DNA from: Escherichia phage UPEC03
DNA length: 64,000 bases
Reading direction: 5' to 3' (one strand)
Sequence record: MW250785
Shown: piece after piece, positions 1-64,000 of the stretch
Numbering within the stretch: the stretch's first letter is position 1
How the letters are laid out: every line of letters starts with the position of its first letter
The notes under the pieces: generated by a model
Databases searched by the model: none
What the model was told of the DNA's origin: nothing
What the model saw: the letters and a program-made list of their open reading frames with translations, nothing else
Translations under genes and position numbers: made by a program

Positions 1-1
1 T

Positions 2-2119
2 GTCGTTGACCTGCTTCGTGATGGTATGACTACCAAACAGATCCAGGCTGTAGCGATCAAGTATGCAGCGGATCGAATCTCCGCAAAAGAACCTGACTGG
101 CAGTATGTAGCGGCTAACCTCGAAATGTTCGCCCTTCGTAAAACCGTTTACGGGCAGTTTGACCCGATTCCGTTCTACGACCACATCGCTAATCTGGTTC
201 TCGCTGGGAAATACGATAAAGAAATCCTGGCAAAATGGACTCCAGCGGAGATTGATTATCTGGAATCGAAAATCAATCACGATAAAGATTTTGAATTTTC
301 GTATGCTGGCGTTCAGCAGTTGATCGGGAAATATCTGTTACAGGATCGCACGTCCGGCGACATCTACGAAACACCACAGTATGCATTCATGCTGATCGCG
401 ATGTGTCTGCATCAGGACGAAAAACACGCTGATAAAATCAGTCATGTGGTTGACTTCTATAACGCAATTTCGGATCGTAAACTGTCATTACCTACGCCTA
501 TTATGGCGGGTGTGCGTACTCCTACGCGTCAGTTCTCCAGTTGTGTTGTAATCGAATCTGGTGATTCTCTGGGTTCTCTGAACGCTGTTACGTCCGCGAT
601 CGTGAAATATATCTCTCAACGTGCGGGTATCGGTGTCAACGCCGGACACATTCGCGCTATGGGTTCAAAAATCCGTGGTGGTGAAGCAGTCCATACAGGC
701 GTTATCCCGTTCTGGAAACACATTCAGACGGCGGTTAAATCCTGTTCACAGGGCGGTGTTCGTGGTGGTGCAGCAACCCTGTATTATCCGATCTGGCATC
801 TTGAAGTTGAAAACCTGCTGGTTCTGAAAAATAACCGTGGTGTTGAAGAAAACCGTATTCGTCACCTGGACTATGGCGTACAGCTTAACGATTTGATGTA
901 TAAGCGTTTAATCAATAACGATTACATCACCCTGTTCAGCCCTGACGTTGCAAACGATCGCCTGTATGACGCGTTCTATCAAGCGGATCAGAGTGAGTTT
1001 GAAGAACTCTATACCAGTCTGGAAAAAGACCCAACGGTACGCAAGAAACGCATCAAAGCGGTAGATCTGTTCCAGTTGCTTGTTCAGGAACGCGCACAGA
1101 CCGGACGCAAATACATTTTCAACAGTCATCACGTAAACCAGCAGGGTAGTTTCTCTGTTCCGGTTCGTATGTCGAACCTGTGTTGTGAAATCGCGATCCC
1201 AACTTCACCACTGGACGACGATGATAAACTGGCTGGCGAAATTGGACTGTGTACGCTTATGGCGATCGTTCTCGATAATGCCGATATAAGCGAATTCCCA
1301 GCCCTTACACGCATCGCAGTACGCGCACTGGATAACCTGCTGGATTATCAGAACTACCCTGTTGCAGCGGCTCTGAAAGCCAAACAGCGTCGTTCTCTGG
1401 GTGTTGGTATTACTAACTATGCATCATGGCTGGCAAGCAACTATTGCGACTACTCCGAAGCATACGCCGGAAACGTTCATGAGTTGATGGAAGCGTTTCA
1501 ATTTAACCTGCTGGTTGCCTCTATGGAACTCGCACAGGAACGCGGTGCATGTGGACTGTTCCACGAAACGAAATATGCACAAGGGCTGTTGCCTATTGAC
1601 TGGTACTGCAAAAACGTTGATGAACTGGCAGCGCCTGTGTATAACTGCGACTGGGAATGGTTACGCGGTGAAATTAAAAAACACGGTTTGCGTAACTCAA
1701 CGCTTTCTGCTTTAATGCCTTGTGAAAGTAGCTCGCAGGTAAGTAACTCAACTAACGGGATCGAACCTCCGCGCGGCCCTGTGAGTGTGAAATCTTCGAA
1801 AGAAGGTTCATTCAATCAGGTAGTACCAAACCAGAATAATCAGATTGACTTCTATGATTATCTCTGGACAATGGCAAAACGTGGAAACAAAGGTTATCTG
1901 TCGCACGTAGCGGTTATGCAGAAGTTTGTTGATCAGGCTATCTCTGCAAACACAAACTATGATCCGGCTAACTTCCCAGATGGTAAAGTGAAATCTGAAA
2001 TCATCCTTGAAGATCTGCTGTATGCAAACTATTTCGGCATCAAAACGCTGTACTACCACAACACCCGTGACGGTGCAGGTGAGGAAGAAGCGGAAGATTG
2101 CGAAGGTTGCAAAATTTGA
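2..2119 (+). CDS. nrdA: Ribonucleotide reductase class Ia large subunit NrdA (5' end cut by window edge)
   Basis: Frame is open from nt 2 with no stop before the ATG at 26. Contains the SNLCCEIAIPT active-site loop and a C-terminal CEGCKI tail. Followed by nrdB as in T4. Confidence 0.95.
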   Translation, partial: VVDLLRDGMTTKQIQAVAIKYAADRISAKEPDWQYVAANLEMFALRKTVYGQFDPIPFYDHIANLVLAGKYDKEILAKWTPAEIDYLESKINHDKDFEFSYAGVQQLIGKYLLQDRTSGDIYETPQYAFMLIAMCLHQDEKHADKISHVVDFYNAISDRKLSLPTPIMAGVRTPTRQFSSCVVIESGDSLGSLNAVTSAIVKYISQRAGIGVNAGHIRAMGSKIRGGEAVHTGVIPFWKHIQTAVKSCSQGGVRGGAATLYYPIWHLEVENLLVLKNNRGVEENRIRHLDYGVQLNDLMYKRLINNDYITLFSPDVANDRLYDAFYQADQSEFEELYTSLEKDPTVRKKRIKAVDLFQLLVQERAQTGRKYIFNSHHVNQQGSFSVPVRMSNLCCEIAIPTSPLDDDDKLAGEIGLCTLMAIVLDNADISEFPALTRIAVRALDNLLDYQNYPVAAALKAKQRRSLGVGITNYASWLASNYCDYSEAYAGNVHELMEAFQFNLLVASMELAQERGACGLFHETKYAQGLLPIDWYCKNVDELAAPVYNCDWEWLRGEIKKHGLRNSTLSALMPCESSSQVSNSTNGIEPPRGPVSVKSSKEGSFNQVVPNQNNQIDFYDYLWTMAKRGNKGYLSHVAVMQKFVDQAISANTNYDPANFPDGKVKSEIILEDLLYANYFGIKTLYYHNTRDGAGEEEAEDCEGCKI

Positions 2120-2125
2120 TTCAAT

Positions 2126-2144
2126 GCCCCTTCGGGGGCTTTTT
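2126..2144 (+). terminator. Rho-independent terminator/attenuator between nrdA and nrdB
   Basis: GCCCC-TTCG-GGGGC hairpin followed by TTTTT. Confidence 0.6.
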
Positions 2145-2157
2145 ATAAGGTAAATCC

Positions 2158-3333
2158 ATGTTAACTGTAATGAACACAAACCCAGATCACAAACACTTAG
2201 AACAGCCTATGTTCTTTGGTGAGGATACGGGCGTAGCACGATACGAAGAACAGAAACACCGTGTATTCGAAACCCTGACTGAAAAACAACTGTCATTCTT
2301 CTGGCGACCGGAAGAAGTGGATCTGTCGATCGACCGTATGCAGTACGCGAAAATGCCGGAACACGAAAAAATCATTTTCGATTCGAACCTGCAATATCAA
2401 ACCCTGTTGGATACCATTCAGGGGCGCGGCCCTAACCTGGCTTTCCTCCCTATCGCTTCCGATGTCTCAATGGAAACGTGGATCGAAACATGGGCGTTCA
2501 GTGAAACAATTCATAGCCGCAGTTATACGCACATTCAGCGCAATTTACACATCGACCCGTCGAAAGAGTTCGATAAAATTCTGCGCAACGAAGCGATCAT
2601 GAAACGTTCGGCTTCCATGACAAAATACTACGATGACCTGATCGCAGAATGTCACGAACTGAAAAACATTGTGCTCAAAATCGAAATGTTAACGTCCCAC
2701 GGATACCCAGACGAATCGATCGCAGAGTACGAAAAGAAACGCAAAGAGCAAATGCGTAAATGCAAGGTTGCTCTATACCTGTGTATGCACGCTGTCAACG
2801 CTCTGGAAGCGATCCGCTTCTACGTGTCGTTTACCTTCACGTTCAACTTTGCCGAACAAGGCAAGATGGAAGGTAACGCGAAGATCATGCGTCTGATTGC
2901 CCGTGATGAAGCACTTCACCAGAAAGGCACTCAAAGCAAGATCCGACTCTGGCAGATGGGTAAAGATGACCCAGAAATGGCGGAAATCGCTTACCAGTAC
3001 GAAGAGGAAGCGACAAAGATTTTCCTGGAAGTATACGAACAGGAAAAAGAATGGGCTGAACACCTGTTCTCTATCGGTGATGTAGACGGCGTATCCCTGA
3101 AAAGTACGATCGCTTATATCGAACACCTGACAGATCAGCGTATGCGAGCGGTTGGCTTGCAGTCTCCATTTAAACCAACGCCGAACCCGTATCCGTGGAT
3201 GAACAAATGGTTGAAGTCTGACAACGTACAGGTAGCCCCACAGGAAGTAGAAGTGAGTTCTTACCTGGTTGGCAACCTCAACACCGAGATCAGCGACGAA
3301 TCCTATGCAAAATGGCGACAAAAATACGCTTGA
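2158..3333 (+). CDS. nrdB: Ribonucleotide reductase small subunit NrdB (no intron)
   Basis: 391 aa. Diiron/ferritin-like motifs (SETIHSRSY, IARDEALH). N-terminus MLTVMNTNP resembles T4 NrdB as recalled. Confidence 0.95.
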   Translation: MLTVMNTNPDHKHLEQPMFFGEDTGVARYEEQKHRVFETLTEKQLSFFWRPEEVDLSIDRMQYAKMPEHEKIIFDSNLQYQTLLDTIQGRGPNLAFLPIASDVSMETWIETWAFSETIHSRSYTHIQRNLHIDPSKEFDKILRNEAIMKRSASMTKYYDDLIAECHELKNIVLKIEMLTSHGYPDESIAEYEKKRKEQMRKCKVALYLCMHAVNALEAIRFYVSFTFTFNFAEQGKMEGNAKIMRLIARDEALHQKGTQSKIRLWQMGKDDPEMAEIAYQYEEEATKIFLEVYEQEKEWAEHLFSIGDVDGVSLKSTIAYIEHLTDQRMRAVGLQSPFKPTPNPYPWMNKWLKSDNVQVAPQEVEVSSYLVGNLNTEISDESYAKWRQKYA

Positions 3334-3616
3334 TTGTCGCGTCGTAAACAAGTATAAAGGTAGCTGGGATGTCGATATTCAGAGAGGTACGAAATTCGGC
3401 AATCCCTTCTACAAGGGAACACGGGCTGAAAACATAATGAACTTCATCCCGTATTTCCAAAACTTGATTCGAACTGGCGTGATCACAATCGACGAACTGA
3501 AAGCATTGGACGGGAAGCGGTTAGGATGTACATGCAAACCTCTACCGTGCCACGGTGATTATATTGCTCACTGCGTCAATGTGTTGACCGGAAAGGTGAA
3601 TAAGTTGGATATATAA
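3305..3616 (+). CDS. DUF4326-like small protein
   Basis: 103 aa from ATG 3305, overlapping the nrdB 3' end. Contains GNPF and a C-x-C-x4-CHGD signature. Confidence 0.6.
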   Translation: MQNGDKNTLDCRVVNKYKGSWDVDIQRGTKFGNPFYKGTRAENIMNFIPYFQNLIRTGVITIDELKALDGKRLGCTCKPLPCHGDYIAHCVNVLTGKVNKLDI

Positions 3617-4014
3617 TGGACGATGTAACATTTGGTGTAATATTTCCTTTGCGTCTGGGTTCAGACAAGAGGATAGACCGGAGTTTCGTTAAATGTGGCG
3701 AATTCCGGCATTGTGTGTATTTTATTGAAATTGACGGTCGGATAGTGTATGTTGGAAAATGTCGTGATTTGTGGAAGCGGTTAGACACATACCGCAATTC
3801 GAAATACTGGCGGGAAGCAAACCCCAGTAATATTCTGAAAACCGCACGTCTGGAAATGGCAATCAAAAAACGTAAGCGTGTAAATCTTATCGTGACAACA
3901 CACGATGAAGACACATATCATGATTTTGAAATAAACATGATCCGAAAAATCAATCCTGAATGGAACAAACAGCACTATGACAAAGCTAACCAAAAATCAG
4001 AAAACCCTCTTTGA
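3616..4014 (+). CDS. denA: GIY-YIG nuclease, endonuclease II (DenA)-like
   Basis: 132 aa. GIY-YIG-like core VYFIEIDGRIVYVGK..R..E..N. Same size and position (between nrdB and gene 63) as T4 denA. Confidence 0.6.
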   Translation: MDDVTFGVIFPLRLGSDKRIDRSFVKCGEFRHCVYFIEIDGRIVYVGKCRDLWKRLDTYRNSKYWREANPSNILKTARLEMAIKKRKRVNLIVTTHDEDTYHDFEINMIRKINPEWNKQHYDKANQKSENPL

Positions 4015-5134
4015 CCAGTTGATGAAACTGTGTAACGAAAGCGAATGCTTCTACTTCATTGATCAAAAAACTGTGATGCAAACCAATGTTCGCATCTTTA
4101 ACTATCGCATGGCGAGCTATTCCGACTGGTTAAAACCTGGTGCGCTGGAATGTCGCGGCATCATGTTTGTAATGGATGGGGATACCCCCGTAAAACTCGC
4201 CAGTCGCCCTATGGAGAAGTTTTTCAACTATGCCGAGGTAAAGGCATGGGAAGCGCTGAAAGCCTCTCCTGTGACGATTGGTGAAACCGTAGTGGATGTG
4301 ATGATTAAGGAAGATGGTTCCCTGATCTCCACCTTCTGTGATTCCGGCTATCTGGGCGTTAAGTCTAAAGCATCCGTTCAATCTGAACAGGCTATGGACG
4401 CTATGAGCGTGATCCAGACTAACCGCGCATTGTTCGACCGCCTGACCGAACTGGTTAACGATGGTTTCACAGTCAACATGGAATACGTCGCACCGACAAA
4501 CCGTATTGTAATTGGCTATCAGGAACCAGCAGTGGTGATCCTGAACATCCGTAATAACGACACGGGCGAATATGTCGATTATCAGGATATCTTCGCAGAT
4601 GGTGTATTACGTCCGTTCCTGGTTGAGCGCGAGAAAATCGAAATCACCGATCTGGATGCGTTCATTACCGAAGCCTACACGAAAGAAGGTTTCGAGGGTT
4701 ACGTGATCAAAACTGATAAAGGTTTTGTGAAAGCGAAAACCAACTGGTATGTAAACCTTCACCGCACTAAGGATAGCATCAACAATAATAAGGATCTGTT
4801 CTTAAATATTGTTGAAAATACCGTCGATGACCTGAAACAAATGTTCCTCGATGATATGTACGCACTCAAGAAGATCGACGCGTTCGAAACGTTATTCCTT
4901 GATAGTCTGAATCGTCTGACTGCAAAAGCATTCCAGGCAATCGAAGACACGAAAGGCAAATCACGCAAAGATTACGCGATCGCCCTGAGCGCTGACTTAA
5001 CCCCTGACGGTCGTATTATCTTCGGGCCTATGATGCGTTATTTCGATGATACCGATAAGCAAAAGCTGGTCGATAACATCGTTGCATTAATGGCGAAGAA
5101 CTACGAACAGTTTATACCGGAAGAATATAAATGA
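3977..5134 (+). CDS. rnlA: RNA ligase 1 (gp63/RnlA)
   Basis: 385 aa. Lysine-adenylation motif IKEDGSL. Blocks ALECRGIMF, SRPMEKFFN and VAPTNRIV are collinear with T4 Rnl1 as recalled. Confidence 0.9.
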   Translation: MTKLTKNQKTLFDQLMKLCNESECFYFIDQKTVMQTNVRIFNYRMASYSDWLKPGALECRGIMFVMDGDTPVKLASRPMEKFFNYAEVKAWEALKASPVTIGETVVDVMIKEDGSLISTFCDSGYLGVKSKASVQSEQAMDAMSVIQTNRALFDRLTELVNDGFTVNMEYVAPTNRIVIGYQEPAVVILNIRNNDTGEYVDYQDIFADGVLRPFLVEREKIEITDLDAFITEAYTKEGFEGYVIKTDKGFVKAKTNWYVNLHRTKDSINNNKDLFLNIVENTVDDLKQMFLDDMYALKKIDAFETLFLDSLNRLTAKAFQAIEDTKGKSRKDYAIALSADLTPDGRIIFGPMMRYFDDTDKQKLVDNIVALMAKNYEQFIPEEYK

Positions 5135-5457
5135 CATTACCAGCCTTTCCAAAGTTAACTTCTTTGGTGTGGCCTGTCATTGTAGCCCTGTCTTTGGCAG
5201 GGCTTTTGTACATGACAATCACGCTAAAGAGCGAAAACGATCAATTGGCTAAAGATATCAAAGAGTTACAGGCTGATATCAAAAAAGTCAAAGAGACAAA
5301 CAACACCAATACGGTGATCTATGTCGAACAGAAAGCGAAGGATCAGCAGTTGGTCAAGGATGCCGGACGTAAAGACCTGCTGTTCAAGAAACCAGGACTG
5401 ATCGAAATCAAGATCAACAAGTCCTTCGAAGAGTATATGGCGGAGTACGACAAATGA
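5131..5457 (+). CDS. i-spanin (PseT.3-like)
   Basis: 108 aa with an N-terminal TM helix and a charged coiled-coil. ATGA-coupled to the following lipoprotein gene. Sits next to pseT as in T4. Confidence 0.65.
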   Translation: MTLPAFPKLTSLVWPVIVALSLAGLLYMTITLKSENDQLAKDIKELQADIKKVKETNNTNTVIYVEQKAKDQQLVKDAGRKDLLFKKPGLIEIKINKSFEEYMAEYDK

Positions 5458-5771
5458 AAATTGCAACGATAGCCCTTGTTCTGGGCGTTCTGTTGGTTGG
5501 GTGTGCGGAGAAGCCCCCAGAAAAGATTTTGCCTACACTCCCCGCTAAGGTGAATCCGGTGAATGTGAAATGGAAAGTGGTTGCAGAAGTCCGAGAGATT
5601 GACGGTAAAAAATACCTTGTCATGCCTTATGACGGAAACCCATACGTTGCCCTTTCATATCCCGATTCGTTAATCTTCCGTAGCTGGATGAATGACGTTA
5701 AGCGTCAGAAAGACCAGACGGATAACATTCTGTGTACCGTGGGATACCCTGAGAAATGCAAGTCAAAATAA
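5454..5771 (+). CDS. o-spanin lipoprotein (PseT.2-like)
   Basis: 105 aa. Signal peptide with lipobox LLVGC. Follows the i-spanin candidate. Confidence 0.65.
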   Translation: MKIATIALVLGVLLVGCAEKPPEKILPTLPAKVNPVNVKWKVVAEVREIDGKKYLVMPYDGNPYVALSYPDSLIFRSWMNDVKRQKDQTDNILCTVGYPEKCKSK

Positions 5772-5929
5772 TCAAGTCATTTTTCCGTGACATAACCGAA
5801 GGAAAGGTTTATGATGCGAAGAAGGACAAAGAAGGTCTCTGGATCGAAAATGACTGGAACCGTGATATGTGGCTCAATCTAACGAATGAGCATAACAAAG
5901 AACTGATTGAATATGAGATTGTGAAATGA
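5756..5929 (+). CDS. Hypothetical protein (57 aa; below ORF-track cutoff)
   Basis: Open frame MQVKIIKSFFRD...EYEIVK fills the gap to pseT. Its stop overlaps the pseT ATG (ATGA). Weak SD. Confidence 0.4.
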   Translation: MQVKIIKSFFRDITEGKVYDAKKDKEGLWIENDWNRDMWLNLTNEHNKELIEYEIVK

Positions 5930-6813
5930 ATCTGTTTATTACTGTAGGCGTACCAGGTAGCGGGAAAACTACATGGGCGAAAGAAAAAGCGCGTCAACTG
6001 GGGAACACGCTGACTGTTTCCCGTGACGATATCCGCAAAACCCTTTACTGTGCTGGCGGTGATCTGACTAACTACCGATTCACCGAAGAGAAAGAACTGT
6101 TTGTTTGCCGTGTGCAAGAAGATACAGTTCGTAATGCCCTGGCGAGTGGAAAGAACGTTATCGTTCACAATACCCATTTACACCAAAAAGATCATGATGT
6201 GTGGCGAGAGATCGCGAAAGAGTTCAATGCTGATTTCCATATCGAATGGATTGATGCCGATATCGTAGAACTCCTGAAACGCAACCATAAACGCGGTGTG
6301 AATGCTCTACCTGTTTCCCGTGTCTGGGCGATGTTCGAACAGTACCGTAAACTCCGTGGCTGGGTTCCGGCTATGAGCTATGCAGATCCGAGCAAACCGA
6401 AATGCGTTATCTTCGACGTTGACGGGACATTAACCAAAGTTGGACAACGTAGCCCGTATGACTTCACGAAGGTTATCAACGATCCGCCTAACCCTCCTGT
6501 TCAAGAACTGTTCAGGATGTATAAGGCCGCTGGTTATGCCTGTGTTGTTGTGTCTGGGCGTGAGGGTACTGCACAGTGCGCACATGATACCGCTGCAAGC
6601 CTGATCGGGTACGATATTGACCTGAGTGATGGTATCTACATGCGCGAAGAAGGTGATCATCGTCACGATTTCCACGTAAAAGAGCAAATACTTGTTGAAA
6701 AGATTCTCGATAAGTATTATCCTGTTCTTGCAGTGGACGACAGGGATACACCAGTCGGGATGTGGCGAATGAACGGTATCCCATGTTTCCAGGTTGATTA
6801 CGGCGACTTCTAA
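5926..6813 (+). CDS. pseT: Polynucleotide 5'-kinase / 3'-phosphatase
   Basis: 295 aa. P-loop GVPGSGKTT kinase domain plus DxDGT phosphatase motif VIFDVDGTL. C-terminal end ..CFQVDYGDF resembles T4 Pnk. Confidence 0.92.
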   Translation: MNLFITVGVPGSGKTTWAKEKARQLGNTLTVSRDDIRKTLYCAGGDLTNYRFTEEKELFVCRVQEDTVRNALASGKNVIVHNTHLHQKDHDVWREIAKEFNADFHIEWIDADIVELLKRNHKRGVNALPVSRVWAMFEQYRKLRGWVPAMSYADPSKPKCVIFDVDGTLTKVGQRSPYDFTKVINDPPNPPVQELFRMYKAAGYACVVVSGREGTAQCAHDTAASLIGYDIDLSDGIYMREEGDHRHDFHVKEQILVEKILDKYYPVLAVDDRDTPVGMWRMNGIPCFQVDYGDF

Positions 6814-6819
6814 AAACAG

Positions 6820-6856
6820 TTGACAGTGAAGTGCGGGTGTGATAAGATACCCGCAC
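6820..6856 (+). promoter_or_regulatory. Sigma70-type early promoter with -10 inside a stem-loop
   Basis: TTGACA (6820-6825), 17 nt spacer, TAAGAT (6843-6848). An 8-bp stem GTGCGGGT/ACCCGCAC (6831-6838 / 6849-6856) encloses the -10. SD AAGGAG and ATG 6874 lie downstream. Confidence 0.7.
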
Positions 6857-6873
6857 AAACAAAGGAGAATATT

Positions 6874-7140
6874 ATGGTTATTCGTGAAAATGAAAATGTG
6901 ATGGTTGAACTGGGTGATCGTGTTAAAGTTGAGAATCCTGTTGAACTTCAACTGAAACTCAACCAGTTAGGCCAGCGCATTGCTGATAAAATTCCTGCTG
7001 GTTATACAGTGAAGATTGTCCGCGATGGTCAGTTCTCCTTCCTCCTGGGTATTTTGAGTCAACGCAACATCGTTGAACAACAGTTCGGGATTCAGTGGAA
7101 TCCGGTAACTAAATTCGTAACATGGGCGGCAGTATTATGA
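6874..7140 (+). CDS. Hypothetical protein (88 aa)
   Basis: ATG preceded by AAGGAG; the track ORF start at 6820 lies inside the promoter. Confidence 0.6.
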   Translation: MVIRENENVMVELGDRVKVENPVELQLKLNQLGQRIADKIPAGYTVKIVRDGQFSFLLGILSQRNIVEQQFGIQWNPVTKFVTWAAVL

Positions 7141-7391
7141 GTGACAAAATCAGAAAGATCCATCAAGCATGGTTCTGTACTGAACCAACGATGCTTCGGT
7201 ATGGTTGTGTGTTTGGGTTGGTTGATAATGATCCGCAACAGGACATTGCAACAAGTCCGGTTGTTGAATACGCGATTCCGGCGAACAAATCGTTTGTTGA
7301 AGTAGTGACACGTTCAGGTACTACGTATCACATCGTTAACCCTGATAACGATTTCATCAAAGACATTCTGAAATATATGGATGACCGTTAA
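7137..7391 (+). CDS. Hypothetical protein (84 aa)
   Basis: ATGA coupling to the upstream ORF and TAATG coupling to cd. Confidence 0.55.
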   Translation: MSDKIRKIHQAWFCTEPTMLRYGCVFGLVDNDPQQDIATSPVVEYAIPANKSFVEVVTRSGTTYHIVNPDNDFIKDILKYMDDR

Positions 7392-7921
7392 TGAAATTCA
7401 AAGTAATGAATATGCTGAGAGCAATCGATCGGAGTCAACGTTCTCAATGTATTTCGAATCGTGTAGGTGCTATTATCGCGATGGGTGGTCGTGCCGTCGC
7501 GTGGGGAGAAAATAATACGGTTGACCTTGATTGTCGTTGCAACTCATGCAACAATCATATGGTGAATGATGACGGTAAACTGAAAGCGGTTGATCGTCCT
7601 GAACATTCAGCGTGGTCAAACGATAACGAAATTCATGCAGAAATGAAAGCGCTATTGAGTGCGCACACAAGAGGTGTTATACTCAAAGATGCAGCACTTT
7701 ACACAACTGCATCGCCTTGCCCTAACTGCGCGAAACATATCGAATGGTATGTTGCTAGCGGGGCGATTACATCGGTGTATTATCTCGATAAATACGATCG
7801 TGGTAATGATGAATGGATTTCACGCTTGCAGAAATATGGCTGTGTCGTGGAACAAATTAAACGGGAAGAGTTAGAATCGTTTATCGACTTTTCCAAAGTA
7901 GTGTTTAACAACAATGAGTAA
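7391..7921 (+). CDS. cd: dCMP deaminase
   Basis: 176 aa. Zinc motifs HAEMKAL and PCPNCAKHI. T4-like position between pseT and gene 31. Confidence 0.9.
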   Translation: MKFKVMNMLRAIDRSQRSQCISNRVGAIIAMGGRAVAWGENNTVDLDCRCNSCNNHMVNDDGKLKAVDRPEHSAWSNDNEIHAEMKALLSAHTRGVILKDAALYTTASPCPNCAKHIEWYVASGAITSVYYLDKYDRGNDEWISRLQKYGCVVEQIKREELESFIDFSKVVFNNNE

Positions 7922-8270
7922 AGAAATGTCTGAACTGAAAGTAAAAGCATCCGGCGAATATGTGATCATCGAAGCTACTGCGCGTCCGCAGGGTTCCGAA
8001 ATCAAATCTGAATCTGGTATCGTGGTTGGTGTACGCCAGCACGGGGAACAACCTTTTTATGGTAAAGTTGTTTCTGTAGGCGTAGACGTTCCAGCAGAAG
8101 CGGCAGAACGAATCCTGGGTAAATATATCCCACTGCCAAGCGCTCACATGGCGAATGTTCCTGACCCTGATCTGGTTGCGGGTTACATTTCCGAAAAAGA
8201 AGCAAAAGAGAAGGAAACAAAATACGTTTCCGCACATTACAAAGCAATCCAGGCAATCTACGAGATCTAA
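7914..8270 (+). CDS. 31: Head-assembly co-chaperonin gp31 (GroES-like)
   Basis: 118 aa. GEYVII, VSVGVDVP and the C-terminal HYKAIQAIYEI resemble T4 gp31 as recalled. Confidence 0.85.
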   Translation: MSKEMSELKVKASGEYVIIEATARPQGSEIKSESGIVVGVRQHGEQPFYGKVVSVGVDVPAEAAERILGKYIPLPSAHMANVPDPDLVAGYISEKEAKEKETKYVSAHYKAIQAIYEI

Positions 8271-8272
8271 AA

Positions 8273-8524
8273 ATGGCTAAATCAATTCAAGCAATTATCG
8301 CTGATACCGTCAGCAAATCCAAAAAGCTGTTCGACAAAGGCGAAATTCTGGAAGCCCCGACGCGTATTGACGTAATGACATCAATGATCATTGATGCGCA
8401 TCAGGGTAAACTAAAATCCCGTGCCGATGAAGTCATGGCGTACATCGTCCAGTTCGAAGACGTATGTAAGTACGCGAAAGATGTTGATCCGCTGGTTCGC
8501 GAAATCTATCGCAAACAGTTCTAA
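8273..8524 (+). CDS. rIII: rIII-like lysis-inhibition accessory protein (by position and size)
   Basis: 83 aa, immediately after gene 31 as in T4. No motif-level proof. Confidence 0.4.
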   Translation: MAKSIQAIIADTVSKSKKLFDKGEILEAPTRIDVMTSMIIDAHQGKLKSRADEVMAYIVQFEDVCKYAKDVDPLVREIYRKQF

Positions 8525-8531
8525 AAATTCC

Positions 8532-8608
8532 GGCCCTTTAGCTTAATTGGTTAGAGCGGGTGACTCATAATCGCGCGGTTGCTGGTTCGAATCCAGCAGG
8601 GGCCACCA
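8532..8608 (+). tRNA. tRNA-Met (anticodon CAU; could also be a lysidine-type Ile)
   Basis: Hand-folded cloverleaf. Acceptor GGCCCTT/AGGGGCC, anticodon loop CTCATAA, T-arm GCTGG-TTCGAAT-CCAGC, encoded CCA. There is one G-G mismatch at the top of the anticodon stem. Confidence 0.85.
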
Positions 8609-8613
8609 AATAC

Positions 8614-8689
8614 GCAGGTGTAGTTCAATTGGTAGAATATCTGGTTTCCATCCAGATTGTTGAGGGTTCGAGTCCCTTCACCTGCTCCA
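8614..8689 (+). tRNA. tRNA-Gly (anticodon UCC)
   Basis: Acceptor GCAGGTG/CACCTGC, anticodon stem TCTGG/CCAGA with loop TTTCCAT, T-arm GAGGG-TTCGAGT-CCCTT, encoded CCA. Confidence 0.9.
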
Positions 8690-8838
8690 ATTCGGGTGCG
8701 TAGCGCAATGCCGTTAAATGGTTCGGAATATGCAACCTTATCGTATGCGATAGGCTCTGTTGGTATCCGGTAATAGGTTCCCCGGAATGCGGGGTGAAGT
8801 AAAGAAACTTCCAGCCCACAAATTTAAAAGAGAAAAAT

Positions 8839-9258
8839 ATGAAAGGTCTCCAAAAGCTGTTTGAGTTAACCCCAAAAATTCGCGAAATCGTCGCTGCATC
8901 AACTGAAAAAGAAATCAACGGTAAATTGATGAAACTGTTTACCGAAGAAATCACTGATTTCGATAAAGAATATCGTAAAGCGTTCGATGCGTATTCTGTT
9001 GATGGTTTCTTTGCATCACCGCAGGTGAATAGCAAACATGAATATCATCGACGATTCTTTGACTGGTCGATCGTCAATATCGTTCGACGAACTGATATCG
9101 AACCTACGAACCATCAGTTGATCTCTATGGATTCTTCTGTGTTCTTTATCCAGTATCTTATTACTGGTGGATTTAAAGCAGAAGGTATTCCGTTCTACAA
9201 CGAAGCTCTGGAAGAAGAATTCGCAGAAGCGTATAAGTATATCAAAGCAGTTCGTTAA
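8839..9258 (+). CDS. Hypothetical protein (139 aa)
   Basis: ORF with an A-rich leader, followed by a strong terminator. Confidence 0.6.
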   Translation: MKGLQKLFELTPKIREIVAASTEKEINGKLMKLFTEEITDFDKEYRKAFDAYSVDGFFASPQVNSKHEYHRRFFDWSIVNIVRRTDIEPTNHQLISMDSSVFFIQYLITGGFKAEGIPFYNEALEEEFAEAYKYIKAVR

Positions 9259-9263
9259 TCAAC

Positions 9264-9289
9264 AGGCTATCTTCGGATAGCCTTTTTTC
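9264..9289 (+). terminator. Rho-independent terminator
   Basis: AGGCTATC-TTCG-GATAGCCT followed by TTTTTT. Confidence 0.8.
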
Positions 9290-9300
9290 TGGAGAAGCAC

Positions 9301-9870
9301 ATGCGCTTTTTAAAATACGCAAGCTGGTTTGTACTGGTTCCCCTGGATATTCTGTCCGGTGTTCTGGCTATTCTGCTGGCTCCTTTCGTGGTTCCGTTCT
9401 ACAGTGACGAAACAGGACATTTGCCTAAAGGGTTCCGTTGGATGGAAACATTCGATAACCCGATCGATGGTGATGGTGGACATATCCGGCGTTGGGCTAA
9501 CATCCGGTATCACTTAGGCGCTCTGGGTGTGTATGCGCAGCGTGTAGGCTGGTTGTGGCGTAACAAGGCGTACAACTTCGCTTATAACGTCTTAGGGCGT
9601 GAAGCACAATCAGACTTCGACTGGAAGGGAAACCCGAAAACAGAAGGTGGTTCCGACCCATCACGTCACGGTTATCTGTTGATGTGGAATGATTCGGCAT
9701 GGGGGCTTTATGTCTTCAAACCGTGGCTTAAAGTCGGAAAGGTTCAGTTCTGCTTACGCGTGTATTGCGGGTGGAAACTGAAACAGGAAGTAACTGACCC
9801 TAACGGGCTGGATCGTGCAATGCTGGCGTTCCATATCAACCCGTTACGTTATTATGTCGTAGAAAGGTAA
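9301..9870 (+). CDS. Membrane-anchored hypothetical protein (189 aa)
   Basis: SD GGAG upstream. N-terminal hydrophobic helix [23 protein letters not shown]. Confidence 0.6.
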
Positions 9871-9874
9871 TACA

Positions 9875-10237
9875 ATGAAAGCATATCAGATTTTAGAAGG
9901 TTTACACACTGGTACAATCTACCTGGAAGAAGGTAATGATGTTCGTGTGGTGGTATCCAAAACCCTCGAAATGGATTCAGTGATCGGTAAAGCTCGCGTT
10001 GCTCCATTCGCAAAACGTGAAGTCGATATTGAATTTCAACCCACTGTTAAAGTGGAAGGTGGACAACACTTAAACGTAAACGTGTTGCGCCGTGAAACTC
10101 TGGAAGACGCTGTGAAGCATCCAGAAAAATACCCACAGTTAACGATCCGTGTGTCCGGCTATGCAGTGCGTTTCAATTCACTGACTCCTGAACAACAGCG
10201 CGACGTTATCGCCCGAACCTTTACAGAGAGTCTATAA
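9875..10237 (+). CDS. grcA: Autonomous glycyl-radical cofactor (GrcA/YfiD-like)
   Basis: 120 aa. The C-terminal ~60 aa ([61 protein letters not shown]) match E. coli GrcA as I recall it, including the glycyl-radical motif RVSGYA. The N-terminal half is unrelated. Confidence 0.85.
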
Positions 10238-10518
10238 TGGCGATTGAAGACGTACAGGGCTATAAGCCCCATTCAAAAGAAAAGATCGACAAAGTAAACC
10301 ACATCAAGGCCGCTGAAATTGCCCTGGGCGAAATCTTCAAAGAACTGGATGAAGAGTATTCAAGCGATTACGCGGTATCAGATACCGATTCATTCACCAC
10401 AGAAGAACTCGATGCGATGCTTGAACGTGTCCATCAAATCCAACTGGCGAAAGACCGACTGAAAGAAGCCTCTATGTGGGCGTGTCGTGCGGTGTTCCAG
10501 CCAGAAGAAAAGTATTAA
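10237..10518 (+). CDS. Acidic hypothetical protein (93 aa)
   Basis: TAATG coupling to the grcA-like gene. Confidence 0.55.
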   Translation: MAIEDVQGYKPHSKEKIDKVNHIKAAEIALGEIFKELDEEYSSDYAVSDTDSFTTEELDAMLERVHQIQLAKDRLKEASMWACRAVFQPEEKY

Positions 10519-10523
10519 AATCC

Positions 10524-10552
10524 AGCCGTTGCCGAAAGGTAGCGGCTTTTTT
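10524..10552 (+). terminator. Rho-independent terminator
   Basis: AGCCGTTGCC-GAAA-GGTAGCGGCT (two G-U pairs) followed by a T-run. Confidence 0.65.
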
Positions 10553-10573
10553 CGTTTTTATGCAAAATAATGC

Positions 10574-10602
10574 TTGCACTGAATCAGGCTTTCTTGTATC
10601 TT
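10574..10602 (+). promoter_or_regulatory. Sigma70-type early promoter
   Basis: TTGCAC, 17 nt spacer, TATCTT. The upstream AAATAATGCTTGC is shared with the promoter at 14957. Confidence 0.5.
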
Positions 10603-10643
10603 TAACCACGTAGGCAAGACAACTTAACTTTGAGGATGACATT

Positions 10644-10937
10644 ATGAAAACTTACAACATGAAAGAACTGGTTTGCTTCAACACTCGTCGTGAAGCCCGT
10701 GCGTATGTTCTGGCGGCTGGTAAGAATACCTCTGCTGTAATCGACCTGGGTACTGATAAAGCTGTTGGCGCACGTTGGGCTGCTGTTGTGGTTATCGCTG
10801 CTCCTGTGACTCCTGTTAAAACTCTGGTTCTGGGTGCGCGTAAAGCCGAAACTCTGAAAACCAGCACTTGCGGGGCGGGTGGTGTTCATAATGTTACGGT
10901 CATTCGAAAAAGATCTTTTAATCGAGTCGGTGTATGA
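10644..10937 (+). CDS. Hypothetical protein (97 aa)
   Basis: SD GAGGA 8 nt upstream. The N-terminal 45 aa look protein-like; the Ala/Val-rich C-terminal half is less certain. Confidence 0.5.
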   Translation: MKTYNMKELVCFNTRREARAYVLAAGKNTSAVIDLGTDKAVGARWAAVVVIAAPVTPVKTLVLGARKAETLKTSTCGAGGVHNVTVIRKRSFNRVGV

Positions 10938-11027
10938 AGGTATACGGGGAAAACATAAAGAACAATCTCCGAAGAGATTGATGTAATCAATGAATTTCTA
11001 TGTAGACCATACGTTAAGAGAGTTATT

Positions 11028-11468
11028 ATGAATATTGGTAGTGGTGATTCATACCCATCATGCGCATTGAGCAACTTCGCCCCGCATCCGTTTACGTTTG
11101 ACGGGGTAGAATGTGCATCAATGGAGGGCTTTTTACAAAGTCTGAAATTCAGCAATCCAGATATGCAAGCGCATGTGTGTACGCTGGTTGGTAAAGCCGC
11201 CAAGTTCAAAGGCAAGAAAAAGAAATGGTATCGCGATCAGACCCTATACTGGAAGGGTATGCCGATTCACCGTGAATCAGAAGCATATCAAATCCTGATT
11301 GAAAACGCGTACAATGCTCTTTTCCTGAATGACGGGTTCCGCCGTGCGCTGGCTGCAACCGGAAAAAGTACCTTGACTCATTCAATGGGAAAGAATAAGA
11401 TGAATGAAACGGTACTCACTGAACGTGAGTTTGTCCGAAATTTAACCCGATTGAGAGATCTGTTATGA
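11028..11468 (+). CDS. NADAR / YbiA (DUF1768)-like domain protein
   Basis: 146 aa. LSNFAPHPFTFDGVECASMEGFLQSLKF matches the N-terminal NADAR signature (SNF..PF..DG..Y.S.EH.FQA.KF). Confidence 0.6.
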   Translation: MNIGSGDSYPSCALSNFAPHPFTFDGVECASMEGFLQSLKFSNPDMQAHVCTLVGKAAKFKGKKKKWYRDQTLYWKGMPIHRESEAYQILIENAYNALFLNDGFRRALAATGKSTLTHSMGKNKMNETVLTEREFVRNLTRLRDLL

Positions 11469-11743
11469 TAGGTTATAAAGATTATGATGAAAGAGTAGAA
11501 TGCGCGTTCCTGTTCAAAGGCGCGATTAACCCGTTGGCATTACTCCACGCACAGGGTGCTTTGAGTTCTACCCTGATTATGGGTGTTATCTACAAAGCAG
11601 GTGTGTATTACGTTACCATCGGCGCAAACAACATTAACGTGATCAACAGCTACGTTGAAAAATGTAAGCTGAAAGATATTGTGTTCGATAAAGTCGAAAT
11701 GGATGTTCCAGGCTTCGACGCTGTTTATATGTACAAGGGCTGA
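11465..11743 (+). CDS. Hypothetical protein (92 aa)
   Basis: ATGA coupling to the upstream ORF. Confidence 0.55.
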   Translation: MIGYKDYDERVECAFLFKGAINPLALLHAQGALSSTLIMGVIYKAGVYYVTIGANNINVINSYVEKCKLKDIVFDKVEMDVPGFDAVYMYKG

Positions 11744-11745
11744 TA

Positions 11746-11991
11746 ATGAGTTACGTAATTTATTTCGATTGTTCGGATCTTGATCCTTTCGTTCTGCAAC
11801 AGGCAAAGAAATATCATCAAGATATCACTGGTATCAGTGTCACGAACGATGATATGCTGTGCATCGAATTTGATTATTATCGTACATTTGAGCGTGACAA
11901 ATTCCTTGCGGATATTGAAGCGTTTAAAGTACCCTTTTCTTTGATCGTTATGAGGTTAAATCTTGAAACCAGTTATTCTTACCGACATTGA
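11746..11991 (+). CDS. Hypothetical protein (81 aa)
   Basis: Starts 2 nt after the upstream stop. Confidence 0.5.
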   Translation: MSYVIYFDCSDLDPFVLQQAKKYHQDITGISVTNDDMLCIEFDYYRTFERDKFLADIEAFKVPFSLIVMRLNLETSYSYRH

Positions 11992-12568
11992 CGGGATCGC
12001 CGTAAAATGGCAGTCGGGGTTGCCGTTCTTTTTGTCTAAACACAACATGCCGACCGATATCGCGCTGGATATGGTTACGGATGAAAAGTTCCGCGATATG
12101 ACCGAAATCTTCGGGTGTGATCACCAACTGGCGAAAATTCTCATGGAAGAATACAACAACAGTTCGTTTATTCGCTATCTAAGCGCGTATGACGATGCGT
12201 TAATTGTTATCAACCGTCTGAAAGCCAAATATGATTTTGTGGCTGTCACGGCGCTGGGAACCACTCCTACGGCAAGCCTTAACCGTATTGCAAACCTGAA
12301 CACGCTGTTCCCTTCTGCATTCAAAGAGGTTTGTGTTGTCGGTCACGGCGAAACGAAAGTACATCGTTACCTGGAAGCCAAAGCAAAATATGGCGATCGT
12401 TTAGTATGTTTCATTGATGACCTTGCAGTAAACTTGAATGAGTGTCATAACGTCATCAGTCAGTTGCCGTTATTCCATATGTTGCGTGGCGAACGTAGTG
12501 AACCGAGTGTACCTCATACTAAAGTGAATAACTGGCATGAAATTGAAAAAGCAATTGAGAACTCTTGA
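11963..12568 (+). CDS. HAD-superfamily hydrolase (5'-nucleotidase-like)
   Basis: 201 aa. TTG start with SD GAGGT. Motif I ILTDIDGI and motif IV CFIDD. Confidence 0.6.
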   Translation: MKPVILTDIDGIAVKWQSGLPFFLSKHNMPTDIALDMVTDEKFRDMTEIFGCDHQLAKILMEEYNNSSFIRYLSAYDDALIVINRLKAKYDFVAVTALGTTPTASLNRIANLNTLFPSAFKEVCVVGHGETKVHRYLEAKAKYGDRLVCFIDDLAVNLNECHNVISQLPLFHMLRGERSEPSVPHTKVNNWHEIEKAIENS

Positions 12569-13088
12569 TGAAGAAACGCAAGGTATAGAAAACCTACTAC
12601 AATGTATTCGAGTAGAACCAGAAACCGGAAAATGTTTCTGGTTGGAAAAGAGAAGTAATAAAATTCCTGCTGGAAGTGAAGCAGGTTCTTTTCATAAATC
12701 AAGTGGATATACGCGAATAAAATTCGAAAATGCGATGTACATCCGGTCACGGGTGATATTTTATTACGTTAATGGTTATCTTCCAGTGATGGTTGACCAT
12801 GTTCACGGTGTTGAATGCGGTGATATGATTTCTAATCTAAGGGAGTCCAATCAGGTAACAAATCAACAAAACCGCACACGGAATAAAAATAATACCGTTG
12901 GGTTTAAGGGCGTGTCATTCAACAAGAAATCGCAAAAATATAGCGCCAAAATCACTTTACATGGAGTGACTAAGTGGTTAGGATTTTATGATTCTGCCGA
13001 GGAAGCAAGTGAAGCATATAAGGCCAAAGCACTCGTTTCCTTTACACATAATGAAAGGTACTTAAATGATCTTACAGATTCTAAATGA
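12537..13088 (+). CDS. Free-standing HNH homing endonuclease with AP2 DNA-binding domain (paralog 1 of 3)
   Basis: 183 aa. HNH core VDHVHGVECGDMISNLRESNQVTNQQN and AP2-like FKGVSF..KYSAKI..LGFYDSAEEASEAYKAKA. Overlaps both the HAD 3' end and the ligase 5' end. Confidence 0.8.
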   Translation: MKLKKQLRTLDEETQGIENLLQCIRVEPETGKCFWLEKRSNKIPAGSEAGSFHKSSGYTRIKFENAMYIRSRVIFYYVNGYLPVMVDHVHGVECGDMISNLRESNQVTNQQNRTRNKNNTVGFKGVSFNKKSQKYSAKITLHGVTKWLGFYDSAEEASEAYKAKALVSFTHNERYLNDLTDSK

Positions 13089-14589
13089 ACTCGCTTCGAC
13101 TCTGAAAATTTCAGAGAAGGAAGCGATCCTGAAACGTAATGCAGGTAATGATCTGCTGAAAGAGATTTTCCGCATTACGTACACGAAACAGATTATGTTT
13201 CACATTAAGAAGTTTCCGCAGGTGGACGGTAAGCCAGGCACAACCCCGCTATCGAATGCTATCGCGGATTTGATGTCTGATTTGGCAACGCGAAAATATA
13301 CGGGCAACGCAGCCCGTGATCGTCTGCTGGATATCGTATCATCGGTGAACGAGAATGATCGCGAAGTGCTTCGCCGTATCATTAACCGCGATCTGGAATG
13401 TGGTGCTGGTACAACGTTACCGAACCGCGTATGGAAGAAACTCATTCCAGAACAGCCTCAATGCCTCGCTACGCCGTTTAGTGAGAAAGCCTTAAAACGT
13501 ATTCGCTTCCCTGCTTACTCGCAGCTTAAAGCCGATGGTGCGCGTTGTATGTCCGATCTGTTAGAGAATCAGATCCGCAAAGCAACCCGCGCGGGAAATG
13601 AGTATGAAGGTTTGGTGAATCTGGACAAGGATCTGAAAAAGATTCGTGAATATCTGGGTTATGATGTTGTACTTGATGGAGAACTGATTTATGTCCCTGC
13701 TGAAAAAACTGCTGTCGTTCCTTCAAACAGCGTTCCATTTAGTCTTGCTGGGTTTATGGGCGATGACGACGATTCTGTTTCTGACCTTGTGGCAGATGTT
13801 AGGCGGGAAGCTACCGAGAACGAGACACAAGCGGAAGCGAAACGCGAAGAGGGCAACGGGATTGTAAACAAATCCCTGAAAGGTACTATCAGCGACGAAG
13901 AACAGCGCAATATCGTTTATGTTGTCTGGGATATCGTACCGTATGAAGTATACTATGGCGATGCTCCGAGTGTTCAACCATATTGCGATCGTTTCTCTAT
14001 CCTGGAAGGTGCGCTGGCTGGCTCTGGTGTAACATCGGTTAAGTTGATCCCTTCTATCCTGGTGCAGAACTACGCGGAAGCGAAAAAGGATTACAACAAT
14101 TACCGCAATGACGGTAAAGAGGGTTCAATCCTGAAAAACGTTGATTTCAAATGGAAGGATTCACGCGTTGCGGATCAGGTGAAGTTGAAGAACAAAACCC
14201 CGATTGAACTGCGAATCATCGACGTGTACGAACACACCAAAGAAGCTCATAAGGTCGGAGGGTTCGTGGTTGAGGACTTATCAGGAGAAGCCAGAACAAA
14301 CACAGGTTCCGGTCTGACTGATACGGACTACCGATACGATGAAGACGGTATTAACCGCGTGTACATCCCGTTAGAAGAACGTGGTGAACTGGATCGCGAA
14401 TACATCATGGCGAACAAAGATGACTATATCGGCGCTATCGTCGAAATGGAAGTTGACGGACTCCAGAAGTCTAAAACGCGTAAGAAGGGCGAACCTGAGT
14501 TCAGTTTCTTCTTGCCAATCATCAAGAAGATCCGACGCGATAAGACCGAACCGGATGATATTCACGTTATCTTCGCTGATCTGTTTTAA
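13066..14589 (+). CDS. 30: ATP-dependent DNA ligase (gp30)
   Basis: 507 aa. N-terminus MILQILNELAS and AQLKADGARC (KxDG) resemble T4 ligase as recalled. Has an acidic insertion around residues 225-270. Confidence 0.92.
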   Translation: MILQILNELASTLKISEKEAILKRNAGNDLLKEIFRITYTKQIMFHIKKFPQVDGKPGTTPLSNAIADLMSDLATRKYTGNAARDRLLDIVSSVNENDREVLRRIINRDLECGAGTTLPNRVWKKLIPEQPQCLATPFSEKALKRIRFPAYSQLKADGARCMSDLLENQIRKATRAGNEYEGLVNLDKDLKKIREYLGYDVVLDGELIYVPAEKTAVVPSNSVPFSLAGFMGDDDDSVSDLVADVRREATENETQAEAKREEGNGIVNKSLKGTISDEEQRNIVYVVWDIVPYEVYYGDAPSVQPYCDRFSILEGALAGSGVTSVKLIPSILVQNYAEAKKDYNNYRNDGKEGSILKNVDFKWKDSRVADQVKLKNKTPIELRIIDVYEHTKEAHKVGGFVVEDLSGEARTNTGSGLTDTDYRYDEDGINRVYIPLEERGELDREYIMANKDDYIGAIVEMEVDGLQKSKTRKKGEPEFSFFLPIIKKIRRDKTEPDDIHVIFADLF

Positions 14590-14604
14590 ATAGCACTTTT
14601 TGCT

Positions 14605-14643
14605 AAAAAGCCCCTTGCATGAGTAAGGGGCTTTTGTTATATT
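14605..14643 (+). promoter_or_regulatory. PeSL-type terminator/early-promoter stem-loop (class A)
   Basis: Hairpin 14609-14632 with T-run. -35 TTGCAT (14615-14620) sits in the loop, then a 17-nt spacer and -10 TATATT (14638-14643). Downstream: leader CATCGAAACGAAAC, SD AGGA and ATG 14681. Confidence 0.75.
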
Positions 14644-14680
14644 ACAAACATCGAAACGAAACAGACAAAAGGAACATCCC

Positions 14681-14953
14681 ATGCAAATCACTAAAGAACT
14701 CGAAGGCAAAGTAATCGTTCTGGTAAATGAAGACCGTTTGGCACAACTGGGTAACGGTGGTGAAAAACTGCCAGCGGACGCACTCGAAAGCCTTTCTAAA
14801 ATGCGTGTGATGCGTGTTACTGACGGTTGGGTTACTTGTCTGCCTCTGAACGACGAAGACAAAGCCGTATACGATGCACAAGCGGATTCATGGGATATCG
14901 AAGTACCTCTGGTAAACATCGAAGTTGAAGAGTGCTACGAAATCGAAAAATAA
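14681..14953 (+). CDS. Hypothetical protein (90 aa)
   Basis: First ORF after the PeSL. Confidence 0.6.
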   Translation: MQITKELEGKVIVLVNEDRLAQLGNGGEKLPADALESLSKMRVMRVTDGWVTCLPLNDEDKAVYDAQADSWDIEVPLVNIEVEECYEIEK

Positions 14954-14956
14954 TGC

Positions 14957-14989
14957 TTGCTTACTGGGTAATGTAGTGGTACATTACCC
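14957..14989 (+). promoter_or_regulatory. Early promoter overlapped by a perfect 10-bp stem-loop (class B)
   Basis: TTGCTT (14957-14962), 17 nt spacer, TACATT (14980-14985). Stem GGGTAATGTA/TACATTACCC (14966-14975 / 14980-14989). Leader TATCGAAACGAAAGGAG. Confidence 0.6.
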
Positions 14990-15014
14990 ATATCGAAACG
15001 AAAGGAGAAACATC

Positions 15015-15194
15015 ATGAAAATTATGCACACTGCAAATCAACTTCAAAACGGCAACTACGCTATCCACGATGCTATCGGTGCGCTGGTTGGGGTTTATCT
15101 TCATGGTATCAAACTCCTTGAAGTAAGTGGGAATACCTTTTATGGTGTTGAAAACATCGAAGCAGCGATGGAAATTATCGGTGACCTGAAATGA
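15015..15194 (+). CDS. Hypothetical protein (59 aa)
   Basis: ATG 15015 preceded by AAAGGAG. The track start at 14925 runs through the promoter. Confidence 0.55.
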   Translation: MKIMHTANQLQNGNYAIHDAIGALVGVYLHGIKLLEVSGNTFYGVENIEAAMEIIGDLK

Positions 15195-15382
15195 GTAAGA
15201 AACTCGAAATATTCGAAACTATCAGCGAAGACCCTAATCATCGCTGGTGCTGTGCGAAAACTGGTTTTGATGCTGCATGGGGTGATACTCCAGAACAGGC
15301 GCGTAAAAACTGGGAACACCAACAATTGTTTTTTGCCTGTCGGGTTCCTACCAATTATGAGGGGAGTCAATTGTTAGCATGA
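15191..15382 (+). CDS. Hypothetical protein (63 aa)
   Basis: ATGA coupling. Confidence 0.5.
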   Translation: MSKKLEIFETISEDPNHRWCCAKTGFDAAWGDTPEQARKNWEHQQLFFACRVPTNYEGSQLLA

Positions 15383-15675
15383 AAAATAAAGAATATGACC
15401 CAATAGAAGTTAAAGAGCGGTTATCGGTAGCAAGAAGATTCCTTGAATCTATCGACCCTGATAAACTTGGAAAATGCCCTGATACGATTTGCCTTAATTG
15501 TGGGCGATCCGTAATGGTTGGAAAGTGCTGTGATAATCAGAATATCGTTATCATGGACAGGAAAGAAGTTTCACCGGAAGTATGGGATCGGATTCAAGAG
15601 ATCATCAAAAACCCACCTGAACCGACGAAACGTTTACGCGAACTTATGAGCAGGAAACCACGTTATGAAAAATGA
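15379..15675 (+). CDS. Hypothetical zinc-ribbon protein (98 aa)
   Basis: ATGA coupling. Cys cluster CPDTICLNCG...CC. Confidence 0.5.
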   Translation: MKNKEYDPIEVKERLSVARRFLESIDPDKLGKCPDTICLNCGRSVMVGKCCDNQNIVIMDRKEVSPEVWDRIQEIIKNPPEPTKRLRELMSRKPRYEK

Positions 15676-16039
15676 ACCAAGTAAAACTATCCGCCTGATC
15701 CGTTGGGAAGGGCAAGAAATCCGTTATGAAGACGACGACCGCGAATTCGTCCATGAAATGCTTGCGCATAATCTGGGATTCAAAAACGCCGCACTGGTGA
15801 TGATGCAACAAACCAGCGATGAAGACACCTGGCAATGCGTCATTCTCGATCTGGACAAAAACAAGGAATACACCGAAGATGAACTGTTTGCGCTCACAGA
15901 GAACGCTACAGCGCGTCAGAAGTGCTTCATGATCGATATGCCTCGCGAGAACTACGAGAATATCAAGAAAGCCCGTAAACAGAACAAGAACAACGTGTTC
16001 GACCTGTTCATGGGCTATCATGAAGAAACTACGGCCTAA
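15665..16039 (+). CDS. Acidic hypothetical protein (124 aa)
   Basis: Overlaps the upstream ORF by 11 nt. Its stop codon overlaps the stop of convergent gene 27. Confidence 0.5.
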   Translation: MKNEPSKTIRLIRWEGQEIRYEDDDREFVHEMLAHNLGFKNAALVMMQQTSDEDTWQCVILDLDKNKEYTEDELFALTENATARQKCFMIDMPRENYENIKKARKQNKNNVFDLFMGYHEETTA

Positions 16040-17139
16040 GCCTCACTTGTTTTGCTGGTGTCGTTAGTAGCCGCTGCCACCTGTACACATTCCAATGTTT
16101 GCAGGTGGAAATCTTTTGATACGTCGCGGACACATTCAACGATCAGATACTTCCCTGAATATTCATCCCCTAACACCTCAATCAATGCCCCCACTTTAAC
16201 ATCCATTCGACCCTGATTGATATCAAACCGAATACGTTTTTCATAGCTGGATAACGTCTGACACTTCACAGCCTGGAACGGTTGACCCTGTTTGTCTGGG
16301 TTCTGGAAGTTGTTCTCATATACCGCGTTTCTGTTCATGGTGATCCATGCGTTTTCAATATCGGTACTCGCAAGGATATCACTATACAGTTTTTTATCCG
16401 TCATCGAGAAACTAAAGAAACTTGCATCCCCTAACAGGGTAGTGTTATCCTTATGGGTAATGTATTCACCTTTCGTGAATACCAAAGCGTCACCTAAAAA
16501 CGGGTTACTTACGTTGAACTTGTAAGCCTTTAACGGGGTTTGTGCGAGGATCTCCGTATTGCTTTTCATAAAGATACCGGAACCATCTTCCCACAGATAA
16601 CAGAAGTCAGACGAATCTACGCTCTGCCCGTTGTCACGGATGTAATCAAACACGGTTTCATACGTCCCGCTCAGGCAAGCCGGAGGAATACGCACGTTTG
16701 ATGCGTCGATATGCGGCGTGATCAACTTCATATCGTTATACAGTGCCGTCATGCACTCTGTAATCGTCTGTACGGCGTTGTTACTGAACGAACGGGAAAA
16801 CTTACGACGAAACACCGTATGCACCGGAGAAAGGTTTAGGCGCAGTATAGAGCGGTTCATATCATCGGTTTCGACGTTTGAATACAGAACACCGTAGTAA
16901 TGCTGTTCTAACGTTTCGTTATACTGGAAGGATACCTGAATAATCGGTTTTTCTGTCAACTGATAGATTAACTGGTTATCATAGATCTGCATCAATGTTT
17001 CAGAAGTACCGTTAATGATGGTTTTCTCACTCATTGAGACAAGGGCAGGTAACAATTCAAGATAGACGTTATCAGCGAACTTTTCATATGTTGGATATAA
17101 TTTAACCGACACGACGCGGTTTATAACTTTACTGGACAT
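16036..17139 (-). CDS. 27: Baseplate hub subunit gp27
   Basis: 367 aa. N-terminal VSVKLYPTYEKFADNVYLEL..MQIYDNQ..IIQVS and C-terminal YLIVECVRDVS are collinear with T4 gp27 as recalled. Confidence 0.7.
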   Translation of the reverse strand: MSSKVINRVVSVKLYPTYEKFADNVYLELLPALVSMSEKTIINGTSETLMQIYDNQLIYQLTEKPIIQVSFQYNETLEQHYYGVLYSNVETDDMNRSILRLNLSPVHTVFRRKFSRSFSNNAVQTITECMTALYNDMKLITPHIDASNVRIPPACLSGTYETVFDYIRDNGQSVDSSDFCYLWEDGSGIFMKSNTEILAQTPLKAYKFNVSNPFLGDALVFTKGEYITHKDNTTLLGDASFFSFSMTDKKLYSDILASTDIENAWITMNRNAVYENNFQNPDKQGQPFQAVKCQTLSSYEKRIRFDINQGRMDVKVGALIEVLGDEYSGKYLIVECVRDVSKDFHLQTLECVQVAAATNDTSKTSEA

Positions 17140-17160
17140 TAGACATCCTCCCTTTATATT

Positions 17161-17175
17161 CTATTTACTAAATAG
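17161..17175. promoter_or_regulatory. Divergent late-promoter motifs in the 27/28 intergenic region
   Basis: Palindrome CTATTTA-C-TAAATAG. The + strand reads CTAAATAG (17168-17175), 27 nt before ATG 17202. The - strand reads GTAAATAG. Confidence 0.5.
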
Positions 17176-17201
17176 TAAATATCGGGATACTTGAGGCGAT
17201 C

Positions 17202-17780
17202 ATGAAAGAGAAGAAAAACACACTTGATAAATTTATGGTTACGCGTTTAAACATCAAGAACAGCAAAAATAAAGTAGTCACGTTGCCTACTGGTGAACAG
17301 GTTACGATCCCCCGTCTGGGCTATCGTCATTTCACCCAGATTAAAGCAATGAAAGACCCAATGCAGTTGCTTGAGTATATCATCAAAGAGATTCAACCGC
17401 GCGAATTAACCGCAGCAGAAACCGAATTCCTTTTGATTCACCTGCATTATCACAATGACGATAAAGCAATGGCGATACTGAAAGAGATCGGTATTAATCT
17501 GGATGATATGAAAATCAGCGAAGCTAAGTATGAACATACTTTTGATAACCTTCGATTGGTCTTCAATAAACCGACCCTAATGCTGGATGATCTGGCATTA
17601 CTGCTTAAAGAAGCGTATGACAACGGGAAGCCGATCGAACTGACGGACGAAAACCGTATTCAATTAATTAACTGCCTGTATCGTTATGAATATGACGATG
17701 TAAAACGTGGCGTACTCCAGGAAGTCTATATTGTGCATGAGGGGAAAACCATTAAAGGGCTTAACATCATCGGTGAATGA
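17202..17780 (+). CDS. 28: Baseplate hub distal subunit gp28-like
   Basis: 192 aa, directly upstream of and ATGA-coupled to gp29. Assigned by size and position. Confidence 0.5.
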   Translation: MKEKKNTLDKFMVTRLNIKNSKNKVVTLPTGEQVTIPRLGYRHFTQIKAMKDPMQLLEYIIKEIQPRELTAAETEFLLIHLHYHNDDKAMAILKEIGINLDDMKISEAKYEHTFDNLRLVFNKPTLMLDDLALLLKEAYDNGKPIELTDENRIQLINCLYRYEYDDVKRGVLQEVYIVHEGKTIKGLNIIGE

Positions 17781-19525
17781 TAATGGCTAGCAATCCATAT
17801 TTTAACGAAGAACAACGTCGCCGGATGCAGAATCCACCAAAACCACAGGCGCAACCGACTGTTCGTAAGATCCAGGCAACGTTAGATAAAGATTCGATGC
17901 GCGAGTTAAAGGATATCAATGATAATACCCTTGAAACCGCGCTGAATACACTGGACATCAAAGACAGTGTGAAATCCTTTGAGGATCGTTTCAAAGAGAA
18001 ATTCGCTGGCTTCCAGGAACAATACGAACAGGATCAGCAACCACTTGCTGAACAGTTGCCCGATTTTGTTGGGCCAGCGCGTCCACCATCATTAACAGAC
18101 AACAGCACAACCAGTGTTGATAACTCCGTCAGTGTATCGAACCAGCATAACCCATTTGCGAAAATCGAAACATACACCGGAACGATTGCAGAAGCAATCA
18201 CCAAGTTTATCGAACTCGCTGAAAAGAAACCAGCCCCCGCGCCGGAACCTGAACCAGTACCGGAAGAGGAACCGGAGGTCGATCGGGACAAGAAGAAGAT
18301 CCGCGATAAGGATAAAGACGAGAAGAAATTCAGCAAGAAAGTATTGTCTTTGCTGGGTGCAATCAAGGATAATACATCCGGTCTTCTGGCTCGCTTTATC
18401 GGTTATTCTCTCGAAGCGCTGGCGAAGTTTGCAAAATGGACTCTGATTATCGGTAGTATCGTATTTGCGATCGACGTACTGAGTAAGGTTGTTCAGAAGT
18501 GGTTCCAGGATATTCTTGCAGAGGGTGAAGCCTCGAAAGATTTGTTTGGTTCATACTTCGGGAATATCAAAACCCTTGCTGAGAAAATCAACGAAGGTCT
18601 GCAAAACTTTGATATGAGTAATTTGGGCGAATCGCTGAAAAACTTGTTCCTTGAACCGTTTAAGGTTCTGGGCGATACCATCAAAACCGCAATCACGGAA
18701 GGTATCGGTAATCTGATTTACGCTCTGGGTGAATATACCGGATCTGAAACAATTACCAACGCCGGACGCGGAATGAAAGTATCAGCACTGCGCGACAAAC
18801 AAAAATACGGTCTTGAAATTGATCCCGATGACCTGATTCTGCTGAAACAGCAGGAGATCCAGGATCAGAATGATAAAGTGGTTGAGGCACGTTCTAAGGT
18901 TGTCGAACAGGTTAAGGCTACCCAGGGCGCATTCTCATATAGTTTCGGACAGCAAACAGACGCACAGAAAGCATTGTCTAAGCAATTGGAACAGATGCGC
19001 GATCGTGTGGCTATTGAAGAAAAGATCACCGAAGAGAAGAAGAAAGAACTGAAAGCATTGCAGGAAAACCCCGCACTGTTACAGGCTGAGGTTGATAAAG
19101 AGAATACCGCTAATCGTAAGCGCGTGGACGAAACCAAACAGATCGAAGCCGCGCAAGCGAAAGCGAAACCTAAAGCGGATAATGAATTCGATCAGGGCGA
19201 TGAAATCCTGAACAAAGACAATCTGACGGGCAACGATAAAAAGGTAATGGAAAAACTCATAGAATCGCTTGAAGAGAAAAACAACTCCAAGAAACTTGAC
19301 GAAGACGATAGCGAACGATTCCGCTCAATGCTTGACCAGTGGCAGAACAAGATCGCCGCAGTACCGGAAAGCAGTGCAAGTATTGACAAGCAACCGGAAG
19401 CAGTGAAAGCCCCTGTTCAGCCTACAACGCCTAACAGCGTTCAGGTCAACAACAAAACAGTAAACAACACGGTTCAGCATTCAGTACAACGAACTGACCG
19501 TAAATCATTGATTGCATTAGCTTAA
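17777..19525 (+). CDS. 29: Baseplate hub / tail-length determinator gp29
   Basis: 582 aa (T4 gp29 is about 590). Low-complexity acidic/Pro-rich N-terminal third and long coiled-coil regions. Position 28-29-48. Confidence 0.7.
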   Translation: MIMASNPYFNEEQRRRMQNPPKPQAQPTVRKIQATLDKDSMRELKDINDNTLETALNTLDIKDSVKSFEDRFKEKFAGFQEQYEQDQQPLAEQLPDFVGPARPPSLTDNSTTSVDNSVSVSNQHNPFAKIETYTGTIAEAITKFIELAEKKPAPAPEPEPVPEEEPEVDRDKKKIRDKDKDEKKFSKKVLSLLGAIKDNTSGLLARFIGYSLEALAKFAKWTLIIGSIVFAIDVLSKVVQKWFQDILAEGEASKDLFGSYFGNIKTLAEKINEGLQNFDMSNLGESLKNLFLEPFKVLGDTIKTAITEGIGNLIYALGEYTGSETITNAGRGMKVSALRDKQKYGLEIDPDDLILLKQQEIQDQNDKVVEARSKVVEQVKATQGAFSYSFGQQTDAQKALSKQLEQMRDRVAIEEKITEEKKKELKALQENPALLQAEVDKENTANRKRVDETKQIEAAQAKAKPKADNEFDQGDEILNKDNLTGNDKKVMEKLIESLEEKNNSKKLDEDDSERFRSMLDQWQNKIAAVPESSASIDKQPEAVKAPVQPTTPNSVQVNNKTVNNTVQHSVQRTDRKSLIALA

Positions 19526-19536
19526 AGGAAATTTAA

Positions 19537-20622
19537 ATGAAAATTACAGTATTGCAAGACACTGTACAATCATTTGCTGAAATCAAAAATGCTGGCATCC
19601 CCTCTGGGGGTGCTGCAACAACTAAAAACGCGTTGACTCAACCGATCGTAACAGCGGAATTTCCTTCCCAACGTGCAGCAGGTATTGATAACGCTTATAA
19701 TGCATCAAGCCTGTATAATAACGGCTTGCTGTTCACAGCATATGATTTCACGGGTGGACTTGCACCAGGCAGTAAAGACAACTACCGCTCATTACGTCAG
19801 GCAGCACAGAACGCGCAACAGATCCTTAGTGCCAACACTGGGAACGTTCGATACAAACAGGTTTTGAATACCCGTACTATGGGTACACTTAACCCCATTT
19901 GTCAAATACTTTTACCGCGAAGCCTGAACGATAACGAAGTGAACTCACACCGTTATCAGGATGCAACCGATAGTATTGTTGCTAAAGGTTTATCCCGTGC
20001 GGTATCAAACGTTATCTGGGGCGCTGTAGAATCCGTTTCTGGTGGTATTCTGGCAGACCGTAGGGAAGCAATCGACATCGGTACGAAAGCAGCGTTTCAA
20101 GGCTCTGATAAGCGCACAAAGATGTATTACAATACATTCGTTATCGAAAGCCGTTATGACCTGCTGGAACTGATTAAAATCTATTACCTGTTCACGGTGC
20201 TGGGTTATGGTACTACTTCTGGCGGTACTCCAGCAGAATTAGCCGGACTGGTTAAACAAGCGTATAATTCCAGCGCTTCGAAGGTTGCAAACGTTTTTGC
20301 ACCATCAACAAACCAGACGACAGCAAGCGATTTCAACGGCAGCATCGGGGATCAGATTGTTGACTTCGTATCGAACGTTGAAGTTATTAAATCGCCTCCT
20401 GTGTGGTTTATTCGTGACTTCCAGACAGGTGACAGTTTGCGGTTCCCTCATTCCACGTTCGGGCCAGCAGGTATTACCAGCGTTCGTTTCGGGCGTACAA
20501 TGGACAACATTGTAAATACGTTGAGAGAATCACCGAACACCCCGATCGCAGTTGAAATCGAAATTCAGTTTATGGAACTGATCGATATGCGTCAGGATTC
20601 GATTTTTGATACGCAGTATTAA
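19537..20622 (+). CDS. 48: Baseplate tail-tube cap gp48
   Basis: 361 aa (T4 gp48 is about 364), between 29 and 54. Confidence 0.65.
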   Translation: MKITVLQDTVQSFAEIKNAGIPSGGAATTKNALTQPIVTAEFPSQRAAGIDNAYNASSLYNNGLLFTAYDFTGGLAPGSKDNYRSLRQAAQNAQQILSANTGNVRYKQVLNTRTMGTLNPICQILLPRSLNDNEVNSHRYQDATDSIVAKGLSRAVSNVIWGAVESVSGGILADRREAIDIGTKAAFQGSDKRTKMYYNTFVIESRYDLLELIKIYYLFTVLGYGTTSGGTPAELAGLVKQAYNSSASKVANVFAPSTNQTTASDFNGSIGDQIVDFVSNVEVIKSPPVWFIRDFQTGDSLRFPHSTFGPAGITSVRFGRTMDNIVNTLRESPNTPIAVEIEIQFMELIDMRQDSIFDTQY

Positions 20623-20631
20623 GGGGGAACA

Positions 20632-21495
20632 ATGTTCTATAGCGTAGATGAATTTTTGTCAGGAATGGCAAATAGAGACTTTCAGCGAAGCAACCTGTTT
20701 AGTGTTGTATTCGCAACCAGTCCTGCATCACGCATTCTCGACAGCACGATCGGGAGTATCCGCGATACTTTAATAGATGGTACTATGAGTTCCATTAACG
20801 CGAATAACCCGAACGAGTTCATGAACGCTATTACAGGGGGCGTAAGCAAGCTATTCAGCTATACAGTTGATAAAGCTATTATGTCCCTGAACAAAACAGG
20901 TTTCAGTAAAATCATGGGGGCGTTAAGCCCTCGTTTAATTACTTCCCTGTTTGGTGATAGTGTTTACGGACAGATGCTAACAGAATTCCGTGACAAAATG
21001 ATGTATAATATGGGGTTGAGCATCGTTGGTGTTCAGTTGCCTGGCAAAACGCTGGGTTATGAATACGTGTATAATGGCGGTGTACCCCAGATCCGATTCA
21101 CCCGACCGGAGAATGGAGAATTATCACTAACGTTCCGTGTGGATTCAGAAGCGCGTAACCTGAAAGTATTCAACGAATGGTTATCGGCTATTCGCGATGA
21201 TATTACAGGCCAGTTCGCATTCATTGATGAAGTATCAAGCGCGATCCAGGTAAACTTACACAATCGCGATGGTGTCCCGCACAGCACGTATGTATTCCAG
21301 AAGTGTTTGCCTGTTAAAGTCAGCAACCCAGAACTGAGTTATGAAAGCAATAACGAAATCTGGACATTCACTGTTGACTTTGCATATAAAACAGGCTGGC
21401 TTGTCGAAGCAGATAAAGAAGGTTGGGACGGATTCAAACAATCACTTATCGAAGGGGCAGCAATTGCCGTTCGTGGTGTGGTTACAGGACAATAA
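20632..21495 (+). CDS. 54: Baseplate tail-tube initiator gp54
   Basis: 287 aa. MFYSVDEFLSGMANRDFQRSNLFSVVFATSP matches the recalled T4 gp54 N-terminus (gp19-like fold). Confidence 0.85.
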   Translation: MFYSVDEFLSGMANRDFQRSNLFSVVFATSPASRILDSTIGSIRDTLIDGTMSSINANNPNEFMNAITGGVSKLFSYTVDKAIMSLNKTGFSKIMGALSPRLITSLFGDSVYGQMLTEFRDKMMYNMGLSIVGVQLPGKTLGYEYVYNGGVPQIRFTRPENGELSLTFRVDSEARNLKVFNEWLSAIRDDITGQFAFIDEVSSAIQVNLHNRDGVPHSTYVFQKCLPVKVSNPELSYESNNEIWTFTVDFAYKTGWLVEADKEGWDGFKQSLIEGAAIAVRGVVTGQ

Positions 21496-21513
21496 GGGGC
21501 GAAAGCCCCTTTT
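21495..21513 (+). terminator. Hairpin with T-run after gene 54 (attenuator)
   Basis: AGGGGC-GAAA-GCCCCT followed by TTTT, inside the late operon. Confidence 0.45.
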
Positions 21514-21522
21514 GAGGTTAAA

Positions 21523-22266
21523 ATGATTGACATAATCCGCGTAAAACTCCCAGGTGGAGTGAAGCGATTCCCTATGTTTACCGTGCGCGATCAATTGAGT
21601 TTCTTACTCACAAGCGCGGACATGGAAGGGAAGACGCTCACAGAACAGCAAGAAATGCTGGATGAAATTTTAGATATTCTGTATCCGGGTTATTCCCGCA
21701 CCGAACAGGAAAACATTTTCACTAAGGTGTATTGTGTATCGTTCGGTAAGAACGCAATCAAGATCCGAATCAAAGGCAGCAGCGGACAATCAGAAGCATT
21801 CATGCATGTAACTGATTACGTTTTGCAAAATGAATATGCCCTTGATGATTCGCTTACTCTGGGATTCAAATTCCCGAAACATCGTAACAACAGTGAACAA
21901 TTATTCCTTGAATGTATCCAGTATGTCAAGCAGGACGGCGAAAGATACGAATGGAATGCATTAGACGAGGATACAAAGAACGCGATCCTGGATCTGGTGT
22001 CTATTGAAGATATGGAAAATATCGTTAAACTGTTACGCAAGTCCTGTCATGTTACCGTGCGTGATATTGAGTTCAGCGACTTATTGACACTGTACAAAAT
22101 CCTGTTCAACAAATCAGAACTGAATGAGTTCTTCAAAACCAACTATTTGTTAAATAAGAATACCGTACAGATTGAACCTATAATGAATGGAAGCCCGATG
22201 GAACGTTCAATTTACGTTGCATTGCTGGCAGAAGACTTGAAACGAAAAGAGAATGCAAATGCGTAA
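21523..22266 (+). CDS. Baseplate hub assembly protein (gp51-like by size and position)
   Basis: 247 aa (T4 gp51 is about 249), in the late operon between 54 and 25. Confidence 0.4.
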   Translation: MIDIIRVKLPGGVKRFPMFTVRDQLSFLLTSADMEGKTLTEQQEMLDEILDILYPGYSRTEQENIFTKVYCVSFGKNAIKIRIKGSSGQSEAFMHVTDYVLQNEYALDDSLTLGFKFPKHRNNSEQLFLECIQYVKQDGERYEWNALDEDTKNAILDLVSIEDMENIVKLLRKSCHVTVRDIEFSDLLTLYKILFNKSELNEFFKTNYLLNKNTVQIEPIMNGSPMERSIYVALLAEDLKRKENANA

Positions 22267-22816
22267 ACATACCCCCCGACATATCCCAAAATATAATGTG
22301 ACTTATCGCCCGTTAACCATTGGCGATCTTGATGATACGGATAACTTCATCATTGAAGGTGATGTGTTCAGGCATCAGCGCGATTATGTTTACATTATGG
22401 CTCTGTTCGACAGTATCAACAAAGAGACTGTAGATCTCCAAATCAAATGCCCTGAATGCGGGGAACTGATTAAGTTTGTGCTCAACCGTCATCATATCAT
22501 GGTGGATGAATACGAAGAAAAGCTGTATGGCAATGAGATCAAGATTTCAGTTGAACCACGTCGCACCGGAAAGGAAGAGTTACCCGAACTGATTAAGTTT
22601 GTTGTCATCGACGGTGAACAAATCTTATGGGATGACTGTAAAGAGTCAGAGAAAGAAGCCGTTCTGGATAGTATCGACTATCCGGTCTTTAAATCAATAA
22701 ATAGCGCCCTGGATAAGCCAGCAATCGTTGCAAACATTCCGGTAAGGTGTTCGTGTGGCTACGAGCATATCGTTGCACTGAGAGGCTTAGAGGCGTTTCT
22801 AAAGGTGGTTGGATAA
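22253..22816 (+). CDS. Baseplate hub protein (gp26-like by position) with zinc ribbon
   Basis: 187 aa, adjacent to gene 25 as gene 26 is in T4. Contains CPECG...CSCG. Confidence 0.4.
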   Translation: MQMRKHTPRHIPKYNVTYRPLTIGDLDDTDNFIIEGDVFRHQRDYVYIMALFDSINKETVDLQIKCPECGELIKFVLNRHHIMVDEYEEKLYGNEIKISVEPRRTGKEELPELIKFVVIDGEQILWDDCKESEKEAVLDSIDYPVFKSINSALDKPAIVANIPVRCSCGYEHIVALRGLEAFLKVVG

Positions 22817-22817
22817 A

Positions 22818-23210
22818 ATGGGTGTTAACCTTCGCTTACTGTATAGCGATATCGATCCCAACTTAACAAAAGACTGGAACAATGACGTAACCGCCTCGAA
22901 AGGGGCGGCAGCGGTAAAGAATAGTCTGATCGGTATCGTAACAACACAAAAAGGCACACGGCCTTTCGATAGCAACTTTGGTTGTGAGATCGGGGAACAG
23001 ATTTTCGAGAACATGAACCCGCTAACAGCGGAAGCAGTAAGGACTTCGATTGTCTCCGCGATCCGCACATACGAACCCCGTGTTTACAATCTGGATGTTG
23101 AAGTGATTCCGCAGTATGACGAAAACGCAATCACCGTGACGATTTACTACAGCATCATTGATGAACCGGAAGAAGTAGAAAGAATCAAACTCCAGCTATC
23201 ATCCTCATAA
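22818..23210 (+). CDS. 25: Baseplate wedge subunit gp25
   Basis: 130 aa from ATG 22818. LYSDIDPNLTKDWNNDV..TRPFDSNFGC..YEPRV..IKLQLSSS is collinear with T4 gp25 as recalled. Confidence 0.9.
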   Translation: MGVNLRLLYSDIDPNLTKDWNNDVTASKGAAAVKNSLIGIVTTQKGTRPFDSNFGCEIGEQIFENMNPLTAEAVRTSIVSAIRTYEPRVYNLDVEVIPQYDENAITVTIYYSIIDEPEEVERIKLQLSSS

Positions 23211-23212
23211 CA

Positions 23213-23234
23213 AAAAGCCCCTTTCGGGGCTTTT
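23213..23234. terminator. Bidirectional terminator between convergent late (+) and early (-) units
   Basis: AAAAGCCCC-TTTC-GGGGCTTTT, with A/T runs on both sides. Confidence 0.8.
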
Positions 23235-23235
23235 C

Positions 23236-23733
23236 TTATTCCATCACGATCCAGCCCATTAGCTGTTGATATCGCAATTCGAACGGGGTGATGAAAGAGC
23301 GGTTATTGATAACCTTCGTCCCGTTGTAGGACTTAATCACTTCTTCACCACGAAGTACATATTCGTATACTTCGTCCATAGTGTCGTAACGCACTTCTTC
23401 GACTTCGAAGCAGAAGTTGGAATATTCAATCATCCCGATCTTGTTCGCGTAACGACGTTCGATACAACCCTGTTTTTCAATCTGAGTAATCGCAGTATCA
23501 ATGAACTGCGCAAGTGCTTGCATGAAATTACCACATTCGACTTCACGGCCCCCGCTTGAGATAGCCAGGTAAACGCGGTTCAATCCATCATTACCGATGT
23601 AGCCGATGCAATCGCCACCGATATTAACAGCCCACACTTTACCCATTGGCCCCATACCCATTCTGTTCTCACTACGAGAAACACCTTTCAGTAACAGTGC
23701 CATGATACCGCCGCGAACGTAATTCATTTTCAT
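23236..23733 (-). CDS. Hypothetical protein (165 aa)
   Basis: SD AAGGGG upstream. Confidence 0.6.
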   Translation of the reverse strand: MKMNYVRGGIMALLLKGVSRSENRMGMGPMGKVWAVNIGGDCIGYIGNDGLNRVYLAISSGGREVECGNFMQALAQFIDTAITQIEKQGCIERRYANKIGMIEYSNFCFEVEEVRYDTMDEVYEYVLRGEEVIKSYNGTKVINNRSFITPFELRYQQLMGWIVME

Positions 23734-23743
23734 GATAAGCCCC

Positions 23744-23974
23744 TTATTTTTTCAGGTTGATTAACCAAGATGGTTGGGTTTCTAAACTAACCGCTTTCCA
23801 AGCATATGCAACACTATAACCGGAATACGTCTGACATACAACAGCATTTTCATTTAAATATTTCACTTTGTGATTTGCCTCTTGTTCATCCAGGGCAGCA
23901 CACACGATATTCTTTTCATACACCCCGCCGTTTGGCTGGATAATGGTTTCTTCAATCAGATAAACGCTGTTCAT
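23744..23974 (-). CDS. Hypothetical protein (76 aa)
   Basis: ATGA coupling. Confidence 0.55.
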   Translation of the reverse strand: MNSVYLIEETIIQPNGGVYEKNIVCAALDEQEANHKVKYLNENAVVCQTYSGYSVAYAWKAVSLETQPSWLINLKK

Positions 23975-24186
23975 GCTAATTCCTTCTCGATTGCTTCGAT
24001 GATGTGGAGAACGTAACCGTTCAGTTCTTTTGCTTTATCAGCGGCTTCAACCATACCGTAACGAGGAACTTCTAAAACGTTCGCACCTTCGAGCAGGTTG
24101 CTTTCGATGTCTACGATTACGTAGCTCTCACCGATTACTGCGCCTTTTCTCCAGTCTTTTACGAACTTCATCATTTTAGCTTTCAT
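23971..24186 (-). CDS. Hypothetical protein (71 aa)
   Basis: ATG 24186 preceded by AAAGGAACGAGAAC. The longer track ORF reads through the PeSL. Confidence 0.55.
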   Translation of the reverse strand: MKAKMMKFVKDWRKGAVIGESYVIVDIESNLLEGANVLEVPRYGMVEAADKAKELNGYVLHIIEAIEKELA

Positions 24187-24224
24187 GTTCTCGTTCCTTT
24201 TGGCTGTTCCGTTTCGATATGTGT

Positions 24225-24263
24225 AATATAACAAAGCCCTCACCGAGAGGCAAGGGCTTTTTT
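24225..24263 (-). promoter_or_regulatory. PeSL-type terminator/early-promoter stem-loop (class A)
   Basis: - strand: hairpin 24260-24233, -35 TTGCCT (24253-24248), 17 nt spacer, -10 TATATT (24230-24225), leader ACACATATCGAAACGGAAC. Confidence 0.7.
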
Positions 24264-24266
24264 GAT

Positions 24267-24557
24267 TTAATGCATAAAAGATTTGACGTACTTCACGATT
24301 TCTTCACGACACATATCGACCGGAGTATCCTCTGCAATAGCAGCATGACAGAAGATTTCACCATCCAGCCAGAACGATAGCATGTACTGAATATCCCGAC
24401 CTTCGTTTTCTTTCTGGTGTTTCTTGATGCGATCAAATGCATCATCCATACTTTCGGTAGCTGTAAGCATTTCAGATTCACCCGCTACAGCAGCCATTTC
24501 CCCAGCTTCATCACTGAATTCGCTTTCCAGTTCTTCCCAGTATACTATCGTTATCAT
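24267..24557 (-). CDS. Acidic hypothetical protein (96 aa)
   Basis: Last ORF of the coupled array, followed by the PeSL terminator. Confidence 0.55.
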   Translation of the reverse strand: MITIVYWEELESEFSDEAGEMAAVAGESEMLTATESMDDAFDRIKKHQKENEGRDIQYMLSFWLDGEIFCHAAIAEDTPVDMCREEIVKYVKSFMH

Positions 24558-24560
24558 GGA

Positions 24561-24701
24561 TTACCCCAAACAGATTTTACATTTACAGAGAGGACATTCC
24601 GCCTCTTTAACGCGCAAGCGCTTTGTTGCTGTTCGCTTCGCTGTGTTGTGATCATACACATGCAAACAGCGATAACAGATCACCAATCGTTTAGCCGTCA
24701 T
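24561..24701 (-). CDS. Small zinc-ribbon protein (46 aa; below track cutoff)
   Basis: MTAKRLVICYRCLHVYDHNTAKRTATKRLRVKEAECPLCKCKICLG. Has CxxC...CxxCxCxxC. The ATG overlaps the upstream stop by 11 nt. Confidence 0.5.
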   Translation of the reverse strand: MTAKRLVICYRCLHVYDHNTAKRTATKRLRVKEAECPLCKCKICLG

Positions 24702-25164
24702 AACCACCACCGCAACGAACATCACCTTCAATGAACAGTTCGCGGTTATCTCTCAGGAGATTGTATTTCTTTTCGAGTTCCGGCCCGAATGCGTCCGCGT
24801 CGTCATACCAGTCATAGTTATAACTTCCGGTTTCCTCGTCGTATTCCGGTTCGTCGCCGCACTCATTGAAGTGAACGATTTTAACATCATCCAGATTCAG
24901 TTCTTTCAGCTTGTCCCAGATGCGGGTTATTTCGACGCTATTACATCCGAACGCTTCCAGTGTGATTGTACCGTCATCATGTACTTGAGGAACACCCCAG
25001 CGCGGACGATGATGAATTTCGGTGATCATATCCATCAGCGATTCAACGTTTGACTCACCGTAAATCTTTGCAACTTCCTGTTCTTTACCAGGGCGGACAA
25101 GTCCTATCCCGATAATGAAACTACTGCTTGAGCTATTGCTCACGAACCCAGAACGGATCTTCAT
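24691..25164 (-). CDS. SNSSSSSF-motif protein, paralog B (157 aa)
   Basis: N-terminus MKIRSGFVSNSSSSSFI is identical to that of the ORF at 28599-29111. Acidic/aromatic C-terminal half. ATGA-coupled. Confidence 0.75.
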   Translation of the reverse strand: MKIRSGFVSNSSSSSFIIGIGLVRPGKEQEVAKIYGESNVESLMDMITEIHHRPRWGVPQVHDDGTITLEAFGCNSVEITRIWDKLKELNLDDVKIVHFNECGDEPEYDEETGSYNYDWYDDADAFGPELEKKYNLLRDNRELFIEGDVRCGGGYDG

Positions 25165-25352
25165 CGCCTTGCCTCGTATTTCGCGTTATCTGCGATTTTC
25201 TCATGATACAGGTTGTATGACAACACCAGCGGGATACAAGCTACTATAAGCCCGATGATAGCCAGTTGATATTCGCGTTTATCGAACGCCATGAATGTAA
25301 TCGTAGCGCCCAGAATAAACACACCTAACGCAATGATGAAGAATAATGTCAT
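25161..25352 (-). CDS. Small two-TM membrane protein (63 aa)
   Basis: Two hydrophobic helices. ATGA coupling on both sides. Confidence 0.6.
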   Translation of the reverse strand: MTLFFIIALGVFILGATITFMAFDKREYQLAIIGLIVACIPLVLSYNLYHEKIADNAKYEARR

Positions 25353-25975
25353 TTTGGCAGGGTATCCATTTCACGAGATTTTGCTTTCAGGATGTCAATC
25401 ACAGTAGTCATCGCCTGTTCTACATCACCATCATAGTGAACCAGGAATGTTTTGTGAAGTCCCATGATCAGACGATTGATGATATAAGCCATTTCTGACG
25501 GTAACAGTTTACCATTCTGGCGATCGTACTTTCCAAACAAGCGGTAGAGTTCTGCGCTGTTGCCTGGCTTCTCAATGCTGAAATTATGCATCCCAGACAG
25601 AATACCATCCAGATACAGAACAGTTTTGTTATCACTACGCAGGTGTCCGCCGACCTTGTAGTAGTTGCTGAATACATACGGTTTTTCGCGGATATCTTCG
25701 ATATCGAAATCACCATGATCTTCGATGTTGCCAACATGGGCGAAGAAATGATGATCTTCCAGTTCGAGAAGGATTGCACCCTTTTTGTATGGGAATCCGA
25801 CTAAATCGATCTGCCAGCCATTTTCACCGACAAAGACATCATCGACAACCACGAAATCCGGCAGCATAGGCGCGTATGCGTGGTTCTTTTCGTTGTTTTC
25901 ACGATAGGCTTGTGGTTCGGACAGATACAGGATATCGCCTTTTACAACTTCACCCCAGAATACGTTACGTGACAT
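25349..25975 (-). CDS. Hypothetical protein (208 aa)
   Basis: ATG 25975 preceded by GAGGAAAATAAT. The track start at 26014 lies inside the hairpin. Confidence 0.6.
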   Translation of the reverse strand: MSRNVFWGEVVKGDILYLSEPQAYRENNEKNHAYAPMLPDFVVVDDVFVGENGWQIDLVGFPYKKGAILLELEDHHFFAHVGNIEDHGDFDIEDIREKPYVFSNYYKVGGHLRSDNKTVLYLDGILSGMHNFSIEKPGNSAELYRLFGKYDRQNGKLLPSEMAYIINRLIMGLHKTFLVHYDGDVEQAMTTVIDILKAKSREMDTLPK

Positions 25976-25992
25976 ATTATTTTCCTCAATAT

Positions 25993-26008
25993 GCCCCCTT
26001 TCGGGGGC
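25993..26008 (-). promoter_or_regulatory. Intercistronic GC hairpin after the vWA gene
   Basis: GCCCCC-TTTC-GGGGGC with no strong T-run. Candidate RNA-stability or attenuation element. Confidence 0.4.
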
Positions 26009-26016
26009 GGTCATTG

Positions 26017-28263
26017 TTAGATTTTGACTTCTTTTTCTTCCAGGACGATTTCACATTCGAATGATGTGGTTTCCCAGACTTTCCAGAAATCGGATGGAAT
26101 ATTATCTTCTTTCGGAAGAATATCTTTTGCAGCGATAGAAACTTTGGTTTCTTCGAAGTCCAGATCCGCGAACCATGCATGGGCTACTACAACACCGTAC
26201 ATTACGCGACTTAAACGGGCATTCAGTTTACGGACTTCCTGAATCGTTGCCTTTGTCTGCTTATCAAGATACTCGACTACCTGATCTTTGTCAAGCGCAT
26301 CCAGTTCAGATTTCACCTGATCGTAAGCCCACAGGATAATCAGGTCGCCGTTGTTCAGTTTCTTCTTACCTTCGTCACGTTTCGCGACGGTAGCCGCTAC
26401 AGCAGGAAGGGAGGAAACACCCTTGACTTTCACGTTCAGTTCTTTCGACATGTAAACATCAGTCGATTCTGTGCGCTCAACCTTCGGAGAGAACCCGTAA
26501 TCACGAATATCCTGTTCAGACAGCCATTCACCCGCTGCATCACCAAAGCGCTGTTTCAGCCCTTCTGCGTTGCGCAGTCCGATCGCGTTGTCACGGAAGA
26601 ACTTCATAACCTTCTGACGGCCTTTCAGGATTTCCAGACGCACGTTATCAGTCACGAACTCTTTACCGCTTAACCCGCGAGTCATGCCACGGTTAACCAG
26701 AGGCAGAGAGGTAAAGTCTACCAGTACCGACATACGGTCATCACCGATTTTTTCCAGCGGCTTGATAGTCAGGCCAGAAGCGCGAAGGTTTTTCAGTGTC
26801 GGAATATCAGTTTCCAGCGGCAGAACTTTCACGTTCACGATACCATCTTTAACGATGGTGAAGTTACGCACCTGCTTAGTTTCGATTTTTTCCGGCAGAC
26901 CGAATTCTTTCTGTTTGCTTTCTGGGATAGTCACATACCCTTCCAGATCCGTGTTGATGGAAATGTTAGGACGGGAACTGTTACCCACCAGATGTTTAAC
27001 CGATACTTTGGTTGTGGTCTGGGTAAATTTCGGTGTCCAGACTTCATGCGCTACCATTTGCGCCGCCAGTGCTTTACGTTCTTCTGGGATTGCAGCGTTT
27101 GCGATCTGTTCGGTCAGTTGATCCAGTGTATCATCTTCTTTCTGTACAGTCTGACGGCCTGTGCGGTTATACGCCCAGTGCTCAGAAGACAGGTCGATCA
27201 CTGTGTCAGTTTGTGCCAGCAGTTCGAGCGCATCAACCAGAGTGAACGCGTTTTCGTCTGGAACCATGTTGTAATCAATACCATCAACGAAACGCTGTGA
27301 TGGATCTACAACAGCCTGTGCAATCAGGTCTTTCGCGTTGGAGTAGTCCTGTTTGGTAAAGCAGTTGTCATACGCCTTGATCAGACGGACATCACCCAGC
27401 TTTTGAAGCACTTTCCATGCCAGATCAGGGTTCATTGTGTGCAGTGCATGATAAAGCACGACATACAGAACTTGCTGTTCGCTGGCGATGTTCGGATCGA
27501 ATCCGTCAACATCATTAATCGCGTTTTCACCCAGCGCCCAGATGTTTTTGATGTGTTCTGGAACTAGCACAACACCGTTTGCAGCGTTCAGGACATACAC
27601 GCACCCTTCGTCCAGGTAGATCGCATGGGTAGCATCAGCAACTTTGACTTCGATACGCGCGGAAGTCTGCGCGGTGATGATTTCGTTAAATGCTGGTTCG
27701 TATGCGTCGAAACCTTCAACGAATTTGTGCAATGCGTTGGTTGCTTCTGCCATTTTTTCCAGCAGAGGACGGTTTACATAATAACCGTATTCCAGGAACG
27801 CGATACTGTTGAAAGTCAGTGGCAGAACCGCACACGCTTTCAGAATATCATCGGTACGCCAGCAGTTATCATAACCATCAGTCAGGAAGATCAGGCTGTT
27901 CAGGTTGCCGTTTTCAGATTGCAGATCGGTAGCGATTTCCGCAGCCAGATTCAACGGCTCAACAAAGCCAGTACAACCCGTAGGTTTCAGGTAACGGTCG
28001 ATAGCCGCGCAGATGTTAGACAGGTCAGAGACATTGCTAACCTTCTCACCACGGAACACCGTGCCGTAATCGCCTTTGCTGGAGAAGTACAGGATCGAAA
28101 CGGTGTCATCCTGTTTAACCAGACTCGCCAGATTTGCTTTCAGGTGTTTACGGATCTTAGGCAGTTCGTTGTACATTGAACCGGATACGTCACACACGAA
28201 AACGTGGTTTGTCGGGGTTGGCTTCGATACAGCGTTTTTGAATTCGATATTTGTGATTGACAT
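26017..28263 (-). CDS. von Willebrand factor A (vWA) domain protein with complete MIDAS motif
   Basis: 748 aa. N-terminal vWA with DVSGSM (DxSxS), TGCTGF (Thr) and IFLTDG (Asp). About 550 aa of unassigned C-terminal sequence. Confidence 0.8.
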   Translation of the reverse strand: MSITNIEFKNAVSKPTPTNHVFVCDVSGSMYNELPKIRKHLKANLASLVKQDDTVSILYFSSKGDYGTVFRGEKVSNVSDLSNICAAIDRYLKPTGCTGFVEPLNLAAEIATDLQSENGNLNSLIFLTDGYDNCWRTDDILKACAVLPLTFNSIAFLEYGYYVNRPLLEKMAEATNALHKFVEGFDAYEPAFNEIITAQTSARIEVKVADATHAIYLDEGCVYVLNAANGVVLVPEHIKNIWALGENAINDVDGFDPNIASEQQVLYVVLYHALHTMNPDLAWKVLQKLGDVRLIKAYDNCFTKQDYSNAKDLIAQAVVDPSQRFVDGIDYNMVPDENAFTLVDALELLAQTDTVIDLSSEHWAYNRTGRQTVQKEDDTLDQLTEQIANAAIPEERKALAAQMVAHEVWTPKFTQTTTKVSVKHLVGNSSRPNISINTDLEGYVTIPESKQKEFGLPEKIETKQVRNFTIVKDGIVNVKVLPLETDIPTLKNLRASGLTIKPLEKIGDDRMSVLVDFTSLPLVNRGMTRGLSGKEFVTDNVRLEILKGRQKVMKFFRDNAIGLRNAEGLKQRFGDAAGEWLSEQDIRDYGFSPKVERTESTDVYMSKELNVKVKGVSSLPAVAATVAKRDEGKKKLNNGDLIILWAYDQVKSELDALDKDQVVEYLDKQTKATIQEVRKLNARLSRVMYGVVVAHAWFADLDFEETKVSIAAKDILPKEDNIPSDFWKVWETTSFECEIVLEEKEVKI

Positions 28264-28599
28264 TTAAATTTTCTCGTATTTGAATTTTTCTAAAATTTCG
28301 TTAACTTTATTGCTTACTGCTTCGACTGTACGATCACACCCGAACTTACGCGCCAGGAGTTCAACGTATTCATCCATCGTAGTGAGTTTGGATTCTGCAA
28401 CGTCAAACGCAAGCGCATACATTACTGGATTCAATACTCGAACGATTTGGAGAGTATACTCGTTCAGTTCAAAACGTTCAAGATATTTTCGCAGAGAAAA
28501 TACATCAAACGGTGCGGGGCGATCCTGGCTAAAGGGGATCGACTCCCCTAATGCATAGCGAGGCATAACAACACAGACTTCGGTTTTTAACTTATCCAT
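28264..28599 (-). CDS. Hypothetical protein (111 aa)
   Basis: TGATG coupling upstream; TAA-ATG abutment with the vWA gene. Confidence 0.6.
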   Translation of the reverse strand: MDKLKTEVCVVMPRYALGESIPFSQDRPAPFDVFSLRKYLERFELNEYTLQIVRVLNPVMYALAFDVAESKLTTMDEYVELLARKFGCDRTVEAVSNKVNEILEKFKYEKI

Positions 28600-29111
28600 C
28601 AGTGATGACTCTTTGATGTGTGTTCAAGGTTACGGAAGATGTTTCCATGTTCCAGTTGAGTTCCGATCGGGCCGCATTCATCGGAGTACGTGAATTCATA
28701 GATAAACACGCCGTCCTGATTGCCATACTTCGTGTTGTACTCTTCATACAACCACATTTTGATCAGAGCGTCTTTCTCTTCTGTGTCCAGATCGTACCAG
28801 TCTCGCCCGTCATACGCAAGCGCAATTTGAGGGTTTGAACGGTAGCGGGTTTCTGCGCTTTCTTCGGTTTCCCAGTCATAGCGTTTATCGTCGTAGAACG
28901 ATTCAAAGCTATTACCCAGATGACCGCCTAAGTCACGGTGAACATGATTGACCACTTCTTCCGCTGTTAACGGAGGATTGTAGTAACCGCAGTTCGGAAC
29001 GCAATCACCCATCATTTCGCGCAGGTTGTCGATATTAGTCGGATCTTTCGGGAACCGGACGATGAAACTACTTGATGAACTGTTGCTCACAAAACCAGAA
29101 CGGATTTTCAT
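28599..29111 (-). CDS. SNSSSSSF-motif protein, paralog A (170 aa)
   Basis: N-terminus MKIRSGFVSNSSSSSFI. Acidic/aromatic C-terminal half. ATGA-coupled. Confidence 0.75.
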   Translation of the reverse strand: MKIRSGFVSNSSSSSFIVRFPKDPTNIDNLREMMGDCVPNCGYYNPPLTAEEVVNHVHRDLGGHLGNSFESFYDDKRYDWETEESAETRYRSNPQIALAYDGRDWYDLDTEEKDALIKMWLYEEYNTKYGNQDGVFIYEFTYSDECGPIGTQLEHGNIFRNLEHTSKSHH

Positions 29112-29341
29112 TTTACATCCTCAAATTGTAAGTTTTCTTTGGTTGCGTTCGCAATGGCTTTTTCGTTGCTCAGTGTTACTATGCGCAGACGTTCTCCAGT
29201 AAAGCCGTCGCATTCAGTGATACTTACCCAGTCAAAAGGTTTAGCCATTTCAATCGCACGTTCCAGCGATACGGTAGAACCGACCAAATCACTAAATGTA
29301 TAGTAATCTTCGCTTAAACTTTCAACAGTATAAATTTTCAC
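29108..29341 (-). CDS. Hypothetical protein (77 aa)
   Basis: Starts MKIYTVESL, similar to MIYTVECL of the ORF at 29577-29849. ATGA coupling. Confidence 0.55.
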   Translation of the reverse strand: MKIYTVESLSEDYYTFSDLVGSTVSLERAIEMAKPFDWVSITECDGFTGERLRIVTLSNEKAIANATKENLQFEDVK

Positions 29342-29580
29342 GATACTTTACCTTTTGTTTCAGATTTCAGGACGATGTTACTGTAAGGATCTTTTGCTAC
29401 CAGTTCCCACAGGTCGCCAGGATGTTCCCCGCTACGGTAGACGGATGAACGGATGATTTCGTTAAACTTGCTCAGGGCTTCGTCTATGTCGTCATACCCG
29501 CATTTGAGAGGCTTACGGTTGCAACGAATGAAGAACATTTCGTTGGTATTCTCCCAGCGTTCGGCGTTTTTAACCTTCAT
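29338..29580 (-). CDS. Hypothetical protein (80 aa)
   Basis: ATGA coupling. Confidence 0.55.
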   Translation of the reverse strand: MKVKNAERWENTNEMFFIRCNRKPLKCGYDDIDEALSKFNEIIRSSVYRSGEHPGDLWELVAKDPYSNIVLKSETKGKVS

Positions 29581-29849
29581 ACCGCCTCCATTTTACCAAT
29601 GACTTCTTCGTATGTCACAGGGTTAGGTTCATAGCCGTTAGCGCCTATTGTATCGCCTACTCTGTTTCCTACTAAAGAAGCAACCGCAACTTTCTTGCCG
29701 TCTTTCCACGCAGTGAAATGCAGATTATCCGCAACATACGGGAAGGTTTCGTGATTGTTCACCGCGTCGATGCAGTCCATAACGGTATCAGACGCGCAGA
29801 TCAGATTACCAGGTTCATAATCAACCAAACATTCAACAGTGTAAATCAT
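29577..29849 (-). CDS. Hypothetical protein (90 aa)
   Basis: SD GAGGAAATTATT upstream. First gene of the coupled array. Confidence 0.55.
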   Translation of the reverse strand: MIYTVECLVDYEPGNLICASDTVMDCIDAVNNHETFPYVADNLHFTAWKDGKKVAVASLVGNRVGDTIGANGYEPNPVTYEEVIGKMEAV

Positions 29850-29864
29850 AATAATTTCCTCACG

Positions 29865-29885
29865 AAAAAGCCCCTTTCGGGGCTT
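29865..29885 (-). terminator. Rho-independent terminator
   Basis: - strand AAGCCCC-GAAA-GGGGCTT followed by TTTTT. Confidence 0.7.
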
Positions 29886-29891
29886 GATTAA

Positions 29892-30170
29892 TCAGTGTCC
29901 GAACACACCACGAATAGACTCTGCGAACGCGTACAGTTCAGGGTTTTTCGCTTTCACTGTTTCGATTTGTTCCAGGATGTAATCTGGTTTGTATTTCGCA
30001 CCGAACCAGCAGTAAGAGAAAGAACGATCCCACATGAACACGTTGTAGTATTCACCGTTACGCACTTCAACCATCACGTAACCTGGATTAGAACCCAGCG
30101 GGTAATCTTTCAGTAGATTAAATTTCGCACCAGCGCCAGTACATCCGTTAAACAGGTCATTAAAAGTCAT
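29892..30170 (-). CDS. Hypothetical protein (92 aa)
   Basis: SD AAAGGAAC upstream. Confidence 0.6.
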   Translation of the reverse strand: MTFNDLFNGCTGAGAKFNLLKDYPLGSNPGYVMVEVRNGEYYNVFMWDRSFSYCWFGAKYKPDYILEQIETVKAKNPELYAFAESIRGVFGH

Positions 30171-30205
30171 GGTATGTTCCTTTTCAGTTTCGTTTCGGTA
30201 AAGCT

Positions 30206-30234
30206 AATGTATCACTATCCTGGTCAGTATGCAA
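30206..30234 (-). promoter_or_regulatory. Sigma70-type early promoter; -35 lies in the last codons of the HNH gene
   Basis: - strand TTGCAT (30234-30229), 17 nt spacer, TACATT (30211-30206), leader ACCGAAACGAAAC. Confidence 0.6.
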
Positions 30235-30760
30235 TGTTTAATTTTGCAAATTTACCAAAATGTTTTATCGCTTCCCGATCGTATGCTTTTGCAGCCTCGT
30301 ATTCGTCACGATAGGAACCGATATGTTTAACCTTGCCGTCAATCTTTATCTGTGCAATGTAACGTATTCCAGTAGGTTGATCACGTACACATACACCCTT
30401 GAATCGACTGGTTGCTACTCTTCGTTTAGTCCGGTTCTGACAGTTTCGGGATTGATCCGCTTCACGCAAGTTATCAATCCCGTCGCCAGCCTCAACACCA
30501 TTTTTATGATCAATCACATCAGGCAGTTTTCCGGTTGCAACGTAGTAGATGATTCGATGACGTAGATATCCTTTGCTTTTGAAATAAACGCGGGTATATC
30601 CTCCTTTAATCTTCGAACCTACTTCCTTTCCGATCAAGTCAGAACGTTTGTGTGACGTTCGTATAATTGTCCCCGTTTGTATATCAACAGAAACAGTTTT
30701 AAGGAATTCGTCAATTCCTTTCTGTTCTTCTTCGATTGTTCTTAGTCCGTTGTGTGACAT
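30224..30760 (-). CDS. Free-standing HNH homing endonuclease with AP2 domain (paralog 2 of 3)
   Basis: 178 aa. IDHKNGVEAGDGIDNLREADQSRNCQN and FKGVC..RYIAQIKIDGKVKHIGSYRDEYEAAKAYDREA. Overlaps the methyltransferase 3' end by 19 nt. Confidence 0.8.
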   Translation of the reverse strand: MSHNGLRTIEEEQKGIDEFLKTVSVDIQTGTIIRTSHKRSDLIGKEVGSKIKGGYTRVYFKSKGYLRHRIIYYVATGKLPDVIDHKNGVEAGDGIDNLREADQSRNCQNRTKRRVATSRFKGVCVRDQPTGIRYIAQIKIDGKVKHIGSYRDEYEAAKAYDREAIKHFGKFAKLNIAY

Positions 30761-31665
30761 AACACCTTCTTGATTTGTTTTGCTATAGCCTCGATTACTG
30801 GTATTGAAACAGAATTACCTGCTTGTTTATACGCTTGCATCTTGCTTTTGTTGATAATAAACGAATCTGGGAAACCCTGCAAACGAAAACACTCACGGGG
30901 AGTAAGTCTTCGGGGGTTCTTTCCTTCCTGCAATACCAGACATTGAACACCATCTTTATAGTAATTTGCAGTGATAGTCCCAGTGTGCGTAGAATCGCTT
31001 GTGACGGCCTGATAACCGAAACCCTTACCGTTTGCCTTATTTCGTTCCTTACGCTCTCTAAAGCCCTTCCATGCGTTATCTGACAGGGTGAACGAATCAT
31101 CAGCATCTTCGAGGATGTCGCCTACGCGTGTAGGGGTACGCGGGGGAACCGGAAACGAAAAGAATACATCATCCAGGAAGCAGACAATAAACACGCGTTC
31201 CCGTCTTTGGGGTAGTCCGAAATCCTTTGTGTTCAGGCGTTGATAGAATACGTTATATCCTTCGGCCTCCAGAAGCCCGTAAATCGTTTTAAACGTCTTC
31301 CCCTTGTCATGGGTTAGCAGTTCAGGCACGTTCTCAAAGAACAACACACGGGGCTTTTTAGCGCGTATAATGCGGAGGATTTCGAAGAACACCGTACCGC
31401 GTACATCATCAAAGCCCAGTTTCAATCCGGCTTTACTGAACGCCTGACACGGGAACCCCGCGAGCAGGATATCATGATCAGGTACTTTGTTTTCATCAAT
31501 GGCGAATAGATCACCCTGTAGGTTATCATCGCCCCAGTTTTCGATATATGTTTGCTGTGCGAACTTGTCGATTTCAGACGTTAAAAGGCATTCGACACCG
31601 CCGAACGCCTTATCAAATCCTAATCGAACCCCGCCCACACCAGCGCAGAGGTCAATTATTTTCAT
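30742..31665 (-). CDS. DNA (cytosine-5)-methyltransferase
   Basis: 307 aa. Motif I DLCAGVGG, IV GFPCQAFS, VI FFENV, VIII QRRERVFIV, X GNSVS. Confidence 0.9.
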   Translation of the reverse strand: MKIIDLCAGVGGVRLGFDKAFGGVECLLTSEIDKFAQQTYIENWGDDNLQGDLFAIDENKVPDHDILLAGFPCQAFSKAGLKLGFDDVRGTVFFEILRIIRAKKPRVLFFENVPELLTHDKGKTFKTIYGLLEAEGYNVFYQRLNTKDFGLPQRRERVFIVCFLDDVFFSFPVPPRTPTRVGDILEDADDSFTLSDNAWKGFRERKERNKANGKGFGYQAVTSDSTHTGTITANYYKDGVQCLVLQEGKNPRRLTPRECFRLQGFPDSFIINKSKMQAYKQAGNSVSIPVIEAIAKQIKKVLCHTTD

Positions 31666-31931
31666 ACGTCAAAATCAATCTCGTCGATTTTGTATGAGTT
31701 TTCGTCAATGTCCGCCCATAGGGTTACATTAACGTGTTTGCTATCTTCGTACAACTGGCGACCATCAATCCCGCCCGTGTAATTGCTTTCGGTACGTTCA
31801 GTAACTTCCAGTCGGAGGCTATCGCGCATGATCTGAACAACAGCCTGTTCCAGTGTAACTGCGTCTGGGTTTTTGGTATCGCCCAGTACAACATCTTTAA
31901 CGTTCAAAATAATATCAGTCATTAGTGCCAC
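31662..31931 (-). CDS. Hypothetical protein (89 aa)
   Basis: ATGA-coupled to the methyltransferase gene. Confidence 0.55.
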   Translation of the reverse strand: MALMTDIILNVKDVVLGDTKNPDAVTLEQAVVQIMRDSLRLEVTERTESNYTGGIDGRQLYEDSKHVNVTLWADIDENSYKIDEIDFDV

Positions 31932-32164
31932 TCCGTTTTAATACCATGTCGGTATGCGTCAATCCCCAGCGGGGTAATCAGCAACCATGCTTTCGAATTA
32001 TCGTGATAGCCCGTTACCCTTCGAGCGTAACCTTTTTGAATCAGGGCATCACGCCCTGATTTGCTGGGTACGTCATCGAAATCTAAGTCTAGCACCTTAG
32101 TTGCATATCCGTAAAGTTTATACAGAACATCAATTTCAGCGCCGGACAATTTAGGATACATCAT
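31922..32164 (-). CDS. Hypothetical protein (80 aa)
   Basis: ATGA coupling upstream. Confidence 0.55.
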   Translation of the reverse strand: MMYPKLSGAEIDVLYKLYGYATKVLDLDFDDVPSKSGRDALIQKGYARRVTGYHDNSKAWLLITPLGIDAYRHGIKTEWH

Positions 32165-33162
32165 TTGTAATACCCCACAACATGATCGCGGTATACGCGT
32201 TCGATGAAATCGTTCCAGAATTCGCGGTCAACTTCTTTCGGATATGTTGAAATCGCTGCAAGCCGTTCGACTTCGCCCATGACTTCTTCCAGCTTTTCCT
32301 GTACGGTTGCGAACGGTACGCCGCCAGCTTTAACCAGTTTCAGGAATGCGCTATCAGGCAGAGGATAAACGATATCACCATCTTTGTAAATCTGGATCAA
32401 CTGCATACCACCGCGCAACGCGTGACTTAAAGCCTTCCAGTCGATGCCGTTGTTGGCTTCTGCTTGTCGTGCGCGTTCTCCGTATTCATCCCAGAGTTTG
32501 TACACTGACTTACGCATTTCATCGGCTTTGATCGTGAACTGGAATTTACGCCCCAGCACTTCATAGAAGTCCTGACAACCAGATTTCATTGTCGTGTCGG
32601 TAACGAATCGGCAGAACTCGTTTGTAGGGAAACGATTCTTGATGTCAGACACTTTCACTTCACGCGTATAGCGTTTCATATCTGGTGTGAATTCCTGAAT
32701 ACCACCGATCGTTTCGGTTTCTTTCAGTACATCGACAACTTCGCGCAGTGCAGCCAGTCGGGAACCTTTCACACCATATTTTGCGGCTTGCTTGCGAACA
32801 TAACCGAACAGGCCAGTTAGTTCAGTGGTGTAAAAACGCCAGCGGTTAGCGCGGATATACTGCCAGATTTCAGAGTTAGCGATCAGCTTGTCATCCGAAG
32901 CGTGAAGCATATCGAGCGCTACGGTATCACCATCACACGCAAGGCTGATAAACTTAGTCAGACTATACAACTGACGATCAACGTCGTCTACGGTGTTTTT
33001 AGAGCTTTTATCGCCCGTGCTGGTGTCGATAGACTTCTTCGCAGTGCCTAACAGGATTTCGCGAGGATGAGGGAGATAGATCCCTTTGTAGTCTTTATCG
33101 CTTGTTGGTGTTTCCAGTCCGTAAAGATGGGATCCAAAAATCATTTCAGTAATCATTTTCAT
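32161..33162 (-). CDS. Pol-beta-superfamily nucleotidyltransferase (RlaP / PF10127-like)
   Basis: 333 aa from ATG 33162. N-terminal GSHLYGLETPTSDKDYKG matches the GS..YG...SD.D nucleotidyltransferase signature. Confidence 0.6.
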   Translation of the reverse strand: MKMITEMIFGSHLYGLETPTSDKDYKGIYLPHPREILLGTAKKSIDTSTGDKSSKNTVDDVDRQLYSLTKFISLACDGDTVALDMLHASDDKLIANSEIWQYIRANRWRFYTTELTGLFGYVRKQAAKYGVKGSRLAALREVVDVLKETETIGGIQEFTPDMKRYTREVKVSDIKNRFPTNEFCRFVTDTTMKSGCQDFYEVLGRKFQFTIKADEMRKSVYKLWDEYGERARQAEANNGIDWKALSHALRGGMQLIQIYKDGDIVYPLPDSAFLKLVKAGGVPFATVQEKLEEVMGEVERLAAISTYPKEVDREFWNDFIERVYRDHVVGYYK

Positions 33163-33920
33163 TATACAAATCTCCAATAAAACCCTTTATGAGTTTTTCT
33201 TTTACCGTTACAGCATGAACTTACATGCCCTTTGTTATACCCCATTTCAACGGCTTCCACAATACCACCATTTAAAATAGTTTCTCTTTCTGTTTTGATA
33301 CATTTCATAATCAAAGGTTTTATCAATTCCGTCTTCTTTTGTGAAATATTAGCTAATGCAATTACATTTCTGATATCAGATTCACTCATTAAATCAGAAA
33401 TCTTCTTTCTTAACCATACATAGCCTTGACTTTTGGCAAGTTTGCCGGAGCAACATTCATGAATATGACTAGGGTTAAATCCACGCAATTTCATTTCTTG
33501 CCGACCGCCTAATATGATAATCTCGTCTCCTGTTTCAAGGTTGAATCCGACAACTGGAATTATTTGCCGTTCCGACATTTTCTTTCTCGCTTCTTTCGTG
33601 AATATTGTAAGAGATTTTAATTTTCTCGCGTCGCTCATTTGCGAAGATGTCGTTTTGTATTTCTTAGTATTATGAGACATACGGAAAAAAGCATATCTCA
33701 TTTTATCACCAGCATACTTAGCAAGTAGATGATGAGCAAGATAATGCTCTTTATATGTTAAATATACTAAATTTTCGGGTTCATCAGTACCACCTAATGA
33801 CTTAGCAACGATATGGTGTATATCATAACCGCGCTTTCTATACTTTTTCGAGTAACCTTTAGGTATATCTCTTCTTTTTGCCAATGTAATTAGTTGGTCG
33901 TAAATACGCTTATAGTTCAT
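33162..33920 (-). CDS. Free-standing HNH homing endonuclease (Mob-like) with repeated C-terminal DNA-binding modules
   Basis: 252 aa from ATG 33920 (SD AGGAG). HHIVAKSLGGTDEPENLVYLTYKEHYLAHH. Two repeats of CC(S/N)GK..K.(Q/H)G(Y/F).W. Paralog of 61728-62396. Confidence 0.8.
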   Translation of the reverse strand: MNYKRIYDQLITLAKRRDIPKGYSKKYRKRGYDIHHIVAKSLGGTDEPENLVYLTYKEHYLAHHLLAKYAGDKMRYAFFRMSHNTKKYKTTSSQMSDARKLKSLTIFTKEARKKMSERQIIPVVGFNLETGDEIIILGGRQEMKLRGFNPSHIHECCSGKLAKSQGYVWLRKKISDLMSESDIRNVIALANISQKKTELIKPLIMKCIKTERETILNGGIVEAVEMGYNKGHVSSCCNGKRKTHKGFYWRFV

Positions 33921-33947
33921 ACACTCTCCTTTAGGCGTATTTATCAC

Positions 33948-33983
33948 TTAAAATCCGAACACGGTTTCCATAATCATTTTCAT
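33948..33983 (-). pseudogene. Duplicated 5' fragment of the RlaP-like gene upstream of the HNH gene
   Basis: - strand ATGAAAATGATTATGGAAACCGTGTTCGGATTTTAA (MKMIMETVFGF*) against the real start ATGAAAATGATTACTGAAATGATTTTTGGATCC (MKMITEMIFGS). The first 13 nt are identical. Confidence 0.55.
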
Positions 33984-34050
33984 CAGAATTCAACCTTTAA
34001 TGTTTTTGCGATCCCGCGCAATTCCGCGGTAGTAATAACAGGGATCATAA

Positions 34051-34323
34051 TCATTTCCTCACAGTTTCAAATTCTTCGTCAGATTTCCAGTACACGTTAA
34101 AGTTACGGCAATCGTGGTCGGAAGTCAACGTATATTTTTCTTTTGTTTTCTCGTCGGTGATCACCATCGTTTCATTCTCGATCGAGTCCACACCATAGAC
34201 GAATACTTTATCACCGCGTTTATTCAGGAACGCTTCACCTGTTTCAACCAACTGCCAGCAGTTGACGGGTAAACCACCCGCACAGATCGGACGGTTTACG
34301 AGGCAGTAAGGACGTTTAATCAT
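34051..34323 (-). CDS. Hypothetical protein (90 aa)
   Basis: ATGA coupling. Confidence 0.55.
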   Translation of the reverse strand: MIKRPYCLVNRPICAGGLPVNCWQLVETGEAFLNKRGDKVFVYGVDSIENETMVITDEKTKEKYTLTSDHDCRNFNVYWKSDEEFETVRK

Positions 34324-34514
34324 TTAAATTCTTCCATTGCATAGGAAGTAAGATCTTTGAAATACCTTGCGGTGTTGCCTTCTGGGTTGTTTGTAATCTC
34401 CATCAGGATAACAGCACCATCAACTCCTGCTTTCTTAGCCATGAATGAAATGGCTTCGGTAGCAATAATCGTTGCTTTCATAACATCAGCTTTAGAAACG
34501 TTGATCGTATTCAT
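34320..34514 (-). CDS. Hypothetical protein (64 aa)
   Basis: SD AAAGGAAG upstream; first ORF after the PeSL. Confidence 0.55.
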   Translation of the reverse strand: MNTINVSKADVMKATIIATEAISFMAKKAGVDGAVILMEITNNPEGNTARYFKDLTSYAMEEFK

Positions 34515-34550
34515 TTTTCTTCCTTTTCATTATTCATGCGGTATGTGTAT

Positions 34551-34590
34551 ATAATACAAAAGCCCTCACGCGAACGCAAGGGCTTTTTTA
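34551..34590 (-). promoter_or_regulatory. PeSL-type terminator/early-promoter stem-loop (class A)
   Basis: - strand hairpin about 34587-34558, -35 TTGCGT (34579-34574), 17 nt spacer, -10 TATTAT (34556-34551). Confidence 0.65.
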
Positions 34591-34598
34591 ATCTTTTA

Positions 34599-35654
34599 TC
34601 AGAGTCCCGTGAAAGCTACAACGATTTGATAGTGGTCATCGAAGAATTCCCCTTGTCGTTGTACGACCTCATGTAAGGGCATCCAGAACGCCTCTAACGC
34701 ATCGTCAGAACCGCCCATAATGCGGGGCAGACTACCATCATTGTTAGGCTCTAACTTGATGTACTGCGCCACAGTCGGTTTTGAGAAGTGTACGGAACGC
34801 TTCGGATGATCGAACAACATCGAATTGCGGATTGAACCACGGATAACCTTTTCAGGAACCTTGATCCGTACCTCTTCGAGCAGTTCGCGGATCGCACAAT
34901 CCAGGAACGTTTCATTTGCGTTTTTGTGTCCGCCGGGAAGGGCTAACGCGTCTTTACCTGGGGCGAACTTACGACGAATTACCAGCAGGTGATTGTTGCA
35001 CACAACCACACTATCACCCGTGCAACAGTTTAGCGCGTCGGGGTATGGGTAGTTTTTGAATTTCTCCAATTCGCTTTCCCATTTCTCGTATTCGTAGAAT
35101 AAACGCCAGAACGTGTCTTCCATCATCCATTTGTCGATATAATCAACGGTTGCTTGAGGAACAAAGCGCAACAGTTTCTTATCCCACCCGTTTTTATGGT
35201 TAAAGATAATCGGACGCAGATCGGTTGCTGATAGATCCTTGCCGTTAATCTGGACAGGTGGAACTGGTACGTGTGTCCATCCGAACGCTTTAAGCCAGTA
35301 TGAACCTGCATCTTTTTCGTAACCGTAGATAGCGATTTTGTCGCCTTTGGTTTCCCTGATAGCAGTACGAACAGAGGTTTTCCATTTCTCTTCGTTGTAA
35401 AGATAATCTGGAATGTGCTCAAACTGAACACGAACAACATCTTCGATCGGGAAGTTAGCGTTTAACCATGAGAAGATCATGGTTTGACGCTCACGCGCCG
35501 TCAGCGGGTTTAAAACGTTAGGGTAAGCATATGCTGAACCCAGAAGGATGTAAACGATCTTTGCTTCTCCGAGTGCTTTACGCACCATTGCTGCATGACC
35601 ATTATGGAAGGGTTGGAATCTGCCAATTACGACAGCTTTATCAAATTGTTTCAT
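34599..35654 (-). CDS. natV: Bifunctional NMN adenylyltransferase / Nudix hydrolase (NatV-like)
   Basis: 351 aa from ATG 35654. N-terminal GRFQPFHNGH (HxGH nucleotidyltransferase motif). C-terminal Nudix box GGHKNANETFLDCAIRELLEEV. Confidence 0.8.
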   Translation of the reverse strand: MKQFDKAVVIGRFQPFHNGHAAMVRKALGEAKIVYILLGSAYAYPNVLNPLTARERQTMIFSWLNANFPIEDVVRVQFEHIPDYLYNEEKWKTSVRTAIRETKGDKIAIYGYEKDAGSYWLKAFGWTHVPVPPVQINGKDLSATDLRPIIFNHKNGWDKKLLRFVPQATVDYIDKWMMEDTFWRLFYEYEKWESELEKFKNYPYPDALNCCTGDSVVVCNNHLLVIRRKFAPGKDALALPGGHKNANETFLDCAIRELLEEVRIKVPEKVIRGSIRNSMLFDHPKRSVHFSKPTVAQYIKLEPNNDGSLPRIMGGSDDALEAFWMPLHEVVQRQGEFFDDHYQIVVAFTGL

Positions 35655-35679
35655 AACGTGCTCCACGTTTAAAGGTTAA

Positions 35680-35778
35680 TCATAAAACAGACGCAATCAC
35701 CAATACACCAAGAAAACCGCCAATAAAGCCGAAGAATAGCGAAATGAAGATAGTAAGGATGATCTGTTTTATGTTCAT
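35680..35778 (-). CDS. Small hydrophobic protein (32 aa; below track cutoff)
   Basis: MNIKQIILTIFISLFFGFIGGFLGVLVIASVL, a single TM helix. Confidence 0.35.
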   Translation of the reverse strand: MNIKQIILTIFISLFFGFIGGFLGVLVIASVL

Positions 35779-35798
35779 TGTAGTATTCTCGTTCGGAG

Positions 35799-35821
35799 AA
35801 AGCCCCCGCTCTGGGGGCTTT
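35799..35821 (-). terminator. GC hairpin after the SPFH gene
   Basis: AAAGCCCCC-(5 nt)-GGGGGCTTT with a weak T-run. Confidence 0.45.
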
Positions 35822-35827
35822 AAACCC

Positions 35828-36754
35828 TTATTTACGAGAATCGAAAATCACTTTACCAGCGTAATCAGAACCCATGACAGTTTGAGGTACACCGCCCTGA
35901 TATTTTTCCGCGATGGTCTGCTGAACATCAAGTTCTTTCCAGCGAATCATTTCTGGTGTAATGGTACGCTGCAACACGGCGTTCGCTTCGGCTTCTTTCT
36001 TAGCCGCATACAGACGGGCATCAGCATCACGCTCGTTAGCCTGTGCAGCATTGCTACGGGCTTCTTTATCGGCAATTGCCTGAACAACTGCCTGTTGAGC
36101 GATTTGCTCTTTACGTGCCAGTTCTGCTTTCTCTGCGTTCACCTGTTCTTCACGAATTTTCGTGTTTTCAACCTGCTTCTTGATCGCTTCCGGCAGGTCG
36201 ATATCCTGCAAGAATACCTGTTTCACGGTGTAACCGTAAGGGCGGGCATACTCTTCAACTTCCTGCTGGATCGCGATCTGTAGCTGGCTTTGAACTTCTG
36301 CATTATACAGATCCTGTGCTTTCGGTACAGATTTACCGAACTCACGGACAGTTGACAGAAGTTTTTCAGTCACATATTTATCCAGCGCCTGATCCTGACT
36401 ACCCGCATTGATACGGTTGATCGGGGCTTTGCTACCATCGAACTGTAACATCACGGTCATATCCACAGTGGATTTGAATTTATCCTGGGACGGAACCTGC
36501 AATTTGTCAAACTTCATTGCGATGTCTTTGGTGTTGAACACCTCGAAATCAGCCAGTGGATTTACCAGGTGGAAACCAGGCAGAACAGGCTTCGGTGAAA
36601 CTTTACCCATGAAGGTTTGAGTTTTTACCGTACCATCCTGAACGATAGTGTACGAGTTCGGAACCAGCCACAGAGCGGCGATTACGCCCAGAGCGATCAG
36701 TGTGGTTTTCTTCGGGTTGTTTACGATAGTGTTTAAGTTCATCATTATTTCCAT
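35828..36754 (-). CDS. SPFH / band-7 (prohibitin/HflC-like) membrane protein
   Basis: 308 aa. N-terminal TM helix, SPFH core and an Ala/Glu-rich coiled-coil tail. Start could be 36745 or 36742. Confidence 0.75.
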   Translation of the reverse strand: MEIMMNLNTIVNNPKKTTLIALGVIAALWLVPNSYTIVQDGTVKTQTFMGKVSPKPVLPGFHLVNPLADFEVFNTKDIAMKFDKLQVPSQDKFKSTVDMTVMLQFDGSKAPINRINAGSQDQALDKYVTEKLLSTVREFGKSVPKAQDLYNAEVQSQLQIAIQQEVEEYARPYGYTVKQVFLQDIDLPEAIKKQVENTKIREEQVNAEKAELARKEQIAQQAVVQAIADKEARSNAAQANERDADARLYAAKKEAEANAVLQRTITPEMIRWKELDVQQTIAEKYQGGVPQTVMGSDYAGKVIFDSRK

Positions 36755-36780
36755 TGGGTTTATGTTTCAATTCGATAGTT

Positions 36781-36808
36781 ATTCTATCATCACTTTTTCG
36801 CTTGTCAA
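36781..36808 (-). promoter_or_regulatory. Sigma70-type early promoter
   Basis: - strand TTGACA (36808-36803), 16 nt spacer, TAGAAT (36786-36781). Confidence 0.6.
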
Positions 36809-36815
36809 ACTCTTT

Positions 36816-37205
36816 TTAAGAAAGTTTTGTCAGCTTGTAAATCGTTTGATAGCACAAGCCTTTGATCTCGTCCAGGACGTTCTTCAATGAACTATCTACT
36901 GAATCATAGATTTCGTTGGCTTCATCGGCTATTTTACGGAGATACGCGACCGTGTCAAGCACATTTTCTGTTTTTAATACGGGTTTGTATCGACCAGTAA
37001 TGCCTATATGGATTTCGGTGAATTTATCAACCAAATCCTGCATATCTTCGTAAAACCCTTCAAATGCTTTATGCTGTGAATATGAACCAGTCGCAAAATG
37101 TGCGCTGTGCATATAGGTTACAGACATTAAGCAAGTGCCAATAAAGGCATCAATTTTACTCGCGGTATCGCGTTCTGTTACTTCGTTAAACGTCTGCATC
37201 TTCAT
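36816..37205 (-). CDS. Dps/ferritin-like four-helix-bundle protein
   Basis: 129 aa. HSAHFATGSYSQHKAFEGFYEDMQDLVDKFTE fits the Dps pattern H..V.G..F...H..FE..Y. Confidence 0.45.
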   Translation of the reverse strand: MKMQTFNEVTERDTASKIDAFIGTCLMSVTYMHSAHFATGSYSQHKAFEGFYEDMQDLVDKFTEIHIGITGRYKPVLKTENVLDTVAYLRKIADEANEIYDSVDSSLKNVLDEIKGLCYQTIYKLTKLS

Positions 37206-37208
37206 CCC

Positions 37209-37493
37209 TTATGAACGATGAATAGCGGCGAATTCACTTGCAACCCGTAGCCCTAAACGTTTACATTCGGGTTCGGATTTACATTGCTTCTGCTGCCATT
37301 TTCGTTCCATGTAATTATAGAATAGTTCACTGATATTTACGCTGGGAGGGATGGTGTCAAGATATACCTGTAGCGCCGCATTGATATAGTAATCGAACTC
37401 TTTGGCGACTACTGACCTATCATCAGCATGTGATGACGGAGACAAGATTAACAAACCAAACATCAGCGCTTTAGATATGCGTTTAATGTTCAT
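37209..37493 (-). CDS. Secreted small protein (94 aa)
   Basis: Signal peptide MNIKRISKALMFGLLILSPSSHA|DDR. The same HADDR junction occurs in the ORF at 39930-40250. Confidence 0.55.
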   Translation of the reverse strand: MNIKRISKALMFGLLILSPSSHADDRSVVAKEFDYYINAALQVYLDTIPPSVNISELFYNYMERKWQQKQCKSEPECKRLGLRVASEFAAIHRS

Positions 37494-37543
37494 AAGCAAT
37501 TCTCTACGTGCTTACGGATCAACAATAGATCCGTTCCTGTATA

Positions 37544-37551
37544 TATTTATA
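37544..37551 (-). promoter_or_regulatory. T4-type late promoter TATAAATA
   Basis: Exact TATAAATA on the - strand just after the terminator, 50 nt upstream of ATG 37493. A 7-bp hairpin ACGGATC/GATCCGT lies in the leader. Confidence 0.55.
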
Positions 37552-37553
37552 GC

Positions 37554-37576
37554 AAAAAAGGGGCGATTCGCCCCTT
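37554..37576 (-). terminator. Rho-independent terminator
   Basis: - strand AAGGGGCG-AAT-CGCCCCTT followed by TTTTTT. Confidence 0.75.
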
Positions 37577-37600
37577 ATGTAAAATTAGTCTAAAAATACA

Positions 37601-37993
37601 TCAAGTTATCTCATACCAGCATAAGCTACGCTCAAAAGCGCGGATCTTATTTGCGTTCTCGATATTTTCATCCCATCCAATCACGCCAGCTTTCATCCGG
37701 CGTAACTCCTGACGCATTTTAGCGCGTACTTTCGAATCAATCTTTTTGACTGCGATTGAAAGCATCGCGGAGATATCACGATGAGCTTTGTTACCGTCGC
37801 GATTCAGGTTTTTATCGAACCGGATATATGCACAACCTGATTTGTGTTTCCAGTTGGTTGAGTACCAACGAATACCATCAGGGCTTTCTCCGTGCTGTGC
37901 ATAATACTGTGAAAATGCTTTTGTCTCTTCGATTTGTTCGATAGAGGACTTATCACGGACTGGAACATATTTCTTACGGTAAGTACGGCTCAT
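37601..37993 (-). CDS. Basic hypothetical protein (130 aa)
   Basis: SD-like AAAGGAGAAC upstream. Confidence 0.6.
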   Translation of the reverse strand: MSRTYRKKYVPVRDKSSIEQIEETKAFSQYYAQHGESPDGIRWYSTNWKHKSGCAYIRFDKNLNRDGNKAHRDISAMLSIAVKKIDSKVRAKMRQELRRMKAGVIGWDENIENANKIRAFERSLCWYEIT

Positions 37994-38023
37994 AGTGTTC
38001 TCCTTTGTTTGTCTGAATACACC

Positions 38024-38608
38024 TTAACAGTTCAGACCAACATTATCAAGAAGTTTTTCGTGATAATGTTTGCGACAGAGCGAAACGTATTTGTCTTCGG
38101 CTCCGATCTCAACCTGCGCCCCTTCGGTTACGAAGTTGCCTTGTGCGTCGATACGTGCAACCGTAGTTGCTTTACGCCCACAGTGACACATTCCGCGCAG
38201 TTCTCGGATCTCGTCTGCCCAGGCCAGCAACCAGTAAGAACCCTCGAACAGATTCAACTGAAAATCAGTACGCAGACCGTAAGCCATTACAGGGATTTCG
38301 AGTTCATCAACAACGCGACATAGATCGAAAACGTTTTTCTTCGAAAGGAATTGCGCCTCGTCAACGAAGATGCAAGCAATTTTATTCCGGCGCTGAATGT
38401 CCCAGAACAGATCCATATCAGGCGCAATCAATTCACACTTTTCGTTCAGCCCGATACGCGAACTCACTGTGTTTGATGTGCGGGTGTCGATTGCTGGCTT
38501 ATAGATTACAACTCGCATACCGCGCTCTTTGTAATTGTGCGCGTCCGTCAATAGTCGCGCACTTTTGCCAGCGTTCATGGATGCATAGTGATAATACAAT
38601 TTAGCCAT
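38024..38608 (-). CDS. tk: Thymidine kinase
   Basis: 194 aa from ATG 38608. MAKLYYHYASMNAGKSARLL, VDEAQFL and CHCGRKAT..CRKHY resemble E. coli Tdk and T4 Tk. Confidence 0.92.
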   Translation of the reverse strand: MAKLYYHYASMNAGKSARLLTDAHNYKERGMRVVIYKPAIDTRTSNTVSSRIGLNEKCELIAPDMDLFWDIQRRNKIACIFVDEAQFLSKKNVFDLCRVVDELEIPVMAYGLRTDFQLNLFEGSYWLLAWADEIRELRGMCHCGRKATTVARIDAQGNFVTEGAQVEIGAEDKYVSLCRKHYHEKLLDNVGLNC

Positions 38609-38831
38609 TGACACGCTCCACAAACTTAATATGATTCTGGAATTTGCCCTCACCTTCATGGTTTTTGCATGTTTTGTTTGAACAGTATATCCACCAATCC
38701 CACTCGTCGTAAGGGGGTTTGTCAATGTTCATGACGCAAATCAAAGGAAAATGACAATCCCGACAACGAACTTTTTCTATAATGTGTGCGTTAGCCAATT
38801 GAAAACCATCCTTTACCCATGAGTTTTTCAT
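38601..38831 (-). CDS. Cys-rich hypothetical protein (76 aa; start uncertain)
   Basis: CRDCHFPLIC...YCSNKTCKNH. Overlaps the upstream ORF; an alternative TTG start near 38794 is possible. Confidence 0.45.
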   Translation of the reverse strand: MKNSWVKDGFQLANAHIIEKVRCRDCHFPLICVMNIDKPPYDEWDWWIYCSNKTCKNHEGEGKFQNHIKFVERVNG

Positions 38832-39006
38832 TATGTCGCGCAAGATGCTCTTTGATTTCCGGTATCTGGATAGCAATATCATACTCTTCTTTCGTCATAG
38901 TATGATTTGCGCAACCCATACACCCGCACACCTGCGCGTTACACCAACGGAGTGTTCCGTATGTCGCAATCACCTTCATTGCTTTAGCTTTGATTTTGTC
39001 AGTCAT
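38791..39006 (-). CDS. Cys-rich hypothetical protein (71 aa)
   Basis: WCNAQVCGCMGCANH cluster. Confidence 0.5.
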   Translation of the reverse strand: MTDKIKAKAMKVIATYGTLRWCNAQVCGCMGCANHTMTKEEYDIAIQIPEIKEHLARHNEKLMGKGWFSIG

Positions 39007-39211
39007 GATTAGCTCGCTCCACCGCTACCGCATCACGAACAGCATCGGTGATTTCATTTTCAACGAAATCCAGGATATCCGCTGTAATATCGTCGATACA
39101 GGATTGATTGTAGTTACGTGAATCAGGATCATCATCTTCGGCATAATCCTGATACGCTTCGCCCAGTTGTTTCAGCTTGTGTTTTAACAGCTTTTGTTCT
39201 TGCGGTCTCAT
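38999..39211 (-). CDS. Acidic hypothetical protein (70 aa)
   Basis: ATGA-coupled to the macro-domain gene. Confidence 0.5.
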   Translation of the reverse strand: MRPQEQKLLKHKLKQLGEAYQDYAEDDDPDSRNYNQSCIDDITADILDFVENEITDAVRDAVAVERANHD

Positions 39212-39705
39212 GATAAATCCGCCTTATGTGGATCAACCGATGGATCGAAGTGAACAACGATGATTGGATAATCACCCGTACACTCGTCGATAATGGCGCT
39301 AATACGCAACCAATCGCCACCAGCAAGCCCCGCACCGATAAGAGGGGTAATGATAGGCAATTTTTCAGGAAACGCACTGGCGCGTTCTACGGCGCTCACA
39401 AAGCATGATCGGATTGCGTCATAATCCACTTGCGGGCCAGTACCCCAGAATTTAAACTGAGTGTAGGCATTGAAGACAATCTGACCTTCTTCCGTCATGT
39501 AGATGGAGTTAGTGCCTAACTTACGCTGGTCTCCTTTCATCGTCAATGCATCAATTTTGAACGCACCAGGGATTTTGTGCTTCACTTCTTTAGCAATACC
39601 CGCACCCATGTTGCAATAACAGTTACACCCATGAATCAAGTGTACTTTTCGTTTCAGGAACAACTCTACAGCGTTCCCTTTGATTTCTTTAATAATCATT
39701 TTCAT
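39208..39705 (-). CDS. Macro domain (ADP-ribose binding/hydrolase) protein
   Basis: 165 aa. HGCNCYCNMGAGIAKE and PLIGAGLAGGDW match the macro-domain phosphate-binding loops. Confidence 0.75.
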   Translation of the reverse strand: MKMIIKEIKGNAVELFLKRKVHLIHGCNCYCNMGAGIAKEVKHKIPGAFKIDALTMKGDQRKLGTNSIYMTEEGQIVFNAYTQFKFWGTGPQVDYDAIRSCFVSAVERASAFPEKLPIITPLIGAGLAGGDWLRISAIIDECTGDYPIIVVHFDPSVDPHKADLS

Positions 39706-39787
39706 CACCTGTATAGTGGCGGTAAGCCAGCACAGCCAGCCCCGCGATCACAACAATAACACACATTAAGATATAACCTGTGTTCAT
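39689..39787 (-). CDS. Small TM protein (32 aa; below track cutoff)
   Basis: MNTGYILMCVIVVIAGLAVLAYRHYTGDENDY. ATGA-coupled to the upstream mini-ORF. Confidence 0.3.
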   Translation of the reverse strand: MNTGYILMCVIVVIAGLAVLAYRHYTGDENDY

Positions 39788-39930
39788 TTAAATTGGTCAT
39801 CCCATCTTTGCCACGCTTCCAACTCGTCATCATATACAGGGAACGAGCTTTCGTTTGGCTTTTTAACGTAATACCAGATAATGATTGCAGCAGCAATCAC
39901 ACACCCATAAAAGATCACTAATCCCAACAT
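39784..39930 (-). CDS. Small TM protein (48 aa; below track cutoff)
   Basis: MLGLVIFYGCVIAAAIIIWYYVKKPNESSFPVYDDELEAWQRWDDQFK. TGATG-coupled upstream. Confidence 0.4.
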   Translation of the reverse strand: MLGLVIFYGCVIAAAIIIWYYVKKPNESSFPVYDDELEAWQRWDDQFK

Positions 39931-40250
39931 CAGTATAATCCTATACCAGCGTTATATTCTTCAACCAGGTAAGTACGGAGTTTTTCACAACGTTCCTTAT
40001 TTGGCGCTTTGGTGCAGAGGTTCATCATCGGTTCAGACTGCAAAAACTCACGCTGTTTAACCAGCTTCTGACGCTTGAAGAGGTGCGCATTTTCTTCGCC
40101 CCATACATAAGCCGCGTCCAGTTGTTCAGCGATTACCTGTTCACATACCGCAACGTCTTTAATGTCACGATTATTGCAGAGTTCAGCCAGTCGATCATCA
40201 GCATGAGCAAAGCCAGCAAACAGAGTGAGTAACAGCGCAAGTTTTTTCAT
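39930..40250 (-). CDS. Secreted small protein (106 aa)
   Basis: Signal peptide MKKLALLLTLFAGFAHA|DDR. Confidence 0.6.
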   Translation of the reverse strand: MKKLALLLTLFAGFAHADDRLAELCNNRDIKDVAVCEQVIAEQLDAAYVWGEENAHLFKRQKLVKQREFLQSEPMMNLCTKAPNKERCEKLRTYLVEEYNAGIGLY

Positions 40251-40259
40251 CGTTTTACC

Positions 40260-40871
40260 TTAGTATGAATCGTTTTCGATAGGGGTATAATAATGGGTTT
40301 CGCAGACATAAGCAAGCACTGATCGCAAACTATCGCTTTCAAATTCTGGCTTTTGATTGAGTTCCAGACTCCAGCCAGTGAAGCACATCCAGCGTTCTTC
40401 TGCAACGTCAAAGGCTAACCAATACATGTTGAACTGTGAACATGTATGTTCGAAGATGTCGAATAGTAGTTTACCGCCGATCGGTTTCACATATGGTTTC
40501 ACGCGTTGAAGCGATTTCAGGACTGTTTCGAGGTTACTGCGATCCTCATTCATCGCGATACGAAGAATATGCTGATTGGTTTCTGGGTTGTATCCATCAA
40601 TCCCCAACCCCATATCCTGGAAGAACTTAGTCGCATCATGGAAAATCTCTCGTCCGCTGTTCGGGGAATTGATGTAAAACTTAATGCGTTGTTTTGGAGT
40701 CATCGCGCGGACACGGGAAGCGGTTTTGTGATCGATCTCTTCTTTGATGTCTTTGCGAGCGTTCAGAAGTTTATTCAGCTTTTCCTGGTAAGGTTTCATT
40801 ACCGCCCTGATCTCGTCGATACGTTCATCAACGATCGCTAACTGCTGTTCCGGTGTCAGTTTAGTTTCCAT
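40260..40871 (-). CDS. Hypothetical protein (203 aa)
   Basis: Tightly packed with its neighbours. Confidence 0.6.
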   Translation of the reverse strand: METKLTPEQQLAIVDERIDEIRAVMKPYQEKLNKLLNARKDIKEEIDHKTASRVRAMTPKQRIKFYINSPNSGREIFHDATKFFQDMGLGIDGYNPETNQHILRIAMNEDRSNLETVLKSLQRVKPYVKPIGGKLLFDIFEHTCSQFNMYWLAFDVAEERWMCFTGWSLELNQKPEFESDSLRSVLAYVCETHYYTPIENDSY

Positions 40872-40872
40872 G

Positions 40873-41277
40873 TTAAGCCCCTACGCACACAAAGCGATCT
40901 TCAATTGCATCATTAACACATTCGTAAATGCTAACGTCATTCGGGACGTGCTTACGAATACCCACTTTCACGATATCCATGATCTCTTTGTTGCTGCCCC
41001 ACACGTTCAGGTTGAAGTAAACACCGCCGCTATGAATTGTGCTGTTGCCAACATCAAGATACGTATCTTGACTTTCGCAGATAAACAGTTTGCGTTTTTC
41101 TTCTCCGTATGCGAAGTAGATACTGAACGATTCCATACGATGACGATCGACCGTGATGGTTTCCACTTTAACCTTTGGATCTTTGTTCAGTTCATCTAAC
41201 ACACCCTGAATGATGTGCAGCATGTTCGGCTTGATGATAGTCGGATGACTGGTGATAACTCGATGTGATGTGCTCAT
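40873..41277 (-). CDS. Hypothetical protein (134 aa)
   Basis: SD GAGGA upstream; first ORF after the PeSL. Confidence 0.6.
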   Translation of the reverse strand: MSTSHRVITSHPTIIKPNMLHIIQGVLDELNKDPKVKVETITVDRHRMESFSIYFAYGEEKRKLFICESQDTYLDVGNSTIHSGGVYFNLNVWGSNKEIMDIVKVGIRKHVPNDVSIYECVNDAIEDRFVCVGA

Positions 41278-41305
41278 AATTTAATCCTCAATAGTTGGTA
41301 CACAC

Positions 41306-41343
41306 ATAATAAAAAAGCCCCTGCGAAAATGCAAGGGCTTTTT
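41306..41343 (-). promoter_or_regulatory. PeSL-type terminator/early-promoter stem-loop (class A)
   Basis: - strand hairpin 41343-41312, -35 TTGCAT (41334-41329), 17 nt spacer, -10 TATTAT (41311-41306). Confidence 0.65.
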
Positions 41344-41344
41344 A

Positions 41345-41992
41345 TCAGATAATGCGTTTTTCTTCTAACAGCTTCGCGGTATGGTTAACCATGCGAGCAT
41401 AATCACGGGCTTCTTTCTTTGAATACTTGAACCCCGCGTTGTAACTCGCCAGCGCCTTTTTCAAGTCGCCTTTGTGGTAATCAAGCCAGTATTCCAGTTC
41501 GTGAAGTGCGTACTTGGAACCACCCCGAAGGGTTTCGAGCTTATTGATTACTACGCGTTTGGAATATGATTTATCCATTCGTGCGGACGCGCTACGGGCT
41601 GTTACTTGAAAACAACCATAAGCATGATGATTCTTTTTGCCTTTCCCTACGTTCTCACATGCGCGAGACTCGATCCAGGCAATAGCCGCTAAATGATATC
41701 CCAAACGTTTCGATGTTTCCGATTCAACTGGCTTTGCAGTTTTGAGATCGTATTCGTTACCGATCCTGAAAGCGTACTCCAAAACCTTTTTCTGCTTTGG
41801 TGTAATATCATCCAATTCCTTAACATAGCTGAGGGCATTGGCTGGCGCTTTCTTCATTACTGTTGCTTGTTGTAGCGGTAAAGTTGACTTCACAGAAGGG
41901 AGTGTTTGGATAAACTCTCCTAACGGATCAGTCGCCGCGTTGCCAGAAAAAGAGCATAAGAAAATGCTGGCAGCAAAGATAATTTTCTTCAT
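41345..41992 (-). CDS. Secreted lytic transglycosylase (SLT domain)
   Basis: 215 aa from ATG 41992. Signal peptide MKKIIFAASIFLCSFSGNAA. Contains AIAWIESR, YGCFQV and YNAG. Confidence 0.75.
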   Translation of the reverse strand: MKKIIFAASIFLCSFSGNAATDPLGEFIQTLPSVKSTLPLQQATVMKKAPANALSYVKELDDITPKQKKVLEYAFRIGNEYDLKTAKPVESETSKRLGYHLAAIAWIESRACENVGKGKKNHHAYGCFQVTARSASARMDKSYSKRVVINKLETLRGGSKYALHELEYWLDYHKGDLKKALASYNAGFKYSKKEARDYARMVNHTAKLLEEKRII

Positions 41993-42043
41993 TGTAATAC
42001 CTATTTGTAACAAGAGAGGGCTATGATACCCTCGTCTTATTAT

Positions 42044-42613
42044 TTATGCAACGATTTTACGCTGTTTTGCTTCGGTCAGCTTTTTCTCGATGAATTCAGC
42101 AATGTTATAGTTTGAAATTGACGCAATCGGATCGTACAGCGCTATGATTTCATCAAACGATACCCGAACCACATGTTTAAAGTAAACGCTCCAGCTTGTC
42201 GTAAAGATTTCGCTGTGATCAAATCCACAATTAGGACTGAACAAGGCGCGGTATTGGTATCCGCTGTATTTGGTCAGACGGCTTGTGCTGTGCGCGTTAC
42301 TGGTGATGAGGAATTTCCCTGTGTGAGTCTCAACCACGAAGAAATAACCCAGACGTTCTTTGTTGTCCAGCATCGTTTCAAACTTACGATTGTTTTCTTC
42401 GCGCTCAACACGGGTTTCGATCATCTTCCAGACCTGTTCATATTCAGGCCAATCATGCTCGACAACAACCCCTTTTATGGGTTCTTTGCCTTGCTCTTTA
42501 CGATAGCGATCAATTTTATTCACTACCGCAGAGAGAAGCAGTTTGTCGCTATCACTTAACGCCGCATCAATATCCGCATATTTAAGCACTGCATAACGTT
42601 CTTCGCGTTTCAT
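42044..42613 (-). CDS. Hypothetical protein (189 aa)
   Basis: ATGA-coupled to the upstream mini-ORF. Confidence 0.6.
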   Translation of the reverse strand: MKREERYAVLKYADIDAALSDSDKLLLSAVVNKIDRYRKEQGKEPIKGVVVEHDWPEYEQVWKMIETRVEREENNRKFETMLDNKERLGYFFVVETHTGKFLITSNAHSTSRLTKYSGYQYRALFSPNCGFDHSEIFTTSWSVYFKHVVRVSFDEIIALYDPIASISNYNIAEFIEKKLTEAKQRKIVA

Positions 42614-42780
42614 ACTACTACATCCTTATCACAGACTGGACACCGGATCACACGATACACATCACGACCGCCAGTGTAATCAGTAGATACCTTTTCTTTG
42701 ACATCCTGCGCAGTGTATGACAGAACAGCACCACAACGACAGGCAGTTTGTTTTGGGGTAATGCTTACAACTTGAACCAT
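42610..42780 (-). CDS. Small zinc-ribbon protein (56 aa; below track cutoff)
   Basis: MVQVVSITPKQTACRCG...RCPVCDKDVVV. SD GAGGT upstream. Paralog of 42788-42982. Confidence 0.55.
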   Translation of the reverse strand: MVQVVSITPKQTACRCGAVLSYTAQDVKEKVSTDYTGGRDVYRVIRCPVCDKDVVV

Positions 42781-42787
42781 AATAACC

Positions 42788-42982
42788 TCACAAAAATAGT
42801 TTCACTTCGCTACCGCATTTCGGGCAGACGATATGTTTTTTCACGATGTAATCAGCAGCACGGAAGAAACCGTTGTAGAACACTTCGTTTTTCTTCTGTA
42901 CATCAGACAATTCATACTCTAACCCACTTTTGCAGTTAGCGCAAACGGTAATTAGCTTTGGACTAACAATAACGCTGATCAT
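42788..42982 (-). CDS. Small zinc-ribbon protein (64 aa)
   Basis: ATG 42982 with SD GAGGT. MISVIVSPKLITVCANC...VCPKCGSEVKL. Confidence 0.55.
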   Translation of the reverse strand: MISVIVSPKLITVCANCKSGLEYELSDVQKKNEVFYNGFFRAADYIVKKHIVCPKCGSEVKLFL

Positions 42983-42993
42983 GTATACCTCAC

Positions 42994-43017
42994 GAAAAAG
43001 GGGGCCGAAGCCCCCTT
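42994..43017 (-). terminator. Rho-independent terminator after phoH
   Basis: - strand AAGGGGGC-TTCG-GCCCCCTT followed by TTTT. Confidence 0.75.
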
Positions 43018-43019
43018 GA

Positions 43020-44366
43020 TTAAAAGTTCTCTTCGACGAATGCAGCCAGTCGCCCACGATATACGGTATCCAGGATCACATGACTTGAATGACCGTACTC
43101 TTTAAGTTTTTCAACCGCATACACAAAGCCGTTGTTAACAGCAGTGTTGCGCGGGTTGTCAATCTGTTTAATGTTCCCGCATAGTATCAGAAGGGTGTTC
43201 TCACCGCAACGGGAAATGATGGATTTGATTTCGTGATTGCTCAAGTTTTGACATTCATCAACAATCAGAACCGAACCTTTACCCGGATCAGGATGCCCGA
43301 TTGAGCGCCCACGGAAGTAATACAGGCTAGGGAACTGGACAACGTTTTTCTCCAGCAGCCCTTCTACGTATTTGTCAACTTCCGGTTGATCCTTAAACAG
43401 AATGTTCAGGCTCGTAATACATGGTTCTACAGCAGGACGCAGTTTTTCGCCAAGAGTACCAGGTAAGAACCCGATTTCGCCCGACAGAGGGCTATCTGCC
43501 TTGACATACATCAGGTTTGCGAAGTGTCCCGCGTTTACCATGTGCATTGCACCAGCAACAGCCAGCATGGTTTTACCTGAACCCGCCGCGCCCATGATGG
43601 TCACAACGTCATTGTTTTTGTCCAGAATAGCATCAACGAATGACGCTTGCAGAGCATCGCGAGGCTGAATTGTTTTCATCAGCTTACGCTTTAACGCCTG
43701 TTCGTGCTTAATAGGCAACACTTCAAGCTGAAACTCTCCAGCATTCACCACACGCCCTACAATCTCACCACACGATAGAATGTATTGGTTAGGGTAGAAA
43801 TCCGCGTCAGGAAGCGATGAATACGTTATAACGGCAACAGGCCCGACATACTCCAGGACTTCAACAGTTTCCCAGAACAGAGGCAGGTCGATATAACCTG
43901 AATACAACACATCACTATCTTTCAGCGAGTCATCGCCAGTGTATTGAAGAACCGAACAACCTTTAGACATCGCGATCAACAGCATGTTAATGTCACGAGT
44001 CACCAGAGTTGCGCCCTGCTGAATACAAGTTGCAATGATCCGCGCATCCTGTTTATCCAGAGGGAATTCTTCGGTGCCGTCATAATCGACGATTTTCAGT
44101 GTTACGCTTTCCGGTACTGCTGGGTTCGATAAGTTTAACGAAACCCCTGTTTGGGTAATTGCTTCATAATTTTGTCCCAGGATTGCTTTGGACAAAAGCC
44201 GGATCGCCAGTCGTGCTTCATGAGCGGTTCGCTCTTTGCTTTTCAGGTGATCCAGTTCTTCCATCGTTGCAGCGGTGATAATGATTTCGCTGTCAGGTTC
44301 GATGTAAGAATAGATTGAATATGGGTTACTAATCAAAACATTGGTGTCTAATACGTATTTTGACAT
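43020..44366 (-). CDS. phoH: PIN-domain / PhoH-like ATPase fusion
   Basis: 448 aa. N-terminal PIN (YVLDTNVLI). Walker A GAAGSGKT and Walker B LIVDECQN. Confidence 0.85.
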   Translation of the reverse strand: MSKYVLDTNVLISNPYSIYSYIEPDSEIIITAATMEELDHLKSKERTAHEARLAIRLLSKAILGQNYEAITQTGVSLNLSNPAVPESVTLKIVDYDGTEEFPLDKQDARIIATCIQQGATLVTRDINMLLIAMSKGCSVLQYTGDDSLKDSDVLYSGYIDLPLFWETVEVLEYVGPVAVITYSSLPDADFYPNQYILSCGEIVGRVVNAGEFQLEVLPIKHEQALKRKLMKTIQPRDALQASFVDAILDKNNDVVTIMGAAGSGKTMLAVAGAMHMVNAGHFANLMYVKADSPLSGEIGFLPGTLGEKLRPAVEPCITSLNILFKDQPEVDKYVEGLLEKNVVQFPSLYYFRGRSIGHPDPGKGSVLIVDECQNLSNHEIKSIISRCGENTLLILCGNIKQIDNPRNTAVNNGFVYAVEKLKEYGHSSHVILDTVYRGRLAAFVEENF

Positions 44367-44375
44367 ACATTAACC

Positions 44376-44900
44376 TTATGTGGTTTCGTTAAAAAATGTG
44401 CCGAAAACCTCTTTCGCTTTCCGGTCATAAACGGCTTTTGCTTCTTCTGGAGTGGTATAATACCCCAAAAATTTTCTTTTTCCATCTATGTTTATCTGCG
44501 CTTTATACTTCCCATTTGCTTTGTGATAAGAAACACCTTTCAACCCCGTACTGCTGTTTGAATTACATTTCTTTTTCATCGCGTTTTGTTGGTTCGTCGC
44601 TTTCTGTAGATTTCTTGCTGTATCTCCATTTTCAACACCATACACATGATCTACGATAGGAGGAAGATAACCATTCTCAACGTAAAACACTATTCGGTGT
44701 CGCAAATACATAGAACCTTTAAAATGAATTTGGGAATACTCGTTCTTGCTTCCGGCTTCACTTCCAGGAGACATAGGGCCGCGCTGAATTTTCCAATACA
44801 CTTTTCCCGTAGATGTATCAACATCTACATAACTCAGAAGAGACTCAATCCCTTGAATCTCTTCCTGTATGGTTCTTGATGAATAACCATGACTTTTCAT
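44376..44900 (-). CDS. Free-standing HNH homing endonuclease with AP2 domain (paralog 3 of 3)
   Basis: 174 aa from ATG 44900 (TAATG coupling). VDHVYGVENGDTARNLQKATNQQN and LKGVSYHKANGKYKAQINIDGKRKFLGYYTTPEEAKAVYDRKA. Confidence 0.8.
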   Translation of the reverse strand: MKSHGYSSRTIQEEIQGIESLLSYVDVDTSTGKVYWKIQRGPMSPGSEAGSKNEYSQIHFKGSMYLRHRIVFYVENGYLPPIVDHVYGVENGDTARNLQKATNQQNAMKKKCNSNSSTGLKGVSYHKANGKYKAQINIDGKRKFLGYYTTPEEAKAVYDRKAKEVFGTFFNETT

Positions 44901-45370
44901 TACATACCCAAACGGATAATATGGATATATGGGAACGGGTGAAGATGACTTGAACGCATACACAAGGTCAGTGTTTTTGCCAGTTCAAACCGTTCGTCGA
45001 TCGTCATGTCGCATTCATCGAAAATCAGGTTGATTGCCTGATACTTGATCGTTTGTCCACGGAAAATGGTATTCAGATCTTGACGTTTCGACAGAATGAA
45101 AGACGAATCAGCGCCCTTATCCATTCCATGTTCTGCCGCAGCACAAATACCCATTTGCTTTGTCGGCGCAACGTAGATATTCAGTGTCCCTTTCGACTGC
45201 TTGATGATATCGAAAGCCGCTTTGGTTTTACCCGACATCCGGCCCATATCCAGCGCAGTTTCGAAAATAGACACACCGCCGCATTCTTGCCCCCAACGCC
45301 CATCAATGATTCGCGCAAGGTGCAGGTTACGTGACTGCTTTACAGCGTCAACATAGAATTGTGAAATCAT
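44900..45370 (-). CDS. Small P-loop NTPase-like protein (156 aa)
   Basis: Walker A-like GRMSGKT and Walker B-like LIFDECD. Confidence 0.5.
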   Translation of the reverse strand: MISQFYVDAVKQSRNLHLARIIDGRWGQECGGVSIFETALDMGRMSGKTKAAFDIIKQSKGTLNIYVAPTKQMGICAAAEHGMDKGADSSFILSKRQDLNTIFRGQTIKYQAINLIFDECDMTIDERFELAKTLTLCMRSSHLHPFPYIHIIRLGM

Positions 45371-45379
45371 GTTGTCGCC

Positions 45380-45775
45380 TTATGCAAGTTCAACGTGTGG
45401 TGCGTCGATAAATTTCGTTTCAATAGGAAGATTTGGATCGTTCTTCCAGTTGATACCGTAACGCAGTTTTACACCCTGTTCACCAGCGGCTTGTTTCACT
45501 GCATTCAGGACAGGCAACCACACTTTCGGGTTAGTCTGCCAGCCAGCAGGGAGAACGCTAGGATACAGATCCACAGCATCACCAGTGATGTGTTTTGAGT
45601 TCATGGTCTGGGAAACACCCTTGCGGACGTTCTCGCGCTGTTGCTCTACGGTGCGCAGACCTTCGCGTACACCAAAATCAACAGGCGAGAGTTCCAAAGC
45701 ACGTTTTACCACCTTAACCAGTTCCGGCTTCACGCCTTGCAGGTTGTTCAGGCTTTTCTGACTAAATTTAAACAT
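45380..45775 (-). CDS. Endolysin, L-alanyl-D-glutamate peptidase (peptidase M15 / VanY-like)
   Basis: 131 aa. Zn ligand pattern SKHITGDAVDL ... DAPHVEL, as in T5-type endolysins. Confidence 0.8.
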   Translation of the reverse strand: MFKFSQKSLNNLQGVKPELVKVVKRALELSPVDFGVREGLRTVEQQRENVRKGVSQTMNSKHITGDAVDLYPSVLPAGWQTNPKVWLPVLNAVKQAAGEQGVKLRYGINWKNDPNLPIETKFIDAPHVELA

Positions 45776-45842
45776 ACATACCTCTTTATGAAAATACCCT
45801 ATGGGCTACACAGGGTATTTACGGTTTAAGAGGCGCAACGTT

Positions 45843-46241
45843 TTACATGTAACCCCAAATTGCATCTTCCGCGCGATCGCGTTTCCAGCGAATCGTCATT
45901 TCAACACTCTCCTGTTTGTCATCAGGAGGAAGTTTATCATTATTGATTTGTTCAATATATGCTTGCGCATCTGCTTCGCTACGGAACAACGCATGGAAAT
46001 TATAATGGTTGCGCCCAGTTACGTTACGATCATCCAGAGAGAATTGACCTTTATTTTCCCAATCATCATACACAGTGATTCCGTTAACAAACAGCCCCAG
46101 CCCACGATGTTCACGCGGGAAGCCAGTGATGATATGTTTTCGACCCATCTGTGCCTTTTCACCAGTGATACTGATTACTTCGTACAGGATTGCGCCAGGT
46201 TTGATATCTTTCAGGACAGCACGTTTTTCAAAAGCGTTCAT
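45843..46241 (-). CDS. Hypothetical protein (132 aa)
   Basis: ATG 46241 preceded by GAGGAATACATA. Confidence 0.55.
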   Translation of the reverse strand: MNAFEKRAVLKDIKPGAILYEVISITGEKAQMGRKHIITGFPREHRGLGLFVNGITVYDDWENKGQFSLDDRNVTGRNHYNFHALFRSEADAQAYIEQINNDKLPPDDKQESVEMTIRWKRDRAEDAIWGYM

Positions 46242-46296
46242 AATGTATTCCTCACAATTAGTTTTCATATACAGATTACCACAATCTGTTTTGATG

Positions 46297-46617
46297 TCAA
46301 CAAGGTCTATCGTTTTTATTTGGGAAAGTTAACTGGAACAGGCGATCGTGTAATCCCTCGATCCGCTCATACGCTTGTTTCAGGATCGTCTTATCTTCTG
46401 GGTTCGTTGTCTCGATACAGATCAGTTCGTCCGAGTCGATAGCGATCACATCATCCATCAGTGAAGCGAATACGTTCACGTCAGGGTGAGTCAATTCCTT
46501 TATCTCCGCTTCCATCCCGTCATGCTGGGATAACAGTTCGATGATATCGCGCTGTAGATCTCCCTGGTACGGGAATCCGGTTTGAAGATGGTTAATAATT
46601 CTTTCTGCTTTGGTCAT
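46297..46617 (-). CDS. Hypothetical protein (106 aa)
   Basis: First ORF after the terminator at 46628-46650. Confidence 0.55.
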   Translation of the reverse strand: MTKAERIINHLQTGFPYQGDLQRDIIELLSQHDGMEAEIKELTHPDVNVFASLMDDVIAIDSDELICIETTNPEDKTILKQAYERIEGLHDRLFQLTFPNKNDRPC

Positions 46618-46627
46618 ATTTCACCTA

Positions 46628-46650
46628 CAAAAAAAGCCCCTTTCGGGGCT
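46628..46650 (-). terminator. Rho-independent terminator
   Basis: - strand AGCCCC-GAAA-GGGGCT followed by TTTTTTT. Confidence 0.8.
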
Positions 46651-46654
46651 GGGA

Positions 46655-46918
46655 TTAAATGTCTTTGCACTGGCAAACACCGTATTTGGTGAAAGGCTTG
46701 TCACCGCTCAGGTAAGACCAGAAATCGCAAGCCTGTTCAGCGGTTTCGAAGATTACAGCATCATAGAAGCCGTGTTCTTCGTTACCATCTTTATTGAGGA
46801 ACACAGGAAGCCAGCTTTGCGGTTTGAAGCAGTCAGTAACAACTACCCAACCTTCTTTCGCTTTCATTGCTTCTTTGTTCGCTTCAACCATTTCCAGCAT
46901 TTCGTTCAGTAAGTTCAT
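46655..46918 (-). CDS. Hypothetical protein (87 aa)
   Basis: SD AAGGGGA upstream. Confidence 0.55.
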   Translation of the reverse strand: MNLLNEMLEMVEANKEAMKAKEGWVVVTDCFKPQSWLPVFLNKDGNEEHGFYDAVIFETAEQACDFWSYLSGDKPFTKYGVCQCKDI

Positions 46919-46959
46919 TTCAATCCCCTTGTTTATCTGTTTCGTTGTCTACGAGAGAG

Positions 46960-46987
46960 ATATTATCACAACGGGGATTAGTGTCAA
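46960..46987 (-). promoter_or_regulatory. Sigma70-type early promoter
   Basis: - strand TTGACA (46987-46982), 16 nt spacer, TAATAT (46965-46960), leader ...GACAACGAAACAG. ATCCCC (46979-46974) can pair with the SD GGGGAT (46928-46923). Confidence 0.65.
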
Positions 46988-46990
46988 CAG

Positions 46991-47254
46991 TTATTCGAAA
47001 CGAATTGTGCTATTTTTGAAAAACATTCCAGAGCACACAGATCCTTTGATCTGCTTGCCGTTCACACCAGTTGCTTCGAATCCGGTTGAGTATGTGTCTT
47101 TTTCAGAACATGCAAACCACTTGTAACCCGTGAACTGGATGTTCGTATAACCCTGTGCTTCCAGGATACGCTGTGCCTCTTTCTCGTCAGTACAGCTTGA
47201 CTGCAAGAACACAACAACGACAACCATCAAAATACACACAACAATTTTCCACAT
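46991..47254 (-). CDS. Probable lipoprotein / signal-anchored small protein (87 aa)
   Basis: MWKIVVCILMVVVVVFLQSSC. Hydrophobic N-terminus with a lipobox-like LQSSC, which is not canonical at -3. Confidence 0.5.
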   Translation of the reverse strand: MWKIVVCILMVVVVVFLQSSCTDEKEAQRILEAQGYTNIQFTGYKWFACSEKDTYSTGFEATGVNGKQIKGSVCSGMFFKNSTIRFE

Positions 47255-47257
47255 AAT

Positions 47258-47686
47258 TTATACTCTTTTAAGGTTAGTTTTGCTGGCTTCGATCCAGCTT
47301 ACTTGGTTAGATCCAATATCACCCAGACATACAGTTGTATGACTAAATGTGTTCGGTAAAGAAACACCATCAGGAGATAACAACAAATCATGTACACTTA
47401 CGCTGGTTGCATACAAATAACCACCGGACGTATACAGTGTTTTTATGAAATCATATGAATCGTTGGGCCACTTGAAACGGTATTTCTGGTTCCAGAGTTC
47501 AACTTCATGCACATCATATTCATCGAACAGGGGATCGTTGCCCTTTGTCGCTTCGTAAAGCGCACCGCGCCATTCAACTAAATCCGCTTCGATATCACTT
47601 ACACAAAACTCTTCTTTTGCGCTCAGTTTATCAAGCATCATTTCAATAGTGCGGATAGCCATGCTTAATTCACGATCGAGTTTCAT
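47258..47686 (-). CDS. Hypothetical protein (142 aa)
   Basis: ATG 47686 is ATGA-coupled. The track start is an upstream non-ATG extension. Confidence 0.55.
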   Translation of the reverse strand: MKLDRELSMAIRTIEMMLDKLSAKEEFCVSDIEADLVEWRGALYEATKGNDPLFDEYDVHEVELWNQKYRFKWPNDSYDFIKTLYTSGGYLYATSVSVHDLLLSPDGVSLPNTFSHTTVCLGDIGSNQVSWIEASKTNLKRV

Positions 47687-48045
47687 ACAATACCCTCTTC
47701 TTCGAGCACTTCCCAGATCAGGCGATCCAGGTGCATCAGGTTCCACATAACGGAGTCATACGAACCCAGCGAGCGGGAGTAAATCACTCCCCATGAACGA
47801 TAAGCCTTTTGGAATGATTCAGCACTGTTTTCATCGTGCGGCATATCGTCACCCGAAGCGATCAGCAGTTTCAGAACCATCAGGCTATTGAGTGCCTTTG
47901 GTGTGAATTCCTGTTCGCTTAACTTCATCGCGTAGCGTTCGATGATCGCGATTGACTTCGGATCTTTAATACGCCCATCTGTACGGCGCGTTTTAAACGC
48001 TCTCATTAATTCATCAACTACGGCGGTACACTTCATATGCTTCAT
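47683..48045 (-). CDS. Hypothetical protein (120 aa)
   Basis: ATG 48045 preceded by AGGAAAAGG. Confidence 0.5.
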   Translation of the reverse strand: MKHMKCTAVVDELMRAFKTRRTDGRIKDPKSIAIIERYAMKLSEQEFTPKALNSLMVLKLLIASGDDMPHDENSAESFQKAYRSWGVIYSRSLGSYDSVMWNLMHLDRLIWEVLEEEGIV

Positions 48046-48391
48046 CCTTTTCCTGTACAGACATCCGATTATAGCGGATCTCTTCGCGCTGTTCAACTTC
48101 TCTCACTGCTTCGGCTTTCTTTTCAGCGGTGAGTATGTGATGTACTACAGCGTTTCGGATTTCCCAGAGATATTCAATCATCTGCATATCTTCAACGGTG
48201 TGGTAGCCTTTCATATCACATTCAAATACAATTTCATCGCGTTCTGCCATTGCCACCTGTGCGGTAGAAGGACAAATAACCATTCCAGAGTATTTTTCAA
48301 TCAACGATTCCAGTGTACGCGGTTTTGCTGGAATGTCAATAGATACCGGAACCATTCGCATCGTTGAATCATTATGGGATTGGTAAATCAT
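48014..48391 (-). CDS. Hypothetical protein (125 aa)
   Basis: TGATG-coupled upstream. Confidence 0.55.
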   Translation of the reverse strand: MIYQSHNDSTMRMVPVSIDIPAKPRTLESLIEKYSGMVICPSTAQVAMAERDEIVFECDMKGYHTVEDMQMIEYLWEIRNAVVHHILTAEKKAEAVREVEQREEIRYNRMSVQEKDEAYEVYRRS

Positions 48392-48684
48392 CAGAATGTG
48401 ATCTCCGCAAACTGCATTCTACGCTCAATCGCATGGATAGCGTTATCACGCTGTTCTTTGTTTTCATATCCAGCCCAGGTAATCGGAGTTGAACAGATCA
48501 GGTGAAAAGTGATTGCTGGGTGTCTCTTCCCTTCAACAACGATTGTTGCATCATCTTCGATCCAGGTTACGTGATCCAGATTCACCGGATAGTTTCTTAC
48601 GGTAACAGTTTCACCAACCATAGGCGACACGTCCAGAATATCACGATCACGAACGTATGATTTAATACGAGATACGATTAACAT
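48391..48684 (-). CDS. Hypothetical protein (97 aa)
   Basis: TAATG-coupled to the radical SAM gene. Confidence 0.55.
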   Translation of the reverse strand: MLIVSRIKSYVRDRDILDVSPMVGETVTVRNYPVNLDHVTWIEDDATIVVEGKRHPAITFHLICSTPITWAGYENKEQRDNAIHAIERRMQFAEITF

Positions 48685-49838
48685 TATTTCAACTCCACTG
48701 CATATACATCGGTTTCAGGGGCTTTGTGTACGCGCATATCTTTACCACATACCGCATAAGCCGGACAGTTACGGCAACCGTTATGATCCTTGTTGCCCGT
48801 CAGTTCTTTACGGAACTGTTTTGTTTTCGGGTGTTCCCAGATATCCTTCACAAAATCTTCGGCTTCCAGAACATCCAGACCTTCTTCCCAGCCACCTTCA
48901 ACCCAACGTTCGGTAAACGAGCAAGGGAAGAACTGACCACGTTCATTAATGTAAGAGCTAAACATCGTCGCTTCACAGTCTTCGGCGTATTGCTTGTACT
49001 GTTCGAAGTTCGGGTGTCCCTCCATCGCTTCAACGAAAGCGGGGGCTGAACAGCTATCGAATCCAAATCCTACACCAGAATCGAGGCAATATTCAACAAG
49101 TTTTTTATATTGTTCGCGGGTAACGGTGTCCCAGTTCTTACCGCGTCCTTTTTGTTTCAGTCCCAGGAACACGATCGCGTTGACTTGTTTCAGGCGCGGA
49201 TCATTCTTCACGGCATCAACCACGTTAAACGCATCATCATAGGTTTTCGAGCTAACCATGAAGTGAAGGTTGATTTGCTGTTGTCCGGCTTCTGTCAGGT
49301 TCGCTACTGAGTCGAAAGCGACATCAAAACCAGCGTGTTTATAAACCGATACCGCAACAGCCCCAGCAACCGCCGCTAAACGCGCTGCAACGTCTTTTGA
49401 TACGTCAGCAATGGTAAGGTTCGGTACAATGCCTTTAGAACGCGCATACGCCATCATATCGAACATATCAGGGTTTGTTTGCCCCTGTGCATCAGCACCG
49501 AGTGCGCATTGAGTCAGCCAGGGCATTTTGTCGATGATTTTTTTGAAGTTGGCAAGATCCATGTTGAACCCGTTAGGGTTATTGGACTTGTAGCAGAACC
49601 CGCAGAGTTTACCAGCGGGACCATTACATTTGGTAGTGATCTCAACATCCAAGATTTCTGGGAATGGGGCATAGGTAGGATCAGTTTCGAACGATGTTCC
49701 CCAGCGAGCAAACTCACCAGTTTTAACGTTGAAATTGTAGTTGTACCAATTAGAGCGAGCGAAGCGCATATTACCCTGCTGGTAAATCATTAGCGAAGGG
49801 GCTTTCATTACAGTCTGTGCGCGGTCAATAATATCCAT
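48684..49838 (-). CDS. Radical SAM-like enzyme with atypical CX7CX2C cluster and SPASM/twitch-like C-terminal Cys motif
   Basis: 384 aa. ITTKCNGPAGKLCGFCYKSN has the T..CN..C..CY context with a 4-residue insertion. C-terminal GCRNCPAYAVCGKD (CxxCx5C). Confidence 0.6.
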   Translation of the reverse strand: MDIIDRAQTVMKAPSLMIYQQGNMRFARSNWYNYNFNVKTGEFARWGTSFETDPTYAPFPEILDVEITTKCNGPAGKLCGFCYKSNNPNGFNMDLANFKKIIDKMPWLTQCALGADAQGQTNPDMFDMMAYARSKGIVPNLTIADVSKDVAARLAAVAGAVAVSVYKHAGFDVAFDSVANLTEAGQQQINLHFMVSSKTYDDAFNVVDAVKNDPRLKQVNAIVFLGLKQKGRGKNWDTVTREQYKKLVEYCLDSGVGFGFDSCSAPAFVEAMEGHPNFEQYKQYAEDCEATMFSSYINERGQFFPCSFTERWVEGGWEEGLDVLEAEDFVKDIWEHPKTKQFRKELTGNKDHNGCRNCPAYAVCGKDMRVHKAPETDVYAVELK

Positions 49839-49849
49839 GTATATAGTTC

Positions 49850-50056
49850 TCAGAATTTAATGTGGGATTGGAAAACAGCACGAGCAAGTGTTTCGCTATC
49901 GAACGGGATTGATGTTCCCTGGTCTTTGCTGTCAATGTTAACGCGCCAGAACTCACTAGACCCGTTTTTGGTGGAGTAATGCATCAGCGTTACCGTCTTA
50001 TTCTTTTCCAGGAAGGTGCGTTTATCAATCTCTGTTTTTATTTCGTGCTGCATCAT
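49850..50056 (-). CDS. Hypothetical protein (68 aa)
   Basis: ATGA coupling. Confidence 0.5.
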   Translation of the reverse strand: MMQHEIKTEIDKRTFLEKNKTVTLMHYSTKNGSSEFWRVNIDSKDQGTSIPFDSETLARAVFQSHIKF

Positions 50057-50313
50057 TTTACACTCCGTTTCAGTTTACGTTCGTCAGCCAGTTCTTTTTT
50101 GTACGTTTTGATGTACTTCCCGTTAAGGATGCGAAGCTGTTGGAAAACTTTGTTGCACAAAGCACGTTTTGCTTTGTATTCCTGCGTATTACGGATTGAT
50201 TCGACCGTCATACCCATTTCGTTTTTAGGGTACGCGCTCAACTCCCTGCCGATCTCTCTGTGCCAGTTGCTTAACTGATCACGCTGTGCTTTGTACTCTT
50301 CAAAAGTTAACAT
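50053..50313 (-). CDS. Basic hypothetical protein (86 aa)
   Basis: SD GGAG upstream; first ORF after the promoter stem-loop. Confidence 0.55.
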   Translation of the reverse strand: MLTFEEYKAQRDQLSNWHREIGRELSAYPKNEMGMTVESIRNTQEYKAKRALCNKVFQQLRILNGKYIKTYKKELADERKLKRSVK

Positions 50314-50337
50314 AACAATCTCCGGTTTCGTTTCTAT

Positions 50338-50372
50338 GTGTGTAAGGTATCATTACCCTACACACAACGCAA
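50338..50372 (-). promoter_or_regulatory. Early promoter overlapped by a 12-bp stem-loop (class B)
   Basis: - strand TTGCGT (50372-50367), 17 nt spacer, TACCTT (50349-50344). The stem 50365-50354 / 50349-50338 has one pair that is G-U only on the - strand RNA. Leader ATAGAAACGAAACC. Confidence 0.55.
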
Positions 50373-50379
50373 GCGATTT

Positions 50380-50580
50380 TTATTTTCCGTAAAGAACACA
50401 ATATTCTTTATATTTTTCACGGGCTTTTTCTTCATTACTAAAGGAAACTCCCATTCCAAAATCAGAACCTTCGAACGTAACATCCCACGATTCATACCCA
50501 TCTTCCGAATAATAGGAAAGTGTTATTTTACGATCTTCAAGAACAAGTTGTTCAACAACAATATCAATTTCAGTAGTCAT
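50380..50580 (-). CDS. Hypothetical protein (66 aa)
   Basis: ATGA-coupled to the upstream 48-aa ORF. Confidence 0.55.
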   Translation of the reverse strand: MTTEIDIVVEQLVLEDRKITLSYYSEDGYESWDVTFEGSDFGMGVSFSNEEKAREKYKEYCVLYGK

Positions 50581-50723
50581 AGTTCATTTCCATAATCTTT
50601 TGCTGCATCTTCGGGGGTTGCGTCCAGTCGGTAAAGCTCAACGGCTAACGGACTGGGTTTGATTTCGCGGTTCAGGATCTCACTGATACCGCGAAGGAAT
50701 TCGATATAAGGACGGAATCTCAT
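50577..50723 (-). CDS. Hypothetical protein (48 aa; below track cutoff)
   Basis: MRFRPYIEFLRGISEILNREIKPSPLAVELYRLDATPEDAAKDYGNEL. ATGA overlaps at both ends fill an otherwise 139-nt gap. Confidence 0.55.
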   Translation of the reverse strand: MRFRPYIEFLRGISEILNREIKPSPLAVELYRLDATPEDAAKDYGNEL

Positions 50724-50971
50724 TTGATACGTACCGCGTTAAAAGCCTGGTTGCGCAGTTCATAAGCCTGTTCAAGCTGTTCTGTAGTGAACAGAGGACT
50801 ATCGGTGTTAGTGGTGAAACTGCAAATGGTTTTGTTGTCGGCGTTAACTTCTTCAACAACGATTTCATAACCCCAGATCCCGCTGTACTCACATTTCACG
50901 TTACGGTACTTGATGTAAACCGCAGCAACATCTTCTTTTTTGTAGTTCCGGCTTTTGTAGATGATTTCCAT
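50720..50971 (-). CDS. Hypothetical protein (83 aa)
   Basis: ATG 50971 preceded by GAAGGAGGATATC. The longer track ORF reads through the PeSL. Confidence 0.6.
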   Translation of the reverse strand: MEIIYKSRNYKKEDVAAVYIKYRNVKCEYSGIWGYEIVVEEVNADNKTICSFTTNTDSPLFTTEQLEQAYELRNQAFNAVRIK

Positions 50972-50998
50972 GATATCCTCCTTCGTTTCGATGTGTGT

Positions 50999-51037
50999 AA
51001 TATAACAAAACCCCTCACCATAGACAAGGGGTTTCTT
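50999..51037 (-). promoter_or_regulatory. PeSL-type terminator/early-promoter stem-loop (class A)
   Basis: - strand hairpin 51034-51008, -35 TTGTCT (51027-51022), 17 nt spacer, -10 TATATT (51004-50999), leader ACACACATCGAAACGAAGGAGG. Confidence 0.7.
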
Positions 51038-51053
51038 TAACAAAAAGTGCTAT

Positions 51054-51656
51054 TTAATAGTATCCAGGATCTTTGAAGTGTGCTTTCATATATCGCAGAA
51101 TTTCACGCAACATCTGGGTTTGCTCATGTCCACACTGTGAAGCCATATCGATCATGACGCGAGTCATTTCGACGTTCTCCAAGCTGGTTATACGCTGTTT
51201 TAAGGCTTTGTTTTCCTCTTCCAACTCAACCATACGGTCATATGCTTTGATGCGCTCCAAAGGCATATCAGGGCGCTGTTTGAGGACACGGGCGCGTGAC
51301 ACTTCGCATTCGTGATTTGCTTTCCAGTGATCACGTTCACCAGCAATTTTATCATTCTCCTGGTGTAGACGTACAATCTCTTTAAGGAGGCGTTCAGTGG
51401 TATCGGGATCAAACGAAACCATGTATTGCATCAGGGATTGCAACCACAGATCCTCTTGTACCGCCTGTAACGCTTTAGGCCCAATAATGGTAAACTCGCG
51501 TTTCTTCATGTTGCTACCGCAACCGTAGTTAACGTTACCCGCAATCGAACCTGGTTGATTAGTACCATCCCATTTGTCACCGATAACAGGTTTTACTTGC
51601 TGAATAGCACGATTCAGCATTTCGAATTCTTCATCTAAAATCATTTCATATCCCAT
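51054..51656 (-). CDS. Coiled-coil hypothetical protein (200 aa)
   Basis: The central RDHWKANHECEVSRARVLKQRPDMPLERIKAY segment recalls prophage ead/Ea22-like proteins. That is memory only and unverified. Confidence 0.55.
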   Translation of the reverse strand: MGYEMILDEEFEMLNRAIQQVKPVIGDKWDGTNQPGSIAGNVNYGCGSNMKKREFTIIGPKALQAVQEDLWLQSLMQYMVSFDPDTTERLLKEIVRLHQENDKIAGERDHWKANHECEVSRARVLKQRPDMPLERIKAYDRMVELEEENKALKQRITSLENVEMTRVMIDMASQCGHEQTQMLREILRYMKAHFKDPGYY

Positions 51657-52045
51657 AATTCATATTGTGAGCGAAGGATAGCGTAAAGGCTACCGATATG
51701 GATTGTGTCTACCGGACACTGGAAAAGATCCCCGCGCATCATGTTAAACTCGATATCGTTACGTTCAACATAGTTACCGATCATTGATGTCCAACCCATC
51801 ACCAGGTTATAACCATCTTCTGATAACCCATAAGCCAGCCTAACCATGATACAACGCTTATCAGCCAGTTCTACGCGCATATGGGTACTGGTATGAGTGA
51901 CCTTGTTCGGGAATCTGCGAAACATTTTAGTAAGGAGTTTGGCGGTTTCAATATTGAACGCCAGTTCTTGATCCTTACTGGTCTGGTTGTCATGACGGCG
52001 ATTCAGATACTTTTCCATTTTTGGGTTGAGATTCACATGTTGCAT
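51641..52045 (-). CDS. Hypothetical protein (134 aa)
   Basis: Overlaps its neighbours by 13-16 nt. Confidence 0.55.
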   Translation of the reverse strand: MQHVNLNPKMEKYLNRRHDNQTSKDQELAFNIETAKLLTKMFRRFPNKVTHTSTHMRVELADKRCIMVRLAYGLSEDGYNLVMGWTSMIGNYVERNDIEFNMMRGDLFQCPVDTIHIGSLYAILRSQYELWDMK

Positions 52046-52224
52046 AATATATTCCTCACAGGTTTAAAGCGTTCTTTTCCGGTTCCATTACATGAACTGC
52101 ATTTCGGAGATCGGTCGCTATCATATCGCCCAGATCCATTACATGCAACACATTTCCGTAATTTCCAGCCATACACGAACCGCATATAATCGGTTCGTGC
52201 GGCCTTGCGTTCGTGGAAGTTCAT
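52033..52224 (-). CDS. DnaJ-type zinc-finger mini-protein (63 aa)
   Basis: ATG 52224 is ATGA-coupled. Two CxxCxGxG repeats (CVACNGSG, CSSCNGTG). Confidence 0.55.
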   Translation of the reverse strand: MNFHERKAARTDYMRFVYGWKLRKCVACNGSGRYDSDRSPKCSSCNGTGKERFKPVRNILCNM

Positions 52225-52424
52225 ACTTTGTTGTAAACCTGAACAACCCACATTTCGATGTTCGGTGAGTAAGTAACGTTCACCATCGGCATAGTGCGGT
52301 ATTTGTATGCGGCTTTGTACGCATCGAGTTCAGTCGGAACACAGAAAGAGAAACCGTTGTCATAACGTTCTGCGTTAGAAACTTCACAACCAACTACAGA
52401 AGCAATGTTTTTGTTCATGTTCAT
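52221..52424 (-). CDS. Hypothetical protein (67 aa)
   Basis: ATG 52424 preceded by AGAAAGGAAAACATC. The longer track ORF reads through the PeSL. Confidence 0.6.
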   Translation of the reverse strand: MNMNKNIASVVGCEVSNAERYDNGFSFCVPTELDAYKAAYKYRTMPMVNVTYSPNIEMWVVQVYNKV

Positions 52425-52460
52425 GATGTTTTCCTTTCTCTGTTTCGTTTCGATGTGTGT

Positions 52461-52499
52461 AATATAACAAAGCCCCTGCATTGCTGCAAGGGCTTTTTT
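52461..52499 (-). promoter_or_regulatory. PeSL-type terminator/early-promoter stem-loop (class A)
   Basis: - strand hairpin 52496-52469, -35 TTGCAG (52489-52484), 17 nt spacer, -10 TATATT (52466-52461), leader ACACACATCGAAACGAAAC. Confidence 0.7.
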
Positions 52500-52503
52500 C
52501 ACT

Positions 52504-52812
52504 TTAATCGAATTTTTCTGGCAACTGGTCTACAAGTGCTTGAGTTTGATGAAGTTCTTCACTCAATTTATCACGATAATGAACCAATTCGCGGGTTCTT
52601 GATGCGGAATAGCTAATGAGTTTATCAGCGGTAGCGGTGTAACCGTAACCAGCACACGCGATTTCCAGTTTTGCGTTATCGCCGTTAGGTACGCGGATAT
52701 GAGCATACGCCAGCAAGTTTTTAACCGCTTGCAACAGTTCATGATCTTCTTTGCCGATGATAAACTGGTTTGGTTCTGCTGAATCCATATACAGTTCTTC
52801 GTCTTTGTTCAT
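52504..52812 (-). CDS. Hypothetical protein (102 aa)
   Basis: ATGA-coupled to the DUF262 gene. Confidence 0.55.
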   Translation of the reverse strand: MNKDEELYMDSAEPNQFIIGKEDHELLQAVKNLLAYAHIRVPNGDNAKLEIACAGYGYTATADKLISYSASRTRELVHYRDKLSEELHQTQALVDQLPEKFD

Positions 52813-53342
52813 TTTGCAGCCTTATACATTTCCAGGACGCGGTTCATGTGATCTTGAGATTGAGGCACACCCGCGAAGTTCAGTTTGATGAAGAATTCCA
52901 GACGATCCTTTTTGGTGCATTCATCCAGCCCCAGGGCAGGTAATGAAATGTTTTCAAAGGCTCGTTGTTCGTGTCGTGGTATTTCGTCCCAGAACAAACG
53001 GGAACCGTCCGGCATAGGAATCCCAATTTCACCTTCGTAGACTTTGATAATCGTCGTCAGGCGTTGTTTGCCGTCGATCACTTCTACCCAATGGGTTTCG
53101 TTGAACTGACTATCAACCGCGATCGCAATGATACCGCAAGGGAAACCACTGATCAGGGTAGTCAGAAACGCATCTTGCTCTTTCTGCGTCCACACATAGG
53201 GGCGCTGGTAAGATGGATTCAGATCCAGATCTTTATTCTTCCACCAATGCAGATAACTCCCAACCATGATCGCGTGATCGCGACTGCGAAAAGTTAACTG
53301 ATCGCGGATACGGTTATGAACCGGAATATCATCTTTAGACAT
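52809..53342 (-). CDS. Stand-alone DUF262 (ParB/GmrS-like NTPase) domain protein
   Basis: 177 aa. NPSYQRPYVWTQKEQDAFLTTLISGFPCG and VIDGKQRLTTI (DGQQR motif). No DUF1524/HNH nuclease half. Confidence 0.7.
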   Translation of the reverse strand: MSKDDIPVHNRIRDQLTFRSRDHAIMVGSYLHWWKNKDLDLNPSYQRPYVWTQKEQDAFLTTLISGFPCGIIAIAVDSQFNETHWVEVIDGKQRLTTIIKVYEGEIGIPMPDGSRLFWDEIPRHEQRAFENISLPALGLDECTKKDRLEFFIKLNFAGVPQSQDHMNRVLEMYKAAK

Positions 53343-53664
53343 GATTCACCACCCAGCCCAACAAACCAGTATTGATAGCCGCAACGGTAAGGCAAATCAC
53401 CGCCAACACCCGCGCGTTATGAACTTTGGTTTTCAGTTCTGCGATCTCCTGATCATTTTCACTTTCGAACTCTTCACGGGTTCCATAGTAACCAGGATCA
53501 GCAGCGGTTGCCGGACGAACTGCATCTTTTTCAACGATGGTTGCATAACCGCTCGTTACTTTCGTTGCTCCGTACCAGTCACCGCGATCGTTATTGATGA
53601 TCAGGTGATCACCCTTCGCGTTATGCTTCGACTTACCAATGACAACTACACGTTCACCATTCAT
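53335..53664 (-). CDS. Tail-anchored membrane protein (109 aa)
   Basis: C-terminal TM helix VLAVICLTVAAINTGLLGWVV. Confidence 0.55.
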   Translation of the reverse strand: MNGERVVVIGKSKHNAKGDHLIINNDRGDWYGATKVTSGYATIVEKDAVRPATAADPGYYGTREEFESENDQEIAELKTKVHNARVLAVICLTVAAINTGLLGWVVNHV

Positions 53665-53671
53665 AATATAA

Positions 53672-53932
53672 TCACTCTTTCACGTTTTGTTGTAAGAACT
53701 CTAACAGCTTTCCTTCGGCCTGTAAAGCATAAAGTTTATTCAGCTTTGCGATATTTTCAAAGTCTGATTTTTCGCTGAACGACCAGACCCCATCATCGGA
53801 AACCAGCGCACCGATTGATACGCCAGTTTCAGGATCACGCGTCAACGCCAGCCCCAGGGGATGCAGGATATCTTTATTGATTTTCCAAATCAGCCCCAAT
53901 TGAGATAAGGTGTTGAAATCAACGTGACTCAT
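53672..53932 (-). CDS. Hypothetical protein (86 aa)
   Basis: ATGA coupling upstream. Confidence 0.55.
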   Translation of the reverse strand: MSHVDFNTLSQLGLIWKINKDILHPLGLALTRDPETGVSIGALVSDDGVWSFSEKSDFENIAKLNKLYALQAEGKLLEFLQQNVKE

Positions 53933-54315
53933 TTAGGCAATGCCCCGAAAGACAGCAGCCCCATACGATGATCGTTATCTGATTCACCAGTGCTGAATTC
54001 AAATTCTTCACCGCTGATACTGATAGCGCGGAAACCGTCTTTCAGGTATGGCAACAGATACAGAGGGATCAGCATCATGTTTGAATCGTCGCTCCACTTA
54101 CGGAAGCCCAGATTTTTCATTTCTTCCAGCGTCAAATCATTCGGATCGACGGGTTCGAAATCAGGGGAAGCGTAAAGGCGTCCAGGCAGATCGCGAATAT
54201 TTTTCACGGTGAATGAATCACCCCAGGACTGATACACGGTAGGTTCAGCGGCGCGGGTTGCGGTAGCCAGGAGGATCATTTGACAGATTTGAAAAGTTGT
54301 TGCTTTTGGTTTCAT
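53929..54315 (-). CDS. Hypothetical protein (128 aa)
   Basis: ATGA-coupled to the Nudix gene. Confidence 0.55.
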   Translation of the reverse strand: MKPKATTFQICQMILLATATRAAEPTVYQSWGDSFTVKNIRDLPGRLYASPDFEPVDPNDLTLEEMKNLGFRKWSDDSNMMLIPLYLLPYLKDGFRAISISGEEFEFSTGESDNDHRMGLLSFGALPK

Positions 54316-54725
54316 GATGTATATCCCACAAGTTTAGTCAGTAAATTCCCCATAGTCTTACGCGCATGATCGCGGATCTGGCTATACGGAACATATTTGA
54401 AGTCATCCATTTCAGTAATGGTTCGACCATTTTTAACGAAGGTTGAAGCACAAACACATTTTTCTGCTTCGGGGTAATTATTACCCACATATACGAATAA
54501 CACAAGCTCTTTTTTACTCGTATAATCAATCAGACCCAGGCTCAACAGTTCGTGTTGTTCAACTACAACGCCCGTTTCCTCGAAGCATTCACGGATAGCA
54601 GCATTGATCGGGGATTCGCCTTTTTCGATATGCCCCTTTGGGATGTCCCAATGAGGCGTTTCGGTTGCGTGGCCCATTAAAACGCTGCCGTTATTCAGGA
54701 AGAGAATACCAGCAGACCGTTCCAT
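54312..54725 (-). CDS. Nudix hydrolase
   Basis: 137 aa. Nudix box GHIEKGESPINAAIRECFEETGV. Confidence 0.85.
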   Translation of the reverse strand: MERSAGILFLNNGSVLMGHATETPHWDIPKGHIEKGESPINAAIRECFEETGVVVEQHELLSLGLIDYTSKKELVLFVYVGNNYPEAEKCVCASTFVKNGRTITEMDDFKYVPYSQIRDHARKTMGNLLTKLVGYTS

Positions 54726-54970
54726 TACTGTGCTCCGAACTTACGATCGTATGCTGCCAGCGCTTTATCTGCTGCATCAACTGCCTGAGTGTGTTTGTTA
54801 GCGGATTTCTCGCTGAACACTTCGCGGTAAATGGCAACCCAGAGGGATCGGCGGGTCTGTTCGCTTTCTTCATTGACGCGAGAAGCCGCAAAAGCGTTAT
54901 GTTCTTTGATCAGTTGTGCGAATTCAGCATCATGATCAATGGTTTGTTGTTGAATAGCTGTAGAAGTCAT
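54725..54970 (-). CDS. Hypothetical protein (81 aa)
   Basis: TAATG/ATGA coupling on both sides. Confidence 0.55.
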   Translation of the reverse strand: MTSTAIQQQTIDHDAEFAQLIKEHNAFAASRVNEESEQTRRSLWVAIYREVFSEKSANKHTQAVDAADKALAAYDRKFGAQ

Positions 54971-55245
54971 AATTCACCTATTTCTTTCAGTTCAGTTTTG
55001 AGTTTTTCGAGAGTCGATTGGTACTGAATGCCGTTTTCTGGATTTGGCAGACGGGCATAATACAGCGTACCAGTTTTGTTGATGTCTGACAACACCTCTT
55101 GATCGAGGGTAGCCGGATCGATGCCAAAAGCCATTTTAAACATGGTTTCCGCGTCTGGGGCGAATCCGTGAGAGAATGCAAACCCCAGCTTTTTATCAAA
55201 CTGCATCAGGGATACTTTGTTACCCATTGATATCTTATTCCCCAT
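54967..55245 (-). CDS. Hypothetical protein (92 aa)
   Basis: ATG 55245 (or 55227) instead of the track's upstream start. Confidence 0.5.
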   Translation of the reverse strand: MGNKISMGNKVSLMQFDKKLGFAFSHGFAPDAETMFKMAFGIDPATLDQEVLSDINKTGTLYYARLPNPENGIQYQSTLEKLKTELKEIGEL

Positions 55246-55531
55246 AATGTTCTTCGTAATCCTCGCATTCTGGGAGATAGGTTTCGCAGAACATACACAG
55301 CGTGAAGAATGTAGGCTGGCGAATTCCGATATTATCGGGTAAGTACATCCAGAACGTGTTAGCAAACACGATGAACGTTTTCAGGTTTTCAACGGTTACG
55401 GTACTGACACCATCATAACCGGATTGAGCAATTGCGCGTTCCAGGGGAACAGGGTATTGCTCGCAGTAATCGACGTAATGATCGCTTGTTACAAGCGCAT
55501 TAGCCGCTTTTACGAGATCGGTAATTTTCAT
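55235..55531 (-). CDS. Hypothetical protein (98 aa)
   Basis: ATGA coupling upstream. Confidence 0.55.
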   Translation of the reverse strand: MKITDLVKAANALVTSDHYVDYCEQYPVPLERAIAQSGYDGVSTVTVENLKTFIVFANTFWMYLPDNIGIRQPTFFTLCMFCETYLPECEDYEEHYGE

Positions 55532-55794
55532 TCAATATATCCCCAACGAATTTTTACGTTATCTTCTGACGCCGGACTTGTAGGAGTTGGGTATGGATAA
55601 CTTTGCGCTTCCCACAGATAAACAATGGCGTGTTTTGTCAATTCTTCGATAACTTCATCGAAAGTACCGACACTGGTTTGTAAAGGCAACGAGAAAGGTT
55701 TATCGTTGGTTTCTACTTGAGCGATTGGCCCATCTACCAAGATAACACGAACCGTTGTGTGCTCAGACATATGAGCATAGATTTTGTTTTTCAT
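55528..55794 (-). CDS. Hypothetical protein (88 aa)
   Basis: ATGA coupling upstream. Confidence 0.55.
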   Translation of the reverse strand: MKNKIYAHMSEHTTVRVILVDGPIAQVETNDKPFSLPLQTSVGTFDEVIEELTKHAIVYLWEAQSYPYPTPTSPASEDNVKIRWGYIE

Positions 55795-56129
55795 GCGGGT
55801 ACATATTCCACTTTGACAGGTTTTGCAATAAGGCGTTCTTTGGTGAAGCCTTGCCCGTTACAGATATCACAAGTAACGTTGAAGTCTTCCATCTGATCAA
55901 CCCAGCCAGAATCCGGTAAGCCAGAAGGATACGTGTTAACACGCACAACTTCGAACCCTTTACCATCGCATTTCGGGCATTTGTGCGGGTACTGGGATTT
56001 AACCATACTCAGCAGTTGCCCCAGCGTTGTTGAACGATCGAAGCGTTCGACCAGTGCCATTACATCAGCAATACGAATCGAACCAGCATCAATAACGGTA
56101 TACAGGTTTTTCGGTACATTTGAGCGCAT
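55791..56129 (-). CDS. DnaJ-type zinc-finger protein (112 aa)
   Basis: ATG 56129. Two CxxCxGxG repeats (CPKCDGKG, CDICNGQG). Confidence 0.55.
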   Translation of the reverse strand: MRSNVPKNLYTVIDAGSIRIADVMALVERFDRSTTLGQLLSMVKSQYPHKCPKCDGKGFEVVRVNTYPSGLPDSGWVDQMEDFNVTCDICNGQGFTKERLIAKPVKVEYVPA

Positions 56130-56139
56130 AGTATATTTC

Positions 56140-56280
56140 TCACTTAAAAATTTTTTTGATGAAAGAGAGGAACAATCCACCACCGAACATGATCCAGTAT
56201 CCCGCGCCGTCACCGTTAAACAGGACATACACAGCGACACCATAGCAAAAGATTTCCGCGATATTCAGTAAGTTTCTCAT
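56140..56280 (-). CDS. Small membrane protein (46 aa; below track cutoff)
   Basis: MRNLLNIAEIFCYGVAVYVLFNGDGAGYWIMFGGGLFLSFIKKIFK. Strong SD GGAGGGAG upstream. Confidence 0.55.
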   Translation of the reverse strand: MRNLLNIAEIFCYGVAVYVLFNGDGAGYWIMFGGGLFLSFIKKIFK

Positions 56281-56306
56281 AACTCCCTCCTTTGTCTACA
56301 CCAGGT

Positions 56307-56334
56307 ATTTTACCAGAAAGTAGATTACTGTCAA
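56307..56334 (-). promoter_or_regulatory. Sigma70-type early promoter
   Basis: - strand TTGACA (56334-56329), 16 nt spacer, TAAAAT (56312-56307). Confidence 0.65.
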
Positions 56335-56369
56335 CAACAAAGTTTTATCAACCCACTTATCACCAGTCA

Positions 56370-56510
56370 TTAGTAATCCCCTACAGGTTGAGAAGATGCA
56401 ACGCTCAGTATACGGAAAGAGCATTCATTCCATTTGCAATAAGTTTTCGCACAGTGAACAGTGCCTTTCATTACAAACCCGTTTGAGAACACCAGCCAGT
56501 AAAGTTTCAT
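56370..56510 (-). CDS. Hypothetical protein (46 aa)
   Basis: ATG 56510 preceded by AAAGGAGGCAATC. The longer track ORF reads through the PeSL. Confidence 0.45.
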   Translation of the reverse strand: MKLYWLVFSNGFVMKGTVHCAKTYCKWNECSFRILSVASSQPVGDY

Positions 56511-56537
56511 GATTGCCTCCTTTGTTTCGACACCCCT

Positions 56538-56576
56538 AATATAACAAAAGCCCCTGCACGAATGCAAGGGCTTTTT
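56538..56576 (-). promoter_or_regulatory. PeSL-type terminator/early-promoter stem-loop (class A)
   Basis: - strand hairpin 56574-56547, -35 TTGCAT (56567-56562), 18 nt spacer, -10 TATATT (56543-56538), leader ..GTCGAAACAAAGGAGG. Confidence 0.65.
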
Positions 56577-57134
56577 TCAAATATTTTTCAACATGTGTAG
56601 TTGAGGCGGACAATCTTTTGAAGCAATCAGGCGATCCAGGCGTGACATAACGCGTCTGTAGCCGTCATACTCGAACTTGATTTTAGGTGCGATGTAATTA
56701 ACATGGATCGCGTTTCGCGTGTTCAGGCTCAATGTATACTCAGGGATAACGGTTCGGAATCGTACAGCAATCACTGGCTTTTCGTGAGCAATAGAATCAT
56801 CCATGTTTTCAAACATCTGGACGGTGAACGCACAGGCAAACACTTTGCCATTGATCCGGCGATATGCAATGACTTCCTGCATACCTTCGTTTTTCGCTTT
56901 CACCGCGTAATGCAGAACGTTACACGAATAATGTTTAGCGAGACTATTAAGAATTTCACTGTAGATCGCAAAGTCTTTTTTGACTGACGCGGAACGATCC
57001 AGGAATCGGTCTGCGATGTGATCTGTAGTCATTGAAACCTTTGTCACATACCAATCACTTAACGCTTTACTGAAATTTTGGTTAACTTCTCTGCGTAAGT
57101 TATTGATAACATACATCAATCGTGCTCTGTTCAT
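56577..57134 (-). CDS. Hypothetical protein (185 aa)
   Basis: Follows the 57B-like gene after a 3-nt gap. Confidence 0.6.
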   Translation of the reverse strand: MNRARLMYVINNLRREVNQNFSKALSDWYVTKVSMTTDHIADRFLDRSASVKKDFAIYSEILNSLAKHYSCNVLHYAVKAKNEGMQEVIAYRRINGKVFACAFTVQMFENMDDSIAHEKPVIAVRFRTVIPEYTLSLNTRNAIHVNYIAPKIKFEYDGYRRVMSRLDRLIASKDCPPQLHMLKNI

Positions 57135-57137
57135 AAA

Positions 57138-57761
57138 TCACCCATTATGTTTGAAGTATTCGATCTGACGCAGACGTTTTTCTGCTGCCTCTTTCGAATC
57201 ATATTCACCAAGTTCTTTCGTGCGATCATGGTTCAGCACAACCCACTTATCGCCGCGATGTTCGATGTGCTCCGTGATGTCTTCAACTTTCTTATCAAGA
57301 TCCAGCGGTTCAGCATCTTCCTCGATAATAGTCAAATCTACGGGCAGTGTCAACAGTCTTTTAACTCCGCTGATATCTTCGATGCGGGAATCATATGCGA
57401 GCGTTACGTGTGGTTTGTAATCGTCATAATCGTATGTTGCTCCAGCATCCATTGCATCTTTGAAGCGGCTATGGAGATAATCAGATTCCAGAACGCCCAC
57501 GATCGTATTACCGTATTTCGTTTCCCACTTCTCCACGTCAACCAGTCGGGCAGGTTCAGAGATACCGGAGGCAGGGAACAGATCAACCGTCTTACGGCTA
57601 TACACAATCGTTGTATGCAGTTTTGCAGCGGAAACAGGATTCTCTACACCCAGAAGTTTTTGCACCTTCGCGAGCGCTTCACAGGAAGCCTGATCGAACT
57701 TCGCACACATATAGATCCCCGGATCAACTACGGGTTTCGCTACTTCAATAAAACTTTTCAT
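57138..57761 (-). CDS. 57B: 2H phosphoesterase, gp57B / Acb1-like, with ~55-aa C-terminal extension
   Basis: 207 aa. Two H-x-T motifs (LHTTIVYS, PHVTLAY). Lies directly downstream of 57A as in T4. The extra C-terminal segment is GDKWVVLNHDRTKELGEYDSKEAAEKRLRQIEYFKH. Confidence 0.6.
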   Translation of the reverse strand: MKSFIEVAKPVVDPGIYMCAKFDQASCEALAKVQKLLGVENPVSAAKLHTTIVYSRKTVDLFPASGISEPARLVDVEKWETKYGNTIVGVLESDYLHSRFKDAMDAGATYDYDDYKPHVTLAYDSRIEDISGVKRLLTLPVDLTIIEEDAEPLDLDKKVEDITEHIEHRGDKWVVLNHDRTKELGEYDSKEAAEKRLRQIEYFKHNG

Positions 57762-57775
57762 GTGTACTCCAAATG

Positions 57776-57795
57776 AAAAAGGGGCTTTCGCCCCC
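57776..57795 (-). terminator. Hairpin with T-run between 57A and 57B-like gene
   Basis: - strand GGGGC-GAAA-GCCCC followed by TTTTT. Confidence 0.6.
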
Positions 57796-57819
57796 AGTGG
57801 TTAAACGCCTAAGCGTTAA

Positions 57820-58086
57820 TTATGCTTTTGATGCATCAATCGCTTCATTATCACCAGCGATTTCTACTGTTGCTGGCAGAAGTGCTTTGATCGCGCCGAT
57901 CAGGGCATCAGGGGATACACCCTGCGAACCGTCGATTTCCAGAAGACCGCAAATCTGGCCTACGAGTTGACGGTGATTTGCCAGTTCTTGTTCTTTACCC
58001 TGAATGATTTCGTTCAGGTCGAATACACGGGCTTTCAGGATCAGGACATCGTTTTGAAGCTGTTGGGTTTGGTTTTGTTCAGTCAT
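57820..58086 (-). CDS. 57A: Tail-fiber assembly chaperone gp57A
   Basis: 88 aa coiled-coil. MTEQNQTQQLQNDVLILKARVFDL resembles T4 gp57A as recalled. Position next to gene 1. Confidence 0.75.
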   Translation of the reverse strand: MTEQNQTQQLQNDVLILKARVFDLNEIIQGKEQELANHRQLVGQICGLLEIDGSQGVSPDALIGAIKALLPATVEIAGDNEAIDASKA

Positions 58087-58089
58087 TGT

Positions 58090-58758
58090 TTACACTCTTA
58101 AAAGATTGAATACATTAAGCACGTTGCGTTTCAAATCGTCTAACGTACCATTATTTAGGATTGTATAATCACTCAAGCCAGGTGTCAAACCTTTCTCCGT
58201 TGAATGATTATCTTCAATACCAGTTTCACGTTCAAGGAACACAAAGCGAGTCCCGAACTTGCTCAGGTATTTATATTCGTGCGGTTGACGCACATCGGTA
58301 ATGATAAAGTGATCCGCGTAGGATTTCAACATTTTTTGAAGCGCAATTGAAGTCCAGATAGACGGATCTACTTTACAAACAATATCAGTCCCGAACACCT
58401 GCATCAAACGGCGAATCGTCCAGGGCTGGGTGTTTTCTTCGCAAATTTTATGAGCGATAACATCTGCGTTACTCATGAAGAACCCGCGAGAACTTAATTT
58501 TTTGATACCGCTAGAAAACAGCGTGTATGCATCGTTATTGGACATCACCAGCGGGGCTTCACGATCACCCTCATAGAATGGGTTCTTCGCTGCCAGCGCT
58601 CGCAATTGCGTGTTATCGTGATGTTCCATAGAACGTTTCAGGATAGCTTTGATTTCGTCGGCTAACGCGATAACTTCAACATTGCGGAAGTTATGCACAA
58701 CCATTTGAGCAACGGTATCTTTACCCGTTCGCTTTTTACCACAAATACCATAAATCAT
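58090..58758 (-). CDS. 1: Deoxynucleoside monophosphate kinase (gp1)
   Basis: 222 aa. GKKRTGKDT P-loop variant, WTIRRLMQVFGTD, ITDVRQPHE and a C-terminal NNGTLDDL block, as in T4 gp1. Confidence 0.85.
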   Translation of the reverse strand: MIYGICGKKRTGKDTVAQMVVHNFRNVEVIALADEIKAILKRSMEHHDNTQLRALAAKNPFYEGDREAPLVMSNNDAYTLFSSGIKKLSSRGFFMSNADVIAHKICEENTQPWTIRRLMQVFGTDIVCKVDPSIWTSIALQKMLKSYADHFIITDVRQPHEYKYLSKFGTRFVFLERETGIEDNHSTEKGLTPGLSDYTILNNGTLDDLKRNVLNVFNLLRV

Positions 58759-59294
58759 TTTTGCGTTTTCCGTGGAGTAGGCACGATCACCCGTCCGTCG
58801 ATCTCAATTTCCATGTGAGCGAAGTTGAACATCGTCATACAGGATACGGCTTCATCCGAATCATTGGTATACATAAGCTCAAGCTCTCCGAGGTTGGAGG
58901 GCCAAGCGCCATAGAAGCGAAATGTCGCTACAGTTTTTGACTGCGAGTTATCCAGGATATGCAAAGCCATTGCCTGTTGTGGTTCACTCCAACGCACGGA
59001 ATCGAAGGTGTTAAAATCGACAGTACCGAGCATCCAAAGGTAAACCCCAAGATACGATCGCAGTTCTTCATCAACAGCAAAACGAATAGTCAGTGGATCG
59101 AACTCCATTGCAGATCCTGGGATCTTCCCTCGAATCATTGGGTTCAGTGGGACATCCGTAATTGGAATGTTGATAGAAGGTAGTGTAACACCCTGAACTT
59201 GTAGTTTCAACCCTTTTACATAATCATTGTCAGGAATATCTAACATGAAGTTAGTAGGTGAAATCTGGTTCAGGATCATAGCAGTTGTATTCAT
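58755..59294 (-). CDS. 3: Tail completion / tube terminator protein gp3
   Basis: 179 aa from ATG 59294 (SD GGAG). gp19-family pattern (MEFDPLTIRF...WPSNLGELEL). ATGA-coupled to gene 1. Confidence 0.65.
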   Translation of the reverse strand: MNTTAMILNQISPTNFMLDIPDNDYVKGLKLQVQGVTLPSINIPITDVPLNPMIRGKIPGSAMEFDPLTIRFAVDEELRSYLGVYLWMLGTVDFNTFDSVRWSEPQQAMALHILDNSQSKTVATFRFYGAWPSNLGELELMYTNDSDEAVSCMTMFNFAHMEIEIDGRVIVPTPRKTQK

Positions 59295-59313
59295 GATGAT
59301 CTCCATTTTATAG

Positions 59314-59321
59314 ATATTTAG
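59314..59321 (-). promoter_or_regulatory. Late-promoter motif CTAAATAT upstream of gene 3
   Basis: Same 8-mer as at 62432-62425. Lies 20 nt upstream of ATG 59294. A canonical TATAAATA also lies at 59395-59388 on the - strand. Confidence 0.5.
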
Positions 59322-59332
59322 ATCAAGACCGT

Positions 59333-59489
59333 GAGCGAAGCGAACACACGAACGAAGTGAGTGTTATGTACGATGTACTGTTTATAATATTTATATTTTA
59401 TATATAGAGAAAACAGTACATTTCCGTATACTTTTTATACAATCGTTAACTATCCGTCTTCGCTTCGCTTGACGGAACTCGCTTCGCTC
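59333..59489. repeat. Inverted repeat GAGCGAAGCGA / TCGCTTCGCTC flanking an AT-rich core
   Basis: Arms at 59333-59343 and 59479-59489, each next to a GATC. Further CGAAGCGAA-type sub-repeats lie in both arms. Confidence 0.7.
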
Positions 59490-59517
59490 GCGATCTAATT
59501 TTTAGTTGATCTATTCA

Positions 59518-59540
59518 ATAAATAGGTATATCATACCTAT
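59518..59540 (+). promoter_or_regulatory. Late-promoter-like ATAAATAG followed by an 8-bp palindrome
   Basis: ATAAATAG (59518-59525). ATAGGTAT-ATC-ATACCTAT (59522-59540). About 38 nt upstream of ATG 59563. Confidence 0.45.
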
Positions 59541-59562
59541 ACTTTCAAAAGAGATTGAAAAC

Positions 59563-60348
59563 ATGAAATCATTCAAAGAACTACTTTCTGAATCTGTTCA
59601 GAACAAAAAATTTGCTAAGACCGTTGATCTGGTTGACCGTGGTAACGCTGCAAAAGGTCAGATCGGTTTCCTGCATTTTGCACATGGTGCTGATTACGAT
59701 GTGTATGCGCCGGACTCCCACGATCTCGCTTACTTCGGTAAAGGTGTTGTCCGCCTGAAAGGTAAAACCACTGGTAAGACTCAGGCAGCGTATATTGACT
59801 GGGCGAAAGGCACTGTTTCATTCTACAGCGGTGATCCTGCTGACGATCTGAAATTTGACAAGCCACTGAAATTCAAAGGCGCTTCCCTGTACAAAGAAGC
59901 CGAAGAAAACCTGGATCTGTACAATCAGTTGGCGGAAGATTTCGAGATTGATCTGCCTCTGGATGAAGCATTGGTGAAAGGAAAGGTGTACAAGCTCCCA
60001 AGTAACGATATGTGCTTGCTGTATACCGGACGTACCAAAACCAAAGAAACAGGTGAATACGCCGTGTTTACGGTTGTAGATGCCTCTGGTAAGCCTCGTC
60101 TGGTATCGGGTAAACGCTTTACCCAGGAATACAAAGGTGATGTTCTGTCTAAACTGGTTCTAGCTGAATCAGAAGATTTGAACGAAGCCGCTAAAGATAT
60201 TCGCGAAAAAGTTATTGCGGTGTTGGTGAAACGTGGGTTTAACGAAAAAGACGCAGAAAAGATGGTTGATAAAAACCTGAAAGATGCGATGAAGGTTCGA
60301 CCTGGCGCAACCCCTGGCAAACTCGCGGAAATCGTGAGTATCCTGTAA
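59563..60348 (+). CDS. Internal head protein-like protein with capsid-targeting-sequence-like N-terminus
   Basis: 261 aa from ATG 59563. MKSFKELLSE|S mirrors the T4 IP capsid targeting sequence MKTYQEFIAE| (prohead-protease L/I-x-E site). Lys-rich body. Confidence 0.6.
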   Translation: MKSFKELLSESVQNKKFAKTVDLVDRGNAAKGQIGFLHFAHGADYDVYAPDSHDLAYFGKGVVRLKGKTTGKTQAAYIDWAKGTVSFYSGDPADDLKFDKPLKFKGASLYKEAEENLDLYNQLAEDFEIDLPLDEALVKGKVYKLPSNDMCLLYTGRTKTKETGEYAVFTVVDASGKPRLVSGKRFTQEYKGDVLSKLVLAESEDLNEAAKDIREKVIAVLVKRGFNEKDAEKMVDKNLKDAMKVRPGATPGKLAEIVSIL

Positions 60349-60352
60349 AAAT

Positions 60353-60383
60353 AAAGCCCCTTCCTTTCGGTTGGGGCTTTTTT
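60353..60383 (+). terminator. Rho-independent terminator
   Basis: AAAGCCCC...GGGGCTTT followed by TTTT, between convergent genes. Confidence 0.75.
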
Positions 60384-60384
60384 G

Positions 60385-61239
60385 TTAATATCTGTTCCAA
60401 ACTTTCTTCGCGCTGTATGGTTTTCCTTTGGACTGGAAAGCCTGTGTAGGCAACCAAACTGCTTTCGCCCAATCTTTTGGGGCGATCTCTGCAAGTGGTG
60501 AACGTAGATGGGCTGGCAGATAGGCTTTGATCATTTGATCAGCCCCGCGCATTCCCTTCACGTTGTTCCAGTTGATTTTCAGTCTGGTTTTGTTAGAAAG
60601 TCGATCTGTTGATCCGTAGCCACGTTTCAGGAGTTCTTCTAAAAACTCTTGACGTGCTCGCGGTGGCGCATAGTGCAAGTTCAGCCCGTAAAGAACCAAG
60701 TTACCCGCTTTCGAACGTCCTGAACCCAGGAAAATGATCAGCGGGAACCGATCCCAGTATGGCAGGGTGTCTTTGTATTTCGCATCGTAGATGAACGTAT
60801 ACAAACGACCCGTTGCTGGTTTCGCAACCCTGTGCGTCTTAATGCTGGTTTTGATGAAATCACCAAACCAATCGGTCGAATCTTTCTGACGTTTCGCAGC
60901 GGTTACACCAACAGTCATTTTCTTCAAACTGTTGCGGAAATCGTTTACGATATCAACCGCGTGTTTTTTGCGATAATCATTACGTTTGCGTCGGGCTTCG
61001 GTTTCTGCTTTACGGCGTTCGATTTCATCATCAATCTGCTGCTTATAGCGGTGCATAGACTTTGTGAACGTTGCGTATGCAATCCCGTTTTCGTCCGCGA
61101 ACTTTTTGGCTGTCATGCCTTTTAATTTTGCGCGTCGGAATTTGATACCAAGTTCAACCCATTCACCCAGCTTTCGCTTCGGTGGTGGTTTTGGCTTGTC
61201 TTCTTCTGCGATGATCTCGAACTCAAAAATAAAACTCAT
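60385..61239 (-). CDS. 2: DNA end-protector protein gp2
   Basis: 284 aa. YDAKYKDTLPYWDRFPLIIFLG and LNLHYAPPRAR are typical of gp2 as recalled. Confidence 0.8.
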   Translation of the reverse strand: MSFIFEFEIIAEEDKPKPPPKRKLGEWVELGIKFRRAKLKGMTAKKFADENGIAYATFTKSMHRYKQQIDDEIERRKAETEARRKRNDYRKKHAVDIVNDFRNSLKKMTVGVTAAKRQKDSTDWFGDFIKTSIKTHRVAKPATGRLYTFIYDAKYKDTLPYWDRFPLIIFLGSGRSKAGNLVLYGLNLHYAPPRARQEFLEELLKRGYGSTDRLSNKTRLKINWNNVKGMRGADQMIKAYLPAHLRSPLAEIAPKDWAKAVWLPTQAFQSKGKPYSAKKVWNRY

Positions 61240-61260
61240 AATTCCCTCCGTTTAGGGTAT

Positions 61261-61728
61261 TTATTGCCCTTTCCATCCGAACACACGTTTCAATGTGTCC
61301 TCTGTGATGATCTTGAACTCCCAGCCCTTTTGTTTTGCTGCTGCATTCGCGGCTTTCCATTTGTCAATGTTTACTGCATACGTATACAGTGCATCAACGA
61401 ATTTCTTTTTGTTGTGAACGTTGTTGTTCGCTGGCTTAGGTGGGGGCAACGTTTCTTTCATCGGTTTGACTTCCCAAAGGTAGGTCACTCCATTATCCAT
61501 TTCGACATAGAAATCCATGAAGTAACGCCGTCGCTTTCCGTCTGCGTTGCTGAAATAAGGGATCACAACGCATTCTGAATTCCACCTCTTTACGTGGGGA
61601 TTTCGGTCTAACCAATTCATTATATATTTTTCCCATGAAGAACGATATGTTATTTTTCTGGGATCTCCTTTATACTTTTCTATCTGTTGTGGCATAAAGG
61701 AACCTTTGTATGTCTGTCTTCCAGTCAT
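61261..61728 (-). CDS. 4: Head completion protein gp4
   Basis: 155 aa. KYKGDPRKITYRSSWE..VIPY..YFMDFYVE..WEVKP resembles T4 gp4 as recalled. Confidence 0.8.
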   Translation of the reverse strand: MTGRQTYKGSFMPQQIEKYKGDPRKITYRSSWEKYIMNWLDRNPHVKRWNSECVVIPYFSNADGKRRRYFMDFYVEMDNGVTYLWEVKPMKETLPPPKPANNNVHNKKKFVDALYTYAVNIDKWKAANAAAKQKGWEFKIITEDTLKRVFGWKGQ

Positions 61729-62396
61729 TATTTCACCTTACAATTATCAAAATGCCACCTATACATTGCTCTGGGGTTTCCTTCTTTTCCGCAATGTGGA
61801 CATATTACAGGTTTCGTGTTTTTAGCTGAGTCGCGCATCTTTTGTTTTGCTTCTTCGCTAATAATTCTTCCTGTTAACGAAGCGCTAAGGTTATCTCTAT
61901 GCTCTTTAGAACGGTTTGACGCAACTCTACTCATTTTTTGTTTGAATTCATCACTTCTCTTTATTCCGGTCATCCCTTCGGAAATACTTTTCTTGTGTGC
62001 TTCTGATAGCGGTTTCCCTTTTATTGATTCTCGTCTTTTTCGTTTCCAATCATCGCTACGTGGTGGGTGTTTAGTCCCTATAGAATTGATTCGATTTTGT
62101 TCGGCTACTTTCTCTCTGATCCATCCGTAAGTTCGAGAAGTCATTCTTCCAGAATGAAATCTTGATGCCATTGACATCATCTTACACGCGTATATAAGTT
62201 TTCCGTTTGTTGGGTACATTTTGACGAGTAGTTGATGGGCGAGATAGTGTTCTTCGGCAGTGAGACAAACGATATTTTCGGGTTCGTCCATTCCTCCCAT
62301 ACACCGAGGGATGATGTGATGGTTTTCTGAATACCCGCTTATAGTTCTTGATTGTGCTCTTTTGATAAGAAGTTCATAGTGTTTGCGGTAATTCAT
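61728..62396 (-). CDS. Free-standing HNH homing endonuclease (Mob-like)
   Basis: 222 aa. HHIIPRCMGGMDEPENIVCLTAEEHYLAHQ plus basic repeats (SEAHKKSISEG.., SKEHRDNLSAS.., EEAKQKMRDS..). Paralog of 33162-33920. Confidence 0.8.
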   Translation of the reverse strand: MNYRKHYELLIKRAQSRTISGYSENHHIIPRCMGGMDEPENIVCLTAEEHYLAHQLLVKMYPTNGKLIYACKMMSMASRFHSGRMTSRTYGWIREKVAEQNRINSIGTKHPPRSDDWKRKRRESIKGKPLSEAHKKSISEGMTGIKRSDEFKQKMSRVASNRSKEHRDNLSASLTGRIISEEAKQKMRDSAKNTKPVICPHCGKEGNPRAMYRWHFDNCKVK

Positions 62397-62405
62397 GCGT
62401 ATTCC

Positions 62406-62432
62406 CTAAATAGTAGTAATATTCATATTTAG
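62406..62432. promoter_or_regulatory. Divergent late-promoter motifs (CTAAATAG + strand, CTAAATAT - strand)
   Basis: CTAAATAG at 62406-62413, 31 nt before GTG 62444. CTAAATAT on the - strand at 62432-62425, upstream of ATG 62396. Confidence 0.55.
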
Positions 62433-62443
62433 GAGAAGCCATC

Positions 62444-62998
62444 GTGTTGTTCTCATTCTTTCCACCAGTTGATTACAAAGGCACACCAACTACTGATATC
62501 TACCGCGATTATCGTTTTTACTTTAACCGCGTGATCAGGAATTATAAGCCGCGTACATATCAACTGACAGGTTCATTAAGACCCGAACAATTAGCGGAAA
62601 CGCTATACGGAAACCAGCAATACTACTGGGTTATCCTGATGCTTAACGATAATTACGATCCGTTTTACGGATGGATTACCGATCAGGAAACGGCTTATCA
62701 ATGCGCTATCCAGCGTTATTCAAAAGCAGGTGGTGAACAGGTTCTTTATCATATGGATGGTAAGGGCAACCGTTATTACAATTTGGTTGAAGACCCTACG
62801 AATCCCGGTCATTGGTATGACAAAGGCGATAAGAACATGCGTTATTTGCAGTACCAGGGAACATTAGTCCCTGTAGATATTTATGAAGATGCGGTGCTTC
62901 AAAATGAAGCAAAACGAACCATCAAGATTATTAACCCCTCTGATATTCAATCATTTGTAAGTGATTATATCAAGGAAATGGAAAAGGCAAACCTATGA
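62444..62998 (+). CDS. 53: Baseplate wedge subunit gp53
   Basis: 184 aa. GTG start with SD AGGAG. MLFSFFPP.., YGNQQYYWVILMLNDNYDPFYGWIT matches T4 gp53 as recalled. Confidence 0.88.
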   Translation: MLFSFFPPVDYKGTPTTDIYRDYRFYFNRVIRNYKPRTYQLTGSLRPEQLAETLYGNQQYYWVILMLNDNYDPFYGWITDQETAYQCAIQRYSKAGGEQVLYHMDGKGNRYYNLVEDPTNPGHWYDKGDKNMRYLQYQGTLVPVDIYEDAVLQNEAKRTIKIINPSDIQSFVSDYIKEMEKANL

Positions 62999-64000
62999 AA
63001 TACGGTGGAAATAAATACTCCCCTTTCTTTGAGGGGGTGGTCGAAGAAGTCGATGATCCTCGTCTATTGGGGCGTGTTCAGGTGCGTGTATTCGGTGAGC
63101 ATCCGGCACAGAAACAAAAATCTGAAACTATCGGTATTCCGGTTGAGGAATTGCCGTGGATGATGCCTATTCAGGATATTCGCAGCGCCGCTATTTCTGG
63201 TGTTGGTTTTTCCCCGACTGGTATCACGCGCGGTAGTTTCGTTATCGGTTACTGGCGCGATAAATGGCACCAGGACGGCGTTATACTGGGAACCTTTGCG
63301 GGTGAGTACCGAGAGAAGCCGGACACCCAGAAAGGCTTCTGTGACCCGTTTGGTGAGTATCCTCGTTATGTAGGTAACGATGTCAACGTACTGGCTCGCG
63401 GTGGCGCAGAGGGGCGCGGTTCTTCAAGCGTGATTATTCGTGATGCTAACAGTTCGTTAGCTGTCAATCCAGATGATCGCCCACTTGACGAGATCCCAGA
63501 AGATAACCGACCTGATACTGGTGGGTTTACGATAGAAAAAATGATCCGTGGTGATGAAGGTATTAGATTGACGTGGTATTATGATGTTAAAGGTTATACC
63601 ATCGGGATCGGGCACTTTTTCTTAACCGCACCACAAGGAACAGACCCAGCAGTTGTTAACGCTGCGTTATCTAAACAAATTGGCAGAACGGTTACTGGTG
63701 TTCCTGGATCAATCACTGCTGATGAAGCGAGTGTTTTATTTCAGCAGGATTTAGCTAAAGTTCATAACGATATTCAGAATAATAGCAAAGTTCGCGAAGT
63801 GTATGTGACGTTAAACCGTCCTCGTCAAATGGCTATTGAAAATATGTGCTTCCAGATGGGTGTTGGTGGTGTCGCCAAATTTACGAATGCTCTGGCTGCT
63901 ATGAAGCGTCAGGACTGGCAAACCGCTTACAACGAACTGCGAAACTCTACATGGGCTAACCAGACGCCAGGACGTTCTTCACGCGTATCTAAAATCGTTC
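62995..64000 (+). CDS. 5: Baseplate hub + tail lysozyme gp5 (3' end beyond window)
   Basis: ATGA-coupled to 53 and open to the window end. GRVQVRVFGEHP (OB-fold), NPDDRPLDEIPED and the lysozyme block DEGIRL..GYTIGIGH..RQMAIENMCFQMGVGGVAKF match T4 gp5. Confidence 0.92.
   Translation, partial: MKYGGNKYSPFFEGVVEEVDDPRLLGRVQVRVFGEHPAQKQKSETIGIPVEELPWMMPIQDIRSAAISGVGFSPTGITRGSFVIGYWRDKWHQDGVILGTFAGEYREKPDTQKGFCDPFGEYPRYVGNDVNVLARGGAEGRGSSSVIIRDANSSLAVNPDDRPLDEIPEDNRPDTGGFTIEKMIRGDEGIRLTWYYDVKGYTIGIGHFFLTAPQGTDPAVVNAALSKQIGRTVTGVPGSITADEASVLFQQDLAKVHNDIQNNSKVREVYVTLNRPRQMAIENMCFQMGVGGVAKFTNALAAMKRQDWQTAYNELRNSTWANQTPGRSSRVSKIV

Follow-up and report, generated by a model that had tools for sequence, protein, structure and literature searches.

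A conserved sequence at the predicted start of early transcripts in Escherichia phage UPEC03 and its occurrence in other phage families

The DNA analyzed here, referred to as the window, is a stretch of 64,000 nucleotides from Escherichia phage UPEC03 (MW250785), a T4-like phage of the Pseudotevenvirus group that includes RB16, RB43, and GAP161. Positions 50000-54000 share 98.6% identity with Cronobacter phage GAP161 and about 90% with RB16, and the region around 52.4 kb contains a long series of small leftward early genes that are annotated as "hypothetical" in GAP161 and RB16. A 67-aa ORF in this region is preceded by a compact control region, in which an intrinsic-terminator hairpin and an early sigma-70-type promoter overlap, the six nucleotides ACACAC separate the -10 hexamer from the 13-nt motif ATCGAAACGAAAC, and the remainder of a short 5' UTR leads to the start codon (Table 1).

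In the preliminary description of this DNA, a near-identical leader had been reported immediately downstream of several -10 boxes. This leader is real and non-random: at two or fewer mismatches, ATCGAAACGAAAC has 12 matches in the 64-kb window as opposed to 3.57 expected, and none of 100 shuffles reached 12. Seven matches are strong leader copies (14650+, 14992+, 24206-, 30187-, 50325-, 50980-, and 52442-), two of which are exact, four carry one mismatch, and one carries two. The remaining five two-mismatch matches consist of four chance-level matches within genes (26874, 40859, 45412, and 46018) and one degenerate promoter copy at 36764. The coordinates that had first been given for the copies were a few bases off and are corrected in Table 1. 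Three degenerate promoter copies were found, of which those at 40270 and 36764 are additions to the earlier list. Two weak copies on that list, GTCGAAACAAAGG and ACAACGAAACAG, do exist; the former lies in register, the latter 11 nt after its -10 and thus out of register. ACAACGAAACAG is conserved in orthologues, and its membership is doubtful. Away from start sites, the motif is not enriched in the 64-kb window, where the intragenic matches are attributable to chance. A scan of the window for TTGnnn-N16-18-TAnnnT followed by an ORF yielded about 19 credible early promoters, about 10 of which carry the motif. The number of T4-type late promoters (TATAAATA) in the window is too small for a comparison of leaders.

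Table 1. Motif copies and associated promoter elements in the window (positions refer to the 64,000-nt stretch).
Feature	Coordinates	Strand	Remarks
Exact copy ATCGAAACGAAAC	52442-52454	-	predicted +1 to +13 of mRNA
Early sigma-70-type promoter	52461-52489	-	-35 TTGCAG 52484-52489; 17-bp spacer; TGn-extended -10 TATATT 52461-52466
Intrinsic-terminator hairpin	52469-52496	-	12 pairs, 6 GC; contains -35; T-tail into -10; PeSL-type arrangement
Rest of 30-nt 5' UTR AGAGAAAGGAAAACATC plus ATG	52422-52441	-	ATG 52422-52424; SD AAGGAA; 67-aa ORF
Full cassette	14590-14662	+	T1-type 21-nt repeat core ATAGCACTTTTTGCTAAA 14590-14607; exact motif copy 14650-14662
Parts of the 14.6-kb cassette		+	hairpin 14606-14635; promoter TTGCAT-17-TATATT 14615-14643
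Non-hairpin promoter plus motif	14957-15004	+	TTGCTT-17-TGgTACATT 14957-14985; motif ATCGAAACGAAAG 14992-15004 (one mismatch)
Hairpin, promoter, and motif	24206-24260	-	hairpin 24233-24260; TTGCCT-17-TATATT 24225-24253; motif ATCGAAACGGAAC 24206-24218 (one mismatch)
Non-hairpin promoter plus motif	30187-30234	-	TTGCAT-17-TGaTACATT 30206-30234; motif ACCGAAACGAAAC 30187-30199 (one mismatch)
Non-hairpin promoter plus motif	50325-50372	-	TTGCGT-17-TGaTACCTT 50344-50372; motif ATAGAAACGAAAC 50325-50337 (one mismatch)
Full cassette	50980-51053	-	21-nt repeat core ATAGCACTTTTTGTTAAA 51036-51053; hairpin 51007-51035
Parts of the 51.0-kb cassette		-	promoter TTGTCT-17-TATATT 50999-51027; motif ATCGAAACGAAGG 50980-50992 (two mismatches), running into SD
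Hairpin, promoter, and degenerate motif	56519-56575	-	hairpin 56546-56575; TTGCAT-18-TATATT 56538-56567; in-register GTCGAAACAAAGG 56519-56531
Degenerate copy ATCGAAAACGA	40270-40280	-	in register, 6 nt after TATTAT
Degenerate copy ATCGAATTGAAAC	36764-36776	-	4 nt after TAGAAT (promoter TTGACA-16-TGaTAGAAT)
Weakest copy ACAACGAAACAG	46937-46948	-	in leader, 11 nt after -10, out of register; membership doubtful

All seven strong copies begin exactly 6 nt past a TAnnnT -10 hexamer, and when the three degenerate promoter copies are included, this register is kept by 9 of ten, the copy at 36764 starting 4 nt after its -10. The promoters of the strong copies have a TGn extension in front of the -10 and TTGnnn at 17 bp; a sigma-70-like early promoter (-35, about 17 bp, -10) is thus found at every strong copy, and those at 50999 and 24225 are also listed by a consensus scan. 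Since the 6 nt downstream of the -10 form a mostly pyrimidine-rich discriminator and are followed by an A after a pyrimidine, transcription is predicted to start at the A of ATCG, that is, the A of ATCGAAAC. The motif would therefore constitute +1 to +13 of the mRNA, with ATCRAAACRAAAC as the string predicted at +1 of early transcripts. An earlier placement at roughly +5 to +20 is incompatible with this register and has to be abandoned.

Five copies are located inside compact cassettes of terminator hairpin, promoter, and leader, with hairpins of 12-13 pairs at 14606, 24233, 51007, 52469, and 56546. The other copies follow ordinary promoters, and a promoter hairpin is absent at 14985, 30206, 50344, 40287, and 36781. 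In the cassettes, the -35 lies within the stem of a GC hairpin of 12-13 pairs. Next comes TTTGTTATATT, terminator tail and extended -10 at once, and then ACACAC, the motif, a stretch rich in A, AAGGAA, and ATG. The UTRs of 20-32 nt contain AAGGA or GGAG, with AAGGAA in most leaders, and precede ORFs of 46-308 aa; nearly all of these ORFs are annotated as "hypothetical protein" in GAP161 and RB16.

The elements of the window belong to known kinds, namely the PeSL-type early promoter cassettes and the T1-type repeat promoters. Promoter-early stem-loops (PeSLs) are mobile cassettes of T4-type phages, and the available text of the two papers describing them names PeSLs in RB49/phi1, T4/PST, and KVP40/nt-1, notes PeSL-like sequences in RB43, and lists an AT-rich region, -35, -10, stem-loop, SD, and ATG as components (Arbiol 2010, PMC2839356; Comeau 2014, PMC4122927). 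In the former study, promoter and terminator activity as well as mini-circle formation were addressed experimentally with lacZ fusions and inverse PCR, and mapping placed the crossovers in RB49 between the -10 and the SD/ATG (PMC2839356). The cassettes of the window resemble PeSLs in having an upstream stop codon, a GC stem-loop terminator that overlaps the -35/-10, a sigma-70-type early promoter, and a terminal SD and start codon that belong to the downstream, often ORFan gene. Like PeSLs, they stand in front of small ORFans, and close relatives differ by indels and replacements associated with them. In RB49, the original PeSL phage, the PeSL leaders bear the same theme in the same register (ATCAAAACGAAAC, ATCGAAACGAGAT, and ATCGAAAACAACGAGAGG). 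In contrast to the window, a conserved transcribed motif is not mentioned in the available text of the PeSL papers (PMC2839356, PMC4122927). The full PeSL structure is present at about half of the motif promoters, while the other half of the window's motif promoters lack the stem-loop, and conservation of the motif does not depend on the rest of the cassette. For RB43, a figure legend of Nolan et al. describes early-promoter logos that are numbered to position 0 as the putative start site, and the KP15 record labels these elements "putative middle promoter; discovered using MEME".

A second known element is the 21-nt intergenic repeat aaATAGCACnnnTTGnTAAAA of the T1-like phages TLS, T1, Rtp, and Rogue1, for which 18 copies have been reported between genes, about 76 nt in front of start codons, and whose function is listed as an open question (TLS paper 2024, PMC11447400). 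Two copies of this repeat are present in the window, at 14590 (+) and 51036 (-), 91 and 82 nt upstream of the ATG, respectively, and both are oriented with transcription; at the other motif copies of the window, the repeat is absent. Only the 21-mer is described in the TLS paper, whereas the downstream part comprising the -10 and ATCGAAACGAAAC is not mentioned there (PMC11447400). The T4-like and the T1-like version differ in that the former has a TTGCAT -35 inside the hairpin at 17 bp, while the latter has no -35 at canonical spacing.

A crucial question is whether the similarity of the leaders merely reflects recent copying of whole cassettes. If this were the full explanation, a possibility raised in the preliminary description, the flanking bases would be as conserved as the motif. 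Between the hairpin and the non-hairpin class of promoters, however, the mean identity is 0.88 for the motif (+1 to +13), 0.78 each for the -10 and the -35 hexamer, and 0.60 for the discriminator (-6 to -1), but only 0.34 for the spacer, 0.33 for +14 to +26, and 0.37 for the upstream region (-60 to -36). Because the flanks are less conserved than the motif between the two promoter classes, the pattern expected from copying is not observed, and cassette copying alone does not explain the conservation of the motif. Among the orthologous promoters of GAP161, RB16, RB43, and KP15, conservation amounts to 91.5% for the motif, 91.4% for the -10, 86% for the discriminator, and 76% for the spacer. Within the motif, G4-A5-A6 and G9-A10 are conserved at 97-100% in orthologues, whereas the greatest variation is seen at position 3.

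Comparisons with GAP161, RB16, RB43, and KP15 nevertheless reveal clear recombination at the element, with homology breakpoints at the -10/leader of 10602+, 50999-, and 30206-, where segments have been replaced between close relatives. At 10602+, the motif is present in GAP161, while the orthologous gene of the window has an unrelated leader, and the motif is therefore dispensable at least at this position. The hairpin cassette of the window at 50999- corresponds in GAP161, RB16, and KP15 to another upstream sequence, which is joined at the -10. At 30206-, matches to RB16 and RB43 span the leader only (query 50-109), and the sequences on both sides differ.

A 45-nt probe reaching from the -10 to the SD matched 221 phage records, mostly of the genera Pseudotevenvirus or Slopekvirus with 3-8 copies each. 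It also matched Certrevirus CR9, Drexlerviridae (W011D and Klebsiella phage P1), and others, in these cases with its leader part only. The context in CR9 is TTGCAT-16-TGtTATTAT-ctcttc-ATCGAAACGAAACAAACAAAAGGAA-ATG; with W011D and Klebsiella phage P1, two cassettes of the window also share the upstream part, which consists of AATAGCACTTTTTGTTAAAA, a short hairpin, and a -10. The proteins encoded downstream of the motif in CR9, W011D, and Klebsiella phage P1 are unrelated. The T1-like phage W011D carries 16 copies of the 21-nt repeat, 15 of which precede a promoter; these 15 repeats are followed by about 19 nt that often form a hairpin, the -10, 6 nt, and an A/C-rich, T-free start, and the start sequences include ATCGAAACGAAAC, AACGAAACGAAAC, ATCAACAAACGAAAC, and ACACCAAACGAAAGG. 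The full 80-nt unit matched 918 phage records. Pooling 42 promoters of the window, W011D, and RB49 resulted in the consensus A-T-C-G/A-A-A-A-C-A/G-A-A-A-N-A for +1 to +14.

The register was further examined in a sample of viral contigs from IMG/VR, in which the 14-mer CATCGAAACGAAAC occurs at least 123 times, with 97 distinct occurrences among the matches listed. Instead of raw match counts, the offset of the -10 was determined for CATCGAAACGAAAC and a control 14-mer. A TAnnnT ends exactly 6 nt before the A in 58 of the 97 distinct occurrences among the matches listed, and each of the other offsets is represented by 0-6 of them, whereas a control 14-mer of matched composition has TAnnnT at 6 nt in 4 of 100 among the matches listed. 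The sequences upstream of CATCGAAACGAAAC among the matches listed fall into 59 clusters, 32 of which have an in-register -10. About half of the occurrences among the matches listed are located on lambdoid-type contigs of 40-55 kb, where the motif and an N-type leader with boxA come after variable operator-like repeats; by BLAST, this class corresponds to phi80, HK225, and HK639. In the phi80 record, the CI operators and the -35 and -10 of pL are annotated, and the exact 13-mer begins 6 nt after this -10, with the nutL boxA at +59 and the start of the N gene 410 nt downstream of the motif. The other contexts among the matches listed in IMG/VR are assorted TTGACA-type promoters and a TAGACT class with a short leader without SD. 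All contexts have in common that the motif lies at the start site of a strong promoter, on which unmodified host E-sigma-70 acts immediately after infection or induction.

A host chromosomal origin or mimicry was rejected. A scan of 185,579 bacterial genomes with the 23-nt leader gave three matches, all on two phage-sized contigs of 176-178 kb and none in host genes. These contigs are assigned to Flagellimonas, and since one of the two stretches is 96.7% identical to the window, it represents phage contamination. A literal-string search of the literature retrieved neither the motif nor the 21-mer string from any of the phage papers searched, and no report of this start sequence being conserved in one register across phage families was found in the literature searched. 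The sharing across families could be due to horizontal transfer of cassettes and not to independent selection.

Anatomy, register, conservation pattern, and distribution thus place the motif at one fixed site of the promoter. With moderate confidence, we interpret it as the consensus initial transcribed sequence (ITS) of early promoters read by host RNA polymerase, which has been spread by cassette recombination. Of the functions that had been proposed for the motif at the outset, a part in promoter escape within the initially transcribed region is the best supported, judging from position, composition, and the resemblance to T7 A1 and A3. The ITS has been reported to alter productive output 50-144-fold, and the purine-rich ITS of T7 A1 allows facile escape on several promoters, while a pyrimidine-rich "anti" version is about 10-fold worse (PMC12464699). 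Escape is slower when a YG step is present at +5 to +7 (PMC5961368). In the motif promoters, which are strong sigma-70 promoters, the non-template strand from +1 to +20 contains 14-16 purines (70-80%) and one T, and the YG steps of the motif are found at +3 and +8 only, with none at +5 to +7; position and composition of the region from +1 to about +15 therefore agree with what is known of favorable ITSs. CG steps are mildly unfavorable in some promoter contexts (Heyduk & Heyduk, PMC5961368), and the motif is not obviously "optimal" by the known rules because it has CG steps at +3/+4 and +8/+9. The motif represents the peak of a graded consensus, A-T-C-R-A-A-A-C-R-A-A-A-N, which early promoters from several unrelated phage families have in common.

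Classical early promoters are similar in this respect. According to the start sites annotated in the T7 record, T7 A1 starts with ATCGAGAGGG and T7 A3 with ATGAAACGACAG, and in lambda pL, ATCAGCAGG is found 6 nt after the -10. In these promoters as in the motif copies, an A-T-C or A-T-G start follows a pyrimidine at a distance of 6-7 nt from the -10. The start of T7 A3 shares GAAACGA with the motif, all classical starts are purine-rich and U-poor, and the start of phi80 pL is the exact 13-mer. In contrast to the motif, the ITSs of T7 A1, T7 A3, and lambda pL are individual sequences, which are neither repeated within a genome nor common to several families.

According to the proposed mechanism, the motif would form +1 to +13 of host-sigma-70-dependent early promoters that are packed in compact cassettes. 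The start at an A after a pyrimidine would be used by unmodified host RNA polymerase, which we infer to be the only factor with which the motif acts. A purine-rich, nearly T-free non-template strand without a YG step at +5 to +7 would favor productive initiation and fast escape at promoters that are presumably very strong and limited by escape, and an unstructured, U-poor 5' end of the mRNA would arise as a by-product. Cassette recombination within and between phages may then have spread and homogenized the motif. On these grounds, the motif would be expected to influence both promoter escape and expression. The exactness of the 13-mer exceeds what a purely compositional need for a purine-rich, T-free start would call for and leaves room for other explanations; therefore, a sequence-specific reader, a function of the RNA 5' end, and recombination-driven homogenization are live alternatives.

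The first of these is a more specific version of the ITS reading and is suggested only tentatively: ATCGAAACGAAAC might be a pan-phage, sequence-specific "launch sequence", which enterobacterial T4-like, T1-like, phi80-type lambdoid, and rV5-like phages have acquired or converged on, which is read by a host component at initiation, and which also forms the hitherto unrecognized downstream half of the 21-nt-repeat promoters of the T1 family. The host component would be either RNA polymerase, in the course of initial transcription, or a factor recognizing the nascent 5' end.

It is rather unlikely that the motif has no role in expression and serves as a short shared homology at the boundaries of promoter and gene modules, or is the footprint of crossovers there. 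Crossovers in the motif would shuffle promoters and ORFan cassettes, as in the mini-circle model for PeSLs and in lambdoid boundary sequences. The breakpoints at the -10/leader of three promoters and the 30206- matches to RB16 and RB43, which are confined to the leader between differing flanks, fit with such a role, as do the PeSL crossovers mapped to the interval from the -10 to the SD/ATG (PMC2839356). As in the lambdoid boundary ("linker") sequences, the motif of phi80-type prophages lies exactly between the variable immunity operators and the N-leader module; unlike these linkers, it coincides with the start of transcription and is also found in virulent phages. With 13 nt, it is very short for homologous recombination. 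Furthermore, a boundary sequence needs neither the exact 6-nt register to the -10, which is kept in 32 unrelated upstream contexts among the matches listed, nor an A start after a pyrimidine, and the graded, T-avoiding consensus in promoters without the exact motif resembles selection on the transcript start more than selection on homology.

Somewhat less probable still is an action of the sequence in RNA at the extreme 5' end, where it might slow RppH/RNase E-dependent decay, bind host proteins of the S1, Hfq, or CsrA type, or act as an unstructured standby site for ribosomes. The fixed position at +1 fits this explanation as well as an ITS function, and nothing distinguishes the two computationally. 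The motif leaders contain 10.7% U compared to 27.8% in the genome (p = 9e-12), and this strong depletion would remove AU-rich sites of the RNase E type. The leaders are also unstructured: UTRs plus 30 nt have minimum free energies of -1 to -5 kcal/mol with z > 0. The early leaders of the window that lack the motif have the same values, however, and are thus equally unstructured. A structured RNA was rejected because the leaders fold no better than shuffles, and two tRNAs were the sole Rfam matches in the window, with no match in 8 lambdoid-type loci. No (ARN)n, GGA, or other known binding pattern is recognizable in the motif, and the (ARN)n pattern of Hfq, the half-sites of PurR, Cra, and RbsR, and the NAD-capping consensus are presumably poor fits. 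A role in ribosome standby cannot be general because the motif of phi80 pL is 410 nt away from the first start codon.

An operator function of the double-stranded +1 to +13, with its two tandem GAAAC pentamers, for a host or phage protein that turns early promoters off or on is improbable. A site over the transcription start is typical of repressors, G4-A5-A6 and G9-A10 (97-100% conserved) form a 5-bp periodic pattern, and the left half of the motif resembles LacI-family half-sites (CGAAAC|G). The motif is not palindromic, however, and lacks a right half-site, and the 5-bp spacing of the repeats places the units on opposite faces of the helix. A common phage factor is excluded by the spread over T4-like, T1-like, lambdoid, and rV5-like phages, and the lack of enrichment away from start sites, where intragenic matches are due to chance, also argues against an operator.

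The least probable explanation, to which hardly any weight is given, is a target of a phage post-transcriptional regulator of the RegA or RegB type or a translational enhancer that pairs with rRNA, both of which had been considered in the preliminary description. In common with T4 RegB/S1 sites and RegA operators, the motif is located in early-gene leaders or translation initiation regions; T4-type phages encode RegA and often RegB, and the copies at 14992+ and 50980- run straight into SDs containing GGAG. RegA operators are AU-rich and extend over the initiation codon AUG; the motif, by contrast, contains little U (1 in 13) and occupies the 5' end, 8-18 nt ahead of the SD. RegB requires GGAG followed by an A-rich tract, with the consensus GG*AGRAYARAA (PMC3014915); GGAG is absent within the motif, and most leaders have AAGGAA. 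The motif thus lacks the features of both targets and is found at early promoters of T1-like, lambdoid, and rV5-like phages, that is, in unrelated families without shared regulators, which speaks against any phage-specific reader. Pairing with 16S rRNA was rejected as well: the best duplex with E. coli 16S rRNA reaches -5.9 kcal/mol, which is equaled or exceeded by 99.7% of shuffles of matched composition, and its longest run is 7 compared to a shuffle mean of 7.2. As a common function, translational enhancement is also weakened by the fact that the distance of the motif to the start codon varies from the 20-32 nt of the UTRs in the window to the 410 nt in front of N in phi80 pL, while its distance to the -10 is constant.

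The motif is as conserved as the -10 hexamer, independently of the rest of the cassette. Such conservation points to selection on the first transcribed bases, a part of the promoter that is rarely treated as a motif. One sequence in one register joins the PeSLs of T4-type phages, the 21-nt repeats of T1-like phages, and pL of phi80-type lambdoid phages, whose literatures have so far been unconnected. Should the effect on escape be confirmed, E. coli RNA polymerase would have a natural and portable "strong start" in the motif, which would also improve the annotation of early promoters and start sites in phage genomes and provide an experimental handle on the repeat of the T1 family.

Between two phages that are 98% identical, the window and the Cronobacter phage GAP161, the leader of an early promoter has been swapped. 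At ~10560-10640 (+), the window has an unrelated 35-nt leader, whereas the orthologous GAP161 promoter has the ATCGAAACGAAAC leader, and the replaced segment is bordered by TTGC(A/G)CTGAATC and TGAGGATGACATTATG. Further along the window, at 46960-47000 (-), a TTGACA promoter at 46960 is preceded by TTCGTTTCGAAT, which is complementary to the CGAAAC core that this promoter's own leader contains. Pairing across the promoter could occur in read-through transcripts.

The 23-nt motif leader is also present on two phage-sized contigs of bacterial assemblies, NZ_JBHSCL010000010.1 ('Flagellimonas marina', 178,077 bp) and NZ_JBFRGD010000016.1 ('Paenibacillus sp. 2TAB23', 175,761 bp). A stretch of the former is 96.7% identical to the window across 7.7 kb. 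Both assemblies are probably contaminated with a Pseudotevenvirus genome, because Flagellimonas and Paenibacillus are implausible as hosts. Among the matches listed, the IMG/VR contigs L006, L045, and L093 form a separate class, ..CTGTAGACT-6 nt-ATCGAAACGAAACGACCCATG, which is found twice on one contig. In this class, the start sequence is the same, but the leader is 18 nt long and lacks a recognisable Shine-Dalgarno sequence. In phage lambda, the N leader contains the near-motif GATACGAAACGAAGC (~35400-35420, minus strand), ~110 nt downstream from where pL transcripts begin. This may be a coincidence or a relic, given that phi80-type phages carry the motif at +1 of pL.

In the GenBank record of phage KP15, the hairpin/promoter cassettes are labelled 'putative middle promoter; discovered using MEME'. 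These cassettes resemble sigma-70 early promoters.

Coordinates of repeat copies, promoter and cassette examples, and tRNA genes
Feature	Genome	Position	Strand	Remark
Two adjacent tRNA genes	Window	8532-8686	+	Rfam; tRNA-Met and tRNA-Gly in GAP161 annotation
21-nt repeat core ATAGCACTTTTTGYTAAA	Window	14590-14607	+	Upstream end of early promoter cassette
21-nt repeat core ATAGCACTTTTTGYTAAA	Window	51036-51053	-	Upstream end of early promoter cassette
T1-like promoter example	W011D	15773-15822	-	TTGnTA of 21-nt repeat ~22 nt from -10
T1-like promoter example	W011D	23243-23304	+	TTGnTA of 21-nt repeat ~22 nt from -10
Cassette examples	KP15	35136-35173; 18060-18100		'Putative middle promoter' label; overlap with annotated terminators

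The T1-like promoters of phage W011D (Drexlerviridae) have no -35 element at canonical spacing; ~22 nt separate the -10 box from the TTGnTA of the 21-nt repeat known from T1-like phages, and this gap is occupied by a short hairpin. The core of this T1-family repeat occurs in two copies in the T4-like window genome. With an 80-nt W011D cassette as query, 918 records were matched, and the full unit is common to the window and Drexlerviridae. The presence of the full repeat cassette in both implies that regulatory cassettes have been exchanged between unrelated phage families.

Follow-up and report, generated by a model that had tools for sequence, protein, structure and literature searches.

A stand-alone DUF262 head in a T4-like phage and its family in mobile elements

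The DUF262 domain is among the most widely reused sensor modules of bacterial immunity. It occurs in GmrSD, BrxU, SspE, DndI, Menshen, PD-T4-2, Dazbog, GrwAB, and TgvAB. To our knowledge, it has been studied so far solely within host defence proteins. ParB-type proteins dimerise through the face that binds the nucleotide (N-engagement). To clamp DNA, ParB, KorB, and HerB depend on an HTH together with a dimerisation module. GmrSD, BrxU, SspE, and DndI sense DNA modification or depend on it. NsnA of Menshen and PD-T4-2_A are DUF262 sensors with a ParBDB domain and separate effectors, and we know of no sensor of this type that bears DUF1524. Three motifs define the domain: I (QRxxxW), II (DGxQR), and III (FxxxN) (PMC12065111, PMC12137116). 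The arginine equivalent to that of motif II is needed for defence in GrwA and GrwB (PMC12137116). Two DUF262 proteins are needed in GrwA/GrwB (PMC12137116) and in GmrS1/GmrSD2 (PMC12373910).

We analysed a stretch of 64,000 nucleotides (the window) from Escherichia phage UPEC03 (MW250785), a T4-like Pseudotevenvirus. Its minus strand presents at 52809..53342 the gene of a stand-alone DUF262 (ParB/Srx-fold) protein of 177 aa (20.7 kDa, pI 6.1, ATG start). The product is 100% identical at the protein level to GAP161_167 and is an orthologue of RB43ORF182c. Compared with the orthologues in RB16-type, RB43, CfP1, and KP15 phages, the gene shows dN/dS values of 0.08-0.11, that is, purifying selection. 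These values and the identity to GAP161_167 indicate a real gene.

PF03235 (GmrSD_N/DUF262) is the single Pfam family for this protein (E=6.9e-20, 72.5 bits against a cut-off of 33.2). The earlier note had assigned the domain from QRxYVW and DGxQR, and both motifs are present (residues 45-51 and 90-94). It had also considered that profile searches could place the protein in a different ParB-fold family. ParBc (PF02195) and sulfiredoxin gave no Pfam match even at E<=1, and the GCHR signature with the catalytic Cys of sulfiredoxin is absent. Likewise, the features of ParB proper (a ParBc match, an HTH, and a C-terminal dimerisation domain) were not found in this single-domain protein. Another ParB-fold family is not supported, because the profile searches assign the protein to DUF262 alone. 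In PHROG, residues 3-176 match phrog_1583 (E=8.2e-58), a phage protein family without functional annotation. NCBIfam has no model for it.

Motif I is YQRPYVW, within SYQRPYVWTQ (53190..53210, minus strand). Across 232 non-identical members of the family, conservation is 100% for Q46 and R47, 95% for Y45, 96% for V50, and 99% for W51. Motif II, the predicted nucleotide-binding centre, is DGKQR within VIDGKQRL (53061..53075, minus strand); here D90, G91, Q93, and R94 reach 100% and K92 99% in the same members. Motif III, which the earlier note did not mention, consists of FIKLNFAG (FxxxNxxG; residues 151-158, 52869..52892, minus strand). Its N155 and G158 are conserved in 100% of these members and F151 in 98%, with H165 at 85%. 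Overall, motifs I-III are 95-100% conserved in the 232 divergent members, and no other conserved surface patch was found. Such intact motifs suggest that the protein probably binds NTP and probably hydrolyses it.

The AlphaFold2 model of the protein is confident (pLDDT of 87.3) and shows a ParB/Srx fold. Every significant structural match in the PDB presents the ParB/Srx fold. When compared with BrxU/GmrSD-type domains, as had been proposed, the model finds its best DUF262 matches in BrxU and SspE (130-132 residues aligned). Viral DUF262 models align to it with TMq of 0.73-0.75. A sequence search of PDB chains gave no match (best E=0.77), and the relatives were recovered by fold comparison only.

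After motif III there is one helix, and the protein ends 19 residues past the motif. So, the description of a phage-encoded DUF262 domain without its nuclease half is correct. The protein is the NTPase head alone of DUF262 sensors, without a ParBDB domain or an effector. Compared with GmrSD, BrxU, SspE, and DndI, it lacks the helical linker and the DUF1524 His-Me nuclease; a scan of the protein and of the products of five flanking genes gave no DUF1524 match. It shares the three motifs of NsnA and PD-T4-2_A. However, the C-terminal ParBDB DNA-binding domain of NsnA is missing, and the NsnB ABC ATPase and NsnC effector of the Menshen operon are not beside the phage gene. No ABC ATPase, BECR, HEPN, or RelA_SpoT partner adjoins it. 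The CTP-binding heads of PadC and ParB and the plasmid leading-region protein HerB/YfjB differ in that theirs is ParBc (PF02195), unmatched here. In contrast to ParB, KorB, and HerB, the phage protein has no HTH and no dimerisation module.

Among the defence profiles, the 177-aa protein scores best with Menshen NsnA (1.4e-15, over the whole domain) and PD-T4-2_A (3.4e-12). The PADLOC NsnA alignment pairs residues 19-170 with profile positions 45-199 of 385, the first half only. Conversely, the GmrSD, BrxU, and SspE-type models are weak (0.002-0.03), and the Type IV, SspE, and Orf5/HEC models of PADLOC range from 1e-6 to 0.03. By these profile scores, the nearest cellular relatives are sensors of the NsnA/PD-T4-2_A type and not GmrSD. 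The kinship with GmrSD, BrxU, and SspE claimed earlier holds for the common DUF262 fold and motifs, but not for the closest profiles.

Bacterial relatives whose motif II is likewise DGKQR match the NsnA profile at 4.5e-35. They have a median length of 347 aa and a C-terminal domain. A RelA_SpoT-like gene follows this type of DUF262 gene in 36 of 52 loci, and HEPN genes occur in others. These DUF262-RelA/SpoT and DUF262-HEPN two-gene systems are apparently undescribed. The phage family shares 25-37% identity with the cellular sensors, and both form separate groups in a rough neighbour-joining tree. Because of this deep divergence, the mobile-element family was not copied recently from a host target.

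The short DUF262 proteins make up a family of 589 clusters at E<=1e-30, so the survey of truncated DUF262 genes in phages suggested beforehand shows them to be widespread. All of the best 150 (of 589 strong representatives) stop directly after motif III, and so do 79 IMG/VR ORFs. No relative examined has a meaningful C-terminal extension. Relatives of 250-290 aa also exist, and their extra length is an N-terminal extension. A link by gene fusion between this extension and the 109-aa membrane protein encoded upstream in the window was dropped because of an hhalign probability of 0.2. Besides phages, the carriers include Klebsiella and Pseudomonas conjugative megaplasmids. The hosts of the carrier phages comprise Enterobacterales, Moraxella, Bacteroides, Tenacibaculum, and Alicyclobacillus. 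The earlier statement that only the DUF262 part is present in a phage is thus right for this protein, although not as a one-off truncation. Judged from these sequences, the short DUF262 proteins are a large, old mobile-element lineage.

Among 60 records sampled across the ranking, none was a Tequatrovirus or Mosigvirus, and the 'Escherichia' matches amount to just 53 records overall. In a DNA-level comparison with 5,426 complete E. coli genomes, a single genome matched, with a truncated copy. Prophage copies in E. coli were considered and discarded, since this sole match lies on a plasmid. In the library searched, we came across no publication that describes stand-alone DUF262 proteins of phages or a function for them.

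The gene lies in a putative early cassette bounded by PeSL-like elements, as is its arrangement in T4-like phages. At the head of the cassette (56537..56575, minus strand), a composite element joins a GC-rich hairpin with the sigma-70-like TTGCAT-N18-TATATT. The hairpin is terminator-like and has a conserved tail. This repeated motif is present five times in the window against 0.02 expected. Another PeSL-like element closes the cassette (52460..52496, minus strand), 8 nt past the stop of a 102-aa gene. Both resemble the PeSL promoter-terminator element as defined previously (PMC2839356). In ST64B, the DUF262 gene is in the middle of a translationally coupled block that is flanked by a cI-like repressor gene and the integrase gene. 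This position suggests that the copy lies inside a repressed early operon and is probably silent in lysogens. The copies on Klebsiella and Pseudomonas conjugative megaplasmids are in long co-directional arrays of small ORFs with orphan methyltransferases; the Klebsiella array also includes RepB. The latter is a candidate leading-region location, and no oriT or relaxase was placed nearby.

Upstream, the 109-aa gene (phrog_7472; 53335..53664, minus strand) overlaps the DUF262 start by 8 nt, as noted before. The tail anchor proposed for its product fits a hydrophobic C-terminal segment at residues 88-106 of 109 (mean Kyte-Doolittle 2.03). The product is 65% identical to RB43ORF183c and 75% to KP15_145. 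Downstream, the 102-aa gene (phrog_15764; 52504..52812, minus strand) is translationally coupled through an ATGA overlap with the DUF262 stop. Its product is the equivalent of the C-terminal portion of KP15 and Phynn proteins with 304-328 aa: blastp matches KP15_141 at residues 215-304 (3e-9) and Phynn_227 (1e-3), and phrog_10932 is matched at positions 214-303 of 304. The RB43 counterpart has just 41 aa left. A DUF7415 protein and NudE are further neighbours, and none of the neighbours in the window is an ATPase or a nuclease.

The pairing of the membrane protein with DUF262 is kept in GAP161 and in RB43- and KP15-type phages. However, no counterpart is beside the RB49, Phynn, ST64B, metagenomic-phage, or plasmid homologues. 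The tail-anchored neighbour is a clade-specific context and not a family-level partner. We clustered by blastp the ORFs around 28 diverse phage loci, dereplicated at 60% DUF262 identity, and no family of neighbours was common to them. Nothing recurrent emerged when 137 flanking proteins were scanned with Pfam (PolyA_pol 3, NUDIX 2), and the follow-up found a CCA-adding enzyme in one locus only (L028). Likewise, no nuclease family recurs beside the relatives. We rejected a link with a cytosine-5 methyltransferase of the kind present in RB49 (p189-p188-p187): tblastn found no RB49p189 or p188 homologue in the window (E>0.8).

Our best guess is that the protein is an autonomous NTP-gated switch of the ParB type, made on entry, which interferes with host immunity based on DUF262 sensors. 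We give it a probability of roughly 0.3. The 177-aa protein would be produced immediately after the element enters the cell and would bind NTP via motifs I-III, with probable hydrolysis. Its nucleotide-loaded face might then pair with a second DUF262 head, as in other ParB-fold heads. The partner could be the sensor head of Menshen NsnA, PD-T4-2_A, or the DUF262-RelA/SpoT-type or DUF262-HEPN-type systems. The paired phage head, without DNA-binding and effector-coupling parts, would cap this sensor. A capped sensor would no longer license its RNA- or tRNA-directed effector.

As support for this counter-defence role, we count the fold, the conserved pocket, the known pairing of DUF262 proteins, the short architecture, the NsnA and PD-T4-2_A profiles, the lack of a conserved neighbour, and the entry-phase context. 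On the other hand, a specific dominant-negative mimic is expected to be a recent copy of its host target, and the divergence of the family counts against it. Antagonism of one particular protein partner agrees less well with such different hosts than a generic biochemical activity does. As the earlier note suggested, superinfection exclusion is conceivable, and so is dominant-negative action in a broader sense.

In the first alternative, the protein is a head sensing modified or foreign DNA, directed against superinfecting phages or plasmids, for example hmC/glucosyl-hmC T-even phages of the same hosts. It would use an unlinked or host effector, or act by binding alone. Every characterised DUF262 protein is a defence sensor (PMC10952713, PMC12065111), and one GenBank record of an orthologue is labelled 'DefenseFinder protein'. 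The T4-like carriers seen (RB43, RB49, KP15) belong to lineages reported without hmC, so a modified-cytosine sensor would spare the DNA of its own phage. The absence of Tequatrovirus and Mosigvirus from the sampled records agrees with this. Nevertheless, an effector domain is absent, the 28 loci show no conserved partner, and the protein lacks the ParBDB needed for DNA binding in SspE-type proteins (PMC12065111). The ST64B copy is probably not a lysogen-expressed moron, given its predicted place in a repressed operon, and the 'DefenseFinder' label mirrors just a profile match to the domain. We regard exclusion of competing elements as rather improbable.

Osa, the 189-aa protein of IncW plasmid fertility inhibition, is likewise a small single-domain ParB/Srx protein of a mobile element. 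It acts in inter-element conflict, and its single pocket gives both ATPase and DNase activity (PMC4619093). An autonomous enzyme of this kind would join an NTPase with a DNase or other nucleotide-processing activity in one pocket. It would target host or competitor DNA, the nucleotide pool, or a signal, and would need no protein partner. Such an enzymatic role would account just as well for the strictly conserved catalytic residues, a point against counter-defence. We give this possibility about the same weight as the exclusion of competing elements.

In the earlier note, the protein was also proposed to act as a dominant-negative decoy against Type IV restriction enzymes of the GmrSD or BrxU type. 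They share the domain, no DUF262 structure matches better than those of BrxU and SspE, and T-even phages invest heavily in the GmrSD inhibitors Ip1 to Ip3 (PMC12373910). However, these known inhibitors are internal proteins that the phage injects, and they have no relation to DUF262 (PMC12373910). RB43-, RB49-, and KP15-type phages lack the genes for hydroxymethylcytosine and glucosylation (PMC12115623, PMC5219037), so their DNA is without the GmrSD substrates and a GmrSD decoy would have little purpose. The Type IV profiles are also weak against that of NsnA. A residual case exists for BrxU: KP15-type phages encode Dcm-like methylases (PMC5219037) and may meet 5mC-sensing enzymes of the BrxU type. 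Altogether, such a decoy seems very unlikely.

Last and least probable, an NTP-dependent switch regulating the products of adjacent genes, notably the tail-anchored membrane protein, could draw on the tight coupling (8-nt and 4-nt overlaps) and the adjacency kept in GAP161, RB43, and KP15-type phages, but it fails at the family level, where the 28 loci share no partner, the membrane protein is not beside the RB49, Phynn, ST64B, metagenomic-phage, or plasmid homologues and has no homology to the extension of the long forms, and gene overlap is the norm in T4-type early cassettes.

The analysis identifies a large, strongly conserved mobile-element lineage with the NTP pocket alone. It offers a minimal model of the DUF262 head by itself, for the nucleotide used, dimerisation, and nuclease activity. 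More speculatively, and with considerable doubt, the short DUF262 proteins on phages and on conjugative megaplasmids might together be anti-defence factors of the entry phase, a broad class that has so far gone unrecognised. Through NTP-dependent pairing of DUF262 heads, they would act as a domain-level 'sensor cap' against Menshen, PD-T4-2, DUF262-RelA/SpoT, and DUF262-HEPN, common to very different mobile elements. If the exclusion of competing elements were true, the protein would be an unusually small module of phage-phage competition. If the anti-defence reading were true, these proteins would be a new inhibitor class. It would be relevant to the host range in phage therapy, because the Klebsiella, Enterobacter, and Cronobacter carrier phages are therapy candidates, and it would matter for the way in which resistance megaplasmids become established in a new host.

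The minus-strand ORF 52809..53342 encodes a protein of 177 aa with three DUF262 motifs: YQRPYVW (residues 45-51), DGKQR (residues 90-94), and FIKLNFAG (residues 151-158). PF03235 (GmrSD_N/DUF262) is the only Pfam family that matches it (E=6.9e-20, 72.5 bits, cut-off 33.2); ParBc and sulfiredoxin give no Pfam match even at E<=1. The DUF262 assignment made earlier from the QRxYVW and DGxQR motifs, both present, is thus borne out, and the profiles do not move the protein to another ParB-fold family. In PHROGs it matches phrog_1583 (8e-58), which has no assigned function, and no NCBIfam model covers it. Purifying selection on the gene is strong (dN/dS 0.08-0.11 against four orthologues).

The AlphaFold2 model was compared with PDB structures. 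The scores and aligned residues were 9.1 and 109 for ParB-N 5k5d, 9.0 and 132 for BrxU, 7.7 and 94 for PadC, 7.6 and 130 for SspE (20% identity), 6.8 and 85 for sulfiredoxin, 6.4 and 89 for KorB, 6.2 and 137 for DndI, 5.6 and 92 for a serine kinase, and 3.7 and 81 for Osa. The longest superpositions are with DUF262 structures. Viral DUF262 models from BFVD superpose at TMq 0.73-0.75.

Searching 1.84 billion representative proteins with a profile returned 23,812 matches at E<=1e-3, of which 589 reached E<=1e-30. The best 150 relatives are all 150-370 aa long, with the DUF262 domain at the extreme C-terminus. One length class (~165-185 aa) is the domain standing alone, like the protein of the window. 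The other (~250-295 aa) adds an N-terminal extension, formed by a Lys/Arg/Glu-rich helix and then a small beta-barrel (consensus ...ePTyfFkvGerV.yGnw...VlEVlDdGKiY). This barrel looks SH3- or Tudor-like, with faint Pfam hints of DUF2158 and Agenet. It may be a nucleic-acid-binding add-on, absent from the window protein. Most of the distant relatives are of 250-295 aa (proteins P0019, P0021, P0023, P0024, P0026, and many of P0027-P0170; loci L045-L085). In IMG/VR, 235 stretches encode relatives, and the frame ends at most 21 residues past the aligned domain in 78 of 79 delimited ORFs. The stand-alone architecture described for the phage protein was correct.

Across 232 non-identical members, the near-invariant residues are Y45, Q46, R47, V50, W51, D90, G91, K92, Q93, R94, F151, N155, and G158; H165 is slightly less conserved. 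These positions coincide exactly with the three motifs of the nucleotide pocket, and the same members show no further conserved surface. GmrSD-type proteins have DGQQR at motif II, so the lysine of DGKQR is a signature of this family.

The region shares 96% DNA identity with Cronobacter phage GAP161 and 88% with RB16, which with RB43 belong to the genus Pseudotevenvirus (Straboviridae). GAP161_167 is identical to the DUF262 protein, and RB43ORF182c shares 88%; both are annotated as hypothetical proteins. The gene lies within a minus-strand series of short, translationally coupled genes, among them those for NudE, a 128-aa protein, a DUF7415 protein, a 109-aa membrane protein, the DUF262 protein, and a 102-aa protein. 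The DUF7415 protein (53672-53932 (-), 3.6e-12) and the NudE Nudix hydrolase (54312-54725 (-), 2.5e-16) are both kept in KP15 and RB43.

Two copies of a composite repeat flank this run, at 52460-52496 (-) and 56537-56575 (-). Further copies are at 14627-14644 (+), 24224-24241 (-), and 50998-51035 (-). In each, a GC-rich hairpin (AAAGCCCTTGCA...TGCAGGGGCTTT) precedes TTGTTATATTA; the window contains the motif 5 times, where chance would give 0.02. One reading of the repeat is a terminator overlapped by a sigma-70-like TTGCAT-N18-TATATT promoter. Spurious ORFs running across the copies yield a recurring peptide, '...GFCYITHIETKE...'. The same make-up is described for the cassettes of RB49-type phages, where promoter plus stem-loop elements (PeSLs) join strong sigma-70-like early promoters to terminator stem-loops and bound shuffled cassettes in hyperplastic regions of T4-type genomes (PMC2839356; PMC4122927). 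From the PeSL make-up of the flanking repeats, we infer that the DUF262 cassette is expressed early.

The neighbours of the gene change from phage to phage. Upstream, the tail-anchored 109-aa protein (53335-53664, -) is real, with a hydrophobic segment at residues 88-106; RB43- and KP15-type phages alone keep it (65-75% identity). In its place, Phynn encodes an unrelated protein of 192 aa, ST64B has sb34, and RB49 has a protein with CxxC pairs after an annotated DNA methyltransferase. The RB49 order (L003 1951-3516) is methyltransferase p189, p188 with two CxxC pairs, and the DUF262 homologue p187. FxGxG and PPC motifs suggest that p189 is of the cytosine-5 type; the window has no homologue of p188 or p189. 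Downstream, the 102-aa protein (52504-52812, -) corresponds to no more than the C-terminal third of KP15 (L006 3510-4424) and Phynn (L005 3948-4934) proteins of 304-328 aa, and its RB43 counterpart (L001 9528-9653) is reduced to 41 aa. This series looks like stepwise truncation or modular shuffling beside a PeSL. After dereplication of the DUF262 proteins at 60% identity, ORF clustering over 28 loci found no neighbour family common to three or more diverse loci, and no family recurred among 137 flanking proteins scanned with Pfam. The function therefore resides in the single DUF262 gene.

The survey across phages suggested in the earlier note found homologues in 276 phage records, and there are others on 327 plasmids. 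Phage carriers include Pseudotevenvirus, Slopekvirus KP15 (78% identity), Krischvirus RB49 and GEC-3S (36%), Pantoea phage Phynn, Pectobacterium phage POP12, and the temperate Salmonella phage ST64B (sb33, 46%). More distant homologues occur in phages of Bacteroides, Tenacibaculum, Moraxella, and Alicyclobacillus. The plasmids are mainly conjugative ones of Klebsiella/Raoultella, of 200-380 kb (41-44% identity over the full length), and Pseudomonas megaplasmids (~30%), one of which, examined as an example, is conjugative, 422 kb long, and typed IncP. Homologues are found in pKP04VIM (L173, 116645-117097), pPUV-14 (L174, 408051-408578), and pDETEC13 (L172). In both groups the homologue sits in a long co-directional array of small ORFs, a layout that resembles a leading or establishment region. 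These arrays of hypothetical ORFs include orphan methyltransferases and DUF4942. With one genome per species (185,579 species), close relatives appeared only in Klebsiella grimontii and Citrobacter freundii, and both copies are probably prophages. Of 5,426 complete E. coli genomes, a single one matched at DNA level, with a plasmid-borne copy. The family therefore belongs to mobile elements, and is neither phage-only nor chromosomal.

The best defence profile is Menshen NsnA (1.4e-15, covering the whole domain), followed by PD-T4-2_A (3.4e-12) and a REase_II model (2e-9). The Orf5/HEC models reach 4e-6 at best, and the Type IV and SspE models 0.002-0.03. Bacterial DGKQR proteins are longer (median 347 aa), and 61 of 76 have at least 150 residues beyond the motif. 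They share the DUF262 + ParBDB layout of NsnA (PMC12065111), and the NsnA profile matches one of them at 4.5e-35. The earlier note has DUF262 normally joined to a DUF1524 half, which does not hold for these nearest relatives. A rough neighbour-joining tree, built on the core domain, sets the mobile-element short forms apart from the cellular long forms. The short forms thus represent an old lineage rather than recently truncated host genes.

We surveyed the neighbours at 52 bacterial loci with a 320-440-aa DUF262 protein (from L094-L171; examples, L100:5953-6999 and L136:6993-7976). In 36 of them, a gene for a ~325-aa protein lies directly 3' of the one for the DUF262 protein, itself of ~345 aa. 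The scanned example matches Pfam RelA_SpoT (32.6 bits, cut-off 27) and no PADLOC model. This pair may be an undescribed two-gene defence system, a sensor with a toxSAS-like partner. At five of the 52 loci the following gene is HEPN RiboL-PSP-like, as the scanned example matches. Other loci have a weakly SIR2-like gene upstream (below the Pfam threshold) or a cytosine-5 DNA methyltransferase nearby. Within three genes of DUF262, RNA-end or RNA-repair genes are present in a few phage loci (alignment A2): an HD-domain CCA-adding enzyme (L028:6100-7353), PolyA_pol heads in three loci, and Thg1, RlaP, HAD_SAK_2, and a Rv2179c-like exoribonuclease once each. The numbers are small, but these neighbours may be meaningful, given that the cellular relatives are linked to effectors acting on RNA or tRNA.

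The protein is a complete ParB/Srx DUF262 head, with an intact and strongly constrained nucleotide pocket. It has no DNA-binding or effector module and no conserved partner gene, and travels on phages and conjugative plasmids. The ST64B homologue lies in an overlapping-gene block between a cI-like repressor gene and the integrase, which argues against a moron expressed in lysogens. This block and the PeSL cassette are positions typical of entry-expressed genes. The protein would bind and hydrolyse NTP, and could pair through its conserved face in an NTP-dependent way, as ParB heads do. DUF262 heads work in pairs, since both proteins are required in the two-gene Type IV systems GrwA/GrwB (PMC12137116) and GmrS1/GmrSD2 (PMC12373910). 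The likeliest role, at a probability of roughly 0.3, is counter-defence, in which the protein would cap host sensors of the NsnA/PD-T4-2 class. Three points weigh against capping: the family has diverged deeply from those sensors, its carriers span a very wide range of hosts, and the strict conservation of catalytic residues suits an enzyme equally. An autonomous Osa-like NTPase/DNase or nucleotide enzyme is a lesser possibility; Osa, a plasmid-encoded stand-alone ParB/Srx protein of 189 aa, has both activities in one pocket (PMC4619093). An exclusion factor against other mobile elements ranks equal with such an enzyme. The decoy of GmrSD proposed in the earlier note is unlikely. GmrSD cuts glucosyl-hydroxymethylcytosine (hmC) DNA. 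RB43 and RB49 lack hmC genes (PMC12115623), and the only methylases of KP15-type phages are Dam- and Dcm-like (PMC5219037). That mobile elements use ParB-fold switches on entry is shown by HerB/YfjB, a ParB-like, CTP-binding protein induced as soon as a plasmid has been transferred (PMC13370423); HerB, however, has an HTH motif and a clamp module, and the DUF262 protein has neither. A switch for neighbouring genes, also suggested earlier, is the least probable role, with no comparative support from the 28 loci and 137 flanking proteins.

In the literature searched, we found no paper on stand-alone DUF262 proteins of phages or plasmids. Databases label the relatives 'hypothetical', 'DUF262 domain-containing', 'chromosome partitioning protein', or 'DefenseFinder protein'. 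This architecture, a DUF262 head on its own, is a real and widespread form of a familiar domain family.
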